Positions 1 through 64,000 of a DNA stretch of 64,000 nucleotides are shown one piece after another. The translations under genes were made by a program, and so were the position numbers. This DNA comes from Laetmonice hystrix (lineage: Eukaryota). The notes below the pieces were generated by a model. The model worked only from the letters and a program-made list of their open reading frames with translations, ran no database searches and was not told the origin of the DNA. Positions within the stretch are counted from its first letter, which is position 1; the number at the start of each line of letters is the position of its first letter. The DNA lies in the NCBI GenBank assembly GCA_965235115.1, contig OZ249439.1, positions 28,768,001 to 28,832,000 of the forward strand. Direction: 5' to 3'.

Positions 1-411
1 TGCCCCTTGCTGCCACAGTACTTTGGCAATAGCAATGCAGCCTAACCCCCTAACTCTTGCTACCACAGTACTTTGGCAATAGCAATGCAGCGTAACCCTC
101 TGCCGCTTGCTGCCACAGTACTTTGTCAATAACCATGCAGCCTAACGCCTTGCCCCTTGCCGCCACAGTACTTTGGCAATAGCAATGCAGCCTAACCCCC
201 TACCTCTTGCTACCACAGTACTTTGGCAATAGCAATGCAGCGTAACCCTCTACCGCTTGCTGCCAAAGTACTTTGGCAATAACTATGCAGCCTAACGCCT
301 TGCCCCTTGCTGCCACAGTACTTTGGCAATAACAATGCAGCGTAACCCTCTGCCCCTTGCTGCCACAGTATCTTGGCAATAACAATACAGCCTAGCGCCC
401 TGCCCCTTGCT
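1..411 (+). repeat. 50-bp minisatellite, left arm (about 8 copies, runs off the window edge)
   Basis: Unit TGCCCCTTGCTGCCACAGTACTTTGGCAATAGCAATGCAGCCTAACCCCC repeats at 1, 51, 101 ... 401. Confidence 0.95.
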
Positions 412-841
412 CTCACATTATCTTGGTAATATCTAATCAGAAACCATGCCATCTGTCATTTCAATTAAAATTGATAGACTCTTTGATTACTTGCACTGTA
501 ACCATAAACTTTACCATTTATGGCAAAGAGACTGATCAATTTGGTAAAAATAAAATTGATTTATTGATGAGTGTCGACATTCTTGTTAATTCAGAATGCA
601 GATGCACTCGTGAGAGGAGTGGCACCTCCATCACTCACGCAGCTCCACGTACCAGACTACCGCCAACATACGTACCAGCAGTTCTTGGCCGAACCATTCA
701 AATGACTGTGGAGCGAGGGACTGCACAGGGACTGGCCGCGCCAAAAAATCCAGTGCGACAATTGTCATGTCTGGTTTCATTATCAATGTGAACAGCTTAG
801 ACAATGGAAACCAAAGCTGACAACATCGGTTAACAAATTGT

Positions 842-1538
842 TACTGTGGCAGCAAGGGGGGGGGGTAGGCTGTATTGTCATTGCCAAGGTACTGTGGCAG
901 CAAGGGGTAGGGGGTTAGGCTGCTTTGTTATTACCAAAGTACTGTGGCAGCAAGAGGTAGGGGGTTAGGCTGCTTTGCTATTACCAAAGTACTGTGGCAG
1001 CAAGGGGTAGGGGGTGAGGCTGCATTGTTATTGCCAAGGTACTGTGGCAGCAAGGGGTAGGGCGTTAGGCTGCATTGTTATTGCCAAGGTACTGTGGCAG
1101 CAAGGGGTAGGGCGTTAGGCTGCATTGTTATTGCCAAGGTACTGTGGCAGCAAGGGGTAGGGGGTTAGGATGCATTGTTTTTGCCAAGGTACTGTGGTAG
1201 CAAGAGGTAGGGGGTTAGGCTGCTTTGTTATTACCAAAGTACTGTGGCAGCACGGGGTAGGGGGTTAGGATGCATTGTTTTTGCCAAGGTACTGTGGCAG
1301 CAAGGGGTAGGGGGTTAGGCTGCTTTGTTATTACCAAAGTACTGTGGCAGCAAGGGGTAGGGGGTTAGGCTGCATTGTTATTGCCAAGGTACTGCGGCAG
1401 CAAGGGGTAGGGGGTTAGGCTGCTTTGCTATTACCAAAGTACTGAAGCAGCAAGGGGTAGGGGGTTAGGCTGTTTTGCTATTACCAAAGTACTGTGGCAG
1501 CAAGGGGTAGGGGGTTAGGCTGCTTTGCGATTACCAAA
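842..1538 (-). repeat. Same 50-bp minisatellite in inverted orientation, right arm (about 14 copies)
   Basis: Units AGGCTGCATTGTTATTGCCAAGGTACTGTGGCAGCAAGGGGTAGGGGGTT are the reverse complement of the 1-411 units. Confidence 0.95.
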
Positions 1539-2129
1539 TTATTGTTGCCACTGGTGTCCACTTTTTCCAAGTGTTCCATATTACTATACAGATTCAGGCC
1601 AAATTACTGTTTTACTGTAACTCGCGAAGGAAGTTCTGAAAGGCTTTTTTTCAGGGTTACACAGTTTCGCATGTTAATTGGCATCTCCAAATTATATAGG
1701 CCTACATGTATAAGTACGCCTACATTACCAGGTTACCTTGACTACGTCAGCAAACTACGAGTATACCTTTTGCTTTTACACCTAAGATTTTCTCCACACC
1801 GACAGTTGTAATTCTCTATGTCCAATGTGAAGGGTCGTTAGCAATAAAGCTCATGTTCAACATATAGTACCACTTGACTTCCTGACTTACTTCCTGTCAA
1901 TAAACGTCACGTTAAGACAGCGTCACCTGACAAAGTACTTCGCCATCAAAAACGTCCTTGTGTGTCATGAAAAAGTGTGTCAACACTAAATCTCAGGTCC
2001 AAATATTTCATGTTTCCAGACAAAAGGGACGTTGGCTCAGTAGGTCATGCTTCGAAATTGTAGTATAGGCCTAATTACACTTTTTCCTGTCAAAGTAGGC
2101 CTACTTTGGTATTAAAAACCGTATTGATA

Positions 2130-2280
2130 CAGGGCGGATGCGGGATTTAGGAAGGGGCGGGGTTAAGGGAAGAATTTTCTGGGGGGAGGGGAGTAGTCAT
2201 GGACAATTAAGACCGTTCAATGGTGAAAAAAAGACAAAATTGGCTAGGGGGTTAAATCCCTACCCCCGGATCCGCCACTG
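2130..2280. mobile_element. MITE, CAG(T)GGCGGATCC terminal-repeat family
   Basis: CAGGGCGGATGCGGG ... CCCGGATCCGCCACTG ends; flanks TGATA/ATATA give only an imperfect TSD. Confidence 0.6.
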
Positions 2281-4105
2281 ATATAACGCGGTAATAGTCT
2301 GAACGTGAACAACTTTTGTGCTTTCACACTTCAGTGCATGTGTACCCATAGACTTTGGTAACAGCGCTTCCAGACAAAGTTCTTCGTCCACATGTGCAAT
2401 AAGAGTTCCTGATAAAGTTGCTGACAAAGTACTTTGATACTGAAGCCCACGGCCGGTCTTCTGCACAATCGTGTGGCTTTATAATGCGGACACAGTACTT
2501 TGTTACATGCATCAACCCCGAGTTGACCGTATACATGTTTCTTGCTTCCAAAGTACTTTGGCAGGATCAGGCAACAAGCAGTTTGTAAGCCAGTCGCCCA
2601 TTGGTACTTTGGCAGCAATTACCCTGGCTTGTTGCTGCCAAAGTAGAAATACTGTATTTTGATTGGTACTTTGGCAATAACCTTTTGGTGGTCTTCCGCC
2701 CAAAGTACTTTGGCAGCAGCCATAATTTATACTTCTATTGGATAAGCAAACGTAAAGGTAATTAAGCATTTCCATAGTTAGCGGATATACGCTTCCTCTC
2801 GTAAACAATGAATGGTTAAGTAAGCAGTGGTCATTAGAGGCAACGGTAGGTTCAATATAATCATACATATAGTAGCTCCAACACAGTGGGTTTAGCAGTT
2901 TAACATATCAAGCTCAGTGCGGAGCAGCCGATTCGTCTGACAGCATCAGAAGTATCCAAGCACAGGGAATATAGCTGAAATCATCCAGTAATAAAAATTG
3001 TTTTTTTTTCATCGTTTCATATCTTTTACTCAATATGACTTTCTCCCCACTGATTTGCTTTTGTTATTGGTTGGCCTTTCTTGTAATAGAAAAAAGTAGT
3101 CGTCGCCTTCGAATTCATGGTCGTAACTCGGTGCACCGTTTGCCGCTGATCTAATGTAGTCGCCGAGGCTGTTGGTGTGCCCATGTCGCCAGATAACCTC
3201 ATTCCCTCTACTAATGGCTCCGAGAAAGGGGTGTGCCCCGTCGGGTTCCGGCACAGAGGTAGGGGCCATCGGGGCTGGCCAATGCCTGACGTACGGCTAT
3301 ATTCGGGGGGTGTTGGTTGCAGTCTGCCTCGACGTGAATTTCCTTAGAGGATGATGGGCTAATGATATTTTCAGAGCCACGGTTTCTAAGATAATGGTGC
3401 CGAGAAGAGGCCCCAGACCGAGGCTTGCCTGAGGTTCGTCCGGTCACCCGTTTCTCCGGGGAACGCGGAGAGGGTCGCTGGTCGCCTACTTCCATTCCAG
3501 GTACTAATCTTTACTTGATCTCATCGGACGCGTCACAATTCTGGCCTGCATCGTCCTCAGCGTCAATGCCAGGGCTCCCTTCGTCGGAAGTTCATACTGG
3601 GCACCCAGAACCTCTTTCCTGCCTGCAACCCTTCTGGAAAATATCCCCGCTTCCAATCGACACTCGAAATTGCGGCTGAGAACTAGAATCGAGGGCCGTG
3701 TGAACTTTTGAGTCATCCCCATTATGTCCTAATGATGGTCGTTTACCGGTACTACCGGTTAGTGGGAATGGTGCAAGCCGACGTGCTGGAAACTATCACA
3801 ATGGCTCCTCTCATCTGAAGAGGACAGAGGTGCTTTTATTCTGGCCCGCTCGGAGCTGACTGATTTGTTTTTTGTCGGGAGGGTCCCTTGCGACTTTTGA
3901 CCACTCTTAGAGGAAACCATATTACAGGAGCATCCCAAATAGGGTTGTCCAAATCGATATTTCATTTGAGGAAAAATCGATGCGCCTGCAGTGGGCCCCA
4001 GTGGTGGTGGTGGTGGTGGTGGGGGGGGGGGGGGTGCCCCCAATGGATAGCCCGACCGGCGCACTGTCTGTCTGTTAGTCGGTGTCGTCGCCCCCTCCCC
4101 GGCCA

Positions 4106-4327
4106 GCCGGCTCACCCATCCTCCTGCCGGCTCACCCATCCCCCTGCCGGCTCACCCGTCGCCCTGCCGGATCACCCGCCCCCTGCCGGATCACCCGTCC
4201 CCCTGCCGGCTCACCCGTCCCCCTGCCGGCTCACCCGTCCCCCTGCCGGCTCACCCGTCCCCCTGCCGGCTCACCCGTCCCCCTGCCGGCTCACCCGTCC
4301 CCCTGCCGGCTCACCCGTCCCCCTGCC
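4106..4327 (+). repeat. 20-bp GC-rich minisatellite (CCGGCTCACCCGTCCCCCTG), about 11 copies
   Basis: Direct tandem copies visible. Confidence 0.95.
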
Positions 4328-5816
4328 CACATATAACATGCCCACAGGGATACCTTCTTTTAACCGAGCTGTTTTAATACACGACAAGGCCCTTATTATT
4401 ACAACAAAAGCTGGATCACCTTTTCCAGAAATGCACGGATTTCGACATGAACGGGTCGACGAGTATTACCTTTCAATATATATGTTCAATTATTTAAAGC
4501 CGACATGTATGCCACATTCAGCGTTATTTTGAATCCTTGGAATTGCGAAGGAAATCCCCACGTGACCCAAATATTGAACAACCCAACATTCCTCAACCAA
4601 GAGAAAAAGAAATCCAAACCCGGCAGCAAGCCTGCCAACTCCCCCTACTGACGCTATCTCAGCAAAGATAATTCATTAGACATTATTAACAGAGCGTAAA
4701 ATCAAGTATTCACGGGATAAACGCACTACTGCGCTCTCCTACGGAGGCGGCGGTGTATGAAATCATAGCAAAATAGACTCTTGGTCCGCTGGAGATTCCC
4801 CCGCTTTGACTTCTTTATCGCAGCTGTTCAATATGATGCCTGGTCGGGATGCAGCCCCAGTCAACGTGTGACGTAAAACTGCCTTACGGCATTGTTTTCA
4901 TTTCAGTCTCCTTTGCCTGTGGAACTCGACCGCATGTATGCATACTCCTATTGCACTGCCCTGTCTCACACGAGAGGCATCGAGTCAGATTATGATACTG
5001 AACCGTGCCTAAAGTACAAGAAAATCCCTTTTGCGGGCAAGCAGTGCAAACACAAGCCATCGATTAACATGTACCCCCGGGCGTTTGGCGCGTCTCCGTC
5101 GAAGCTGGTCGATGTCTGTGAAGAGGCAGGGAAGACCTATTGACGGTCGGCAGTTGGTTTGTTCTGCCGCCAACAATGCCGGTTTAAGTCGTGTCGTCGG
5201 AACCCAAGGAGGATGTTGACACTAATCAAAGGACCCCAGCGGCGAAAAATGGCGGCGGGACGGATGCCGTAAGTGGGTTCGAGCTGCTCTAGTCAGTACT
5301 CATCGGGTGTTGTATGATCGCGGCCCAGCAACGCTCATTATGGCAGGCTTCGGTCGGGGGCTATACAAACGGCAAACGTCAATGGGCGTCGGCGGCGCTC
5401 ATAGAATCAGACACCTTGTAGGTCATAGGTTGCTTTGTCAACCCGCGGACCTCCCTCTCGAGCCATTGTGTGGGTACTGGCTTGCATCTTTCTATCTGCA
5501 TAAATGAAGATCTGTTTGTTCCATCTAATAAGCACCATTAACGTCATCTCAAAGTGAACGCCAGCAATAAGCCAAATTTGGCGGCTTCGCCCTAACTGAA
5601 TGGTGCATGCTTATGGGGTAACAACCAGAAAAAAAATGCTGCTTCTATCAATTAAAGCCTGGAATTACTTTAATGTTGCATGTAATAAAAATCCAGATTC
5701 CGAGAGCACGAACAAGATTATAGATGCAACCCTTGATTTTATCAAGTATGATTTTGTATACACGGTAAGGTAATACTTTCCTTGTGGCATGTGCGATAAG
5801 TATCTCTGAGTGTTTA

Positions 5817-6033
5817 CCTTAATCCCCCCACTTACCTGTCCTATTCCCTAGCGCATAAAATTTCAGATTTCAAACAGCTCAGCATGTCCTATTCAAAATG
5901 TGACAGATACACGACCTGGTTTTGATAGGGCTGTTCTGTTATCGCTTGTTACCCCCGACCAATGTAGTGCCTTTTCGGACTTGGACAATTTTCGGCCACT
6001 TCGGGAAAAGGACAGGTAAGTGGGAGATTAAGG
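5817..6033. mobile_element. MITE with TA flanks (Tc1/mariner-like)
   Basis: TA|CCTTAATCCCCCACTTACCTGTCCTATTCCC ... GGGAAAAGGACAGGTAAGTGGGAGATTAAGG|TA, a near-perfect TIR of about 31 bp. Confidence 0.75.
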
Positions 6034-6302
6034 TATAGAACCGTGCCCGTAGAATAAGATACAAAGATAGTATCCACAAGATCTTGCTTGACATAATCAT
6101 TCAATTATTTTCTAGAGCACGGAATCAACGTTCATTTGAATCATTTGACGTAATACGTAAATGAATTTTAGGGCGGGGGGTGACTTCCGGTCCACCCCTC
6201 CCTCAGGGTTAGACTGGACCGGAAGTCAAGTTGGCTGTCAATGTTTCGTCTTGTATTTTTAGCTTAAACAAAAAGCTGTTAGTCTTCTGATTCCTCTGTC
6301 TC

Positions 6303-6495
6303 NNNNNNNNNNNNNNNNNNNNNNNNNNNNNNNNNNNNNNNNNNNNNNNNNNNNNNNNNNNNNNNNNNNNNNNNNNNNNNNNNNNNNNNNNNNNNNNNNN
6401 NNNNNNNNNNNNNNNNNNNNNNNNNNNNNNNNNNNNNNNNNNNNNNNNNNNNNNNNNNNNNNNNNNNNNNNNNNNNNNNNNNNNNNNNNNNNNNN
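6303..6495. other. Assembly gap (193 N)
   Basis: Run of n characters. Confidence 1.
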
Positions 6496-7542
6496 TTACG
6501 TGACCACAGGTTGATTATGACGTCACCTCTTTTAACTCCTTTCCGCCTATGACATTAGCCGGTACATTCTGCCCGGTCTGTATACAATCCATATCGAGAC
6601 CGGTAATCGGATTGGTCCGGCCCTTCATCCAATCAGCAACAGTCTAACTTTGTTTAGTTGAGGAGTTGGTGATGTAATCGCCCATCCGTTCGTATTTCTG
6701 ACAGAACTGTCTCTAACATGGACATGCTAACATTATAATTACAGGGTGTGGACGGCACGACAGGACAAGACATGGACAACAGCATTTTCTCCTGACTTTC
6801 ATTTCAAATATCCGAAACGAAATCTGATTATTTTTCATAAATAATGAATTCCAATGAAGTTACTGTTTCGATGGGGTTGCTGACGGCACATTTGAGACCC
6901 AGAGAAAATGAGGCGCAAGAATAGAATAATTTTGTTAATTGGGGTAACAGCATCCTAACTACAGTATGTCCCCAAAAAATGATAGTCTAACTTAAGGTGT
7001 GTAATACACTTAGATATTTTAGAGGATTGTCGAATTTTGAATTTTGAAGTTGAAGTTGAACATAAAGTTTGATCCCCCTAGATAACTCTCAGCAAGTTTG
7101 GTGTTGACAGGGTCACGCATTACTGATCACAACCAGTATCTCCTTTTGACAATGGAATACAGACTATCAATTTCTGGCGGGACATGTATACTGTATAAAC
7201 AACTGTATGTAGGTTCTATTGCTTGCATTCCTTTGATTGGCATTCTACAGAACATCCCTCCTAGCTGAGGCGATGAATGGGGTGAAAGCTGGTGTATCGA
7301 AGTGGTTGAGCGTTGGCTTGCAGAATGGCATGAGACACATAATATGTGTGCGTCCAACCAGTACCATTTCGCATCTCGACAGTCTCCAGAGCTCCATAAC
7401 TGGGGCGTCAAAGGCTTTATATCCTGCCGGGTCCGACCTGGCCGATATAAGAACTCTTGACAATTCTTTTTAAAGGGAAGATTCTTCTCGGTGATGGGGT
7501 TCTTCAGTACATCGTTACCACCTGGGACTCGGGAGAGCAATA

Positions 7543-7786
7543 CTGCCGTGAAATGACAAAAGGAAGCAAGTCCAAAAGTTCAAGTTTCGAGAAATGGACA
7601 TAAACAAGCTGTCTCTACAGTGCAGTTGGATGGGCATGCTTCCTTCTGTCATGTGACTGATAGCTTCATAGAAGGATGTTTAGCAGAAATACACCCATTG
7701 ATAGACTTACTTCCCTGAATCCGAATTTACACTTAAGTCGATTTTGATGAAAGTTGGACTTGCTTCCTTTTGTCATTTCACGGCAG
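7543..7786. mobile_element. MITE with perfect 33-bp TIRs and 4-bp AATA target duplication
   Basis: AATA|CTGCCGTGAAATGACAAAAGGAAGCAAGTCCAA ... TTGGACTTGCTTCCTTTTGTCATTTCACGGCAG|AATA. Confidence 0.85.
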
Positions 7787-9239
7787 AATAGGCCTCGCCT
7801 AACAAGTTATAAACCCTTTATTATCGCCCTGAATATAGCAGATATACCACAGCCAGGGTATAAAGTCACCAATGCCCTCACAAAGCTGGGATGTATTTCT
7901 CTCCAAGGAAGACTGAATACTGGGTTAGGGAATCTTGATCATATAAAAGAAACATTGCAAAATGAGCTAGACTTAGCAATCAGACATGACTTTGATATAG
8001 AAATGGCTTTGGCATCCGAGTGAACAAAAGGTGAGAAATATTTCAGAATATTCCAGTTTTTTTTTATATACGCCAAGGAAACATATTTAGAGAATTGTGG
8101 CGATGGTATTCCTACAATAAAATACATGGAACGGACGATGGACGACTGTTTTATATTCTCACATAATGACGTGAACGCTTCCCACACAATCTATGGTGAA
8201 ATTCACACATACATACGATAGCCCGTACATATTGAGGTAGACACACAATACACTTACGAGAGTCAGAGCTTCACGGCTACACATCTTTAAGCAGATATGA
8301 TGACATTATTACATCAGATTACACGTATACCATCTAGTAGGGACCTACAATTGACAACACCCTATATAGAATGGAATAATCTGATGCTATTCTCAGATCT
8401 GATTGTCCCACATCGGGTCAGGATTCCTAATATGCAGGTCAGAGCCCTGCGCAATTTTATACTCCCCCCTTCACTCGGCGTGGTGGGGTGCGGCCAACCG
8501 GTTCGGGAGGGGTGGGGGCCGATAGCGTGCCGTCCATCCGGCTCACCGGCCCACCGGCAGGCCCACCGGCCGCGGGACGAGTCGCTGCATCTCATCGGTC
8601 TAAATTTACGTGACACGCAGATACAAATTGGGCCCAGACTCGTCAAATGAATAATCAATACCGATTTTGGGAGTGGCCCGGTTGGTGTAGGTTCTGGGAG
8701 GGGATGGGGGGAGTGGTGCCTGAAATAAAAAAGGGTTTCGCCATATATTTTTGTTTGGTTTTGTCAATTTTAGGTAAAGGCCCATTGAGAGTGTCTATAG
8801 ATGCGCACTGACATGGCCGTACAGCCGTTACCCAGGCAGCTGTTTGACAATGTGACCTGTATAAGGACGGGGTTGCAGGCAGAGCCTGTCACCTTGGGCT
8901 GTGGGCTGCACGACCTGCCACCCTAGCTGACCCCATCAGTCCCTGCCCGATCCCCCCCTGACGTTCGGCCAATTCCTAACGTGATAGGTGCCTTAATGGC
9001 ATTCTGAAGTCCGAATATTTCACGACTGCTTGACTGTAGAGGTCCGTTACAAGGTCAGGGGGCGATCGGTCAGGGCAACAATACTACACCGGCCGGCCTA
9101 TAGAAGCTCGGCTTTATAGCTATCCTTTAATAGGTGCTTTCTGACGACCACGCACCTCCCCCGTTAAAAGACCAGGCAGTCAGCAATACGGATTAAGTCT
9201 CCAGTCTTGGTGCCATATAATTTATACCATCACCTGAAG

Positions 9240-10778
9240 CGGGGTCGCTTGTGAGGGGCTGTCCCGGGAGGTGCATTTATTTCCCAAAAATAGCTGCCAT
9301 TAGCAGTGGGATCAAGTCTGAAATTGAAGAGGGGTGGGGTGGGATGTTCGCGTGGCTGGCGGAGGGGGGCGGGGGAGGGGGGGGGGGGGGGTCCGTGAGC
9401 TGCTCCTGGACGCTGTCGGCGCACTGCATGTGGATATCATTGGCTTGGCGATCCGGTAAAGCTCGACATTGGAAGGCTGGTCGGATATGGTGGTAGTTTG
9501 ACGTCGTTCGCGTCCACAACCACTACCACCACCAACCACCACCGCCACCACCACCCGCCCGGCCTGCCTGCCTCCTCCTTCCCTCCCTGCCTGCCTCCTA
9601 CCGGCCGGCCGGGTCGCGTCGCCAGCACAGGATGCCCGCCCGCCACTCAGCCTGCTCCGTAATTATACCGAGAGATTTATCGCGCGCTCCTTAGCCGACC
9701 CTTCGACAACACTGGGCAGACCGCTCGAGCCTGCCGATGGACGGGTCGGTGTAAGAGGGTCCATTCACACCTCAATCCATGCCGTCAGACTCTCAGTGTA
9801 TAAGACTGTCATTGTCGACGCTAACATGAGTGGATTGTATTGAGATGGACTATTACCGTCTGCTGAGTGCAAATTACGTATTAATACGATAATCTGTGTT
9901 GTTCTGCAGTACCATAAGAAGGTTGTGCGTCAAAAAGGGTTGTGAATCTTTGTGAAGGTTTTCTTTTAAACCAGCCACACCCTGTTCACATAAAAGGCAC
10001 TCTTATAGCTGATGTGCTGATTTAAAGGCGAGGGGTATACCTTGTAAAATCGACAATTGCTTTTCCCACGGAAATCTGCGTTGATATCATCGGATACAAG
10101 GATACGGTTGTTCCAGTCCGTTACAATACGGACCTGTAAAAAACACCTAAGATACACAAACAATACACACAGTGAGGGATACATAGTTGTACGGATACAG
10201 TTCCCAGCTAGTGGTCAATGTACGTTTGAGATATTTGCCAACTCGAGAGGCATGTGAGCACATTACCTATTCATTGACAGGCGTTGGGAAGACAGGCAGA
10301 GCGCGAGAGAGACAGAGAGAGAAAGAGAGAGAGGTAGGTAGAGAGGAGCATGCTGTCGGTCTGGGCCCACGTTCCACAAGTCAGCCGTCGCCCCGCCCGC
10401 TCGCCGCGACACTGCAGCCTCTGAAGCGAGCAGTCGCCAGCACCATCCTCGCCATAGCCTCACCGGGTACGGGAGCAGCCACCACCACCACCACCCTGCC
10501 CCCTCAACGTCATCGGCTCCTCCCCGCCCGCGCATGCGCACTCCAGTTTCGCGACCAGCCCGTGGACGGACGGCCAAGGGACCGTTGACGGAGGGGAGGT
10601 GGATCGAGGCGAGCGAGAGGGCGTAGTGGCGACCGTAGGCCGAAAATGCGCTCGAGTTTGTTGCCCCTTGTTTGGTCCCAGTTCGGAATCCACACCCGAC
10701 TAAAATGTGAACTGCCGGACGGGGCGCGCTGACCGAGAGGCAGAGGGGGACCGTGTCGGGGCTCGGAAAGGCGGCAAC
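9240..10778 (+). promoter_or_regulatory. CpG/GC-rich promoter and 5' UTR region of the GluA gene, with a GA-rich tract near 10303-10348
   Basis: Dense CG/GC blocks at about 9330-9750 and 10270-10780 directly upstream of the start codon. TSS not determinable from sequence. Confidence 0.5.
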
Positions 10779-10869
10779 ATGAAGTACGTGAGGCTAATTC
10801 TCGTCCTCACCATCATACACTCTCTTCTCCTGGCCATGGTGCAAGCCTTCCCGAAACGCATCCCGATCG
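10779..10869 (+). CDS. GRIA: AMPA-type glutamate receptor (GluA) coding exon 1: signal peptide, MKYVRLILVLTIIHSLLLAMVQAFPKRIPI(G)
   Basis: ATG in context GCAACATG, then a basic residue, a hydrophobic core and VQA-F, a plausible signal peptidase site. Ends at a GTAAGT donor (10870), phase 1. IPIG matches the IQIG(G)LF motif at the start of the AMPAR ATD. Symbol is family-level only. Confidence 0.9.
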
Positions 10870-12886
10870 GTAAGTACCTGAAGCAAGCTCCACTTTCCTT
10901 ATACTTCTAAGAGGGATTTCTTTTTTTCTTTTTACCACATGGGCCGTTTTCCTTTCCAGAAATCTACATTCTTGCTCATCGATACCTTGGCTTGAAACAG
11001 TTTATCAGGATCAAGAGAGAGGTTTAATTATGCCTCATTGCTTTAAAATTTAATCAATTACGAAACCGAACGCGTAATTTCACCAGTGATCCCTTTGCAT
11101 TTCGTCTTAATCCGATGAGCTACGACTCGGGCTACGACAAACCAGGGCCGGTCGATTGCCGACCACTGGCTGGTGCGAGTTTTGTTTGCTATCTTTGATC
11201 AGTCTTGTTTGCTGTGGCCCGGACTGTAATGCTAGAGCCAGAATGCTAAAGGTGGTGTGTAAGCAACACCTGCATAATTCATAAGATGTCCTCCGGTATG
11301 GGCGGTCCAGTCAGGGAGTGCTCTCTCATGTTGATGGCCTTTTCCCTGACGCTGCACACGTGCGGTGACGACGGCCACCGCCGCGCCATGCCATGCCATG
11401 CCCGGCCCGCAAGCCAGGCCCGTTTGAGGTTGCTCGCAATTCGCCGCCGCCAACTTGCTTTACCGGTGCAGAAAACTGGATTCGGAGGAGAAATTGCCTC
11501 GGCGGAGCGAGCGCTCGCCAGCCCACTACCGCCCTCTATGTGTTACGTCTTCAGCGGCGCCGCCAATGGCAGGACGCTCTACTTGACCATATGGAGAGTT
11601 TTTAGTTTCAAGGACGGGATCTTTTATTTTGGTTATTTATTTTGTGTTTATTGGCCACCTTGGGTGTGCGCGTTTGTGTGTCTGTGTGGGTGGGTGGGGG
11701 GGGGGGGGCTGAAGGCGGGGTGTGAAACCTATTACAACGATAGACTCATAGCCTACTGACGTGTTTTACCGTGACCTCACGCGGTCAGCCGTCTGCAGGT
11801 CCCCCAGAAACAAGACTGGTCTAGAATATGGTAATGGAACAACGAACACGCAGACATTATATCCTCCAATCACCCCCTCCATTCCCCCACCTCTGCGTCC
11901 TCACTATGGAAACCCAACCAGCCCGGGTCAAGGAAATACTGTAATGAAGACGCACCATTGGATATAAGCCAATCAAAAGCGGGCAGACGGGGACATTAAA
12001 AGAGGAAGCCACGCCCATTTCCAGATACAGCATGTTGAAGTATGACCTGCCAAGTTCCGTTACCATAGTACCTGTAGCCGCACTTCAAGTTGATGAAGAT
12101 CCCAGCGACGGTTCCCACAGTATCGCCATAAAAGTATGGCACTGGGTCATCTATAGCATTAGCACTCATGTACATTCTACTGGAGATGGTTGTTAATGTT
12201 ACACTATAGCCAGGCGATCAAAAAAATGGGAGGGAATAATTCTCTGCAGTATGCTCTCAGTGTGATAAAATTATTGCTAATGATGAGTGTACTGCTTAAT
12301 AGGAATACAAGTGGATTCTGATACATCAAATAAGCAGTACGATGTCGGTGCATGGTTTGGTGATGCCCTTGATAGTACTGTATTAGATTTTTATTAGTTT
12401 GTTTAAGTAGCCTGAAAGGTAAAAGATATACATTAGGGGCCACCGGTTATAAAAGTCAACGCCCTGCAACTAAATTATTCAGACTTGTTGTCTGACTGCT
12501 AGTCTAATTCGCAATCTAATCGTATTTTATGAAAGGGTATTCAACAGATTTCTGCACAAATTATAGCTTTGTTGAATATACATATTGAAAATAGAGGTAT
12601 TTTCTAAAGGTCGAAGGAAAGACTTTGGCTGAAATGGCCAGCTGGTCGACCTCAATATAGGATGTCAGGAACATGATGAAAGCGATAATATCGAAAAAGT
12701 GCCTGATACCCGCATGTATATTTCTGACCCATAAACACCAAATGGCACCTGGACTGTAATGGGATGTGATAGATGTACTCTAGCCAGAGACTACCAACAA
12801 TATGATACATTCGCTGACACAGTCCATATTTAAAAATTTCACGAATATACTCAAAACAGTATTATCTCTAAATATTATCTCGCTAC

Positions 12887-13307
12887 CTTTTCGTTGATGA
12901 CTTATATTCTGTATGTTTACTGACTGCCGTGTGTTTCTCTACTATAGGTGCGTTATTCGACAATGAATCGTCACTTTCGTTGATGACTTATATTCTGTAT
13001 GTTTACTGACTGCCGTGTGTTTCTCTACTATAGGTGCGTTATTCGACAATGAATCGTCACTTTCGTTGATGACTTATATTCTGTATGTTTACTGACTGTT
13101 TCTCTACGACAGGTGCGTTATTCGACAATGAATCGTCACTTTGGTTGATGACTTATATTCTGTATGTTTACTGACTGTTTCTCTACGACAGGTGCGTTAT
13201 TCGACAATGAATCGTCACTTTGGTTGATGACTTATATTCTGTATGTTTACTGACTGCCGCGTTTTCCTCTACTTCAGGTGCGTTATTCGACAATGAATCG
13301 TCACTTT
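12887..13307 (+). repeat. Five tandem copies (79-86 bp) of the intron 1 3' splice site plus the first 30 nt of exon 2
   Basis: AG|GTGCGTTATTCGACAATGAATCGTCACTTT occurs with exon-side starts at 12948, 13034, 13113, 13192 and 13278. Confidence 0.97.
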
Positions 13308-13430
13308 ACACACGGACCGCCTTCCGGTACGAGATAGAGAAACACAACAATGGGACCCAATCCGGCTTCAAACTGGATAAATATGAAAAGATCATAGATA
13401 TCGCCGACAGTTACGCGCTCGGAAGAGCAA
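13278..13430 (+). CDS. GRIA: GluA coding exon 2 (ATD): (G)ALFDNESSLYTRTAFRYEIEKHNNG...IADSYALGRA(I)
   Basis: CTTCAG acceptor at 13276-77, GTAAGT donor at 13431, 153 nt, phase 1-1. AFRY and DSY motifs are typical of the AMPAR ATD. Confidence 0.92.
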
Positions 13431-13960
13431 GTAAGTAAATGCCTTCTCTTTGTTTTCGTACCTCGATCCTAGAAATGACCAGGATTTGTTTTTTCTAATT
13501 ATGATGAATAATTGCCCTTTCTGACTACCAACTTTATGGTCTTTATACTCCTGAAGGCCACAAGGAAAGAGGTAAAATACGCCCATCAGAATTAAGTTCT
13601 TTGGAATCAATATTGGTCTCATATTTTACAGGCGCCCAGACTCAATATTCATTTCAGGAAATTGTTAATGAACACTTAAAAAGATTCAAAGCATTTGTCA
13701 TGACAAAGACACTTGGCAAGAGCGAACGTAGCATTTTATAGACGTTTTACCAGTCTCATTGACGGAAAAGAAAGTGCTTGAAATTTGGATGTTATTTGAA
13801 AGCTTCTCCAATTCGACCTTTTTGACTGTGAAGAAAGGCAGCTTGGTGTTCGCATCCATCTGTTAGTGCAAGTAAAAAAAGAACCTTTAAATTGATTGCA
13901 TATCAGGCGCTTATTTATTTTATTTTGAGAAAACATCTGGAATAACGTAAAGTCAGATGG

Positions 13961-14774
13961 ATTAAAGTGTCCTATTGGTGGTTCATCACTACCTGGTTTG
14001 TAAACATTAAAGTGTCCTATTGGTGGCTCACTACCTGGTCTGTAAACATTGAAGTGTCCTATTAGTGGCTCACTACCTGGTCTGTAAACATTAAAGTGTC
14101 CTATTAGTGGCTCACTACCTGGTCTGTAAACATTACAGTGTCCTATTGGTGGCTCACTACCTGGTCTGTAAACATTACAGTGTCCTATTGGTGGCTCACT
14201 ACCCGGTCTGTAAACATTGAAGTGTCCTATTGGTGGCTCACTACCTGGTCTGTAAACATTGAAGTGTCCTATTGGTGGCTCACTACCTGGTCTGTAAACA
14301 TTGAAGTGTCCTATTGGTGGCTCACTACCTGGTCTGTAAACATTGAAGTGTCCTATTGGTGGCTCACTACCTGGTCTGTAAACATTGAAGTGTCCTATTG
14401 GTGGCTCACCACCTGGTCTGTAAACATTGAAGTGTCCTATTGGTGGCTCACTACTTGGTCTGTAAACATTGAAGTGTCCTATTGGTGGCTCACTACCTGG
14501 TCTGTGGTCTGTAAACATTACAGTGTCCTATTGGTGGCTCACTACCCGGTCTGTAAACATTACAGTGTCCTATTGGTGGCTCACTACTTGGTCTGTAAAC
14601 ATTACAGTGTCCTATTGGTGGCTCACTACTTGGTCTGTAAACATTACAGTGTCCTATTGGTGGCTCACTACCTGGTCTGTAAACATTACAGTGTCCTATT
14701 GGTGGCTCACTACCCGGTCTGTAAACATTGAAGTGTCCTATCGGTGGCTCACTACCTGCTCTGTAAACATTAAA
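13961..14774 (+). repeat. 42-bp minisatellite (CTGTAAACATTGAAGTGTCCTATTGGTGGCTCACTACCTGGT), about 19 copies
   Basis: Tandem copies; source of the 14-aa periodic ORFs in the track. Confidence 0.97.
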
Positions 14775-15596
14775 ATTACGTGCGGTTTTAACATATACTT
14801 CGTCAGCACGCTCGTACATCTTTTTATCGTTCATTGTAACCGATTCTATTCTTCTACAACACAGAAGTTCGGTGGTGCCTCTGGTGCTGAGTGATTTACA
14901 GTCGTCATGAAACACTCAGATAAAGATCTAATAAAGTCGGTGAAATTAGCAGCTAACATGATATATTATGACAGATCATTTAGCAATCAATTAAAGAGCC
15001 CATGCCATTATAACCACAATGTATTCACACAATAGCACATGATGTCATACATAAACTATAACATCAGATTTATAACCAACAAAACGGCAGACTGCACATA
15101 TTTACAATCTTTTCACCAGAACGCATTTCTGGGTTATCCCTTTTCAATTTGCCGGTTGAAAGCTATTCAGGACATGATTGCACCATACACAGGTTGAATA
15201 ACACGTGTACAATTCACCTTGCCGTCAATTCGATAATGATACCATACTTCAACAACACGCCGTTTTTCTGCAGGTCTATGTTTGGCCAGACAATAACTAT
15301 CCTGTTGTAACATACTCTAACGTCAGCATTTTCATGTGACACGCACGACTTTTTAAGTTCAATGTGTAACAGATATTTCACTTGAATTCATATATTTTGT
15401 ATAGCGCTGAAGTTCTGTTTGCAACGCGCAAAATGGAAAAGCTTTCGAGCTCTCTTGGATGGTTGCCAGGCTCTGACTCAGAGATCGCAACTCAACTATA
15501 TTCTAAAATGAATGGTCGGAGTTATTTTGTCAACCATTTCATTGAATCGAGTAATTGTCACCGATTTTCGATAATTCACTCTCATGCTAATCCCAA

Positions 15597-15668
15597 CTCT
15601 CTCTCTGCGTGTGTGTGTCTCTCTCTCTGTCTCTCTCTGTCTCTCTATCTCTCTGTCTGTCTCTCTCT
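15597..15668 (+). repeat. Compound (CT)/(GT) microsatellite
   Basis: Visible dinucleotide runs. Confidence 0.9.
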
Positions 15669-17799
15669 GATGCTGTGGCAACACCTCACGACATCCTCTT
15701 CTTGTTATACTTACCTGATGGATGTTTACAATGCCAAGACACATGTTAACTCCAACGAAAATAATCTTTTTACCATTGGAAAACCATCTTTTGGAACTAG
15801 TTCTGTTTCTGAAATGCCAATAACTCTATTCATCTAGAAAGTGAGTTTTCTAAACAGAACACAGAAAACAGAAATCAGTAAAGTAAACAGCTGACAAACT
15901 TGTTTACTGAGTAAGGTAAACAGCTGACAGCTGACAGACTTGTTTACTGAGTAAAGTAAACAACTGACAGAGTTCTAGACTAAGACTGTATGTAGATTTC
16001 ATACTTCAAATCGAGAATCGTATGTGCCAAGGCACCCTGGGGTATGACAACCGTTTGGCCATCATTAACGTCATGTCAGTAGACCTGGCAGTCATCCGAT
16101 GGACAAGGGTCAGACCTATAGTGTAGTCAGCCTCGATTGGCCATCGTGACGTTTAACCCAGTTTGACTGATTACCGTCCTGAACGACTGTAGTCAGGTCC
16201 GAGTTAGCCGTCCATCATGTGCAATGTAGCGCAGATGCCTGGGCTGCCTAACCAGTTAATTTGGTTTGGGCGATGACAGATTGACATCCGGGCCACCGCC
16301 GTCAAAGTCTCCTTTCTGACTCGACCCTTTGGCCCGGGGGCTCCCCGACCAACGGTCGGGTTCCCTCGGGGTTCGCAACCGGATTGTCTACCGGACATTG
16401 ATGTACGCGCACGCGCCAAAACCAGTCCGAACAAACAACAGATGGCCTTGCAATTTGTGTTTGCACTGATAGAGCATGCTGCCAGTGTTTAGTTTATGGT
16501 ATAGATGACGCAGTGTCTATACACAGGCCAACCCTCTCCGAGCCAAGGAAATTCCCTGATGAATTCATGTTTCACGTGTGTTCGGCGTTGGTAAATTAGA
16601 ACACAAATTACACAACCATTGATTTCGTTTGTTGCTAATCGACATGCAAAACGCCCCACAGTATAAGGCCAATGTAGCAATGCGCGTTTCTTTTCCGTTT
16701 TACGCTTTATACCCGCACCGTCGTTGTTTAACACTTCTAAAGTGGCTTAAGATCAATTTCTAAAAGAAACAGGCATGAAAAAAAGGCACTGGATCGCATC
16801 AAACTGCAGCGCCAGGAAAAGAAAATACTCAAGGCGTTTGGTAATCTCATATCACCAACCGTATTGATCGTCAACACCCTAGCCCGGTGAAACTGCCTCA
16901 ATCATTCAAGCAAGATTTACATTCAGTGTTTACCATTTTATAAAAAAAAGTAATCATTTAGGCGTTGTTAACGCAGTATAAGGACGCATCTAAAGGAGTT
17001 GTTGTGAAGTTCTAGGAGTATACCTTGTTCGCATGCACAGATAAGTAGTATGGCAAGATGGGAACCGGCGTCAGTCGTAAAAAACTGAGAGGTAATATAC
17101 GAATGAGCGGGAAGACGAGGGCGCTACCTCGACAAAGTGGGTGTATTCCTCAGGACACCGTACACCACTACACATTATTTCCATACGAGGCAGCTGTCCA
17201 TGGTAACAGTGTAGTGGCAGTGGGGGTACACTGCTAGATAACACACATCAGTCTTAGAACGATGTTAGGAGTTGAACCAGTGTCAGAGGAAGAGGAGACT
17301 GAAGCCATATCTGAGGTTGAATGTCGTAGGCAAACAGAGCTACTGCGACCTAGATATTCTGGTTCTCGGGACCAAGATAATTTGTAGGGGATTCGCTTTA
17401 GCGTATGAAGCTCGTTTACAAAGTTGAACATTGAACATCCTTTGTGGTAATCACCATCTCTTGAAGATGCCTTTCGAATCATTAAAACGCTCAGTGCGAC
17501 CCTACATAAACGCGTGGAAAATGACAAGAGTCTATTTATGCATGGACTTCTATTTTCAGACCATACTAATTGACAATGCTTCTATATTTTGACTATTGAA
17601 ACCTTTATGCACGTGATTTTAATGAATTCGTTTTCGTTAGTATTTCAATTTGTTTGCTGTATTTCTGGGACCGATTTCCTTCCCCCCAGCAGGGAGTAGC
17701 CGTGTGGCGGGTATATCGGTGTATGTATAATGTTTCCTTGGTATACAGGATGTATAGTAGCAGAAGCCGGCCCTGTGTGACATATACCGACGGTGGCAT

Positions 17800-18140
17800 A
17801 TATAGTCTCCCCACCTTCCTGCCTGACTACAAATTCAGGATCAACTTAGACATTACCATCCTTAACGCATGCCACTCAATGTGTTACTTCACTTTGACCC
17901 TTTTCGATCATTTCTATAAGAAATACAACCCATCCTGTCGGCCCCACCAATCTGCCCTTGTTGTGCCATCAAGTATACGTGTATACGAAGGCGTTCTCTC
18001 AAGCTATACCCCCAGACCGCCGGCTGCCTGTTGTTACCAAAGCGACGACCGTCCGCGTCTTGCAATACGGGATCCCTTGGCGCAATTCCTGAAATATTCC
18101 ATACCAACCCAACGCAAGACTAGCGCCTACAACTAACGTA
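17800..18140 (+). mobile_element. Possible decayed LINE (L2/CR1 clade) 3' fragment
   Basis: Translation SALVVPSSIRVY...SYTPRP...IRDPLAQFLK loosely resembles the L2 ORF2 C-terminal L.VP...G.R.FS...P.LWN.LP...SL..FK. Confidence 0.3.
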
Positions 18141-18744
18141 TAATAAGGCTGCCTTGTTTCCCAATGTCTTTTCGCGGGGTCGGTTAGGGGTAAAGGCAGT
18201 GGGGCGGAGGGAAGAGGTGCCGTAGTGGGAGCCGTTCCGGATATTGTTTCGTCTTTGTATTTCTATGACCTGACAACGCAAGGCTAGCACGCTATCGGGA
18301 CGCTACAGACTCGGGCTCGCCACACACACAGGAAGGAGAGTCCATTATTTAATTTGCTCTCCATCAGGTCTTATTAACAGTGAATAGCTGGCGTGTGGAG
18401 AATGTTTCTGCTTAATTAGTTTGGTTCGTGATTCCCGCTTGGTTCTTTGCTGTCGTCAAACAGCACCGAGATAGCACGGTTCCCAGCAGTATAGACGGTC
18501 CTGTGAGAGAGTATGGCGGCAATGGCGACATGTATGTGGGAGATGCCGGCCACAAGGAATCTTGTGGGATCGTGTAGAGGTCCCCTGTTAAAACGATGCC
18601 TGGCTAGACTGGTGGGATCATTTTATATCCAGGTTCCCTCGAGGGGCTCTTTCATTAAAATTGGTCAATGTGAAGGATTATAATACTGAAAGTAGTCTGG
18701 AGGTGTCGGAACCGAGCATGAAGAGGGCCGGGGACCACAGGCAC

Positions 18745-19799
18745 GGACAGTGGCCACCGGTAGGCGGGACCCAGGGAGGGCCGGCTGATTCCTCCATCAT
18801 TGTGGTGGGGCAGACAGTGGCCACCGGTAGGCGGGACCCACGGAGGGCCGGCTGATTCCTCCATCATTGTGGTGGGGCAGACAGTGGCCACCGGTAGGCG
18901 GGACCCAGGGAGGGCCGGCTGATTCCTCCATCATTGTGGTGGGGCAGACAGTGGCCACCGGTAGGCGGGACCCACGGAGGGCCGACTGATTCCTCCATCA
19001 TTGTGGTGGGGCAGACAGTGGCCACCGGTAGGCGGGACCCACGGAGGGCCGGCTGATTCCTCCATCATTGTGGTGGGGCAGACAGTGGCCACCGGTAGGC
19101 GGGACCCACGGAGGGCCGGCTGATTCCTCCATCATTGTGGTGGGGCAGACAGTGGCCACCGGTAGGCGGGACCCAGGGAGGGCCGGCTGATTCCTCCATC
19201 ATTGTGGTGGGGCAGACAGTGGCCACCGGTAGGCGGGACCCACGGAGGGCCGGCTGATTCCTTCATCATTGTGGTGGGGCAGACAGTGGCCACCGGTAGG
19301 CGGGACCCACGGAGGGCCGGCTGATTCCTCCATCATTGTGGTGGGGCAGACAGTGGCCACCGGTAGGCGGGACCCAGGGAGGGCCGGCTGATTCCTCCAT
19401 CATTGTGGTGGGGCAGACAGTGGCCACCGGTAGGCGGGACCCAGGGAGGGCCGGCTGATTCCTCCATCATTGTGGTGGGGCAGACAGTGGCCACCGGTAG
19501 GCGGGACCCAGGGAGGGCCGGCTGATTCCTCCATCATTGTGGTGGGGCAGACAGTGGCCACCGGTAGGCGGGACCCGCGGAGGGCCGGCTGATTCCTCCA
19601 TCATTGTGGTGGGGCAGACAGTGGCCACCGGTAGGCGGGACCCACGGAGGGCCGGCTGATTCCTCCATCATTGTGGTGGGGCAGACAGTGGCCACCGGTA
19701 GGCGGGACCCACGGAGGGCCGGCTGATTCCTCCATCATTGTGGTGGGGCAGACAGTGGCCACCGGTATAGGCGGGACCCACGGAGGGCCGGCTGATTCC
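18745..19799 (+). repeat. 67-bp GC-rich minisatellite, about 16 copies
   Basis: Unit GACAGTGGCCACCGGTAGGCGGGACCCACGGAGGGCCGGCTGATTCCTCCATCATTGTGGTGGGGCA; period confirmed at 18813/18880. Confidence 0.97.
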
Positions 19800-20033
19800 A
19801 GCTAGGAAACCATGGACACGGAAGCTCCGTCTAGGGCGGGCTCTGACGTAGCCAATCATCATTACCAATCTGCGGACACGTGACTCGTAGACTGGTAGAT
19901 GAGGATCTCCATAGACGGCTGCAGTACCTGATAGTGCAGAACCTCAAACAGCACGACCTAAAGTCATTGTTTCATATCATTGCTATTTTAGGTTTTAAGG
20001 ACGGAACCCATATTTTTAATAATAAATCGCACG

Positions 20034-20192
20034 CAGTTGCGTACCCAGAAACTGGACCCGGGGGGGGGGGGGGTGCTGGAAATAACCAACGTCGTAGGCG
20101 CTGCAAATTGGGAGGGGGCTGTAGGCAACGATCGCAAAAACATGGGCAAATTGAGGGGGGTGCAACCCCCCCCCCCCTCGGGTACGCCACTA
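20034..20192. mobile_element. MITE with CAGT(G/T)GCGTACCC ... GGGTACGCCACT ends
   Basis: Inverted termini and internal G/C homopolymer runs like the GGCGGATCC family; no clear TSD. Confidence 0.55.
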
Positions 20193-20772
20193 CAGACGTC
20201 ACATTCGTTGATCTAGCCTGTTACCCAAGTTAAACTTTCCTGGTACAATACCGACACTGCGCAGGCGCCTACACACCCTTCCCTTAATGTGCATTGCTTG
20301 GGGCGAACAGATTCTTGAGCATATCTTCTCAAACATTTCACCAAGAAATCGTCTCCGGGAGCTAAACATTTACGGATGAGTAGAAGCAGAATGGACGGAT
20401 AAGGTTTTAGAGTAGACACTCGACGTTCTCCTGGCATCCTGTCTGGGTAGAAATGGGAACGTATCTGCTATCAGAGAAATGATCTTCACTGAAAGCGCTC
20501 TCACCAGCCCGATTGAGGAACTATTTACAGTTGAGCAAATAACAACCAGAGATAAAATGGCACCGCAATTACGTGATGAATTCTCTGCTATGCGTATTAG
20601 TCTAAAGCTGTTGCCTTAAAACGCTTTTCTTTTACCACATCCATTCTGTCGAAGCGTCCTTTTATTTACCTGATTAAGATTATGACAGTAACATTCCGAT
20701 TCTGCTCTGCATGAGAATCTCGTATATTTACAGGCTTTCAAATGTAAGTCTCCAAAGGGTAAAGCCCCGAAT

Positions 20773-22850
20773 ATAATACCGGAATAATGGTAAAGCCATT
20801 AGTGTAATACTGGAATAATGGTAAAGCCATTAGTAGGATACTGGAATAATGGTAAAGCCATTAGTAGAATACCGGAATAATGGTAAAGCCATTAGTAGAA
20901 TACTGGAATAATGGTAAAGCCATTAGTAGGATACTGGAATAATAGTAAAGCTATTAGTAGAATACTGGAATAATGGTAAAGCCATTAGTAGAATACCAAA
21001 ATAATGGTAATGCCATGAGTGTAATGCTGAAATAATGGTAATGCCATTAGTAGAATACTGGAATAATGGTAAAGCCATTAGTAGAATACCGGAATAATGG
21101 TAAAGCCATTAGTAGAATACTGGAATAATGGTAATGCCATTAGTATAATACTGGAATAATGGTAAAGCCATTAGTATAATACTGGAATAATGGTAAAGCC
21201 ATTAGTAGAATACTGGAATAATGGTAAAGCCATTAGTAGAATACTGGAATAATGGTAAAGCCATTGGTAGAATACTGGAATAATAGTAAAGCCATTAGTA
21301 TAATACTGGAATAATGGTAAAGCCATTAGTAGGATACTGGAATAATGGTAAAGCTATTAGTAGAATACTGGAATAATGGTAAAGCCATTAGTAGAATACT
21401 GGAATAATGGTAAAGCCATTAGTAGGATACTGGAATAATGGTAAAGCCATTAGTAGAATACTGGAATAATGGTAAAGCCATTAGTAGAATACTGGAATAA
21501 TGGTAAAGCTATTAGTAGAATACTGAAATAATGGTAAAGCTATTAGTAGAATACTGGAATAATGGTAAAGCCATTAGTAGAATACCGGAATAATGGTAAA
21601 GCCATTAGTAAAATACCGGAATAATGGTAATGCCATTAGTAAAATACCGGAATAATGGTAATGCCATTAGTAGAATACCGCAATAATGGTAAAGCCATTA
21701 GTAGAATACCGGAATAATGGTAAAGCCATTAGTAAAATACTGGAATAATGGTAAAGCCATTAGTATAATACTGGAATAATGGTAAAGCCATTAGTAAAAT
21801 ACTGGAATAATGGTAAAGCCATTAGTATAATACTGGAATAATGGTAAAGCCATTAGTAGAATACTGGAATAATGGTAAAGCCATTGGTAGAATACTGGAA
21901 TAATAGTAAAGCCATTAGTATAATACTGGAATAATGGTAAAGCCATTAGTAGGATACTGGAATAATGGTAAAGCTATTAGTAGAATACTGGAATAATGGT
22001 AAAGCCATTAGTAGAATACTGGAATAATGGTAAAGCCATTAGTAGGATACTGGAATAATGGTAAAGCCATTAGTAGAATACTGGAATAATGGTAAAGCCA
22101 TTAGTAGAATACTGGAATAATGGTAAAGCTATTAGTAGAATACTGAAATAATGGTAATGCCATTAGTAGAATACTGGAATAATGGTAAAGCTATTAGTAG
22201 AATACTGAAATAATGGTAATGCCATTAGTAGAATATTGGAATAATGGTAAAGCTATTAGTAGAATACTGGAATAATGGTAAAGCCATTAGTAGAATACTG
22301 GAATAATGGTAAAGCCATTGGTAGAATACCGGAATAATGGTAATGCCATTAGTAAAATACCGGAATAATGGTAATGCCATTAGTAGAATACCGCAATAAT
22401 GGTAAAGCCATTAGTAGAATACTGGAATAATGGTAAAGCCATTAGTAAAATACCGGAATAATGGTAATGCCATTAGTAAAATACCGGAATAATGGTAATG
22501 CCATTAGTAGAATACCGCAATAATGGTAATGCCATTAGTAGAATACTGGAATAATGGTAAAGCCATTAGTAGAATACCGGAATAATGGTAAAGCCATTAG
22601 TAGAATACTGGAATAATGGTAATGCCATTAGTATAATACTGGAATAATGGTAAAGCCATTAGTAAAATACCGGAATAATGGTAATGCCATTAGTAGAATA
22701 CCGGAATAATGGTAAAGCCATTAGTAGAATACCGGAATAATGGTAAAGCCATTAGTAAAATACTGGAATAATGGTAAAGCCATTAGTAAAATACTGGAAT
22801 AATGGTAAAGCTATTAGTAGAATACTGAAATGATAGTAAAGATATTAGTA
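20773..22850 (+). repeat. 31-bp AT-rich satellite (GGAATAATGGTAAAGCCATTAGTAGAATACT), about 67 copies
   Basis: Period confirmed at 20821/20852. Confidence 0.98.
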
Positions 22851-23137
22851 GGGAATAATGATTATATTGGCGACCATGAACTTTGTCGGACACATGTAAT
22901 AAACTCACACCGACTTGTGAAATAATAGAAGGTTCATCCAGTTATTTCGACCCAGTCACTCGTTATGCTGGCCCTAGGATTTACTATGTTAGAAGACCGT
23001 GTTGGATGGCATACCGACACACAATGACATGTAAGCTGATATAATAAAATCTCAACTGTGTATCTGGGCCTTATGGTGAAATCCATTAAATTATACTTTT
23101 ATAATGAGGAAAATATTAGGCAAAGAGTGTAGCAGTG

Positions 23138-23781
23138 CACTGTAAAAACATCCGTAGAATAACAGACAAAATGTACAGATTTATTTGGTGTAAATTTATT
23201 TTACAGTAGAGTTACCTGTAAAATAATGCAGTAATCTTTACATTTACAAATAGAAATGCCATAAAATTACAAATGTTTCTGTCAAATTTACGTATTTTGC
23301 CTGTTTAATTACAGTTATAGGGAGCCGAAGTAGGTCACGAGATATTGCGTTACAACGCGATAAACGTCGATTTTGTTGACACGTCATTATCGCTCACGCT
23401 TGTTTAGCATTGCGCCGGCCATAGGGAACGGCGACTGTCAACTTCAACTTGTGATTTCTCTGTAATTATGCTGCCCCTAGTAATAAAACCTTCCCAGATA
23501 TTTGTATCAACCTGTTTTATGCTTGAATAGATAATTTTTATACATAACAACACAAAAATCTTCAAGACTAGGCCGATCTTTGGAACGATGTCTCTTCATC
23601 CTATGTTAAACCAATGGGGAAATTTGTGACGTAACATTTGGGTGTCAACATTGACGCTCCATTTGTACCTCCTATCCAGAAAATCCGTAACTGTGTCACG
23701 AGACTTCGGCGCCCTATTATAACTGGCAGCTGGGACGCCAGTGAAATTAACTGTAAAAATACGCAGCAGTTTTTTACAGTG
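23138..23781. mobile_element. Non-autonomous CACTG-ended DNA transposon (CMC/EnSpm-like), 2-bp TG TSD
   Basis: TG|CACTGTAAAAA ... TTTTTACAGTG|TG, with repeated CTGTAAA/TTTACAG subterminal motifs and an internal inverted pair (GTTATAGGGAGCCGAAGT / ACTTCGGCGCCCTATTATAAC). Confidence 0.75.
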
Positions 23782-25637
23782 TGGAACGTGTAGGAAGACG
23801 AGGATCACCGATCTGTTCCTGCTGGAAAAAAAAAACGATACGACCGTCTTATTCGAGTCTAGCCCCAGTCTTATTCCTCAGCCGACCTTCTGTTAAATTT
23901 CTAATAGATATGCAAACCAGCAGTGTGCCCTGAACCCGCTGTGGTTCCCAAGTGTGCGATGGGCGATCAGAATGCGAAAACGCACATGTTTGGAAGGGCA
24001 GTGCACTTGTAAATTGAATTAGTTTGATTCGATATGCCAATCGACTTCTGATGTACAACAGACGGTGTTTGTGTGGGGCTGCAGGTCAAAGGAAGGGCAC
24101 GGGAAGCCGACCTGCCAATATGGCGGGGTGCGCGGCTGGCGACTGCGGCAGCCATCTTGGACGGTTTCTTCACACACACACACACCACGGGCCCCAGACC
24201 TGCATCCAGCACCATGTCCTGTCGCTGCGATCGGGAGGCCAGGCGGCTGCTACTAACAATCGTGTACGCACGATAACGTCAACGGAAACGCAAATCACAA
24301 GAATCAATACGTCTGGACTTGTTATTGAGTCCTGTATACACAGAGATAATAGAGCGTCAAATAATGGAAATAGAAATATTGAATTGCGCGCGACCGAGGG
24401 CCGGGGAGAGCGGTGAGCTCGGCTCCTCGACCCGCCTTGGACAAACTTGTCCCGGCGCTAATACAATACTGGCGAGGGCATCGCTAGCGTCTGTTCATTT
24501 CTAGGAGAGATTTTCTCGGGGGGGGGGGGAGAACGCTCCTTGGCGCGAGGTGTTGTCAGGCACAGCCTTTAAAAGGAACGACCAGCATACAAGTCAGCTC
24601 GGAGGTATAGAGTTTATATTTTGAAAAAGATCCTATCTGCAAGGAAAATAACTATGATATATACATCAAAGTAGCTTCCGGTTCGGGGCTGTTGAATCTC
24701 TGGTGAATATGATTCCTAAAAAGTTAATGAATTTTGGAAAAGGATGCTCAATGCAGCGAAATATAATTATAATGGTGGAACGCTGTCCGCCGACCCCCCC
24801 CCCCCCCCCCCCTCCGCCCCCACACGTTATTTGAATTTTACCTAACTTCCTCCCAATCGACCTCGGTTCAGAATTAGCACATGAAGACCTATTCATCACT
24901 AGGACCTAATCTACATTAGCGACTTTATAACTGCCATCCTCCCGCTCGACGCTGCCACCAGGCACTCGGCTACACCCGGACTGGAGGCGGTCGGAGAGCT
25001 CCCTGGCTTGATGTCGGTCGGGTAGAACCAGCGAAAGGTCATTGTGCGACCCCATCCATTACCATCAATTGTCAAGGAGCTAATACCTAGACTCGGGGGT
25101 AGTCGACATCAGCCCCGGCCCCGTCCCCACCAGGGTCACGGCCGGGCCGGGCCCACTCTGACGCTTCTCGTATCGAGGACACAGAAAAGGCGTCAGTGGC
25201 CAACTTGTCCCTGGACCGGATTATCTCGCACAGACAACGGCTTATCCTGACTGCTGTATCCGATTAAAGAAACCAGCCACATGAGCCAGCAGTTCTGCAC
25301 GCCACGCTTCGGTGTGAATGGCTGTACCATATCAGAACCCGATGCTGTTGTTTTTTTTGTCTATCAGTCTTCCCAACGTGCATTAAATACATGGTGGTGT
25401 CGAAATTGAAGCAGGCAGAGACAGCGATAAAGATTATACCAGCAGTATAAGTCCAATGATCCACATATAATCCAGAGTTTGTCTGGCGTTGTCAAATCTA
25501 TACAATATTTTGTCAGTCTTTCGGGACAACCATAGGTGAAGAAAGTTGAAAATATAAAAATTTGGAACGTACTGCGAACGCCCGATGGTTTGCTCACTTA
25601 TTGGATCATAAAGAAAAAAGAACGAGACCATCTTGTA

Positions 25638-26382
25638 CTGCCATGAGGACAGCCCTTTTAGTATACTACTTAATCCCACTGTACAACGGTCCTGCCATGA
25701 GGACAGCCCTTTTAGTATACTACTTAATCCCAGTGTACAGCGGTCCTGCCATGAGGACAGCCCTTTTAGTATACTACTTAATCCCAGTGTACAGCGGTCC
25801 TGCCATGAGGACACCCCTTTTAGTATACTACTTAATCCTGGTGTACAGCGGTCCTGCCATGAGGACCCCCCTTTTAGTATACTACTTAATCCCGGTGTAC
25901 AGCGGTCCTGCCATGAGGACCCCCCTTTTAGTATACTACTTAATCCCGGTGTACAGCGGTCCTGCCATGAGGACCCCCCTTTTAGTATACTACTTAATCC
26001 CGGTGTACAGCGGTCCTGCCATGAGGACCCCCCTTTTAGTATACTACTTAATCCCGGTGTACAGCGGTCCTGCCATGAGGACCCCCCTTTTAGTATACTA
26101 CTTAATCCCGGTGTACAGCGGTCCTGCCATGAGGACCCCCCTTTTAGTATACTACTTAATCCCGGTGTACAGCGGTCCTGCCATGAGGACCCCCCTTTTA
26201 GTATACTACTTAATCCCGGTGTACAGCGGTCCTGCCATGAGGACCCCCCTTTTAGTATACTACTTAATCCCGGTGTACAGCGGTCCTGCCATGAGGACCC
26301 CCCTTTTAGTATACTACTTAATCCCGGTGTACAGCGGTCCTGCCACCCCGTTTAGTATACTACCGGTGTACAGTTGTCCTGC
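25638..26382 (+). repeat. 54-bp minisatellite, about 13-14 copies
   Basis: 18-aa periodicity in two reading frames (MRTPLLVYYLIPVYSGPA). Confidence 0.97.
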
Positions 26383-26676
26383 CACTGCCCCCCCTCCCTA
26401 TCTCGTCTCCACACCAGTGGAAGAATCTGCCAGTTTCAGGTACATTTCCCTGGCCATGCACACTGTCCATGCACCATGCACACTGTCCATGCACCATGCA
26501 CACTGTCACACTGCCCGATGATATTAACCTTTACGACAGAGTAGTTCATCACTCACACCACCGTACAGCATGACGTCCCGTTTAGAGGACTACCTCTGTG
26601 AAACCACTAATATTCTACAGCAATATAATGTACTATCCTACAGTGACATCAATATCTTCTCTTGATAATATATTAA

Positions 26677-27204
26677 AGGGGCATGCTATGAAACACGTTT
26701 TGGGGGATTTCCGGCAATTATCCAACATGACCGTGTACTAGGGATCCAAGTACATAATCCTGCCACAGCATTTTGTCCTCCAACGTGTTTTCGCTGCGTA
26801 TGCAGCACAAGTAGGTTCTATACGACCAAACTTATAGATTTCTCCCGACAGCACATCTCCCGCCATAATTTGGTAGACAACCTCCCACCAACCCGTGTAA
26901 TTGCATACTGCGTCACATCCTGCGTGTGCACTCTCTGCATGTGCTTAGTCACGTGCTTCGCGTAGTTGTAAACAATTCAGCAGTTGCACTCGATCGTCCG
27001 GCATCAGAATGCCACCCAAAAAATATTTTACGAAATCGGCAGAGAAACGGGCAAAGTAGCTTCATAAACTTCGATTTCTCATGCAAAATGAAACTGATAA
27101 GTCTGTCTTTGTTTACCAAGCAATTTTAATGAAGGATCTCTTTATTAAAAAAGCAAAAGTTTTTTGAAATAAAGGTTTTTCACGTTTCCTCATAATATGC
27201 CCCT
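26677..27204. mobile_element. Kolobok-like MITE with TTAA target duplication
   Basis: TTAA|AGGGGCATGCTATGAAAC ... CGTTTCCTCATAATATGCCCCT|TTAA. Confidence 0.75.
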
Positions 27205-27375
27205 TTAAGTACAGGAACAATCACGTCCAACAGCACTATTACTGTGCAACAACAGCAGAATCTACCAATGTTCATTAGTTCAAATATCCAATTATTTGTA
27301 TAATTTTGGTACATTTGCAGTGCGCATGATAAGGTATCCACGTGACTGACAGACTATTTCGATTCTCTGTTGCAG

Positions 27376-27621
27376 TTTGCTCAACTATGGCCAAAGGAAT
27401 ATTTGCGTTGTTTGGAGTAACAAATGCGACATCTTTGAGTACAGTGCAGTCTCATTGCAACACCTTCCATATGCCTTACGTCACACCCAGTGCGCCAGTC
27501 AACCATTCTGACAACCCGGGATTTCTTTTGCGCATGCGTCCATCGTATGATGGCGCAATGATTGACATTATAAAACATTATAGATGGACTCGAATATTTT
27601 ATATTTACGACACACAAGAAG
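27376..27621 (+). CDS. GRIA: GluA coding exon 3 (ATD): (I)CSTMAKGIFALFG...VQSHCNTFHMPYVTP...MRPSYDGAMIDIIKHYRWTRIFYIYDTQE(G)
   Basis: TTGCAG acceptor, GTAGGT donor, 246 nt, phase 1-1. Closely resembles GluA2 FCSQFSRGVYAIFG / SFCGTLHVSFITP / MRP...Y.W.KF.YLYD..RG. Confidence 0.95.
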
Positions 27622-28245
27622 GTAGGTGTCCTTTTCCTCCACCTTGAATTTTACTTCAGTTTTCGCATGTTTGCTGGTGTCCTTCTGATGTGTACAAGTG
27701 TGTTATTATTGTCAGGTTCCAAATGCCATGAAGATCATGAAGATTAAGTCTTCTTGAATTGACTTTTAGAAGTGTGAAAACGAAAAGTCTGCAAGTCTTT
27801 TATAGTTACTGGATCAAAAGTGCATGTGGGAACGAAAAGAGGAAGCCACTAGAGAAACTCTTAACAAAAACGTATTCACCCATTTTGTCTATGGGGCGAA
27901 ATCAACATATTAAAACTCTACCTTTCAGAACATGCCATACCCGAAACATTAGCACCTTTCTACAGTGGAATGCATCTCTGCGGAACGTATTTGATTTAAT
28001 CTACAAGAGAGCAGATAATATACTTTCTGAGTAAGACACTAAATAGACGATGTTGTTTGTCAAAATGGGGCGGTATACTGTCGCCCCTTTCAACAAATAG
28101 CCCTACTCTACAATACCGCCTACAGGTCTTCCAACTGGCGATTCGTTAGAAGTGTCGTCTTCAAAAGAAGTATCTGTTCCCGATTGGTTTCGATTGCCTG
28201 CCGTAATGAGGGTAATCGGAAGACGGTATGAGATTACCATCCTTA

Positions 28246-28335
28246 AGTCCTGATTACCACACTTAGGCCATGTCCGTACCTGTATGGTTAAGTCCTGATT
28301 ACCACACTTAGGCCATGTCCGTACCTGTATGGTTA
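28246..28335 (+). repeat. Local tandem duplication of about 45 bp (TTAAGTCCTGATTACCACACTTAGGCCATGTCCGTACCTGTATGG x2)
   Basis: Two identical adjacent copies. Confidence 0.9.
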
Positions 28336-29379
28336 GGTCGACAAGGATTTCCCTAGCGTATACATACTCCGCTCCCTACGAACAGGACTACTGGCAACCT
28401 TTGACGACGCCAATGAGAGAAAGGCACACTTCTGAATTGGCTTAACACTGCACCTCATTTCTTAGTTCTTATTTTACTGCACAGCTAATACAGAAAGAGA
28501 GGGGGAAATACATGCATGTACACAAACAAACAAATGATATATTTTTCAACTCGAATATAATACGTTTAGGTGTTATATTAGAAATCCTGAATACGGTTGT
28601 CGATAGGAGACTCGGGAAAAAGGAATTAAGCGATGAAAGGCGCCGTACCGACTGAGCACCTTACACAGAGCGGGGTACCCTGTGTGAGGTGACGTCTGGC
28701 TTCGAGTCATATATCTGCTCGTTAATTGGTAGGAGCCGTGCGCAGCAATATCCCATTACTGTCAGTTGTCATTCATCCCCTCTCCAAGCCAGGTGGGATG
28801 CCGACACCCCCTTAAAGACCAGCCCCAACCCCCCCTTGGCATTAAGAAACTCATAATCATCAAGGCAAGGGGCCGTGTTGCCTGGGTGGATGTCCCGATA
28901 CCCAAAGCTCTCCTTTGTCAGCCCTTAATGCCATCCAGTCCGCCGCTCACCGCGATGGGAGAACACCCCCCAAACACACACACTCTCCTCTCCCGTCACA
29001 TTTGGGGAATTCGCTTTTGATTTCACCTCGGCGTCGACATTGGTACCGGTGACTTTGATCATTAATATAGAGTGTAGGGGCTTCAGCGTGAATCCCGCTC
29101 TTATAATGTCCAAATATGGTCGTGTCGGGCCTACGTACGCACTGGTGACGTCATGGAGGAAACGGTCCGACGTACGGGGAACCTCGGTCGTCTGTTGACA
29201 TCCGTTGTCACTCCTCAAAAGAGTACACAGCCTCGCCATCTATACGCTATCAACGCACAAAATATTCATGTGTGTGCATCGCTAGATTTATCCACGGGTT
29301 AAAACTCTGGATTTACTTAAACAGCAGACATGGTAAAAGAGCGACTGTTACATACTAAACACATATAGTATGCGTGTAC

Positions 29380-29940
29380 ACATAACATGAACGTGCTTCG
29401 GAAAAGCCTACATGATTCCCCTATTAGCGATCAGATTATTTTCTTGACAAGCACATGCAAGAAGAAGAAGAAGATGTCTTTTCCTGCCAATCTAGCTCTT
29501 CAAGGAGTAATCCAAGTGTTCATGATACATGATATCCTTTCCACGCCATGGACATCTAAGCTCTTCGATTTTAATGAATGTCTGGTTTGTTATGTCTAAT
29601 GATGTGGACTGTAGGCTTCCCCAGGGAAGCACATTGGAACCTAGGATAAGCGACGGATTAGCTGGTCCGGTGAAACATGTAAGTAAGGAGAGGCAATCTG
29701 CTGAGGGATGATATAAAATGGAACCATGCTGGTGGCTTACCACGTCACCGCCACAAGCCACCAACGATTTCATGGGTAGACATCTGTGGAAAGTCCACTC
29801 GATTATATTTCAGAAGTGTACAAGTTATATAATGCGTTACCTGACCTCTTGTCTGTGTATATAGTCTGTCTGAAGGTGAAGAGTTCGCCAGGAACACCTG
29901 GAGTATTCCTGGGGGAATTATGTCAGGTGAAGGGTTCATT
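29380..29940 (-). mobile_element. Decayed LINE reverse transcriptase N-terminal fragment
   Basis: Minus-strand PSPDIIPPGILQ (like SPGPDGIP..IL), followed in the expected order by CLSRK and NHVGFSEARSC (like Q.GFR.GRSC), with stops and frameshifts. Confidence 0.4.
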
Positions 29941-31350
29941 AATCTTGTAAACGATTTGCCATATGTTCAGCCTGAGGTATCGGGATAGGTTTGAGTAGTA
30001 CAGGCTATACACTAATCAATTTTGACGTAATACGTCACAATAATTATAGGATACGTTAAATGTTAATTGAATTGTTACAATATGCACTGACTCCGCGGAT
30101 GGCACGTCCTGTGCAAGGAGTAATTCGATTTTCGTCGTGCCTGTTTCTAATTAGTAGTTCGCGGTGAATATACATATTCCTACATTCAGTGTTCACGTGG
30201 ACTTTGTGTATTAGGACGTCGTCGTATTGTAACTGCGGTACGTCACCGTCGCGAGCTACATTTTGCGGGGTGCAGCTAAATGGACAGTGAGGTTTTGTAA
30301 CTGGTTATAAATTACAGGGAAAAAAACCACGACTTGGATGGTATAGGATATTCACTTTTACACCGCGTGGACCTTCCAGTGGCAAATAAAATATTGGGAA
30401 ATACCTCCGGGTACGCCACTGCCTTCTCTCTGTAACTTGCAATAATTGTGAGAGAAATTGCCACCGGCCGTGTCACAAAGAATCACCTCTCCCATTTATC
30501 ATAGAAGGTTCTATCATTCTGTGGCGAACACTTCTCGAGGCCCTGCCCAGGCCAGAAGGCCTGACAGCTTCTGGTTTTATCCAGTTTGCCACAGTGGCCT
30601 ACTGGAAAAATATTATTGTCTCTAGTCGGGATGAGGCTCATGGCATGACCCGGCGGGCCATGACAGCTGACCACAGTACCTGCCAGAGCCATCGCTTATT
30701 GTTTTTGTCCGAGCCCCCTCGACGTAACGAAATCTAGAAACAAACGCGCAGAATCTTATATACGCTGAATGTATAAAGCGGTCGTCACTGCCGCCGGGGA
30801 AAGTTCTCTATAGGATGGATTTATGCAAAGATTACGTCCTTAATCTTAATCCTGGCGGCCAATTCGATTACCATCGGACTTATACGACACATACCGTATA
30901 TTCTGCAATGTTTCCTTCCCAGCCAATGTAACCCAGCTGAGGTGCTCGGAGACAGATGGATCATCAATTAGTCTATTCACTGTGGCAGGTTTACTACCTG
31001 ATCCCAGCCCTAACGAACCGTATATGGCATCTGGTCTTCAGATGCCCCCATGACCTTGGCTGACCGCTATAAAGGTCAAGGTTAAGCGAAGCACTGCTGC
31101 GGCTAATTGAATGATCCAGCGGCTGTTGCCATGCCGACATGAGAATCAAATGGATGTAGGTAGATAGCCCCTGGCATCTTCCTTTTAAAGCCTCATTATT
31201 TTCTTCTCGTCTCAAAATATGAGCTGCCTCAATGTGCATCCTTCGATCTCCCATTATTAAATGACCAGGGCGACTCGAAAGGCATACACGCACCGATCCG
31301 ACTCAACTCCATGTAGCTAAGGGTTTTTTTGGCCTTGGAACCTACAACTG

Positions 31351-31567
31351 TGAAGTGCTGAACCCACCAAGGCAATTCCCCTTGCGACGGCCATGCGATT
31401 TTTGATTTAATGGTGGAATTTCACTCTGACATTTTTCCTGGGTGGCCTTCTCCGTTTCAGGAAATGGGTTCCATCCTTTAATCTCAAAATTACAGTAAAA
31501 TAAAAGGGTGATGTCAAAATCGCATGGGCGTCGCAAGGGGAATCGCCTTGGTGGGTTCAGCACTTCA
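31351..31567. mobile_element. MITE copy A, TIR of about 50 bp (TGAAGTGCTGAACCCACCAAGGC.ATTCCCCTTGCGACG.CCATGCGATTTT)
   Basis: Near-perfect terminal inverted repeats; a second copy lies at 42539-42753. Confidence 0.9.
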
Positions 31568-32100
31568 GACAGTTGAATGGAGTCTTGGACAGGTGAATTA
31601 AGTCGGGTCGGGTCGGCGCAGTGGTTTTCAAGGCATTTAAACGAGCTGGATTGAGTCGGGTTGAGTCGGATCGGTAGGTGTATGCCCTGACGTCCCAGTC
31701 ACCCCACACACGGACCCCATCCACCTCAATACTAAGTGTATGCCTGTTCTTGAAAAGAATGAATGAACTCTCTTGGGTCCAACGGTCGGGTAAATCCGTG
31801 ATTTGATCCAATAACCAGATTCTGTGAATATCCCGCCGTGTGGTAATAATAACATTTCATACAGATCAGTCATGACAGATCGCAATTCCAATAGATCATC
31901 CGACAGGGCAGGGACAGACAGAATGGTAAATAATACAAAGCGAACTCCAATAGTAACACAAGGCTTGTGGGGGTCACATCGAAAGGTGGACGTTAAACAA
32001 AAGAGGAACGCCAATGCCCTGATGGTGGGATGTTAACGTGACGACCACATCAAACAGCAACACTCTGTGGACAGGTCTGTGGGTGTGGTCAATCCAGTGC

Positions 32101-32205
32101 CAATATCCTACAGCCAACCAATCACCAATCCCTACCGCCAACCAATCACCAATCCCTACCGCCAACCAATCTCCAATCCCTACCGCCAACCAATCACCAA
32201 TCCTG
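32101..32205 (+). repeat. 24-bp minisatellite (CCAATCACCAATCCCTACCGCCAA), about 4 copies
   Basis: Direct repeats. Confidence 0.9.
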
Positions 32206-35200
32206 CATTTTCTATCACGGAACCTTTGTGTCGCCGTTCTCCATCTATGTTCTACGTTGCTCTCCATCTAGATTTAGATAAATTGGATAAGCTGTGTCGA
32301 CGACACCTGCAGTCTAATAATATCCACAATAAATTTTAAAAACCTGCTGCTGCATAATACATATAAAGATTAATGTCCAAAAACGGTGACCAGCCATAAA
32401 AAATGGTTTATTCCCAGTGTATAGTGACGTCCATTTTGTCGCGCGATCCCACATGGACGTGACACAATGTTGTGCATACACAATCACGTACTAGAAACAG
32501 GTGTACGTGATCTATTTCATCATCGTGTTATTATACCAGGGGGTGTTTTATTCTCTAAATGTGAAAGTAAGTGGTAATCATCGCATCACACTCCCTGCTG
32601 TGGTCGCAATGCATTATGCCCTGATATATCCGGAGTCTGGGCAACAGATTGACAAAACCAGCCGTACCCATAGATTTCCTCTGGGACCGAGAACTGACAA
32701 CATGGAGTATTATCCCGGCGGCTTATAGCAAACAGTACGAGCAAGCTTTCGCTGGACAGGCCTCCACCAATCGACGTAATCAATGAACCCGTCATATAAA
32801 AACATACACAGCACCGATTGACGAAATGCATGCTGGTATAGCTCAGCCGCCGGCCGCAGGGGGGGGGGGCGTGAATAGGGACCAATCGAAAGGCGCTGTA
32901 CACCATGCTAACCGGAAGTCGCCTACGTTTCGTTGACATCGCGTGCGTTGAGAGTAGAATAATGGCGGGACACGCCCCCCCCCCCCACACACACACGTGC
33001 AGAGCACAGCCCTCGCCTTGTCTCCCCATCGTCCCGACCTCTAAAGGCAAGGCTATCAACGTTGAAAGCTGGTTTCCGGCGTCGGGCTTGGACCTACTCG
33101 GCCACAATGAAAGCAGACCCGAGCCGCTACCGACATGAAAGCGATATTGGAAAAAAGGGACCGTACAGACAATAGGTTGGCCGCTGATATCGTAGTGACT
33201 ATTTCAGGCAATCAAACTAAATCTCACATCAGCCAACTAGTTGCCATCAGTGCTTTACAGGCACATCGGCATAATGTCCCAATGGCTGCAGAAAGGGATA
33301 GAACATGCGACGGACAAATGAAAAATCGCTAACGGTGCGATTTCTCCTTCACAATTAGACTGCCTGTGGGCCAGCTAAGTTCCGATCTAAGCTGAGCAGG
33401 AGTAACTAATTGTAAAATAGATATAAAGGTATAGACCCATTTCTGTACCATCCCCACCACCATCAACGACGTCAAATGGGTGCCATATATAGGTCACTGT
33501 GACCCTTACAGACACAACAAACATGGCGCTAGAAAACACGACATACGGGTCTTTCGGATCATCGGCCAGTGGCCAATCTATATCTGAGATATTACGTTAC
33601 ACTTCTAACGAGCAGGGGGGGAGTATTTGGGTTTCTTGGAATCGCACTCTCCCATACCTCGTCCACTCGATTTTAATGAGGCATAAAAAACTCCCTCAAT
33701 GCAAGTTCACTTGATATTAATTTCCTGAACAAATGAAAATTTAATCACTCTGTAGATGTTACATAATGATGCCTGCCAGATATCATCGATTGTTCTGTGA
33801 AAACAATGACATAAGTTGTCACTCATTCACTTTTATACAATCTGTGCCATATGAGAGAGAAATTACTAGTATCATAGGAAAGTCGGACCTGGAACGTAAG
33901 AATCTATGAACGTCGGTAGTTAATTGTGATTGAAAGGGTTTTTTTTAGGAGGGGGCGGGTGTCCATAAGACAAAACTGGACATTTTACTGGCTCCTAATA
34001 ATCTACAGTTCATCACGGTATATTGCAGAATCTATAATTGCAGGTAGTACCCCCTATCTTATGGATAAGGATCGCTAGCAGAGACGACAAGGCGGTCTTA
34101 AGCATATCAATAATTGACACAGTCTATAACCTTATTATTTTGATAACGTTCACTGAGTGTCTGATTGCATATAGACCCCACTCACTGTCACATCATTTGG
34201 GGTGTTTATGGTCATAATAACATGAGGAAGCCAATATGTGACGTCATCAGCTCGCAGCGCAGCGGAACAGAATGGTGTCGAATTACAGTCCATTCAGGGG
34301 CTGGGATCAGTGCATTTGGCTGATTGGTAATAACGTTATTTGACTTGGAAGTTTACAGTGAGGGCGGAACATGGTGGAAGATGAGGCTCATTTGGAGACC
34401 ATGATCGAGGGAAGCTTTTTCAGGGCCAATGGAACAAGAAAAAAAAAAGATATCTGGGTTCGCCATTATCAGGGAGACGCAGGCGTCGACGGCTGCATCA
34501 GACACTATGTTTTAATAGGTAAGCGTAGGAGCACGATGCGATGGACAGCGTTTAATCATTTATACTGGTCTTTAGACAGAACTTCTTTATCCTGGATTAT
34601 CTTTTCATTTTCAGAAACAAGATAGCAGGCAAGATAAAGTGTACAACGTACGTAGTCATCTCAAAGAAGATTTGGTGATCAGATATCTTTCAGATTATAA
34701 CGAAATCCTCTCTCCGCTGAGTACAAAGCGAAAACTGTAGCCAAACTTCCTGATTGCGTCCAATCATTTAAAACTCTTTGATGCGTTTCAAATGCCCCTA
34801 ATTATGGAGAAAAATGCCCAGGGAAAGGACTGATTATTACAATATAACCAGGCTGACAGAAAACGTTGTATAACGATGTAACTAGCCCTTACCGGGGCAC
34901 TCCGCTACATAGACTGAAGAAACCAGGAGCGGGCCTTTAGTGGCTTTTCTTTATCAGGTGCACTACACAGAGGCCACCGATTGGCCCACTGAGCTGGGTA
35001 GAATCAGCCAGGCTAATGGGCACGGACAGGGCCGAGCCCGGCTCGACAATGACGTCCTGCTTCCCAACACCCCACCATGAATATTCCACCAGGAATACCT
35101 TGTCTTTGATGGCTGAATTAGGCGCCATTGCGAAAATATTCCCATGGCGAACTCGCAGCTTATTTGGGATGATTAGTGGAAAATAGCGTCCAGATAGGAA

Positions 35201-36844
35201 TAAGGGTGCACTGTTTGCGAGCAGGGTAATGGCAGTAGGATGGGGCAGTCATTATCAGCCGCCGCGCCATAAAGAACGTCCGTGGCGCGATGCTGTGCCT
35301 TGCCTCTATAGATACTGGGGAGGGCGGGGTGGGGATGGCGGTACTCCGTATGAGTATGAAGCAGCTGCGGCAATTTGTGAACAATTTGTAGCCGAGTCAG
35401 AGGTTATGATAATTTAGGATGTTATCGATTGCGCCGTCATCCGCCCTTAGCACAACCTAACAATGTGCCCTTCCCGGGAGCTCCGCGACAGTCTCTGGGT
35501 TTTTCTACACCTACCAGATATTATTCAGAGCCGATATTATTCATAGAAGCAGGGCCATCAAATTCCATCAGAATGGCGAACTGGGTGATGGAGGTCTCTG
35601 CGGAGCGCCAGATCGGGTGGAATGGAAAGGCAGGGATCCGGTGTGAGCGCGAAGCAATCACAAAGAGAAACTACTGCCGATAAACGGCCGGTGTTCAGAA
35701 TCAGGCCACCTCATTCGATCACTGCAAGTCGGGATTACCCCGTTCACTATCCCGACATGAACGACTCCAGCACACACGGCTATCGCTAACCAACCTCTCT
35801 CTAGCATGGGCGGCTCTGGAAAGTTTCACTCACCCCCAACCTGACCCACCATCGCAACAGAGTAGGGGATTTGTCCCTGAAGATTTAGTACCATAAAAAT
35901 AACGCCTGCCAAGACTGCGGATCTGCGTTATGCGTCAGAGCAAGCCAGTACTGGGGGAAAAAATGGCTGCAAATCGCGGCCATGGGCGCGTGTGAGGAAG
36001 GCGGTATGTGCAGTGGCACGGGTCCCCACGGATTCCGGTGACATTTCGGAGGGGGCCAAGCTCCCGGCGTACCATTCAGATCACAGGGCCTCAAGGAAAT
36101 GGCTTGCAGCTGATCTTGGGGCCATGTTTGGCGATCAGGCTAGGCTACACACGCCTTGCACGAACCGGCGGTTATTGGCACAAGGAAGGTTTAAAGTTCT
36201 TGCACACTCAATGTATAAAGTCGACGTTAGAGAGACGGGTGACATGAAAACTCGCTTTATCTTCGACGTCCCCCTTCCTGGCCGTGTGTGTGAAATAGTC
36301 GTCATGAATCTTCGGGCCAACTTAAACAGTAGTTGCTGGTGCTTTTCCCCTCTCAGTTGCTCAAACAATGCCTTAAAATTAGAGAGGAGTTTATCCAACG
36401 ATAAAACTGCCATCCTCAACTTCCTATTTCCTATCTGCTCATGCCCTGCCCTATTCCAGTGTAATGTCATTGGAAGTGAATCCTGAGGGACCTAATGATA
36501 TTAAACCCTCAGGGCGCAGCTCAATGACTTATATAACGACCAGACCACAGCGTCTGTGGTAGGAACCTCCATAATATGATCCATAACAGTCATGTAAGAG
36601 ACCCATGAATTAACCTGGCAATTTACAGAGCGGAAAAATCCATTGGCTCTAACGTTATTAAGCTTCCCATATCAGGAATATGAAGTCATCTACAGGCGTG
36701 GTAACCTGAAACGTGAAATGGATACATTCCCTTGAAGTCGCTGGCGTTTGTGTTTGGCAGAGCGGACTTATAAAACCAGACATGGTGTCGTCGTCGATAT
36801 GTCGATACCGGGACGACGACCTCAAATAACGAGCCATGCTCGGG

Positions 36845-39719
36845 AGGACGATACGTTACTTTGACTACTCGGAGACGATACGTTACTTTGACTACTCGGA
36901 GACGATACGTTACTTTGACTACTCGGAGACTTTGACTACTCGGAGACGATACGTTACTATGACTACTCGGAGACGATACGTTACTTTGACTACTCGGAGA
37001 CTTTGACTACTCGGAGACGATACGTTACTTTGACTACTCGGAGACTTTGACTACTCGGAGACTTTGACTACTCGGAGACGATACGTTACTTTGACTACTC
37101 GGAGACGATACGTTACTTTGACTACTCGGAGACGATACGTTACTTTGACCACTCGGAGACGATACGTTACTTTGACTACTCGGAGACGATACGTTACTTT
37201 GACTACTCGGAGACGATACGTTAGTTTGACTACTCGGAGACGATACGTTACTTTGACTACTCGGAGACGATACGTTACTTTGACTACTCGGAGACTTTGA
37301 CTACTCGGAGACGATACGTTACTTTGACTACTCGGAGACTTTGACTACTCGGAGACGATACGTTACTTTGACTACTCGGAGACGATACGTTACTTTGACT
37401 ACTCGGAGACTTTGACTACTCGGAGACGATACGTTACTTTGACTACTCGGAGACGATACGTTACTTTGACTACTCGGAGACGATACGTTACTTTGACTAC
37501 TCGGAGACGATACGTCACTTTGACTACTCGGAGACGATACGTTACTTTGACTACTCGGAGACTTTGACTACTCGGAGACGATACGTTACTTTGACTACTC
37601 GGAAACTTTGACTACTCGGAGACGATACGTTACTTTGACTACTCGGAGACGATACGTTACTTTGACTACTCGGAGACGATACGTTACTTTGACTACTCGG
37701 AGACGATACGTTACTTTGACTACTCGGAGACGATACGTTACTTTGACTACTCGGAGACGATACGTTACTTTGATTACTCAAAGACGATACGTTACTTTGA
37801 CTGCTCGGAGACGATACGTTACTTTGACTACTCGGAGACGATACGTTACTTTGACTACTCGGAGACGATACGTTACTTTGACTACTCGGAGACTTTGACT
37901 ACTCGGAGACGATACGTTACTTTGACTACTCGGAAACTTTGACTACTCGGAGACGATACGTTACTTTGACTGCTCGGAGACGATACGTTACTTTGACTAC
38001 TCGGAGACGATACGTTACTTTGACTACTCGGAGACGATACGTTACTTTGACTACTCGGAGACTTTGACTACTCGGAGACGATACGTTACTTTGACTACTC
38101 GGAAACTTTGACTACTCGGAGACGATACGTTACTTTGACTACTCGGAGACGGATACGTTACTTTGACTACTCGGAGACGATACGTTACTTTGACTACTCG
38201 GAGACGATACGTTACTGTGACTACTCGGAGACGATACGTTACTTTGACTACGCGGAGACGATACGTTACTTTGACTACTCGGAGACGATACGTTACTTTG
38301 ACTACTCGGAGACGATACGTTACTTTGACTACTCGGAGACGATACGTTACTTTGACTACTCGGAGACGATACGTTACTTTGACTACTCGTAGACGATACG
38401 TTACTTTGACTACTCGGAGACGATACGTTACTTTGACTACTCGGAGACTTTGACTACTCGGAGACGATACGTTACTTTGACTACTCGGAGACTTTGACTA
38501 CTCGGAGACGATACGTTACTTTGACTACTCGGAGACTTTGACTACTCGGAGACGATACGTTACTTTGACTACTCGGAGACGATACGTTACTTTGACTACT
38601 CGGAGACGATACGTTACTTTGACTACTCGGAGACGATACGTCACTTTGACTACTCGGAGACGATACGTTACTTTGACTACTCGGAGACTTTGACTACTCG
38701 GAGACGATACGTTACTTTGACTACTCGGAAACTTTGACTACTCGGAGACGATACGTTACTTTGACTACTCGGAGACGATACGTTACTTTGACTACTCGGA
38801 GACGATACGTTACTTTGACTACTCGGAGACGATACGTTACTTTGACTACTCGGAGACGATACGTTACTTTGACTACTCGGAGACGATACGTTACTTTGAC
38901 TACTCGGAGACGATACGTTACTTTGACTACTCAAAGACGATACGTTACTTTGACTGCTCGGAGACGATACGTTACTTTGACTACGCGGAGACGATACGTT
39001 ACTTTGACTACTCGGAGACGATACGTTACTTTGACTACTCGGAGACGATACGTTACTTTGACTACTCGGAGACGATACGTTACTTTGACTACTCGGAGAC
39101 GATACGTTACTTTGACTACTCGTAGACGATACGTTACTTTGACTACTCGGAGACGATACGTTACTTTGACTACTCGGAGACTTTGACTACTCGGAGACGA
39201 TACGTTACTTTGACTGCTCGGAGACGATACGTTACTTTGACCACTCGGAGACGATACGTTACTTTGACTACTCGGAGACGATACGTTACTTTGACTACTC
39301 GGAGACGATACGTTACTTTGACTACTCGGAGACGATACGTTACTTTGACTACTCGGAGACTTTTACTACTCGGAGACGATAAGTTACTTTGACTACTCGG
39401 AGACGATACGTTACTTTGACTACTCGGAGACGATACGTTACTTTGACTACTGGGAGACGATACGTTACTTTGACTACTCGGAGATACGTTACTTTGACTA
39501 CTCGTAGACGATACGTTACTTTGACTACTCGGAGACGATACGTTACTTTGACTACTCGGAGACGATACGTTCTTTGACTACTCGGAGACGATACGTTACT
39601 TTGACTACTTGGAGACGATACGTTACTTTAACTACTCGGAGACGATACGTTACTTTGACTACTCGGAGACGATCCGTTACTTTGACTACTCGGAGACGAT
39701 ACGTTACTTTGACTACGCG
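36845..39719 (+). repeat. 27-bp satellite (GACTACTCGGAGACGATACGTTACTTT) interspersed with 17-bp deletion units
   Basis: 9-aa periodic ORFs (TTRRRYVTL); short unit GACTACTCGGAGACTTT. Confidence 0.98.
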
Positions 39720-41197
39720 GATATCATTAAATGTGCACGTTTAAAATCACAGGAAAAATGCGGCAATCTGTCTGCATCGTGGCATTAAATGGTACACATG
39801 GATAAATGCCGCGGAAATTTAAAAAAATGTATTAATAAATACATGGTTATAATAATACTGACAACAATGAGAGTTAAATATATACTTGTTATACGGCACC
39901 TTATATACATGAAATGGTTCTTGACCTTATGGGTATCTCTGCATACCCAGTAAGAAGTGAGTTTTTTTCATCCCATTGGCCTCGTCTTCGATTTTTCACA
40001 GCTGTGGTTGACAGGGCTCCTAACGGCAAAGACGAAGGGCCATTAAGCAATTGTTTACAAGTGGCACTGGGCAGGACAATCAGACTCGACCGAGGCCGCG
40101 CTGGTAATGGGGGAAGGGAGACTGCACAGATGCATTATCGTGTATCTTTTAGATGTATTGGTCGGTCTCTCAGCCAGTAGGCTATTCACTAAGTGGGTTT
40201 GCGGGCCTCTATAGCTATAGTAGCTACTATAGCGCGCATCGTGGTCAAGGTTCAAACCGACATGATGCCGGAAAGGCTTCTCCATCACTGCTACTTGGGA
40301 GGTCAGACGGATGTAGGGTTGAGGCCAGGAGGGTCTGACTTTAATACCCTCACCAGGGATGTACGCCTCCTGACCTGAATGGTGTCACTGGGACTGCTAC
40401 CATTACCTACCTCCACCTAGAGCCATTTAATCCATTGCCTTTGCTGAGCGTCGCCCTGCATCTGGAAATACCTCATTGATAAGCCAGCAATCGTCTTGAC
40501 GGCTGATGCGGGAGACAGGCGCACTCGGGGTAAATTTCGTCCTGTTCCACCAGCTAATGTCGCTGGCATGTATATTTAATTTGCTAAAAGCCTTGCCAGT
40601 TCCATTAGCTAATACAATTAACGTCATTTTCTTTGCCTGCATTACCACGCCCATGTCAAAACGTATCTTGACTGATATTTCTCATTTTTCGTCGGGGCTT
40701 GGAGCATTTTGCTGACGAGAGTCCCGTGCTGACCAAGAGAGTCCATGCACCTTGTCATCTGTACTGTACAGGGTAACAGTTAGGTCGACGGTCTCCCGGG
40801 CAGAAACTGTTTAATCTACGAGCTTGGTGCCCTGTTGGGAAGTAGACTTCACCAATATAACCAACTTCATTTATAGACCCGGGCAACTGTTCTAATCAGG
40901 CGGCTTGGAAAACCTGCCTTCAGCTCATGATGACCTGAGACTATGGCAGGGGTGACGATACGGGATCAGCCTTCTTATATAGAAGTCGGTCCCAGAGGCT
41001 GGGGGGAAAAGGATTACCATGGAGACAGGGGATAGCTTTGGCCATGAACGATCCATCCGGGAGGAACACTTGACATTCACCCACCAACCAGGGCAAGCTC
41101 CCCCCCCCCCCGCCTCCTCCCGCCTCGCTCCAGGCGCGGTAATTAGCGGTTCAATAATGCTTGTCTCCAAGTGGTTGGAAACAAACTTGCAACAAAT

Positions 41198-41381
41198 CCA
41201 GGCCATGGTTTTTAGTTTGGAAACTGAGTCTTAAGATTCAAATCTTAAGATTGAATTCTTGTTTCAGAGCTTCTGATTGGTCCTTCAAATGAAGTCAGCC
41301 AATGAGAGACCATAACACAAGTCAGTCTTAAAATTCCAGTCTTAAGATTGGTAAAATGACGAACTAAAAACTAGGGCCTGG
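41198..41381. mobile_element. Small MITE (CCAGGCC.TGGTTTTTAGTT ... AACTAAAAACTAGGGCCTGG)
   Basis: Imperfect TIR of about 20 bp and internal TCTTAAGA palindromes. Confidence 0.6.
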
Positions 41382-41407
41382 GCCAACAGTAATATTACAT
41401 AGCGTGT

Positions 41408-41447
41408 GATAAGATAAGATAAGATAAGATAAGATCAGATAAGATAA
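41408..41447 (+). repeat. (GATAA)n pentanucleotide microsatellite
   Basis: Visible run. Confidence 0.9.
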
Positions 41448-42538
41448 AATAACGACTGTTTTACACTTTTCCATGTACTTCATTTCTAAAAAAAGACCCG
41501 CTCCAGCAGGTGAGAATCTGGCAATTAGCCTAGTTTTACGAACGAACCCGTTTCGAATGCCAAGCGGCCTCGGGTCTGTGAAATTATGTGCTTTGATTGG
41601 ATATTGATAAAACATTAAACTACAGTGCCAACTGAAGTTCTTCCACTTCATCACAGCCTGTATCATACAGTCGTGCTAAGTGACGACGCCACACGGCAGA
41701 GTCTGTGTCTGGGTGTACTTGAATAATTGGGATAAAATGACAATTAGAATGTTTCCATGGTTTCAAACTTCAACATTGACTCAATCTCAGCAATGTTAAC
41801 GTGAACCATGTCATTGGATCGACATGCAAAGTTTTCAAATAATTCCACTTTGAGCGCCAGAGAAATAATTCAAGGTGCTCAAGGACCCAAGTTGGATGTT
41901 GTTGCAAGTGTTTTCATTAAGATACTAAGCGCTTTTCCTGCAACGGCAAAGTTAACGCTCAAACATGACCGCAACGCGGAAGGAAAGATTAAAAAATGTT
42001 CCATCTTTTTTTTCGGTCTCTCTTCCCTTCTGCAGCCTGCTCCGTATTTGGCAATGCCCGACGAAACCTGTGCCGTTGAGCGGAAGATTTTCGTCGTCGT
42101 TATACGCACCACGTTACACTTGTATACGGCTAGGTGCGGAAAGCGCATGTTTCATGCAACCAAGCACCTTCCCTCCGGGACGCAGGTGGGCGAGTGTCTC
42201 GACCAATCAGTAGAACACATTTTTAGTAGTACCAAGGCAGCCCGAGATTCGCATCTCGGTATCGCCTCTCTGCACGGATATATCAAGGGGCGCAGCAAAA
42301 TAGTTCCCATGGAATATTATTACGGAAACGTGGCTACTCTTCCGTCTCTGAGTTGACAATATCGAATGATGAATATATTACAGCAACACGCACACAGTTG
42401 AGGAAACATACTTTATATTTTGGATAGCCCAAAATTAAACTGTTTGGAAAGTGCATTGGTAAGGGATACCGATTGTATTGAAAAGGTTCATACGCATTAG
42501 ATGTATGGAGACTGTGATTCGTTGTTTCTAGGTGAGTC

Positions 42539-42753
42539 AAGTGCTGAACCCACCAAGGCGATTCCCCTTGCGACGCCCATGCGATTTTGACATCACCCTT
42601 GTATTTTACTGTAATTTTGAGATTAAAGGATGGAACCCATTTCTTGAAACGGAGATGGCCAGCCAGGAAAAATGTCAGAGTGAAATTCCACCATTAAATC
42701 AAAAATCGCATGGCCGTCGCAAGGGGAATCGCCTTGGTGGGTTCAGCACTTCA
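42539..42753. mobile_element. MITE copy B, same family as 31351-31567, opposite orientation
   Basis: Interior is the reverse complement of copy A; ORFs 31342..31563(-) and 42532..42768(+) are near-identical. Confidence 0.9.
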
Positions 42754-43157
42754 TCGTCACAGGGATGACATTCATATGCCGAACGTTTTCTCCGTATTGG
42801 TAGACTGTATTATGTCTATACGCCTAATCATCTTGGCTTAGGTTTGAATGGATGTAGGCCAGAATAGTGGGACACTCATCAATGTAGTCCAGGCAGACGT
42901 CTAACATCTAATATACGTCCCATTACAAGAGTCATTACCCAGTCTACGGGATAATGTACCGGCAGTCGCCTCATAAACTCTGGTTCCAGGGGGTGGATGG
43001 GACGGGGCGGGAGGGGGGGGGTAGCTGTTGTCAGGGCACAGACATCGCAGCACGGTCCAGTTGGCGGTTGATTTCATAGGTCGGGCTCCCACGACATACA
43101 ACTTTTGTGGGCCAGGGTTATATCCTTGGTTATATACCCACTTCTCGGACGTGACAC

Positions 43158-43498
43158 ATCGGTGTAACCGTTATTGTATGATTAGGGTTGTATCGGTGTA
43201 ACCGTTATTGTATGATTAGGGTTGTATCGGTGTAACCGTTATTGTATGATTAGGGTTGTATCGGTGTAACCGTTATTGTATGATTAGGGTTGTATCGGTG
43301 TAACCGTTATTGTATGATTAGGGTTGTATCGGTGTAACCGTTATTGTATGATTAGGGTTGTATCGGTGTAACCGTTATTGTATGATTAGGGTTGTATCGG
43401 TGTAACCGTTATTGTATGATTAGGGTTGTATCGGTGTATCCGTTATTGTATGATTAGGGTTGTATCGGTGTAACCGTAATTGTATGATTAGGGTTGTT
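43158..43498 (+). repeat. 34-bp minisatellite (ATCGGTGTAACCGTTATTGTATGATTAGGGTTGT), 10 copies
   Basis: Period confirmed at 43158/43192. Confidence 0.97.
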
Positions 43499-44149
43499 GG
43501 ATGATATAATTATACGGCTAAATGTAGTTAGTGTCAACAATGGCGTGATAATGACGATATAGACGTATAGATGTACCATATGTGGTTGTCGCTGTCGACC
43601 CGTATCTCTGACAGCTCTATTAGTAGTACACCCGTCCAGGATTGAACTATGATATTTTGGAATAGGTTTCAGTTAGGAGACGAGGAAGGTCAATTGATCC
43701 GGCATGTGGTACATTATTTTAAATACCCATGCAGGTTAGCTAAGTACAATTTTACATTAAACACTTGTATAAATTAATCGAGGTTGAAAATGGTATCAAC
43801 TTAGATACATGCAGATACATGCTGATATCGGGAAAAGTTTGAAACTCCTGTAAACGATATGAAACTACCGAAAGCAACTGTATCGCCTTCTTTACAATTC
43901 GATCTATCCAGTGTCAAGTTCTGTCACGACTGCTGACTGTCCACGGGCCTGGGGTCTGTGAAAGTTTTATGTGGGTCTTTGCGTGCCAGGTGCTCACGCC
44001 ACTGCCCCCCTATTTACCCCCTGGAACTCCTACCTTAAATATACTACCCCCCACCCCCCACCACCACCACCACAATAATCCTACGTGATGGGAAGAACGC
44101 AAAGAACGTCTGCCATTTTCCGGTTGTACTGCTCATTTCCACCCTAACA

Positions 44150-44560
44150 GTTGATCCTCGAAACACAGATTGCACGGACGTAATCCAGACGACAATAATA
44201 CGACACACGAACTGTACGTTTTGCTCTCCCTAATAGCATGACATTTCACCGCGTGTCGCCCGGCTGTCGTGACCCGGTCCGAAGCTAATGTACAAGTCGC
44301 CGGCAATGCCTGCTCGAGCTGCATGAGAACGATTGCAAAATGTTCTTTCATCTCCAAGTGCACAACAGCTACCTCCGAGGCTGGCATCGTATATCGTCGC
44401 TGGTTGTTTTCAATATCAGATTTCTCAGAGAGGATTGCAGATGGTGATGGCGACACGCATGGAGCCAGCGTGTACCTCTTTCAACCGTCCAACACGGGAT
44501 ACTGCCATCTGGAATCCAAACGGTGGATATATTATAATAAATACTCATCGAATGTACAAT
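44150..44560 (+). mobile_element. Possible decayed LINE APE-endonuclease fragment
   Basis: ERLQNVLS...YIVAGCFQ...FNRPTRDTAI loosely resembles L...IIAGDFN...PTR...ILD. Confidence 0.25.
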
Positions 44561-45500
44561 AGTTTCAACATGTAAATAGACACGAACGTATTGAATTTCA
44601 GGAACTAGAGCTACTGCTCTTATTGAGCGCATTTCATGTTGATTGGCAATACTGCTCATTGACATTGGGACTGGGCGGTGAAAAAGCTTCCGACGTGAAA
44701 GATATTCGTTCCTTTGCTACGAGTGGTTAAATCTAACGGTGGGAGTGGTTTGTATAAGACTCAGGTGATGGATGAAGAATGGAAGTCCGTACCCTCTACA
44801 GGACTACTAACGGGCGCCTTCCAGCACAATATTACAGAAAGCTTCGTGGGGCGAGATAAAGTTTGAATTTTTGGGGACAATTATGAAGCTCTTTAAAGCT
44901 GCACTGCAAGTAACTTCGAAAATAAAACACTTATAAATCTGTCATTGATAGCAACCCGTTGACATATGTGAAGACACACTGTTGCTGCAGTACTGCAGTA
45001 TGATGATCTTTGTTAACTAGGATTCAGGCCGAAGCTATAACATGATAATAGTAGGAGTTTGTATCTCCGAAAGTGGCGCTGCAAATGACGCAGAACAACA
45101 TCCCATAATGATCCCAAGTTCCGGAGAATCCCATGCTAACTTTCGGTATCTCTCCAACATATTTGATCATACGCTTACTTTGCAAATATGCCTCCGAGGA
45201 AACGGGCTTTTAAGCGACGAAAATCGATGTATCCAACAAAATCAGCTAAAACGCTGAAAAGGATAGCGGAAGTAGATCACCTGCGCGCGCATGAGGGGAT
45301 TCCCCTATTGACCGGTTATTCAAAATGGCCAAGCGGTTCGAAGATAGAGCGTTAGATCGCAACGGAGTCAGCTGAGCGTTCTCACATTACATTTGGTTGG
45401 TCTCACTTCAATTTATTTGAGTTTTGCATTGTGATATCAAGCTGATTTATATGGCAGGGGGTCGATTTTACAGGTATTTAAAACCGTTGGGCTTTGCTCC

Positions 45501-45803
45501 GGCCAGATACGTCCGAATGGCTAGTTATGTCCGATAGGAGATATGTCCGCAAACAGCTAGATGTGTCCGGTACTGGCCACATTTAGCTGACATTTGAGGA
45601 CATATCCGGATTACCAGACAAATCTAGCTGATATTTGCGGATATATCCGGATTACCGGACACATCTAGCTGATATTTGCACACATATCCGGATTACCGGA
45701 CACATCTAGCTGATATTTGCAGACATGTCCGGATTACCAGACACATCTAGCTGATATTTGCAGACATAATCTCGGACGTAACTAGCCGTTCGGACATCTA
45801 GCC
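45501..45803. mobile_element. MITE with TIR of about 33 bp and an internal tandem array of about 40-bp units
   Basis: GGCCAGATACGTCCGAATGGCTAGTTATGTCCGA ... TCGGACGTAACTAGCCGTTCGGACATCTAGCC; interior CGGATTACC(A/G)GACACATCTAGCTGATATTTGC repeated 4 times. Confidence 0.7.
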
Positions 45804-47289
45804 GAAACAGGTGTTAAGACGTGCAAACAAGCCAGGTGAGGTCGGATGTTTGGAAGGCCCTATAATGGCGAGGAATTGTGGCCATTATATTGCGCAGCAA
45901 CCAGTGCATGCTGCTATCATGGCCAAAAAGAAACCTGTCCTGTCAGTAACAAATACATAAATAATTATTGTCGATTGACAAAGTGATTGTACACTGATGA
46001 GACCATGATAATTTCTGCCAGGGTTAATATTTGCTCAAGCCTGTCCCTCGGTCATTGTCCCTCTCAGCTGAAAGATTAAACAAACACATTCGAGGGTATC
46101 CAGTTAACGAGTTTCGTAGTTCAGAACATAAGGTCAATACGCCCACCCGATACCGCCCGGACTTTGGGTGTGTGCTCGACGGAGTGAAAAATGAAAATCA
46201 TTAAACACACTCAGCTGAGCTTTGACCCTGCCGATGTTGATCACTTATTCTGGTCAGTCTGCACGTGAATGATAACGCCAAAGGTCACAACAGCTCTGGC
46301 CTCCCTGCATACCGTGGCCGAGCTGACCGGCTGGCTGTTCCCGACCGGCCTGTCATGCAGTCAGTATAGGGGTTTGCAGTCTTGTGGTTGGGCTCGGTCT
46401 CAGCCATCTTTGCGGACGTGTGGTCGCTCCCAGCCTCCACCGCCTCGATCGAATGACTCTGCTGATCGATGTTCGACTGCGCTCGCCTTGACATCCGGCT
46501 CAGATTTATTGAAGCGGAGACGCCGGATGTTTGCTCGTCACATCTCTTTGGTCACCCGAGTTACTAAAATCAGCATCCTGCCGGCACAGGCATCATATCT
46601 AATACTTCCTGCTGGTAGCTAGAGCTCTGCCCGCGACAATCGACCCCGCAAAAATAACGAGAGCGTCCCTCTAATTCGGTAGACGTCGACCCTTCCCCCT
46701 CCTACATTTGCCAGCTGTCGGATGTTGGTGGTGCCAGATTTATCTGTGGGCTCAGCCACATCGGCAGCCCAAACGACACAGAGCTTTTAATTGGAGCACA
46801 GCAACGTCTCTTGCTGATAGTCGAGTCATTCACATGGGTCAAAGGGCACACTTGTAAACGTCATACACCCAACGTTCCATTCAGAGTCAATCGCAGTGAA
46901 TATTCCATGCATGATATTTATCTGCATGGACATGGTTCATTTAGATTTAACCAGATATAGATGTGGTTGTCAAGATAGAATATTTACGCACTCCCGTGCC
47001 TTAAAAGTATTTTTATTATTACTGCGGGTCATGAAATGTTAAATGACAGATGCATGTGTGAGGAGCGTGGAGCATAGATCTTGAGCGCAATGACAGGGTG
47101 TTGACAAGCCCTTTTGTGTGGAGGGCCTAATGCCAGGCCATTTGTCAAAATACATCACTGTTCAATGGCGTGGTTCTCAAGGTGGGGACGTGGGACAGCT
47201 CAAGCCTACATAAACCCTCGATTGTGGGAAAACATTCATTGATGGGATGAATTCTTTATAAAAAAAAAGTCCATTCACGTCATACTTTA

Positions 47290-47692
47290 GTCAAGGAAGA
47301 TTACGCCGAGTTCACAACGATCTATGACGTACTGATACGTCAAGCCCTATGACGTACTGATACGTCAAGCCCTAAGACGTACTGATACGTCAAGCCCTAT
47401 GACGTACTGATACGTCAAGCCCTATGACGCACTGATACGTCAAGGAAGATTACGCCGAGTTCACAACGATCTATGGCATACTGTGTACTGATACGTCAAG
47501 CCCTATGACGTACTGATACGTCAAGCCCTATGACGTACTGATACGTCAAGCCCTGTGATGTACTGATACGTCAAGGAAGATTACGCCGAGTTCACAAGGA
47601 TCAGTTCCATATGACGTACTGATACGTCAAGGAAGATTACGCCGAGTTCACAACGATCAGTTCCCTATGACGTACTGATACGTCAAGCCCCA
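47290..47692 (+). repeat. Compound minisatellite: about 11 copies of a 25-bp palindromic unit plus 4 copies of a second module
   Basis: CTATGACGTACTGATACGTCAAGCC units interleaved with AGGAAGATTACGCCGAGTTCACAACGAT. Confidence 0.92.
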
Positions 47693-47953
47693 TGTGTCTA
47701 GCGAGCTCCGACGTTATCTGGGGCTCGTTCCTCAATTGGATGTGTCTGTGTGCCGGGTGATTTATGAGTAGGGTTGATGGAATGTCGGAAGCAGGATGTT
47801 TTTATCAGTCTCATCCATTGGCAATAGATGAAACAGCGAGACAAGGGGTTCGGGCGTGCGGACACTCGTCGACAACCAGGCACGAGAAGTAAGCCCAGAA
47901 CAAACATAAACTGAACTGATACTCTTGGCACGCCCTACCCGACTGACAATGAT

Positions 47954-50016
47954 CACTGGCTACACACTGATCATCGTAACGCGCGTTACGCTGATCCAAG
48001 ATGGACGATCCCGATGCTCGCTTCGCGTGTTTTTGTTCAAGTTACAAGGACTACGGTGCATCAACAACATAAAACAACATCTGAATATCATGATAACAAT
48101 GTGTGCCTGCCGTTTGTCTCAGTTTGGGGTCCTAGACGGGCGTAGATTAAGAGAAAATGGACGCAGAAGATTTGGCGATGATACCCGTAACGCGCAGCGC
48201 TGATCCCCGTAACGCAAGTTTAATTTGGTGACAGGATAGGCGTAACGCGGCACCTAAACCTTTCACTGAGCCTAAAGGTTTTTACGTAGACGAGTAGACG
48301 ACTTTCAACATCGGCTCGTGATCTGATAATGAATCTCAACTTTGTAAAGAGCATTAATTATCTACTTCAGTATGAAGGTAAAACCATGAGGTAGGCCTAC
48401 ACGTATATAATAGGGCCCGGATTAACAGCGTGTGTGATACTATACTATAGGTGTTACCATACAGAGTGTGTGTGGACCCCAGGGCGGGGTCACGAATCTA
48501 AGACATGCCTGGCAGGCACTATGAGAGATCGAGATGCTTTGTCCTTCCCCAGTACCCCGGGGTAGAGCACCCTGACTCCTCCGACAGGGAGTACGCTAGT
48601 GAATTTTGGGTATTAGCCACAGTGGCTAACAACTGAGGAAAAGAACTAGCCACAGGGAAAAAGTTTTAGCCACAGTTGTTTTAATGTTTTTTTTTAGGTA
48701 ACCAGAGTTCATTATACATGTATTATACAGTCTTAATTTCTCTGTATAATATAAAGTACATGTACTTTCATTTGCCAGCTGTATGTAGGCCTAGTGAACG
48801 TTTTTGGGGGAATAAGCTGTCCTATATCTCGAGGATAACTCTACACAAGTGGCCCTCTTGAGCAGCAAGAATATTGGGATCTAGTACAGGACACCTACAC
48901 CTCACAGGAGGCCTGGCCCAAATTGACGGGTACCTAGGATATATACCCTCTCATCACAGCGATCCCCCCCCCTGACAGCCCCCACCCCTCACACCCCCGA
49001 CCCCCGTACTGAGCGGGCGAGCTGCCTCCCCACCTTCATGCCATGTGACCTCAGCCATGCTATGTGTCGCCTGTCCTCTCCTGGTACACTCAGCCTGCCA
49101 GGTAATGGGGATATCATTTAAACTAGGCCTATATTACTCCTACAGGCTGACTGGCATCTGTCATAAACTCACCCCAGATGGACTGGACCCAGGGGAGACG
49201 GGCCAGTACTGAGGGCCGGCCTGACCTGGGGTAGTCCGTAGTAGACTAGGGGGAACAGAGTACGAGCGGCTGGCCTGGCCTGGCGGAGAGACCGGGTCGG
49301 GTGGGTCGGTCACCCTGGTCTCTGACCACCCACATGTCACACCGACACACGTGCTCCAACCACAGTCAGTGGTGGATCAGGCGTGGATCAGGCGTGCATG
49401 GGGGGGGGGGGGGACCTGGGCTATAAACTGGAGACAGCTGGAATTTGCAGGCGTGGCGAATTTGGTGGTTTATTTTGGCAGTGGAACTCGCCACAGGCTG
49501 GAAGTATTCGCGTTTGCGAGCGTGGCTACCGTTAACGTACTCCGTTCTACATGAAGTTAAACTGTAAAAACTCTGCCACAACCTGCACAAGATTTCAAAT
49601 AACACAAACAATTAAATTCCCTTCAAACGAAAACTGGTAAGAATGGTTTTTCTACTTGAAAGACGAAGAATAAAGGCAGTACAGCTTACGAGTGAATGGC
49701 AGACTAACCAGCAATGAGTCGCGTTACGGGTATCAATAATTCGCGTTACGGGTATCATTTGTCAACATGCTTGTCCGCGTTACGGGTATCACAGCGAAAA
49801 TCTTCGGAGCGATTTTTGAGATTTCTAGGCAATCTCAGGCGCCGAGGTTCACCAAACATGATGCCGCCATTACAATAAACAACTCTGACGTCTTACAGAT
49901 GAATCAGAGACACGGAACTGCTTGAAATACGCCTAGTTTTAGTTGAAGCGAGACCTGCCTTCCTCCATCTTGGATCAGCGTAACGCGCGTTACGATGATC
50001 AGTGTGTAGCCAGTGA
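47954..50016. mobile_element. 2.06-kb non-autonomous CACTG-ended DNA transposon (CMC/EnSpm-like)
   Basis: Perfect 57-bp inverted match 47949-48005 vs 49964-50020; three GATACCCGTAACGCG-type motifs at each end in inverted orientation; AT flanks both ends; no long internal ORF. Confidence 0.8.
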
Positions 50017-51235
50017 TCATAGCGAGAGACAAAAAAAATACCGTCTGCCAGCTTCTTTCTCTCTTTACTTATAATTATGATTTTCATGTCTATCAGGCAA
50101 AAAAATATTTTAAAAAAACAGCTTCTCTTTACCAAACATTTTCACACAAACAAAAAGATGAAAGGGGTCTGGGGAAGAATCATTACGAATTCAACCAGTC
50201 TGCCAAGCCAGCTGAGATACTTCGATGATATGGTTATATTCCATACTTGTTGGCAAAGCGTCCGTTGGCTCGGCACACCGAGAAGGAATATAGATGGCCC
50301 AGCCGGCGACCCGGGATTGGCCAGGGACGGCCCACTCATTATGCTGGGCTAGACGATACATACTCACAGCAGTCCGTGATCTCCACACACGTCCTGATTG
50401 AAATTCATGGTACAATGCGTGACGTTGAAATATGTAGAGTGTCGGCCGGAAGACCTCATATAGTTTGTTATTAGTATTCGTTGTCTCGAGCGGGTTGTGT
50501 GCGCGTTGCGCCGCATGCAGGGGGAGCTCCATACGAGACTGGCTTCCCGCGGGGAGCCGATACGCTGGAAGCTGAGCGGCTAGTAATTTGTTGTCGGGTC
50601 TGAAACTGGGGCCGGTTGGGGACACGGTGAGGGCGGCAGCCACAAAAAGCTGCTGTCAGGTGGTCACCGCCCATCACACACAGCCGCGGATTTATCGACA
50701 GCCTCGCTTTGACGACCGGAAATAGACGGCCGGTCGGCAGAAAAGAAATCCTGGGATTACAACTCGTTCGTACGGTCCCAGTATTGTATCGCTCGGAACA
50801 CGGAGCGTACACCGTGAAGCCACCGGGAGGAGGGCTCTGGGAGGTGAAGCGTTACTAATATGCCCAGAGTGAGACGCTTCCAGACGCACCAACAAAATGG
50901 GTTTTAAAAATCCGGTTTTATTAAGTTGATGATCACTACACTGTTTGCGCAGGCCTGCATTTCTATTTCCCGTTCGTCATGAATAACGTGGACAGCACAG
51001 GAAACGTCCATGACGGGAGGATGACTTCTAGCAAATTTGGAGTCACCGTTGTGACCGGAAATATACCAATGAAATACCACTGCTCTCTCTAACGTTGTTT
51101 GAAGTATAGCTTAGAAGTTAATAACTGATACGAGTTGTCTACAGATAATTATTAACGCTCGGAAATCATGTAAGCAACATATTAGATACCTTCGACTCCT
51201 AGCTATAGAAGCCATCTTCTATACACCAGACGGCT

Positions 51236-51309
<74 letters not shown>
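51236..51309 (+). repeat. (CT)n microsatellite
   Basis: Pure dinucleotide run. Confidence 0.98.
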
Positions 51310-51312
<3 letters not shown>

Positions 51313-54300
51313 AAGATGATTTCAGCAGGAAATAACAGCGGATATATTATGTTATAGAGTCAGAAAGAAACCGCCCCGCCTCAAATCAAATTCTTACTTA
51401 CACTTACAAACAAATATACACATGGCTAGATCTGGGCCTGATTACGGGCGCGTCCTGCACAGTGGTTGTTGGAGTCTGTCGGGTACGTCGTGTCGTTAAA
51501 GAAGATTGATGACTCGGTCAGTTGATGGCCAGCGAGTGCCGGGTTCGAACACCGACCACTCCAGGCCACCACTTGGGTTAGGATGTCGTTTACCGGCCTG
51601 CTATAGTACACACACACACACCGCTGTCTCTACGGCACACGGCCAGCGACGGGAGCCGCCTGCACGCACAGCGCAAACAATATGGTTGCAGTTACCTCCT
51701 AAAGGACTAGCTGTACGTTTCGTTTTCCGTTTACAAGACATGAAGGCGGAAGGGACATGGCAGGCCTTTTCATGACTTCCCTCCAGGAGCGCGGGCCAAT
51801 TTATCATGTTAAAAAACAACCACTCTGTGCATGTCATGCTACTGCCATAAAATAATAGTTCACATGCACTGGTTTCATTTGAGGAAAATGACGATGAAAA
51901 TGGTTAATGACTGGCGTGTTCCGTAAGAAGGCGGAAACATTTCTTCTGTGTGTGGACGACTGGAGCGGGGATGTGATGTTGTAAAACCCCAGTTATCAGA
52001 CCCGTCAATGTAATAACGACAGACTCAGGATGATGTAGGACGACATTTGTAGTCGTAAAGACCATACTGTATCTAAACGTACACAACATAAACTAGAAGC
52101 TACATTGTCACGAGATTGAACGGAGAAGCGGAACAGAAACGCATGACGTCATTGTTTTTGTTGTCATCAGAGCGTTCGTTGACTAAATCATCCTGCTTAC
52201 AAGGCCTGTTCCCATATACTACTTATATTACTTTGCGGGCGTCGACGTGCAGCCATTGGGCTCCAAAGGAACAGATTCAGATTAAAATCAACTATAAGGC
52301 TTTGAATTAATTTCAACTTTAGCAACGCGATGTCCGATTTATGACAGTCCCATTCCAGGCCATAATTCAGGCCATAATTCACAGTGACATTGTACTATAA
52401 TAATGAAGTTTGGTTCACATACATTCAGTGCCAGTCTTGAAAGAACCACCCAACATTGACACGTCTAGGAACTCAGCGCAGCGGCTAAGAGAGTCATTGA
52501 TCCAATAAGTGGGATATTACAGCGATAATCTACTTAACATCACTTTAGTTTATCCAACGATAGTACACATCTATAGGCCCTTTTGAAGTTGACGTGGAGC
52601 ATTCATGCGTATTTTGTTAATATGTTCTCTAATAAAACAATAATGGTGGCCAAATGTTTATCTTGGCCTGGCGAGGACGCCAATGGAGTCCCCTACTATA
52701 CACTACTGTTCCCATGTGGAAAGAACTACCTTCTTTGTGAGATCGATTGGCTTAATCTGACCAGACCCAATTTCTGCTGCTTACCCCCGTAATGAGACCC
52801 CCCCCCGTAATGAGACACCCCCGTTATTGCGGATTACCAGTGTGGGACCAGCACGCGGTGAGCAGCGCTCTGCCTTGTTGTATGAGATCTTCCTCATTAG
52901 ACAGGCAGTGTCTTTCACGTCTGCTATAGCCGGTGGATTGCCGTCTGCCTGGCTTGCCTTTGCGAGCGGTTGTGTTGTCGTGGGACAATTAAGGACATGG
53001 CTAGCTGTGTCATCACTCGCTCTCTGCCGTATTACTGCGTACAGAACGAACACAGAGAAAGAGCACGCGCTCCGGGACCCGGCAGCGCTGTCATTACAGC
53101 CGCCGGCACAACGCCACTTGTAATACGAACAACACAGATCAGTATTCTTATCCGTGTGTTTGCATGACGCTGTCACTAAGACTAATCCTACCTGACCTAT
53201 ATTACCTCGGCTTGCATTCACCAGTATTTTCTCCGATCCGAATTTTCCAATCTGTGAATACGGAATACGGTACCTCGCTGTTGGCGGAGGCCAAGCGATA
53301 GGCGTCAAAGTCAATCGTGTACTGAAATGATTTATACGTTATATGGAAAATATTCTTTTATTCACGCAAAGATACTGATTTATCTTTCAGGTTGTGCACC
53401 CCAAAAACTCTGTTATTGAGGTAAATAAATACATCAACTGATTGTTTACGTAGGCTGGACTCTGTCAGCATCCAGCGTGGTCAAAGGGCGTTCTGTGTTG
53501 GCGACAACAACGGCTTGTAAAATACGGCCTCATTTCTGCCGAGTCCGCATCGATTCGGCAGCACGCCATCGAGGCGGCCACAGATCGCACTGTCTCCCGT
53601 ATGCTGATGTTCGCACGCGATGCCTTGTTCCTCGCAAGCATACCGACAGCTCCCGTATTATATTTTCCCACCGCCTCCGGTAACAAAAAAATGTGCCCTG
53701 TGATGAAGCCGGTAGGTTGGTGTAATCTCAAAGCTGTCCACCACCGAGGACAATCCGTGCTGACAAAAGGGAGAACCCCTACAGCCATGGATCATGGGGT
53801 TGTCGTTGTCTCCCGAACATCAAACGTTGTCCTGTTTTGGGAAAGCTGCCCTGATAACGTCCTGGGAATCAACAGGCGTCACGCGTGTAGGGCTATGATA
53901 AAACGGACATCGTCCTGTGGGGGGGGGGGGGGGGTGGCATCCAGGGCTGGCGCCAGTCTCTGAACGCTGGATCTATAGTTTAATATCATAGAATTCACAG
54001 TCTCTCGTCCTACATGGAACTGTGCATGTTTCCGAACCGAAGGTCGACATCCCTTGGGGGGAGGCAGTGCGCGCTTCCCTGTGTCTGCGGGGATTATTGT
54101 AAACATTTAAACGGAGTAGGATCCGGCGTCTGTGGTGTTTCTTTGATCAGCCTCCAGCCGAGGGGAGAGATCGCCTTAAACCGATTTAGCCGTGACGACC
54201 GTGGCTCGACCCCGGCTCTCGGTGCCCTCGGGACGGGTTGTGACCGGCTGGCCGCGGTCAGGAGTCAGGCAGTCGGCTCGGTGAGGGCTCTGGGCCTGCA

Positions 54301-56749
54301 GCGGCCGTGCACTGCTGGGGCATGCTCCCCCACCACCACCCACCACCAACCATAGGTCGCCATCAATAAGCTATCGGCGAGATTAATTCAAGAACCAACC
54401 TCCGTATGTCAAACCCACATCTTGTAACGGGGGTTTCCTTTAATAATAAATCAGTATGCAATAAATAAGCAAACGTTTGCGGGGTGGGAGGGGGTGGGGG
54501 GGGGGGTATTGACCTTTTAAGGTAAGAGTATCTTAGGTTTTGTTATTGATGTTAGAAGGGATGCTCTCTAGCAATCGGGCCACAGAGCCCAATGGAAGGA
54601 ATGGGGTCGAGATATATGTACGAGATGGTGCTGCCAGATTGTTGGAGGCCCTGTGATAATGTTGTAACAAACGAGAGCAGCTCGTGTTGTTTTGACGGAG
54701 GCACGGTTGACCCGACTCCTCGACAAGTCAAGGATGTATTACTAGATAATGTTTGATCACCAAACTGCGCTCGTAATTTACCTTTATGTTGGGCACTGAT
54801 AAAACACAATTTATCACTTTGGATCTTCCCTGCTCGCTGCCTTTGTGCCAATTGTTTCTAGATCTATGTTCAATAAGCGGAACACTCCTAGCCTGTGATC
54901 GCAATCCAATTCAAATATTGTCTTCTCATAATTAGTGGCCAAGATTAAATGGGACGATATGAGAATAATTACGAGGGACGATTTCATAGCCTGTCGCCAC
55001 GGGAATAATAAAATCTATAACGATCGATTTGTATGAAAACAGCGGGAGAATAACTGGCACGGAAAGGTCTGTCTCATAGCCTATTTCACAAGTACAAATG
55101 GATCAGTTCGAGTCTCTGAACTGATTGGTACACGTCTCTGCCAATCATGTATAGTATTGTGGCAGACGGCCATATCAAACTGGATGAAATGTTGGGGAGC
55201 ATTAACACCTAGACTGCCTGGACCTTTTTTCCAACCGATTGTATCGCTGTAGCTAATGATCAAGTAGTCGGGCCTGTTTTACGGCCATTAAACCTCTTTA
55301 CACATGTCCTTTGAAGGGCACCTTGTAAGATTATCTTGATCCCTTTCTCTTTCAAAAGAGCCCTTCTCACAACACCCCCCTCTTTCATGGATGTAATCAA
55401 CTTAATCTGTTTCCACTCAGTCTATATATAGAGCCGAGTCCAAGACAACAGTCCATTTATAGCATGACTCAGGACCACAAGAACGATTTGATCAAACTAG
55501 ATATCTTCCTTTGCCAGATGTCCCACAAGCCAGACTTTTTTTTTGTGAATCGATCTTTATTAGTGATGTCCCAGGATGATTCGATCTCAGCCGCATCGAC
55601 TGTGGAGTAGCAGTAGGCGTGGTTGCGGCAGAGCCCTCACTTGAGTGGGTTGGTTTTGGTGGGGTAGTCTCCCGCCTCGTCACGTCAATAGACATCCCCT
55701 CATAATTTGATACCGTTTTCGAGCAGCCAGCACAACAAAAAGGCACTGAGCGGGATGCTCAAAACGTCTTAACGGCCGCTTGATGTTAAATCCCAACTTG
55801 ATGAGGAAGGATCTATATTCCGCTCTGCCGAACAGAGCGCGCCCTCCCCACATCGGGTTAAGCTCACAGGGGGGTTAAACCATGGAAAGGACCCCGAGAG
55901 GGGCCGGGAGGCTGCCGCTAAATGTAATCTCCAAGGTCATGCCTGCGACTGGAGCCGTTCTTGCCGATGGAGTTACCGAAGCTGAGATAGATGGTGCTTA
56001 TCCAAGTGGGAATGAACCTCACTGAGCCGGCCAGAAATCAGACTAGCGTGAGCCCTAATCGGGTCCGGGCTGCTTCAATTAGAATGAGGAAAACGTTAAG
56101 ATCTAGAAATTGAGTTTCCAGCGGAAGGACTTCCTGGGTGGGAAACTCATACTGTTCAAATAAACGCCAGATTTCATCAGGTTAGGTAAAACTTTGAGAT
56201 GGAGCTGTGGAGTCGGCTGTCGTGACGGATGCCATGACCTTGGGAGAGTGTTTCATCCGACTTCCTCCTCCTCCTCCTCATCTCAATGATGTAGGCCTAC
56301 ACCCAACATCGAGATAATATTATAGGCTGGTGTGCCGTTTCATGTAACATGCCCTGTCCGTTGTGTGCTCTAACTCTAGGACTAATCCCCCAGCGACAGA
56401 CGCGGAGTGGATTATCATGAGAACACACGTTTGCTCATTTGCTTGCCACGCTGGATTCGTAGTCTTTCACGCCAGATTTGCACCTGAAGCATCTGTAGTG
56501 CCTCTACCGGAAAATTCACTGCGCAGTCGGGCGTTATGGAGAATGCTTGGCGACAAGGACAATCTTCGAGGGATACTGCCTAATTTCAGGAAGGTCTGCG
56601 CGAATCGCGCCAGGTCCCAGCACCTTCGTGATTGTTTTCGAGTGTGTGATATTCGAAGCGTAAATGATTGTAGGTCGCATCGTTAAGCACTCGTATCGGC
56701 ACAATTTATCTTGCCGCCAAGTTGGCAATAAGCGGTACTCGTAGTGGGG

Positions 56750-57550
56750 GTAGCGTGCAATGCTAGTAGTGCAGTATCAGGCAGCAATCATGTTGGCAAA
56801 TTGCGTCCGCCTTTCGCTGTAATCTGCGGATGGCATCTCTGCTCATGGCAGCTTCCGGAGATCGTCTAATGCCATGGGCACACGGCACAGCAAGGTGTTG
56901 CTGTGGTATAGGAGCCCCGACATACGAGTACCAGACTTCCACAGAACACACATCAAATATCTGCCGGCTGTATTAACGTTGACTCAGTACATGTGATAAA
57001 CACACACATGTATGCACACAGGGACAGAAGTTTGAAGTATAAAGTCGCAGCGTTTGTTTTGGTATAGACACACAGCGGGAGTATATACCATCAGCCCTTG
57101 CAGTCACGCCCCTCACCGGAAGTGGCGTCCGTGGATCCGGTTGCTATAGGTACCCTCCCAGTATATAGCGTTCGGCTGCCTCCCCAATGAAAACCCGTCC
57201 TCCATTGTCCTGTATTAGTAGTCCTCCACCAACAGTCTTTATGGAAATCCTTGTTTGCCGATCGTGCCATCAAGTATGTAGATCTCACGTATCGGGTGGT
57301 CTGTATGAGACAGACACACAGCCAGCGGCCACTTCCCTTCGGTCCGTCATGTATTTATCATTTAATGGACCGCTGTAGAAACCAAGAACTGGCGTATAAA
57401 CGTGCCCAGACGACATCGATCGCTGATCCCGGTTTGCCGATCGCCAACAGTTGCCCTGTTAAATTTGACCTGATCATGAACATGTTGTTTCAGATGATTG
57501 GCGAGGTTTTGTGTGTTGGTGTCTGAATTAACGCCATCCTTAGGCAACAG
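56750..57550 (-). mobile_element. Decayed LINE reverse transcriptase C-terminal fragment
   Basis: Minus-strand motifs in the expected order: NLANHLK...KFNRAT, CRLGTFIRQFL, TLRLYTSN..P, EVW...IRRLQRKADAIC (like FN.SK, KYLG..ID..L, LY.S.VRP.LEY, VW...LE.VQRRA). Frameshifted. Confidence 0.45.
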
Positions 57551-58758
57551 TAATGTAATCAGGCTATTTAAACCCCGGTTCTCTGATCACAGATGTTGGT
57601 ACAGCATTTCAAAGGAAGTACAAATTAGCGTGGTGCTGGAGTATTCCAACAGCTGAGGGGGGAAGACGCCAGGTTGTTGCAGAGTGTTTGACAGAGGTTG
57701 GCTGGCAGGACGCCGCCTGGACTGGCTTCAGATCTGTCTTATGTTATATATATATGACGTATGTCTCTAACGTCAGCCTGCCTTCCTAGGCTGCTCTGAT
57801 CTATGGTCAAAAGTGCGAAGTAATAATTAATACGGCCTTCCCAAAGGGTTCTTTTTCTGTGCCATTTCCGTCTGTGCTGCCTACCAAAAGGAAATAGCGA
57901 CGACTCGTAATGTTTTTTGGCGGACAACCTGTCATTCCTGACCATTCCCTTTCAAGTATTTTTATGCGTTCGTGTCGATGTGCCATCCGTTGATGCACCT
58001 TGAGAGAATCAGCACATTTCAAGAGTCGCGCAGCGGGAAATTTTTAAAAAACTACTGTGAATGAGAAAATCGTAAATTATGTGTACCGCCCCTACATACG
58101 CACACGGTTTCATTTTAATCGACTTGTTTGTCGATAAGATTCGTTTGAAGTATGGAGTGTAGCATCACAGCTGCTCGCACAGCCACCAGGGAGGGGGGGG
58201 GGGGTCCAGAGGGTTGCATATACTAGTAGCTTGGGCCGTGTGAGAGGCATTGTAACGAGACGGAATGTGAATAAATCATGCCAGCGACTCCGGGTTTATC
58301 AGCTTGCCTGACAGACAGAACAGCTGACTCAGGGCCTCACACGTTGTTTTTCACACAAACTCCCGGACGTTTTATTCATGTGTGGCTCGTTACACTATTA
58401 AATTGCTGTGACAGTTTAAAAACTGTCAAATACAAAAAGGAATGTTTAAAAAAAACTTTGCCTGGAGGATGCTGTTTGCAAGAGACGGAAAATACTGTGT
58501 GAACGTCACAATACATGTACTAACCCATGAACGATTTAACCCCCTACTAATAAATGATCAAACATTTTAAGTTATAGCACATTCTAAGATGGTGAATGAC
58601 AATTTGACTACTTAACAGAATATTGCCTGTATATCGTAGACACGTGCATTATTTTGAATAACACAACTGGAGGGTGATTACAAGGTCTGTTAGAAGAAAT
58701 ATTTTCACGGACGATTGACAAACCACTAATATCTTTCCATATGTTTGCTTTTTTGCAG

Positions 58759-58955
58759 GTTTACTGCGTTTACAGCACTTATTCGAAGTTGTAAATAGTG
58801 AAGAATTAAAACTAGAAATAGATGTTATACGTATAATCAACGTGGAGAACTGCTATGCACTTTTGCGACAACTAGACAGCCGAATGCCCACCGGCGACAA
58901 GAATATAGTACTCGACCTATCGACAGAAAGGTCCTTAGAGCTTGTTTTGAGACAA
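58759..58955 (+). CDS. GRIA: GluA coding exon 4 (ATD): (G)LLRLQHLFEVVNSEE...LDSRMPTGDKNIVLDLSTERSLELVLRQ
   Basis: TTTTGCAG acceptor, GTGAGT donor, 197 nt, phase 1-0. Restores frame after the 31.1-kb intron and resembles GluA GLSTLQAVL...ERRVILDC. Confidence 0.9.
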
Positions 58956-59169
58956 GTGAGTTCTCTTTCATACATTTCTTATTTTCTAAAAGTATTGAAC
59001 ATCTTAAGTATTGGCATAATGCGATGAAACAAAAGTTAAAAATGGGTCGTTTTACCAACAATCGTATCTCATCCGTAAAAAATAGTTTTCTAATGAACAT
59101 TATTCAACTGCTAGTCAGAAGGACCTACCATTTTTTACCAAAATGTACAATATTGATTCCTTATTTCAG

Positions 59170-59223
59170 ATACAAAATGTAGGAATGAATAGAGCAAACT
59201 ACCATTATTTACTAGGAGGTTTG
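59170..59223 (+). CDS. GRIA: GluA coding exon 5: IQNVGMNRANYHYLLGGL
   Basis: TTTCAG acceptor, GTGAGT donor, 54 nt. Carries the YHY(I/L) motif of AMPARs. Confidence 0.93.
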
Positions 59224-59676
59224 GTGAGTACCGTTTTGTCACATATTGTTATCGTTTTTTTTGTAACGAACTCCCTTCCTTATCGCTCGGCTACCAATAG
59301 TACCGCCATTGTCGCTGAGCGGCTCTCGCCTATTCCGTCAATAATCGTTGTATTATTCCCAGCAAAGCGTCCTGCATCATTCACTAACGAACCATTTAGT
59401 CACGTCGAAGTGTTTTTTTTAAACCGTCTCCGCCTAAGTATTTCCTGAAGTATCAGGTTTCAAGCCGTACTACTTGCAATCGGCCACTTAATTGCCTGCC
59501 TGCAGAATTCATCGGATCTCAAGCTTTAAGCGGCTCGCATGGGAAGGCCTGGCACTGGATGCTGTCTGATATAGGGATAAAGACGTCTCACCAAAGTATC
59601 GAGAGAGAAAACAAGCAAGAAGATTGTTTGCTAGAACGACAGCAAAACTAAATTGTTCATATGCCTACTTTTCCAG

Positions 59677-59841
59677 AGTATGGACGAACTGGACCTCGAG
59701 GATTTCAAGCATGGCGGAGTGAACATTACCGGTTTCCGATTGGTGGATCCAGAACAGGAACAGGTTAAGACCGTCCAGCGGGAGTGGTCCAGACTCAACC
59801 CCAATTATTGGAAGGGGGCTGGAACCGACAGGAAAATACGG
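59677..59841 (+). CDS. GRIA: GluA coding exon 6: SMDELDLEDFKHGGVNITGFRLVDP...WSRLNPNYWKGAGTDRKIR
   Basis: TTCCAG acceptor, GTAATA donor, 165 nt. GGxNxTGFxxV is a hallmark motif. Confidence 0.93.
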
Positions 59842-59947
59842 GTAATACAGGCATTCAGTGTCAGCGCCTATTGTTTTTGTTGTATAGTGGTGGTGGACGA
59901 AAGGGGGGGGGGGGCTAAAAATCTCAATTTTGTAATGACGTTCAACC

Positions 59948-60390
59948 CAGGGGCGGATCCAGCTTTTTCCGTTAGGGGGGTTCAAGGTGTTTATGGGTAA
60001 CACAGACGTGACTGTACGAGCGCCGAAGGCGGGAAGTCTGCAAGCGCCAAAGGCGCGAAGCCTTCCTAGGGGGGTCCCGGAAAATTGTGAAATTCAAGGT
60101 GTAATTTGTTGCATTTGCGATGCATTTTGGAGCAAAAAATAAGCTATTCAATGACCAATGTGACCAAGGGCAAAAGGGCCTCCTCAACTCCAACAGCATC
60201 TTTGGCTATAGCATGAAATCATGCCGAGCGCAGCGATGCAAAAAAATTTTTTAGGTGGTTTTTATCTTGCAACTGAAAGAAAAAAAACTTCTAAATTATA
60301 ATGTTTAGTTAAAATGTGTGTATCTGCAAAATTTTAGGGGGGGTTCGAACCCCATGAACCCCCCCCCCCCGACCCCTGGATCCGCCAGTG
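59948..60390. mobile_element. MITE in intron 6, CAG(G)GGCGGATCCAG TIR, exact 5-bp TSD CAACC
   Basis: CAACC|CAGGGGCGGATCCAG ... CTGGATCCGCCAGTG|CAACC. Confidence 0.85.
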
Positions 60391-60549
60391 CAACCCCTCC
60401 ATAAGGTCCACCTTTAAGGGGCCCTAAACCAATACTGTACATAATATGCGATTGCTATACATCATGCCTAGTATTATACTTCAGGCCTTGCCCCTTTGTT
60501 GCCATGGAAACTAGAGATGATCTGTGTGGTTTGCCGGTTGTTTCTATAG

Positions 60550-60756
60550 TTGGAGGCAGCCCTCACGATGGATGCCATCGCTGTCATCGTCAGGGGTATC
60601 CGAAACATGCTGCAGAAGGACCCGGACGTGTTCCGCAACACCTTCCGACGCGGACAGGTCTACAACAATGGCACAAGGGGAATCAAGTGCAAGTCCGACC
60701 CAGCTATTCCGTGGAAACATGGCCCAGCTATCATGAAGAACTTCAAGAGTTCCAGT
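60550..60756 (+). CDS. GRIA: GluA coding exon 7: LEAALTMDAIAVI...YNNGTRGIKCKSDPAIPWKHGPAIMKNFKSSS
   Basis: CTATAG acceptor, GTATGT donor, 207 nt. Has ALTxDA and C..xP.xPWxxG with the second ATD disulfide cysteine. Confidence 0.9.
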
Positions 60757-60929
60757 GTATGTAGTCGTCAATAACGCACCTGTCGAGGGGCAGATCAGAC
60801 TTGTTACATGAATAGATCTGTGAAGCAGTTTTCCTCTTTAGGCGGGGATATTTTTATCAGGAGGGCAGGGGGGAATTGCCTCCCCCTTTGAATTTTGACA
60901 ACCCCAAAAGGTTCAGAATTTTGGATCTA

Positions 60930-61145
60930 AATATCTATACCTCTGAGCCACGTGTCGGAAAGAAAGGTCCACAATTGTGGATGCTTTGTGGTATATAATG
61001 GACCTCTGAGCCATGCGCCAAAGAGAAAGGTCCATAACTTTGGATCCTTTGTAAAATATCTGGACCTCTGACCTAGTGGCTTACAAAAAAGATCCACAAT
61101 TTTGGAGGTTTTTTTTAAATATCTGAAGGTCTAAACCACGCCCCA
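60930..61145 (+). repeat. Degenerate tandem repeat of about 60 bp (GGACCTCTGAGCCA...AAAGGTCCACAATTTTGGA), about 3.5 copies
   Basis: Recurrent motifs at regular spacing in intron 7. Confidence 0.65.
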
Positions 61146-61330
61146 TGTTCAGTTAATGAATGAAGCTAATGAAGCTCGTATAAAAATACTTTACGAGCTG
61201 GATAAATTAGCTCAAATTAAACTTGTTTGACTATAGGCTTTAACTGTTAAAGAAAATGCCAGCAATGTTAGGATTGCCCCGACTTCTGAATCGAAGTAAA
61301 GTCGCTGAAGTCCCTGCTCCCATTTCCCAG

Positions 61331-61438
61331 GTGCAGTTCCAAGGTGTGACGGGGCATGTTGCCTTTGATGAGTTCGGAATGCGACAAGACTACACCCTAG
61401 ACGTGCTAGAGCTAAGTCTCGACAGCGAACCGAAGAAG
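61331..61438 (+). CDS. GRIA: GluA coding exon 8: VQFQGVTGHVAFDEFGMRQDYTLDVLELSLDSEPKK
   Basis: TCCCAG acceptor, GTGAGA donor, 108 nt. G(L/V)TG.I.FD..G.R..YT motif. Confidence 0.95.
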
Positions 61439-61702
61439 GTGAGAATATTCTGATGTCTACTACGGCTCGATATTTGAAAATCTGAATAATTGGAATTATT
61501 CAAAATGAGACACAACTTGTTATAACATCTCATTCTGGTCCGATTGGAAGTGATGCGGTCTCTACGCATTAATGGACCAAATATATGTAAAAGTCAAATT
61601 TCATATGGTTCAAAATGGGATATGGTCGTAAATACACCGTTATTTATAGTATTCTTACTACTGCTTCATGGGAATTGTAAAAATAATCCGGTACATTTAC
61701 AG

Positions 61703-61810
61703 ATCGGCCAATGGAACTACAAAACCGGCGTTCACATCAAGAGAAAAAAGATCGACGGCCCAGTGGAGTCTGAGAAAGAAAACCGTACTCGCATCGTCAC
61801 CTCAATCATG
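61703..61810 (+). CDS. GRIA: GluA coding exon 9: IGQWNYKTG...ENRTRIVTSIM (ATD-S1 linker)
   Basis: TTACAG acceptor, GTGAGT donor, 108 nt. IG.W and ENRT.IVTT motifs. Confidence 0.95.
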
Positions 61811-62541
61811 GTGAGTGCCCCCCCCCCCGCCCCCCCCCCCCGGCCTCTGCCCCTGACGGCGATTCACAATTCTCCCAGCGCTAGTTCCGTCGTGTATCTA
61901 TAACCAATAGATAACGGCGGATATCGCCGTGAGAGTCCCGGATGTCATCGACGCTGGAGTGATGCGCTGCCCCGGCTGCCCGGTAATCAGGCCGTAGATA
62001 CCTGTAATTGGAATGGAAATGACTAGCGACGGCCAGGACTGACCAAGGGTCGTCGTCTACGTGAAGGATCTCGCATGAAAGATTGCTCCTTCACATTGCA
62101 TGGGGAAGATGGTGGTTGGGGGGTCTTAGAGGGGGCGACAGGACCGTTTACAGACCGGCCTCTTCTGTGTCATCCAGTTTATAATGGGGGAAATTATTCC
62201 GGCAAGAATAGGGGTAAACGTAATCACTGTTAATTATTGGGTGGAGTATCTGGGGTTGATTCAGCACAAATCATACGCGATGTTCGAAAACCAACAGAAA
62301 CTCTACGAAAGAAGGTGCATGCATGCATTTAATCCCTTGGCATCTATCGAAAATAGTGGGGGGTCGCCCCGGTGCGCGGGTTTTCTCCTATCATCTCATC
62401 ATTATCACCCAATGGATTTCACCAACTGAGTTATAGTTACCTTGTTTGCAGGGTGTTTGTATATAAAGAAAGTGCATGCCAGATGTGCCTGTTGTGCGGC
62501 AGTATAGACCATTCTTTAGACCAAAGCTGTTCCTCTTCCAG

Positions 62542-62754
62542 TCGGCGCCTTATCTGATGCTGCGGAAGCAACCCGATGAAGGAGGTCCCCTTGTAGGGAA
62601 CGACAGATTTGAGGGCTACTGTGCCGACGTGGCGGAGAAATTGGCGAAGATTGTAGGCTTCGACTACATATTACGTCTGGTAAAGGACAATAAGTATGGC
62701 GAGAAGATGCCTGACGGTACCTGGAACGGTATGGTAGGAGAACTTACAAGGCGG
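62542..62754 (+). CDS. GRIA: GluA coding exon 10 (S1): SAPYLMLRK...GNDRFEGYCADVAEKLAKIVGFDY.LRLVKDNKYG...WNGMVGELTRR; gene continues beyond the window
   Basis: TTCCAG acceptor, GTAAGT donor, 213 nt. GN.RFEGYC, KYG and WNGMVGEL are hallmark S1 motifs. The next exon (ADLA..PLT...R) was not found before 64000. Confidence 0.97.
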
Positions 62755-62815
62755 GTAAGTTGGCTAGCCTAGAATCCTGCATGGCTTTCTTTATCTCACG
62801 TTTGTCGGCCATCGC

Positions 62816-63107
62816 CAGTGGCGGATCCAGGATTTCAGGAAATGGGGGGGGGGGGGGGGGGGGGGGGGGGCAACTTTTGTTGGATAATCAGTGGCCCATT
62901 TTTCGGGGGGTTTAGGGCCCTCCCCTAGAATATTTTTTTTTCAGGAACGTCGGAAGCTTTTTTTTTGAACATGTAGAGTAGAAATTTCTCCCAACTCTTT
63001 CAACGAAATTCCATTATTTTTTAAGCATGAAACATAGAAAATAGGCAAGACTTTGGAAAATAGGGGGGGGGGGGCGGGTCGGGTGGGTCCCCCTGGATCC
63101 GCCACTG
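62816..63107. mobile_element. MITE in intron 10, CAGTGGCGGATCCAGG TIR, exact 5-bp TSD ATCGC
   Basis: ATCGC|CAGTGGCGGATCCAGG ... CCTGGATCCGCCACTG|ATCGC. Confidence 0.9.
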
Positions 63108-64000
63108 ATCGCGGCATCTTATCCTCTCTCCGAGCCCATCGGTTCCTGTGTTAAGTGTAAGCAAATTTATGCGTATTTACATAATCCCTTAGTCTTTCCT
63201 GCTTTATTTTAAATATAAAAAAAAGCTCATGCCTTTTTTATGAAATGGCCTGAAGCTTTAAATTCTTTTTTTCCTCAGATTAACATGAAGTGTTTCTTTT
63301 GTTGTAATTCGCTCAGAACGTTAGCGCCTTTGAAATGAACATGTGCGCCGTTTTCTCCGATTTTAAAACGGCCACAATTATTCTGGCTCGTTCCTGCCGT
63401 TCCTTTTAATTTGGCGCCATCGATCATAATATCGCACATAGCAGAGGAAATATCTTCTCCACTGAATAATCCTACCACTGTCAGAATTGTGCTTCAACCC
63501 CTGTTAACTAATGTATATATAAGTACATACTTTATGTCACAATATATACGTGTCCTGCGTCAATGTTGTCAGAATATCATTAAGGTATACTTTCTTGCTC
63601 CAGTAACAATACCACGTGTCTTCGTAAATGGCTTGCCTTTAAGACGTTGTATAAAACAAGTGTAGTGTGCAGCACGTTTCAACCGGCACATGATATTATT
63701 ATGATGCCAATCTTGCTGTTTCACAAATTGGTATTGTGACATTCGTTCCCTGTGTTTTTAATGGAGACCGCCGTGCAGTGAGCAGTCCTTTATTGTTTTC
63801 ATTTCTCCTTTACTTTGGTCTTTAACCAACAATGTATGTCACATATTGCAGTCACACAACACGCTCCAGTTAACAGTACAGCACGATAACTTTCTCAAAT
63901 AAATATAACGATTATCTATGGAACACCTTGGTACTGTTCTAGTATTGATAAGTGAAGAGAAGACTTATTGTCCACACCATGTTCTGTAGTATAGTGCTTG

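What the first reader, a model, noticed from the sequence alone, without database searches (positions are those of the whole stretch)
12887..13307. Five-fold tandem splice acceptor at GluA exon 2: a chain of four self-contained mini-introns, each with a stop codon
Seen: the last ~50 nt of intron 1 plus the first 30 nt of exon 2 are repeated five times. AG|GTGCGT starts at 12948, 13034, 13113, 13192 and 13278, and the array has CTTT microhomology at both edges. Each of the four units between acceptors (86, 79, 79, 86 nt) begins GTGCGT, contains a near-consensus branch point TACTGAC and ends in a pyrimidine tract plus AG, so each is a complete short intron. Stable use of any of acceptors 1-4 reads GALFDNESSL(S/W)LMTYILYVY then TGA, and that TGA lies inside the branch-point motif (e.g. 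13007-13009), giving a 50-aa product. Only acceptor 5 gives the receptor. The 30 exonic nt are identical in all copies, while the differences cluster in the 3' splice site: TATAG in copies 1-2, GACAG with a 7-nt deletion moving the branch A from -25 to -18 in copies 3-4, and the best site CTTCAG in copy 5. Established: tandem duplication of an AG|GT site is a proposed route to intron gain, and AG|GT ratchet points support recursive splicing. Inference: splicing exon 1 to an upstream copy regenerates the donor TCG|GTGCGT, so the error could be removed by re-splicing. The array could be a recursive rescue ladder, an NMD-coupled dosage control for the receptor, or a length-polymorphic allele.
Basis: partly seen in the sequence, partly recalled or inferred. 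Interest (0 to 1): 0.85.

Follow-up and report, generated by a model that had tools for sequence, protein, structure and literature searches.

The report
Five-copy splice acceptor duplication, iGluR gene
A young tandem duplication has placed five near-identical copies of the intron 1/exon 2 splice acceptor in a glutamate-receptor gene of this animal only; it is probably a tolerated minisatellite rather than an evolved control device, but it is a neat natural test case for splice-site choice and re-splicing.

Summary
At 12889-13307 the last 49-56 nt of intron 1 plus the first 30 nt of exon 2 occur five times. AG|GTGCGT starts at 12948, 13034, 13113, 13192 and 13278. Each unit has a TACTGAC branch motif and a pyrimidine tract. 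Acceptors 1-4 read into TGA, giving a 50-aa product.

The array appears once in a 627-Mb chromosome-scale assembly. Short-read contigs show its core at about 3-6 times flank depth, so it is real DNA. Re-phased, it is a head, two identical 86-nt units, two identical 79-nt units and a tail, which points to recent turnover.

Seventeen orthologous exon-2 loci from other organisms (49-93% aa identity) each have one acceptor at the same phase-1 position and no array. The array is therefore derived, not a conserved device.

No RNA run exists, so splicing could not be tested. The regenerated donor TCG|GTGCGT pairs with this genome's own U1 more weakly (-5.0 kcal/mol) than the downstream unit donors (-6.5 to -8.3). 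This argues against an efficient recursive rescue ladder.

My best reading is a tolerated, probably polymorphic, minisatellite-type duplication carrying dual-specific AG|GT sites. Only the last and strongest acceptor yields the conserved receptor reading. "GluA" is unproven; the gene is an AMPA/kainate-type iGluR.

The parts
10779..10869 (+). Exon 1 coding part. It encodes the signal peptide MKYVRLILVLTIIHSLLLAMVQAFPKRIPI plus the first base of a Gly codon (phase 1). The donor is G|GTAAGT at 10870.
   Evidence: Read directly and translated. The assignment rests on sequence features only; exon 1 could not be found in relatives.
10870..13277 (+). Intron 1 as defined by use of the fifth acceptor (2,408 nt). 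Its last about 390 nt are the array.
12889..13307 (+). Tandem array of 5.0 copies with period 86/79. It appears only once in the 627-Mb genome.
   Evidence: TRF, alignment A1, own-genome search
12927..13098 (+). Two identical 86-nt 'A' units in the re-phased frame (12927-13012 and 13013-13098). Their acceptor context is CTACTATAG|GTGCGT.
   Evidence: u1==u2 True
13099..13256 (+). Two identical 79-nt 'B' units (13099-13177 and 13178-13256). They have a 7-nt deletion, the acceptor context CTACGACAG|GTGCGT, and G instead of C at the junction.
   Evidence: (u3==u4 True)
13257..13307 (+). 'C' tail. It holds the best pyrimidine tract (17 of 21 Y) and CTTCAG|GTGCGT. This is the acceptor whose reading matches the orthologues.
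12946..12953 (+). AG|GTGCGT site 1, a decoy acceptor and dual-specific site.
13032..13039 (+). AG|GTGCGT site 2
13111..13118 (+). AG|GTGCGT site 3
13190..13197 (+). AG|GTGCGT site 4
13276..13283 (+). AG|GTGCGT site 5, the productive acceptor of exon 2.
13004..13010 (+). TACTGAC branch-point motif of unit 2. The other copies lie at 12918-12924, 13090-13096, 13169-13175 and 13248-13254. It contains the in-frame TGA at 13007-13009.
13278..13430 (+). Exon 2 (153 nt, phase 1 at both ends), which begins the amino-terminal domain. The donor is A|GTAAGT at 13431.
   Evidence: It is 93% identical to P0001 and conserved in 17 loci.
27342..27644 (+). A downstream exon of the same gene (approximate bounds) encoding an ANF_receptor segment.
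   Evidence: Pfam PF01094, E 1.1e-14
62476..62769 (+). A downstream exon (approximate bounds) encoding ligand-binding segment S1.
   Evidence: Pfam PF10613, E 1.9e-19. Best PDB hits are GluK3/GluK1 at 2.6e-17 and GluA1 at 9.4e-17.

Best explanation
This is a young, lineage-specific, minisatellite-type tandem duplication. It happens to span the intron 1/exon 2 acceptor of an AMPA/kainate-type ionotropic glutamate receptor gene.

Shown:
- The array is real DNA and appears once in the genome.
- It is derived relative to a conserved single acceptor.
- It is built from recently re-duplicated units: two A units, two B units and a C tail.
- Only the fifth acceptor gives the conserved protein.

Inferred:
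- The array is tolerated because everything upstream of the last copy can simply be removed as part of intron 1.
- The last copy has the best acceptor, with CAG and the richest pyrimidine tract. Copies 1-4 carry weaker ones: TAG in copies 1-2, and a purine at -5 plus a shortened tract in copies 3-4.
- Exon 2 begins with GT (Gly codon G|GT followed by Ala), so every copy is a dual-specific AG|GT site. Any use of an upstream acceptor, or any splice within the array, can in principle be corrected by a further splice. This lowers the cost of the duplication.
- Some leakage into transcripts with a premature stop is expected.
- Nothing indicates that the array was selected as a regulatory device, and it is probably polymorphic in the population.
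For: Array confirmed.

Real DNA:
- One copy in a 627-Mb, 35-contig assembly.
- In three short-read contig sets, the array-core contig has depth 270/122/305 against flanks of about 50/31-44/49, which is about 3-6-fold.

Young:
- u1==u2 and u3==u4 exactly, with exact repeats of 124 and 113 nt.
- By contrast, third-codon identity to the nearest available relative is only 46%.

Derived:
- 17 orthologous exon-2 loci each have one acceptor at the same phase-1 position and no second copy of the first 24 exonic nt.
- TRF finds no array across the acceptor in L004, L005, L007 or L008.

Mutational background:
- 16.8% of this window is tandem arrays.

Productive acceptor:
- The acceptor-5 reading is 93% identical to P0001.
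- Acceptor 5 has 17/21 pyrimidines and CAG. The others have 15/21 with TAG, or 10/14 with a purine at -5.

Polymorphism:
- Read contigs carry a unit variant (13103 T>C, 13108 G>T) that is absent from the assembly.

Precedent:
- Repeat expansions carrying dual-specific AG|GT sites are argued to be less harmful because they can be spliced out (PMC10809524).
Against: - No RNA data exist, so which acceptors are used, and how often, is unknown.
- The differences between unit types are concentrated in the 3' splice-site region: 6 of 7 substitution sites fall within 16 columns (scan-statistic P about 0.003). Simple neutral decay of unused copies does not predict this. It hints at selection on acceptor strength, which would mean the upstream copies matter to fitness.
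- The window species alone has G at +5 and T at +6 of the exon-initial GTGCGT. This could be a coincidence or an adaptation that helps re-splicing.
- The nearest relative available is distant, so 'young' rests on unit identity rather than on a sister species.
Confidence: 0.6

Rival explanations
1. Working recursive ladder. Upstream acceptors are used often. The regenerated donor TCG|GTGCGT, or splices within the array between AG|GT sites, then removes the remaining units stepwise, so the mature mRNA is normal whichever acceptor is hit first.
For: - All cis elements are present in every unit: GTGCGT, TACTGAC 61 nt downstream, a pyrimidine tract, and an AG with no intervening AG.
- Unit donors in a CAG|GTGCGT context pair with this genome's own U1 5' end (ATACTTACCTG) at -7.9 to -8.3 kcal/mol. 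This is as good as the real exon 2 donor at -7.3.
- Dual-specific sites in tandem repeats are spliced in human UBC and VCX3A (PMC10809524).
- Only this species has +5G/+6T at the exon start.
Against: - The regenerated donor is the weakest at -5.0 kcal/mol. Recursive sites normally need a ratchet-point donor stronger than the next downstream donor, otherwise the cryptic exon is included (PMC8605326). Here that would insert a 79-86-nt unit containing a stop codon.
- The sites are not in a long intron and are not conserved.
- There is no RNA evidence.
Confidence: 0.2
2. Hypomorphic or mildly deleterious allele. A sizeable share of transcripts use acceptors 1-4 or include a unit as an exon. These acquire a premature stop and are lost, lowering receptor output. 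The array persists only because it is recent.
For: - There are four decoy acceptors with identical branch motifs and only modestly weaker tracts.
- Downstream unit donors out-compete the regenerated donor (PMC8605326).
- The array is young and variable in unit composition.
- Substitutions that can be tentatively polarised weaken upstream acceptors or strengthen the last one. This is what selection against decoy use would produce.
Against: - The reference haplotype carries it in an otherwise intact, conserved gene.
- No expression data exist.
- The polarisation rests on one read contig.
Confidence: 0.13
3. Evolved NMD-coupled dosage control. Regulated choice among the five acceptors tunes productive against non-productive mRNA.
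For: Stable use of any upstream acceptor gives an early stop. Poison-exon regulation is a known principle (PMC8605326, introduction).
Against: - Regulatory poison exons and ratchet points are typically strongly conserved. This array is absent from all 17 orthologous loci.
- It contains 100% identical, recently duplicated units.
- No distinct regulatory motifs or RNA structure were found (z = +2.24; no Rfam hit).
Confidence: 0.04
4. Assembly artefact. The true genome has one acceptor.
For: Tandem arrays can be mis-sized. The reference 'B' unit (CTACGACAG) is not represented by a laid read contig, whereas a variant is.
Against: - The assembly is chromosome-scale.
- Three distinct unit types argue against a stutter artefact.
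- Array-core k-mer depth is about 3-6 times flank depth in all three read sets.
Confidence: 0.03

Closest known systems
Dual-specific splice sites (AG|GT) in tandem repeats: human UBC and VCX3A (Duan et al. 2024, PMC10809524)
   Same: A tandem array in which every unit carries one AG|GT that can serve as acceptor or donor. A candidate intron therefore equals one or more repeat units, and expansion is buffered because extra units can be spliced out. Copy number turns over rapidly.
   Different: In UBC the units are coding and in frame, so splicing varies the number of protein monomers. Here the units are 79-86 nt, out of frame and contain a stop. The AG|GT is a pre-existing annotated acceptor at an intron/exon boundary, so correct processing leaves no trace in the mRNA. 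Splicing was not shown here.
Intron creation by tandem duplication of an AGGT proto-splice site (Rogers model; Hellsten et al. 2011, PMC3265369; Lehmann et al. 2010, PMC2891723)
   Same: A single-step duplication delivers donor, branch point, tract and acceptor together. The unit size is the size of the would-be intron, and NMD can buffer unspliced forms.
   Different: Those cases duplicate exon-internal sequence and create a new intron position. Here the duplication spans an existing acceptor, so no new intron position arises. Intron 1 simply becomes longer, or the units act as nested mini-introns separated by zero-length exons.
Recursive splicing at ratchet points (Drosophila Ubx, kuz, Bx; Joseph et al. 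2021, PMC8605326; Duff et al., bioRxiv 10.1101/006163)
   Same: An acceptor and a donor are juxtaposed, and splicing to the site regenerates a 5' splice site at the exon 1 end.
   Different: Ratchet points lie in very long introns and are highly conserved. Their regenerated donor usually beats the downstream cryptic-exon donor. Here the intron is 2.4 kb, the sites are species-specific, and the regenerated donor is the weakest.
Ordinary intronic minisatellites of this genome
   Same: Period, copy number and identity are similar to the many arrays in the window, for example 42 nt x 19 at 13961-14774 in the next intron.
   Different: This array includes 30 nt of coding exon and a functional splice site.

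Membership tests
Recursive splice site / ratchet point | Juxtaposed 3' splice site and 5' splice site motif, (Y)n-AG|GTRAGT | tested here: met
   AG|GTGCGT is preceded by a branch motif and a pyrimidine tract at all five sites. Position +4 is C, which is off consensus.
Recursive splice site / ratchet point | Regenerated donor at least as strong as the next downstream donor (splice-donor competition) | tested here: not met
   U1 duplex is -5.0 kcal/mol for TCG|GTGCGT, against -6.5 to -8.3 for the downstream unit donors. This genome's own U1 5' end was verified. The rule is from PMC8605326.
Recursive splice site / ratchet point | Evolutionary conservation of the site | tested here: not met
   17 orthologous loci each have a single acceptor and no array.
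Recursive splice site / ratchet point | Location deep inside a long intron | tested here: not met
   Intron 1 is 2,408 nt, and the sites lie in its last 330 nt.
Recursive splice site / ratchet point | RNA intermediates, sawtooth profile or lariats | not testable with these tools
   No RNA run holds the locus.
Dual-specific splice sites in a tandem repeat / duplication-born intron | Every repeat unit carries one AG|GT, so the distance between sites equals the unit length | tested here: met
   Units are 86, 79, 79 and 86 nt between AG|GT sites.
Dual-specific splice sites in a tandem repeat / duplication-born intron | Unit contains a usable branch point and tract at workable distances | tested here: met
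   TACTGAC fits YNYURAY. The donor to branch A distance is 61 nt and the branch A to exon distance is 18-25 nt, with no AG in between.
Dual-specific splice sites in a tandem repeat / duplication-born intron | Duplication is derived relative to orthologues | tested here: met
Dual-specific splice sites in a tandem repeat / duplication-born intron | Units are actually excised in RNA | not testable with these tools
   No RNA run.
Regulated poison exon / AS-NMD switch | Conserved alternative region containing a stop codon | tested here: not met
   A stop is present, but the region is absent from all orthologous loci.
NAGNAG-type tandem acceptors | Acceptors 3 nt apart, giving in-frame single-residue variants | tested here: not met
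   The spacing is 79-86 nt, out of frame.
Ionotropic glutamate receptor, AMPA/kainate group | ANF_receptor amino-terminal domain plus Lig_chan-Glu_bd segment | tested here: met
   PF01094 at 1.1e-14 and 2.6e-06; PF10613 at 1.9e-19.
GluA (AMPA) subtype specifically | Closer to GluA than to GluK sequences | tested here: inconclusive
   For the S1 exon, GluK3/GluK1 score 2.6e-17 and GluA1 scores 9.4e-17, which is practically equal. The full-length protein was not assembled.

The most novel reading that the evidence does not exclude
The array is a natural, segregating chain of four zero-length recursive (dual-specific) splice sites in front of a neuronal receptor exon. Upstream acceptors are hit frequently, and the transcript is repaired by re-splicing or by splices within the array. 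The clustered substitutions in the 3' splice-site region and the species-specific +5G/+6T would then record ongoing selection tuning decoy against productive sites. That would make it a living intermediate showing how duplications that carry a splice site become harmless.
Probability: 0.2. Interest if true: 0.65.

Novelty: new member of a known kind. Interest (0 to 1): 0.4.

Why it matters
Tandem duplications that carry an AG|GT are the simplest proposed route to new introns. They are also one proposed reason why repeat expansions inside genes can be tolerated. Natural, recent examples are few, and they mostly involve exon-internal sites.

This case is a clean, young, five-unit example at an existing acceptor of a conserved neuronal gene. 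It has three unit types that differ almost only in acceptor strength. If RNA from this species becomes available, one RT-PCR would show three things:
- how a spliceosome chooses among near-identical acceptors 79-86 nt apart;
- whether a weak regenerated donor can rescue a wrong choice;
- how much output is lost to transcripts with a premature stop.

If only the last acceptor is used, this is simply an intronic minisatellite that took a splice site along, and is of modest interest.

Tried and rejected
- RNA evidence. Two run searches, one over intron 1 to exon 2 and one over a 3.2-kb stretch with five exons, returned only three contig sets from one sample and no RNA. Junction, lariat and NMD tests were therefore impossible.
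- Read laying. The runs are short-read contigs that break inside the array. They give depth and one unit variant, but no spanning piece and no copy number per haplotype.
- Dispersed repeat or transposon origin. Rejected, because the 419-nt array matches only itself in the genome.
- Paralogue comparison. There is no close paralogue of exon 2; the only other hit has E = 0.68.
- RNA structure masking upstream acceptors. Rejected, because the array folds worse than shuffled sequence (z = +2.24). There is no Rfam family in 10000-15000.
- Exon 1 in relatives. tblastn of the signal-peptide exon against all fetched loci gave only noise, so exon 1 rests on sequence features alone.
- Literature on duplicated acceptors in disease genes. 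Two phrase searches found nothing useful.
- MaxEnt-type splice scores could not be computed offline. U1 duplex energies and pyrimidine counts were used instead.
- In-frame TGA inside the branch motif as 'design'. Rejected as unremarkable. By my own arithmetic, a stop in about 18 intronic codons is expected more often than not.
- Earlier notes of this scan. None concern this locus.

Full report
**Observation.** The region 12889-13307 is a tandem array. TRF reports period 86/79, 5.0 copies, 93% matches and score 664.

Read directly and aligned (A1), each unit consists of 49-56 nt of intron end followed by the first 30 nt of exon 2. The string AG|GTGCGT begins at 12948, 13034, 13113, 13192 and 13278, giving unit lengths of 86, 79, 79 and 86 nt.

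Every unit has TACTGAC, a perfect YNYURAY branch motif. The branch A lies 25 nt (copies 1, 2 and 5) or 18 nt (copies 3 and 4) before the exon base. No AG intervenes, and the tract has 15/21, 10/14 or 17/21 pyrimidines.

Exon 1 runs from the ATG at 10779 to 10869 (phase 1) and has the donor G|GTAAGT. Joined to acceptors 1-4 it reads GALFDNESSL(S/W)LMTYILYVY and then TGA, a 50-aa product. Joined to acceptor 5 the frame stays open through exon 2, which spans 13278-13430.

The exception is the junction microhomology: the junction has three T's and the left flank four, so it is strictly TTT rather than CTTT.

**Gene.** Downstream open frames carry ANF_receptor (27342-27644 and 61256-61450) and Lig_chan-Glu_bd (62476-62769) matches. 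The S1 exon hits kainate receptors GluK3/GluK1 at 2.6e-17 and AMPA receptor GluA1 at 9.4e-17, which is almost equal. The gene is therefore an AMPA/kainate-type iGluR, and 'GluA' is not established.

**Is the array real DNA?** The window lies on contig 4 of a 627-Mb assembly in 35 contigs, and the 419-nt array matches nothing else in it.

Only three public runs hold the locus. All come from one sample, and all are kept as short-read contigs. Laid on 11800-14300 they break inside the array, as expected for k = 31.

The contig that carries the array core has mean word depth 270/122/305, against about 50/31-44/49 for single-copy flanks. That is roughly 3-6 copies per haplotype. Together with three distinct unit types, this makes an assembly artefact unlikely.

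The same contig differs from the reference at 13103 (T>C) and 13108 (G>T). It is therefore a deletion-type unit ending CTACTACAG, a type the assembly does not contain. The flanks show many allelic bubbles. The array is thus at least polymorphic in composition, although haplotype copy numbers could not be resolved.

**Anatomy and age.** When units are re-phased to start at the first variable column, the array resolves into five parts:
- a 38-nt head;
- two identical 86-nt A units;
- two identical 79-nt B units;
- a C tail.

Exact direct repeats reach 124 and 113 nt. The last duplications are therefore very recent.

The three unit types differ at seven substitution sites and one 7-nt indel. Six of the seven sites fall within 16 columns of the 3' splice-site region. 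A scan statistic gives P about 0.003. This test is post hoc and the events may not be independent.

The last copy has the best acceptor, CTTCAG with the richest tract. Copies 1-2 have TAG. Copies 3-4 have a purine at -5 and a shortened tract.

Using the extra read variant as a rough guide, I tentatively infer three derived changes:
- -3 C>T in the A units;
- -5 T>G in the B units;
- -4 A>T in the C tail.

All three go in the direction 'upstream weaker, last stronger'.

**Comparative evidence.** A search with the exon 2 open frame found six proteins (60-93% identity), and DNA was retrievable for four of them. A metagenome scan added 15 loci at 49-82% identity.

In all 17 loci that include the exon start, there is one acceptor at the same phase-1 position. 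No second copy of the first 24 exonic nt occurs anywhere in the locus. TRF finds no array across the acceptor in the four loci checked with it, L004, L005, L007 and L008.

The single acceptor is therefore ancestral and the array is specific to this lineage. The nearest relative (L004) is distant, with 79% exon identity and 46% identity at third positions. The youth of the array therefore rests on unit identity and not on a sister species.

The exon-initial GT comes from the Gly codon G|GT followed by Ala GCN, and is common among the orthologues. Only the window species has G at +5 and T at +6, giving GTGCGT.

**Can the units work as introns, and can a wrong choice be rescued?** At the sequence level, yes. 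The donor to branch distance is 61 nt and the branch to acceptor distance is 18-25 nt.

I checked that this genome's own U1 genes begin ATACTTACCTG, then computed duplex energies for each candidate donor:

| Donor | Energy (kcal/mol) |
|---|---|
| Exon 1 donor | -10.7 |
| Exon 2 donor | -7.3 |
| Unit donors in TAG\| context | -6.5 |
| Unit donors in CAG\| context | -7.9 to -8.3 |
| Regenerated TCG\|GTGCGT | -5.0 |

The regenerated donor is the weakest of all. In recursive splicing, the outcome depends on competition between the regenerated donor and the next downstream donor. If the regenerated donor is weaker, the cryptic exon is included (PMC8605326).

Here the next downstream donor is the following AG|GTGCGT. 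The predicted failure mode is therefore inclusion of a 79-86-nt unit carrying a stop, not clean rescue.

Splices within the array, from one AG|GT as donor to a later one as acceptor, would recreate an identical acceptor and harmlessly collapse the array. These use the better donors.

The array has no unusual RNA structure (z = +2.24) and no Rfam match.

**Most likely mechanism.** The window is 16.8% tandem arrays, including a 42-nt x 19 array 530 nt downstream in intron 2. Minisatellite formation is therefore a frequent mutation here.

I conclude, with confidence about 0.6, that one such event took the acceptor and 30 exonic nt along. I infer three reasons why it is tolerated:
- the last copy is intact and strongest;
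- everything upstream can leave with intron 1;
- each copy is a dual-specific AG|GT site, so further splices can correct errors.

Some loss to transcripts with a premature stop is expected.

A truly operating recursive ladder (0.2), a hypomorphic allele (0.13), an evolved NMD switch (0.04) and an artefact (0.03) remain as rivals. The clustering of differences in the acceptor region is the main observation that the neutral reading does not explain. It fits selection against decoy use.

**Relation to known systems.**
- The closest concept is the dual-specific splice site in tandem repeats. Such repeats are spliced in human UBC and VCX3A and are proposed to make expansions tolerable (PMC10809524).
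- It also resembles intron birth by tandem duplication of an AGGT (PMC3265369, PMC2891723). The difference is that here the duplicated AG|GT is an existing acceptor, so no new intron position results.
- It shares the juxtaposed acceptor-donor motif with ratchet points. It fails their other tested features: a long intron, conservation, and a dominant regenerated donor.

I therefore file it as a new member of a known kind.

An earlier, unchecked note of this scan on giant cuticle-type collagens, and the metagenome sources of the orthologues, hint at an annelid-like animal. I did not verify the taxon.

**Limits.** There are no RNA data, no spanning long reads, no sister species, and no calibrated splice-site scores. 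The exon 1 assignment rests on sequence features alone.

Noticed in passing
window:13961-14774: A 42-nt minisatellite with 19 copies at 94% identity lies in intron 2, only about 530 nt downstream of the exon 2 donor. Read-contig depth rises to 400-900 there, against about 50 in the flanks.
   Followed up: partly
window:1-64000: The window is very rich in minisatellites: about 10.7 kb, or 16.8%, sits in arrays with period of 10 nt or more. Examples are 31 nt x 67 (20775-22851), 27/54/81 nt x 106 (36847-39721), 67 nt x 16 (18746-19799) and 54 nt x 13 (25638-26345). Most lie in the long introns of the iGluR gene.
   Followed up: partly
L004:1-231: The closest available relative (93% aa in exon 2) has its own unrelated 106-nt tandem repeat in intron 1. 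It ends about 290 nt upstream of its single acceptor. The 3' end of intron 1 therefore seems repeat-prone in this group.
   Followed up: no
window:13103-13108: Read contigs from all three runs show a unit variant (T>C at 13103, G>T at 13108, giving ...TTCCCTACTACAG|GT) that is not in the assembly. No laid contig shows the reference CTACGACAG form. The two haplotypes, or the individuals sampled, probably differ in array composition.
   Followed up: partly
window:12480-12597 and 13635: Local heterozygosity is high. Paired 118-nt contigs differ at 6 sites, and all three read sets carry a 16-nt insertion (CCAGACAGAGAATTAT) after 13635 at full depth relative to the assembly.
   Followed up: no
L011-L023 (JGI metagenome contigs Ga0209781, Ga0066190, Ga0056116 and others): Orthologous iGluR exon 2 sequences (49-57% aa) turn up in many environmental or host-associated metagenome contigs. 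This is evidently animal host DNA, and all carry the same phase-1 intron position.
   Followed up: partly
G000:C5:25913076-25986406; G000:C1:42.76 Mb and 70.7-71.2 Mb; G000:C19:20.356-20.366 Mb: U1 snRNA genes occur in several tandem clusters with spacing of about 2-3.5 kb. At least 42 copies score above the Rfam cut-off, and the two copies I read (L024, L025) begin with the canonical 5' end ATACTTACCTG.
   Followed up: no
window:62844-62870: A G27 homopolymer lies just after the S1-encoding exon.
   Followed up: no
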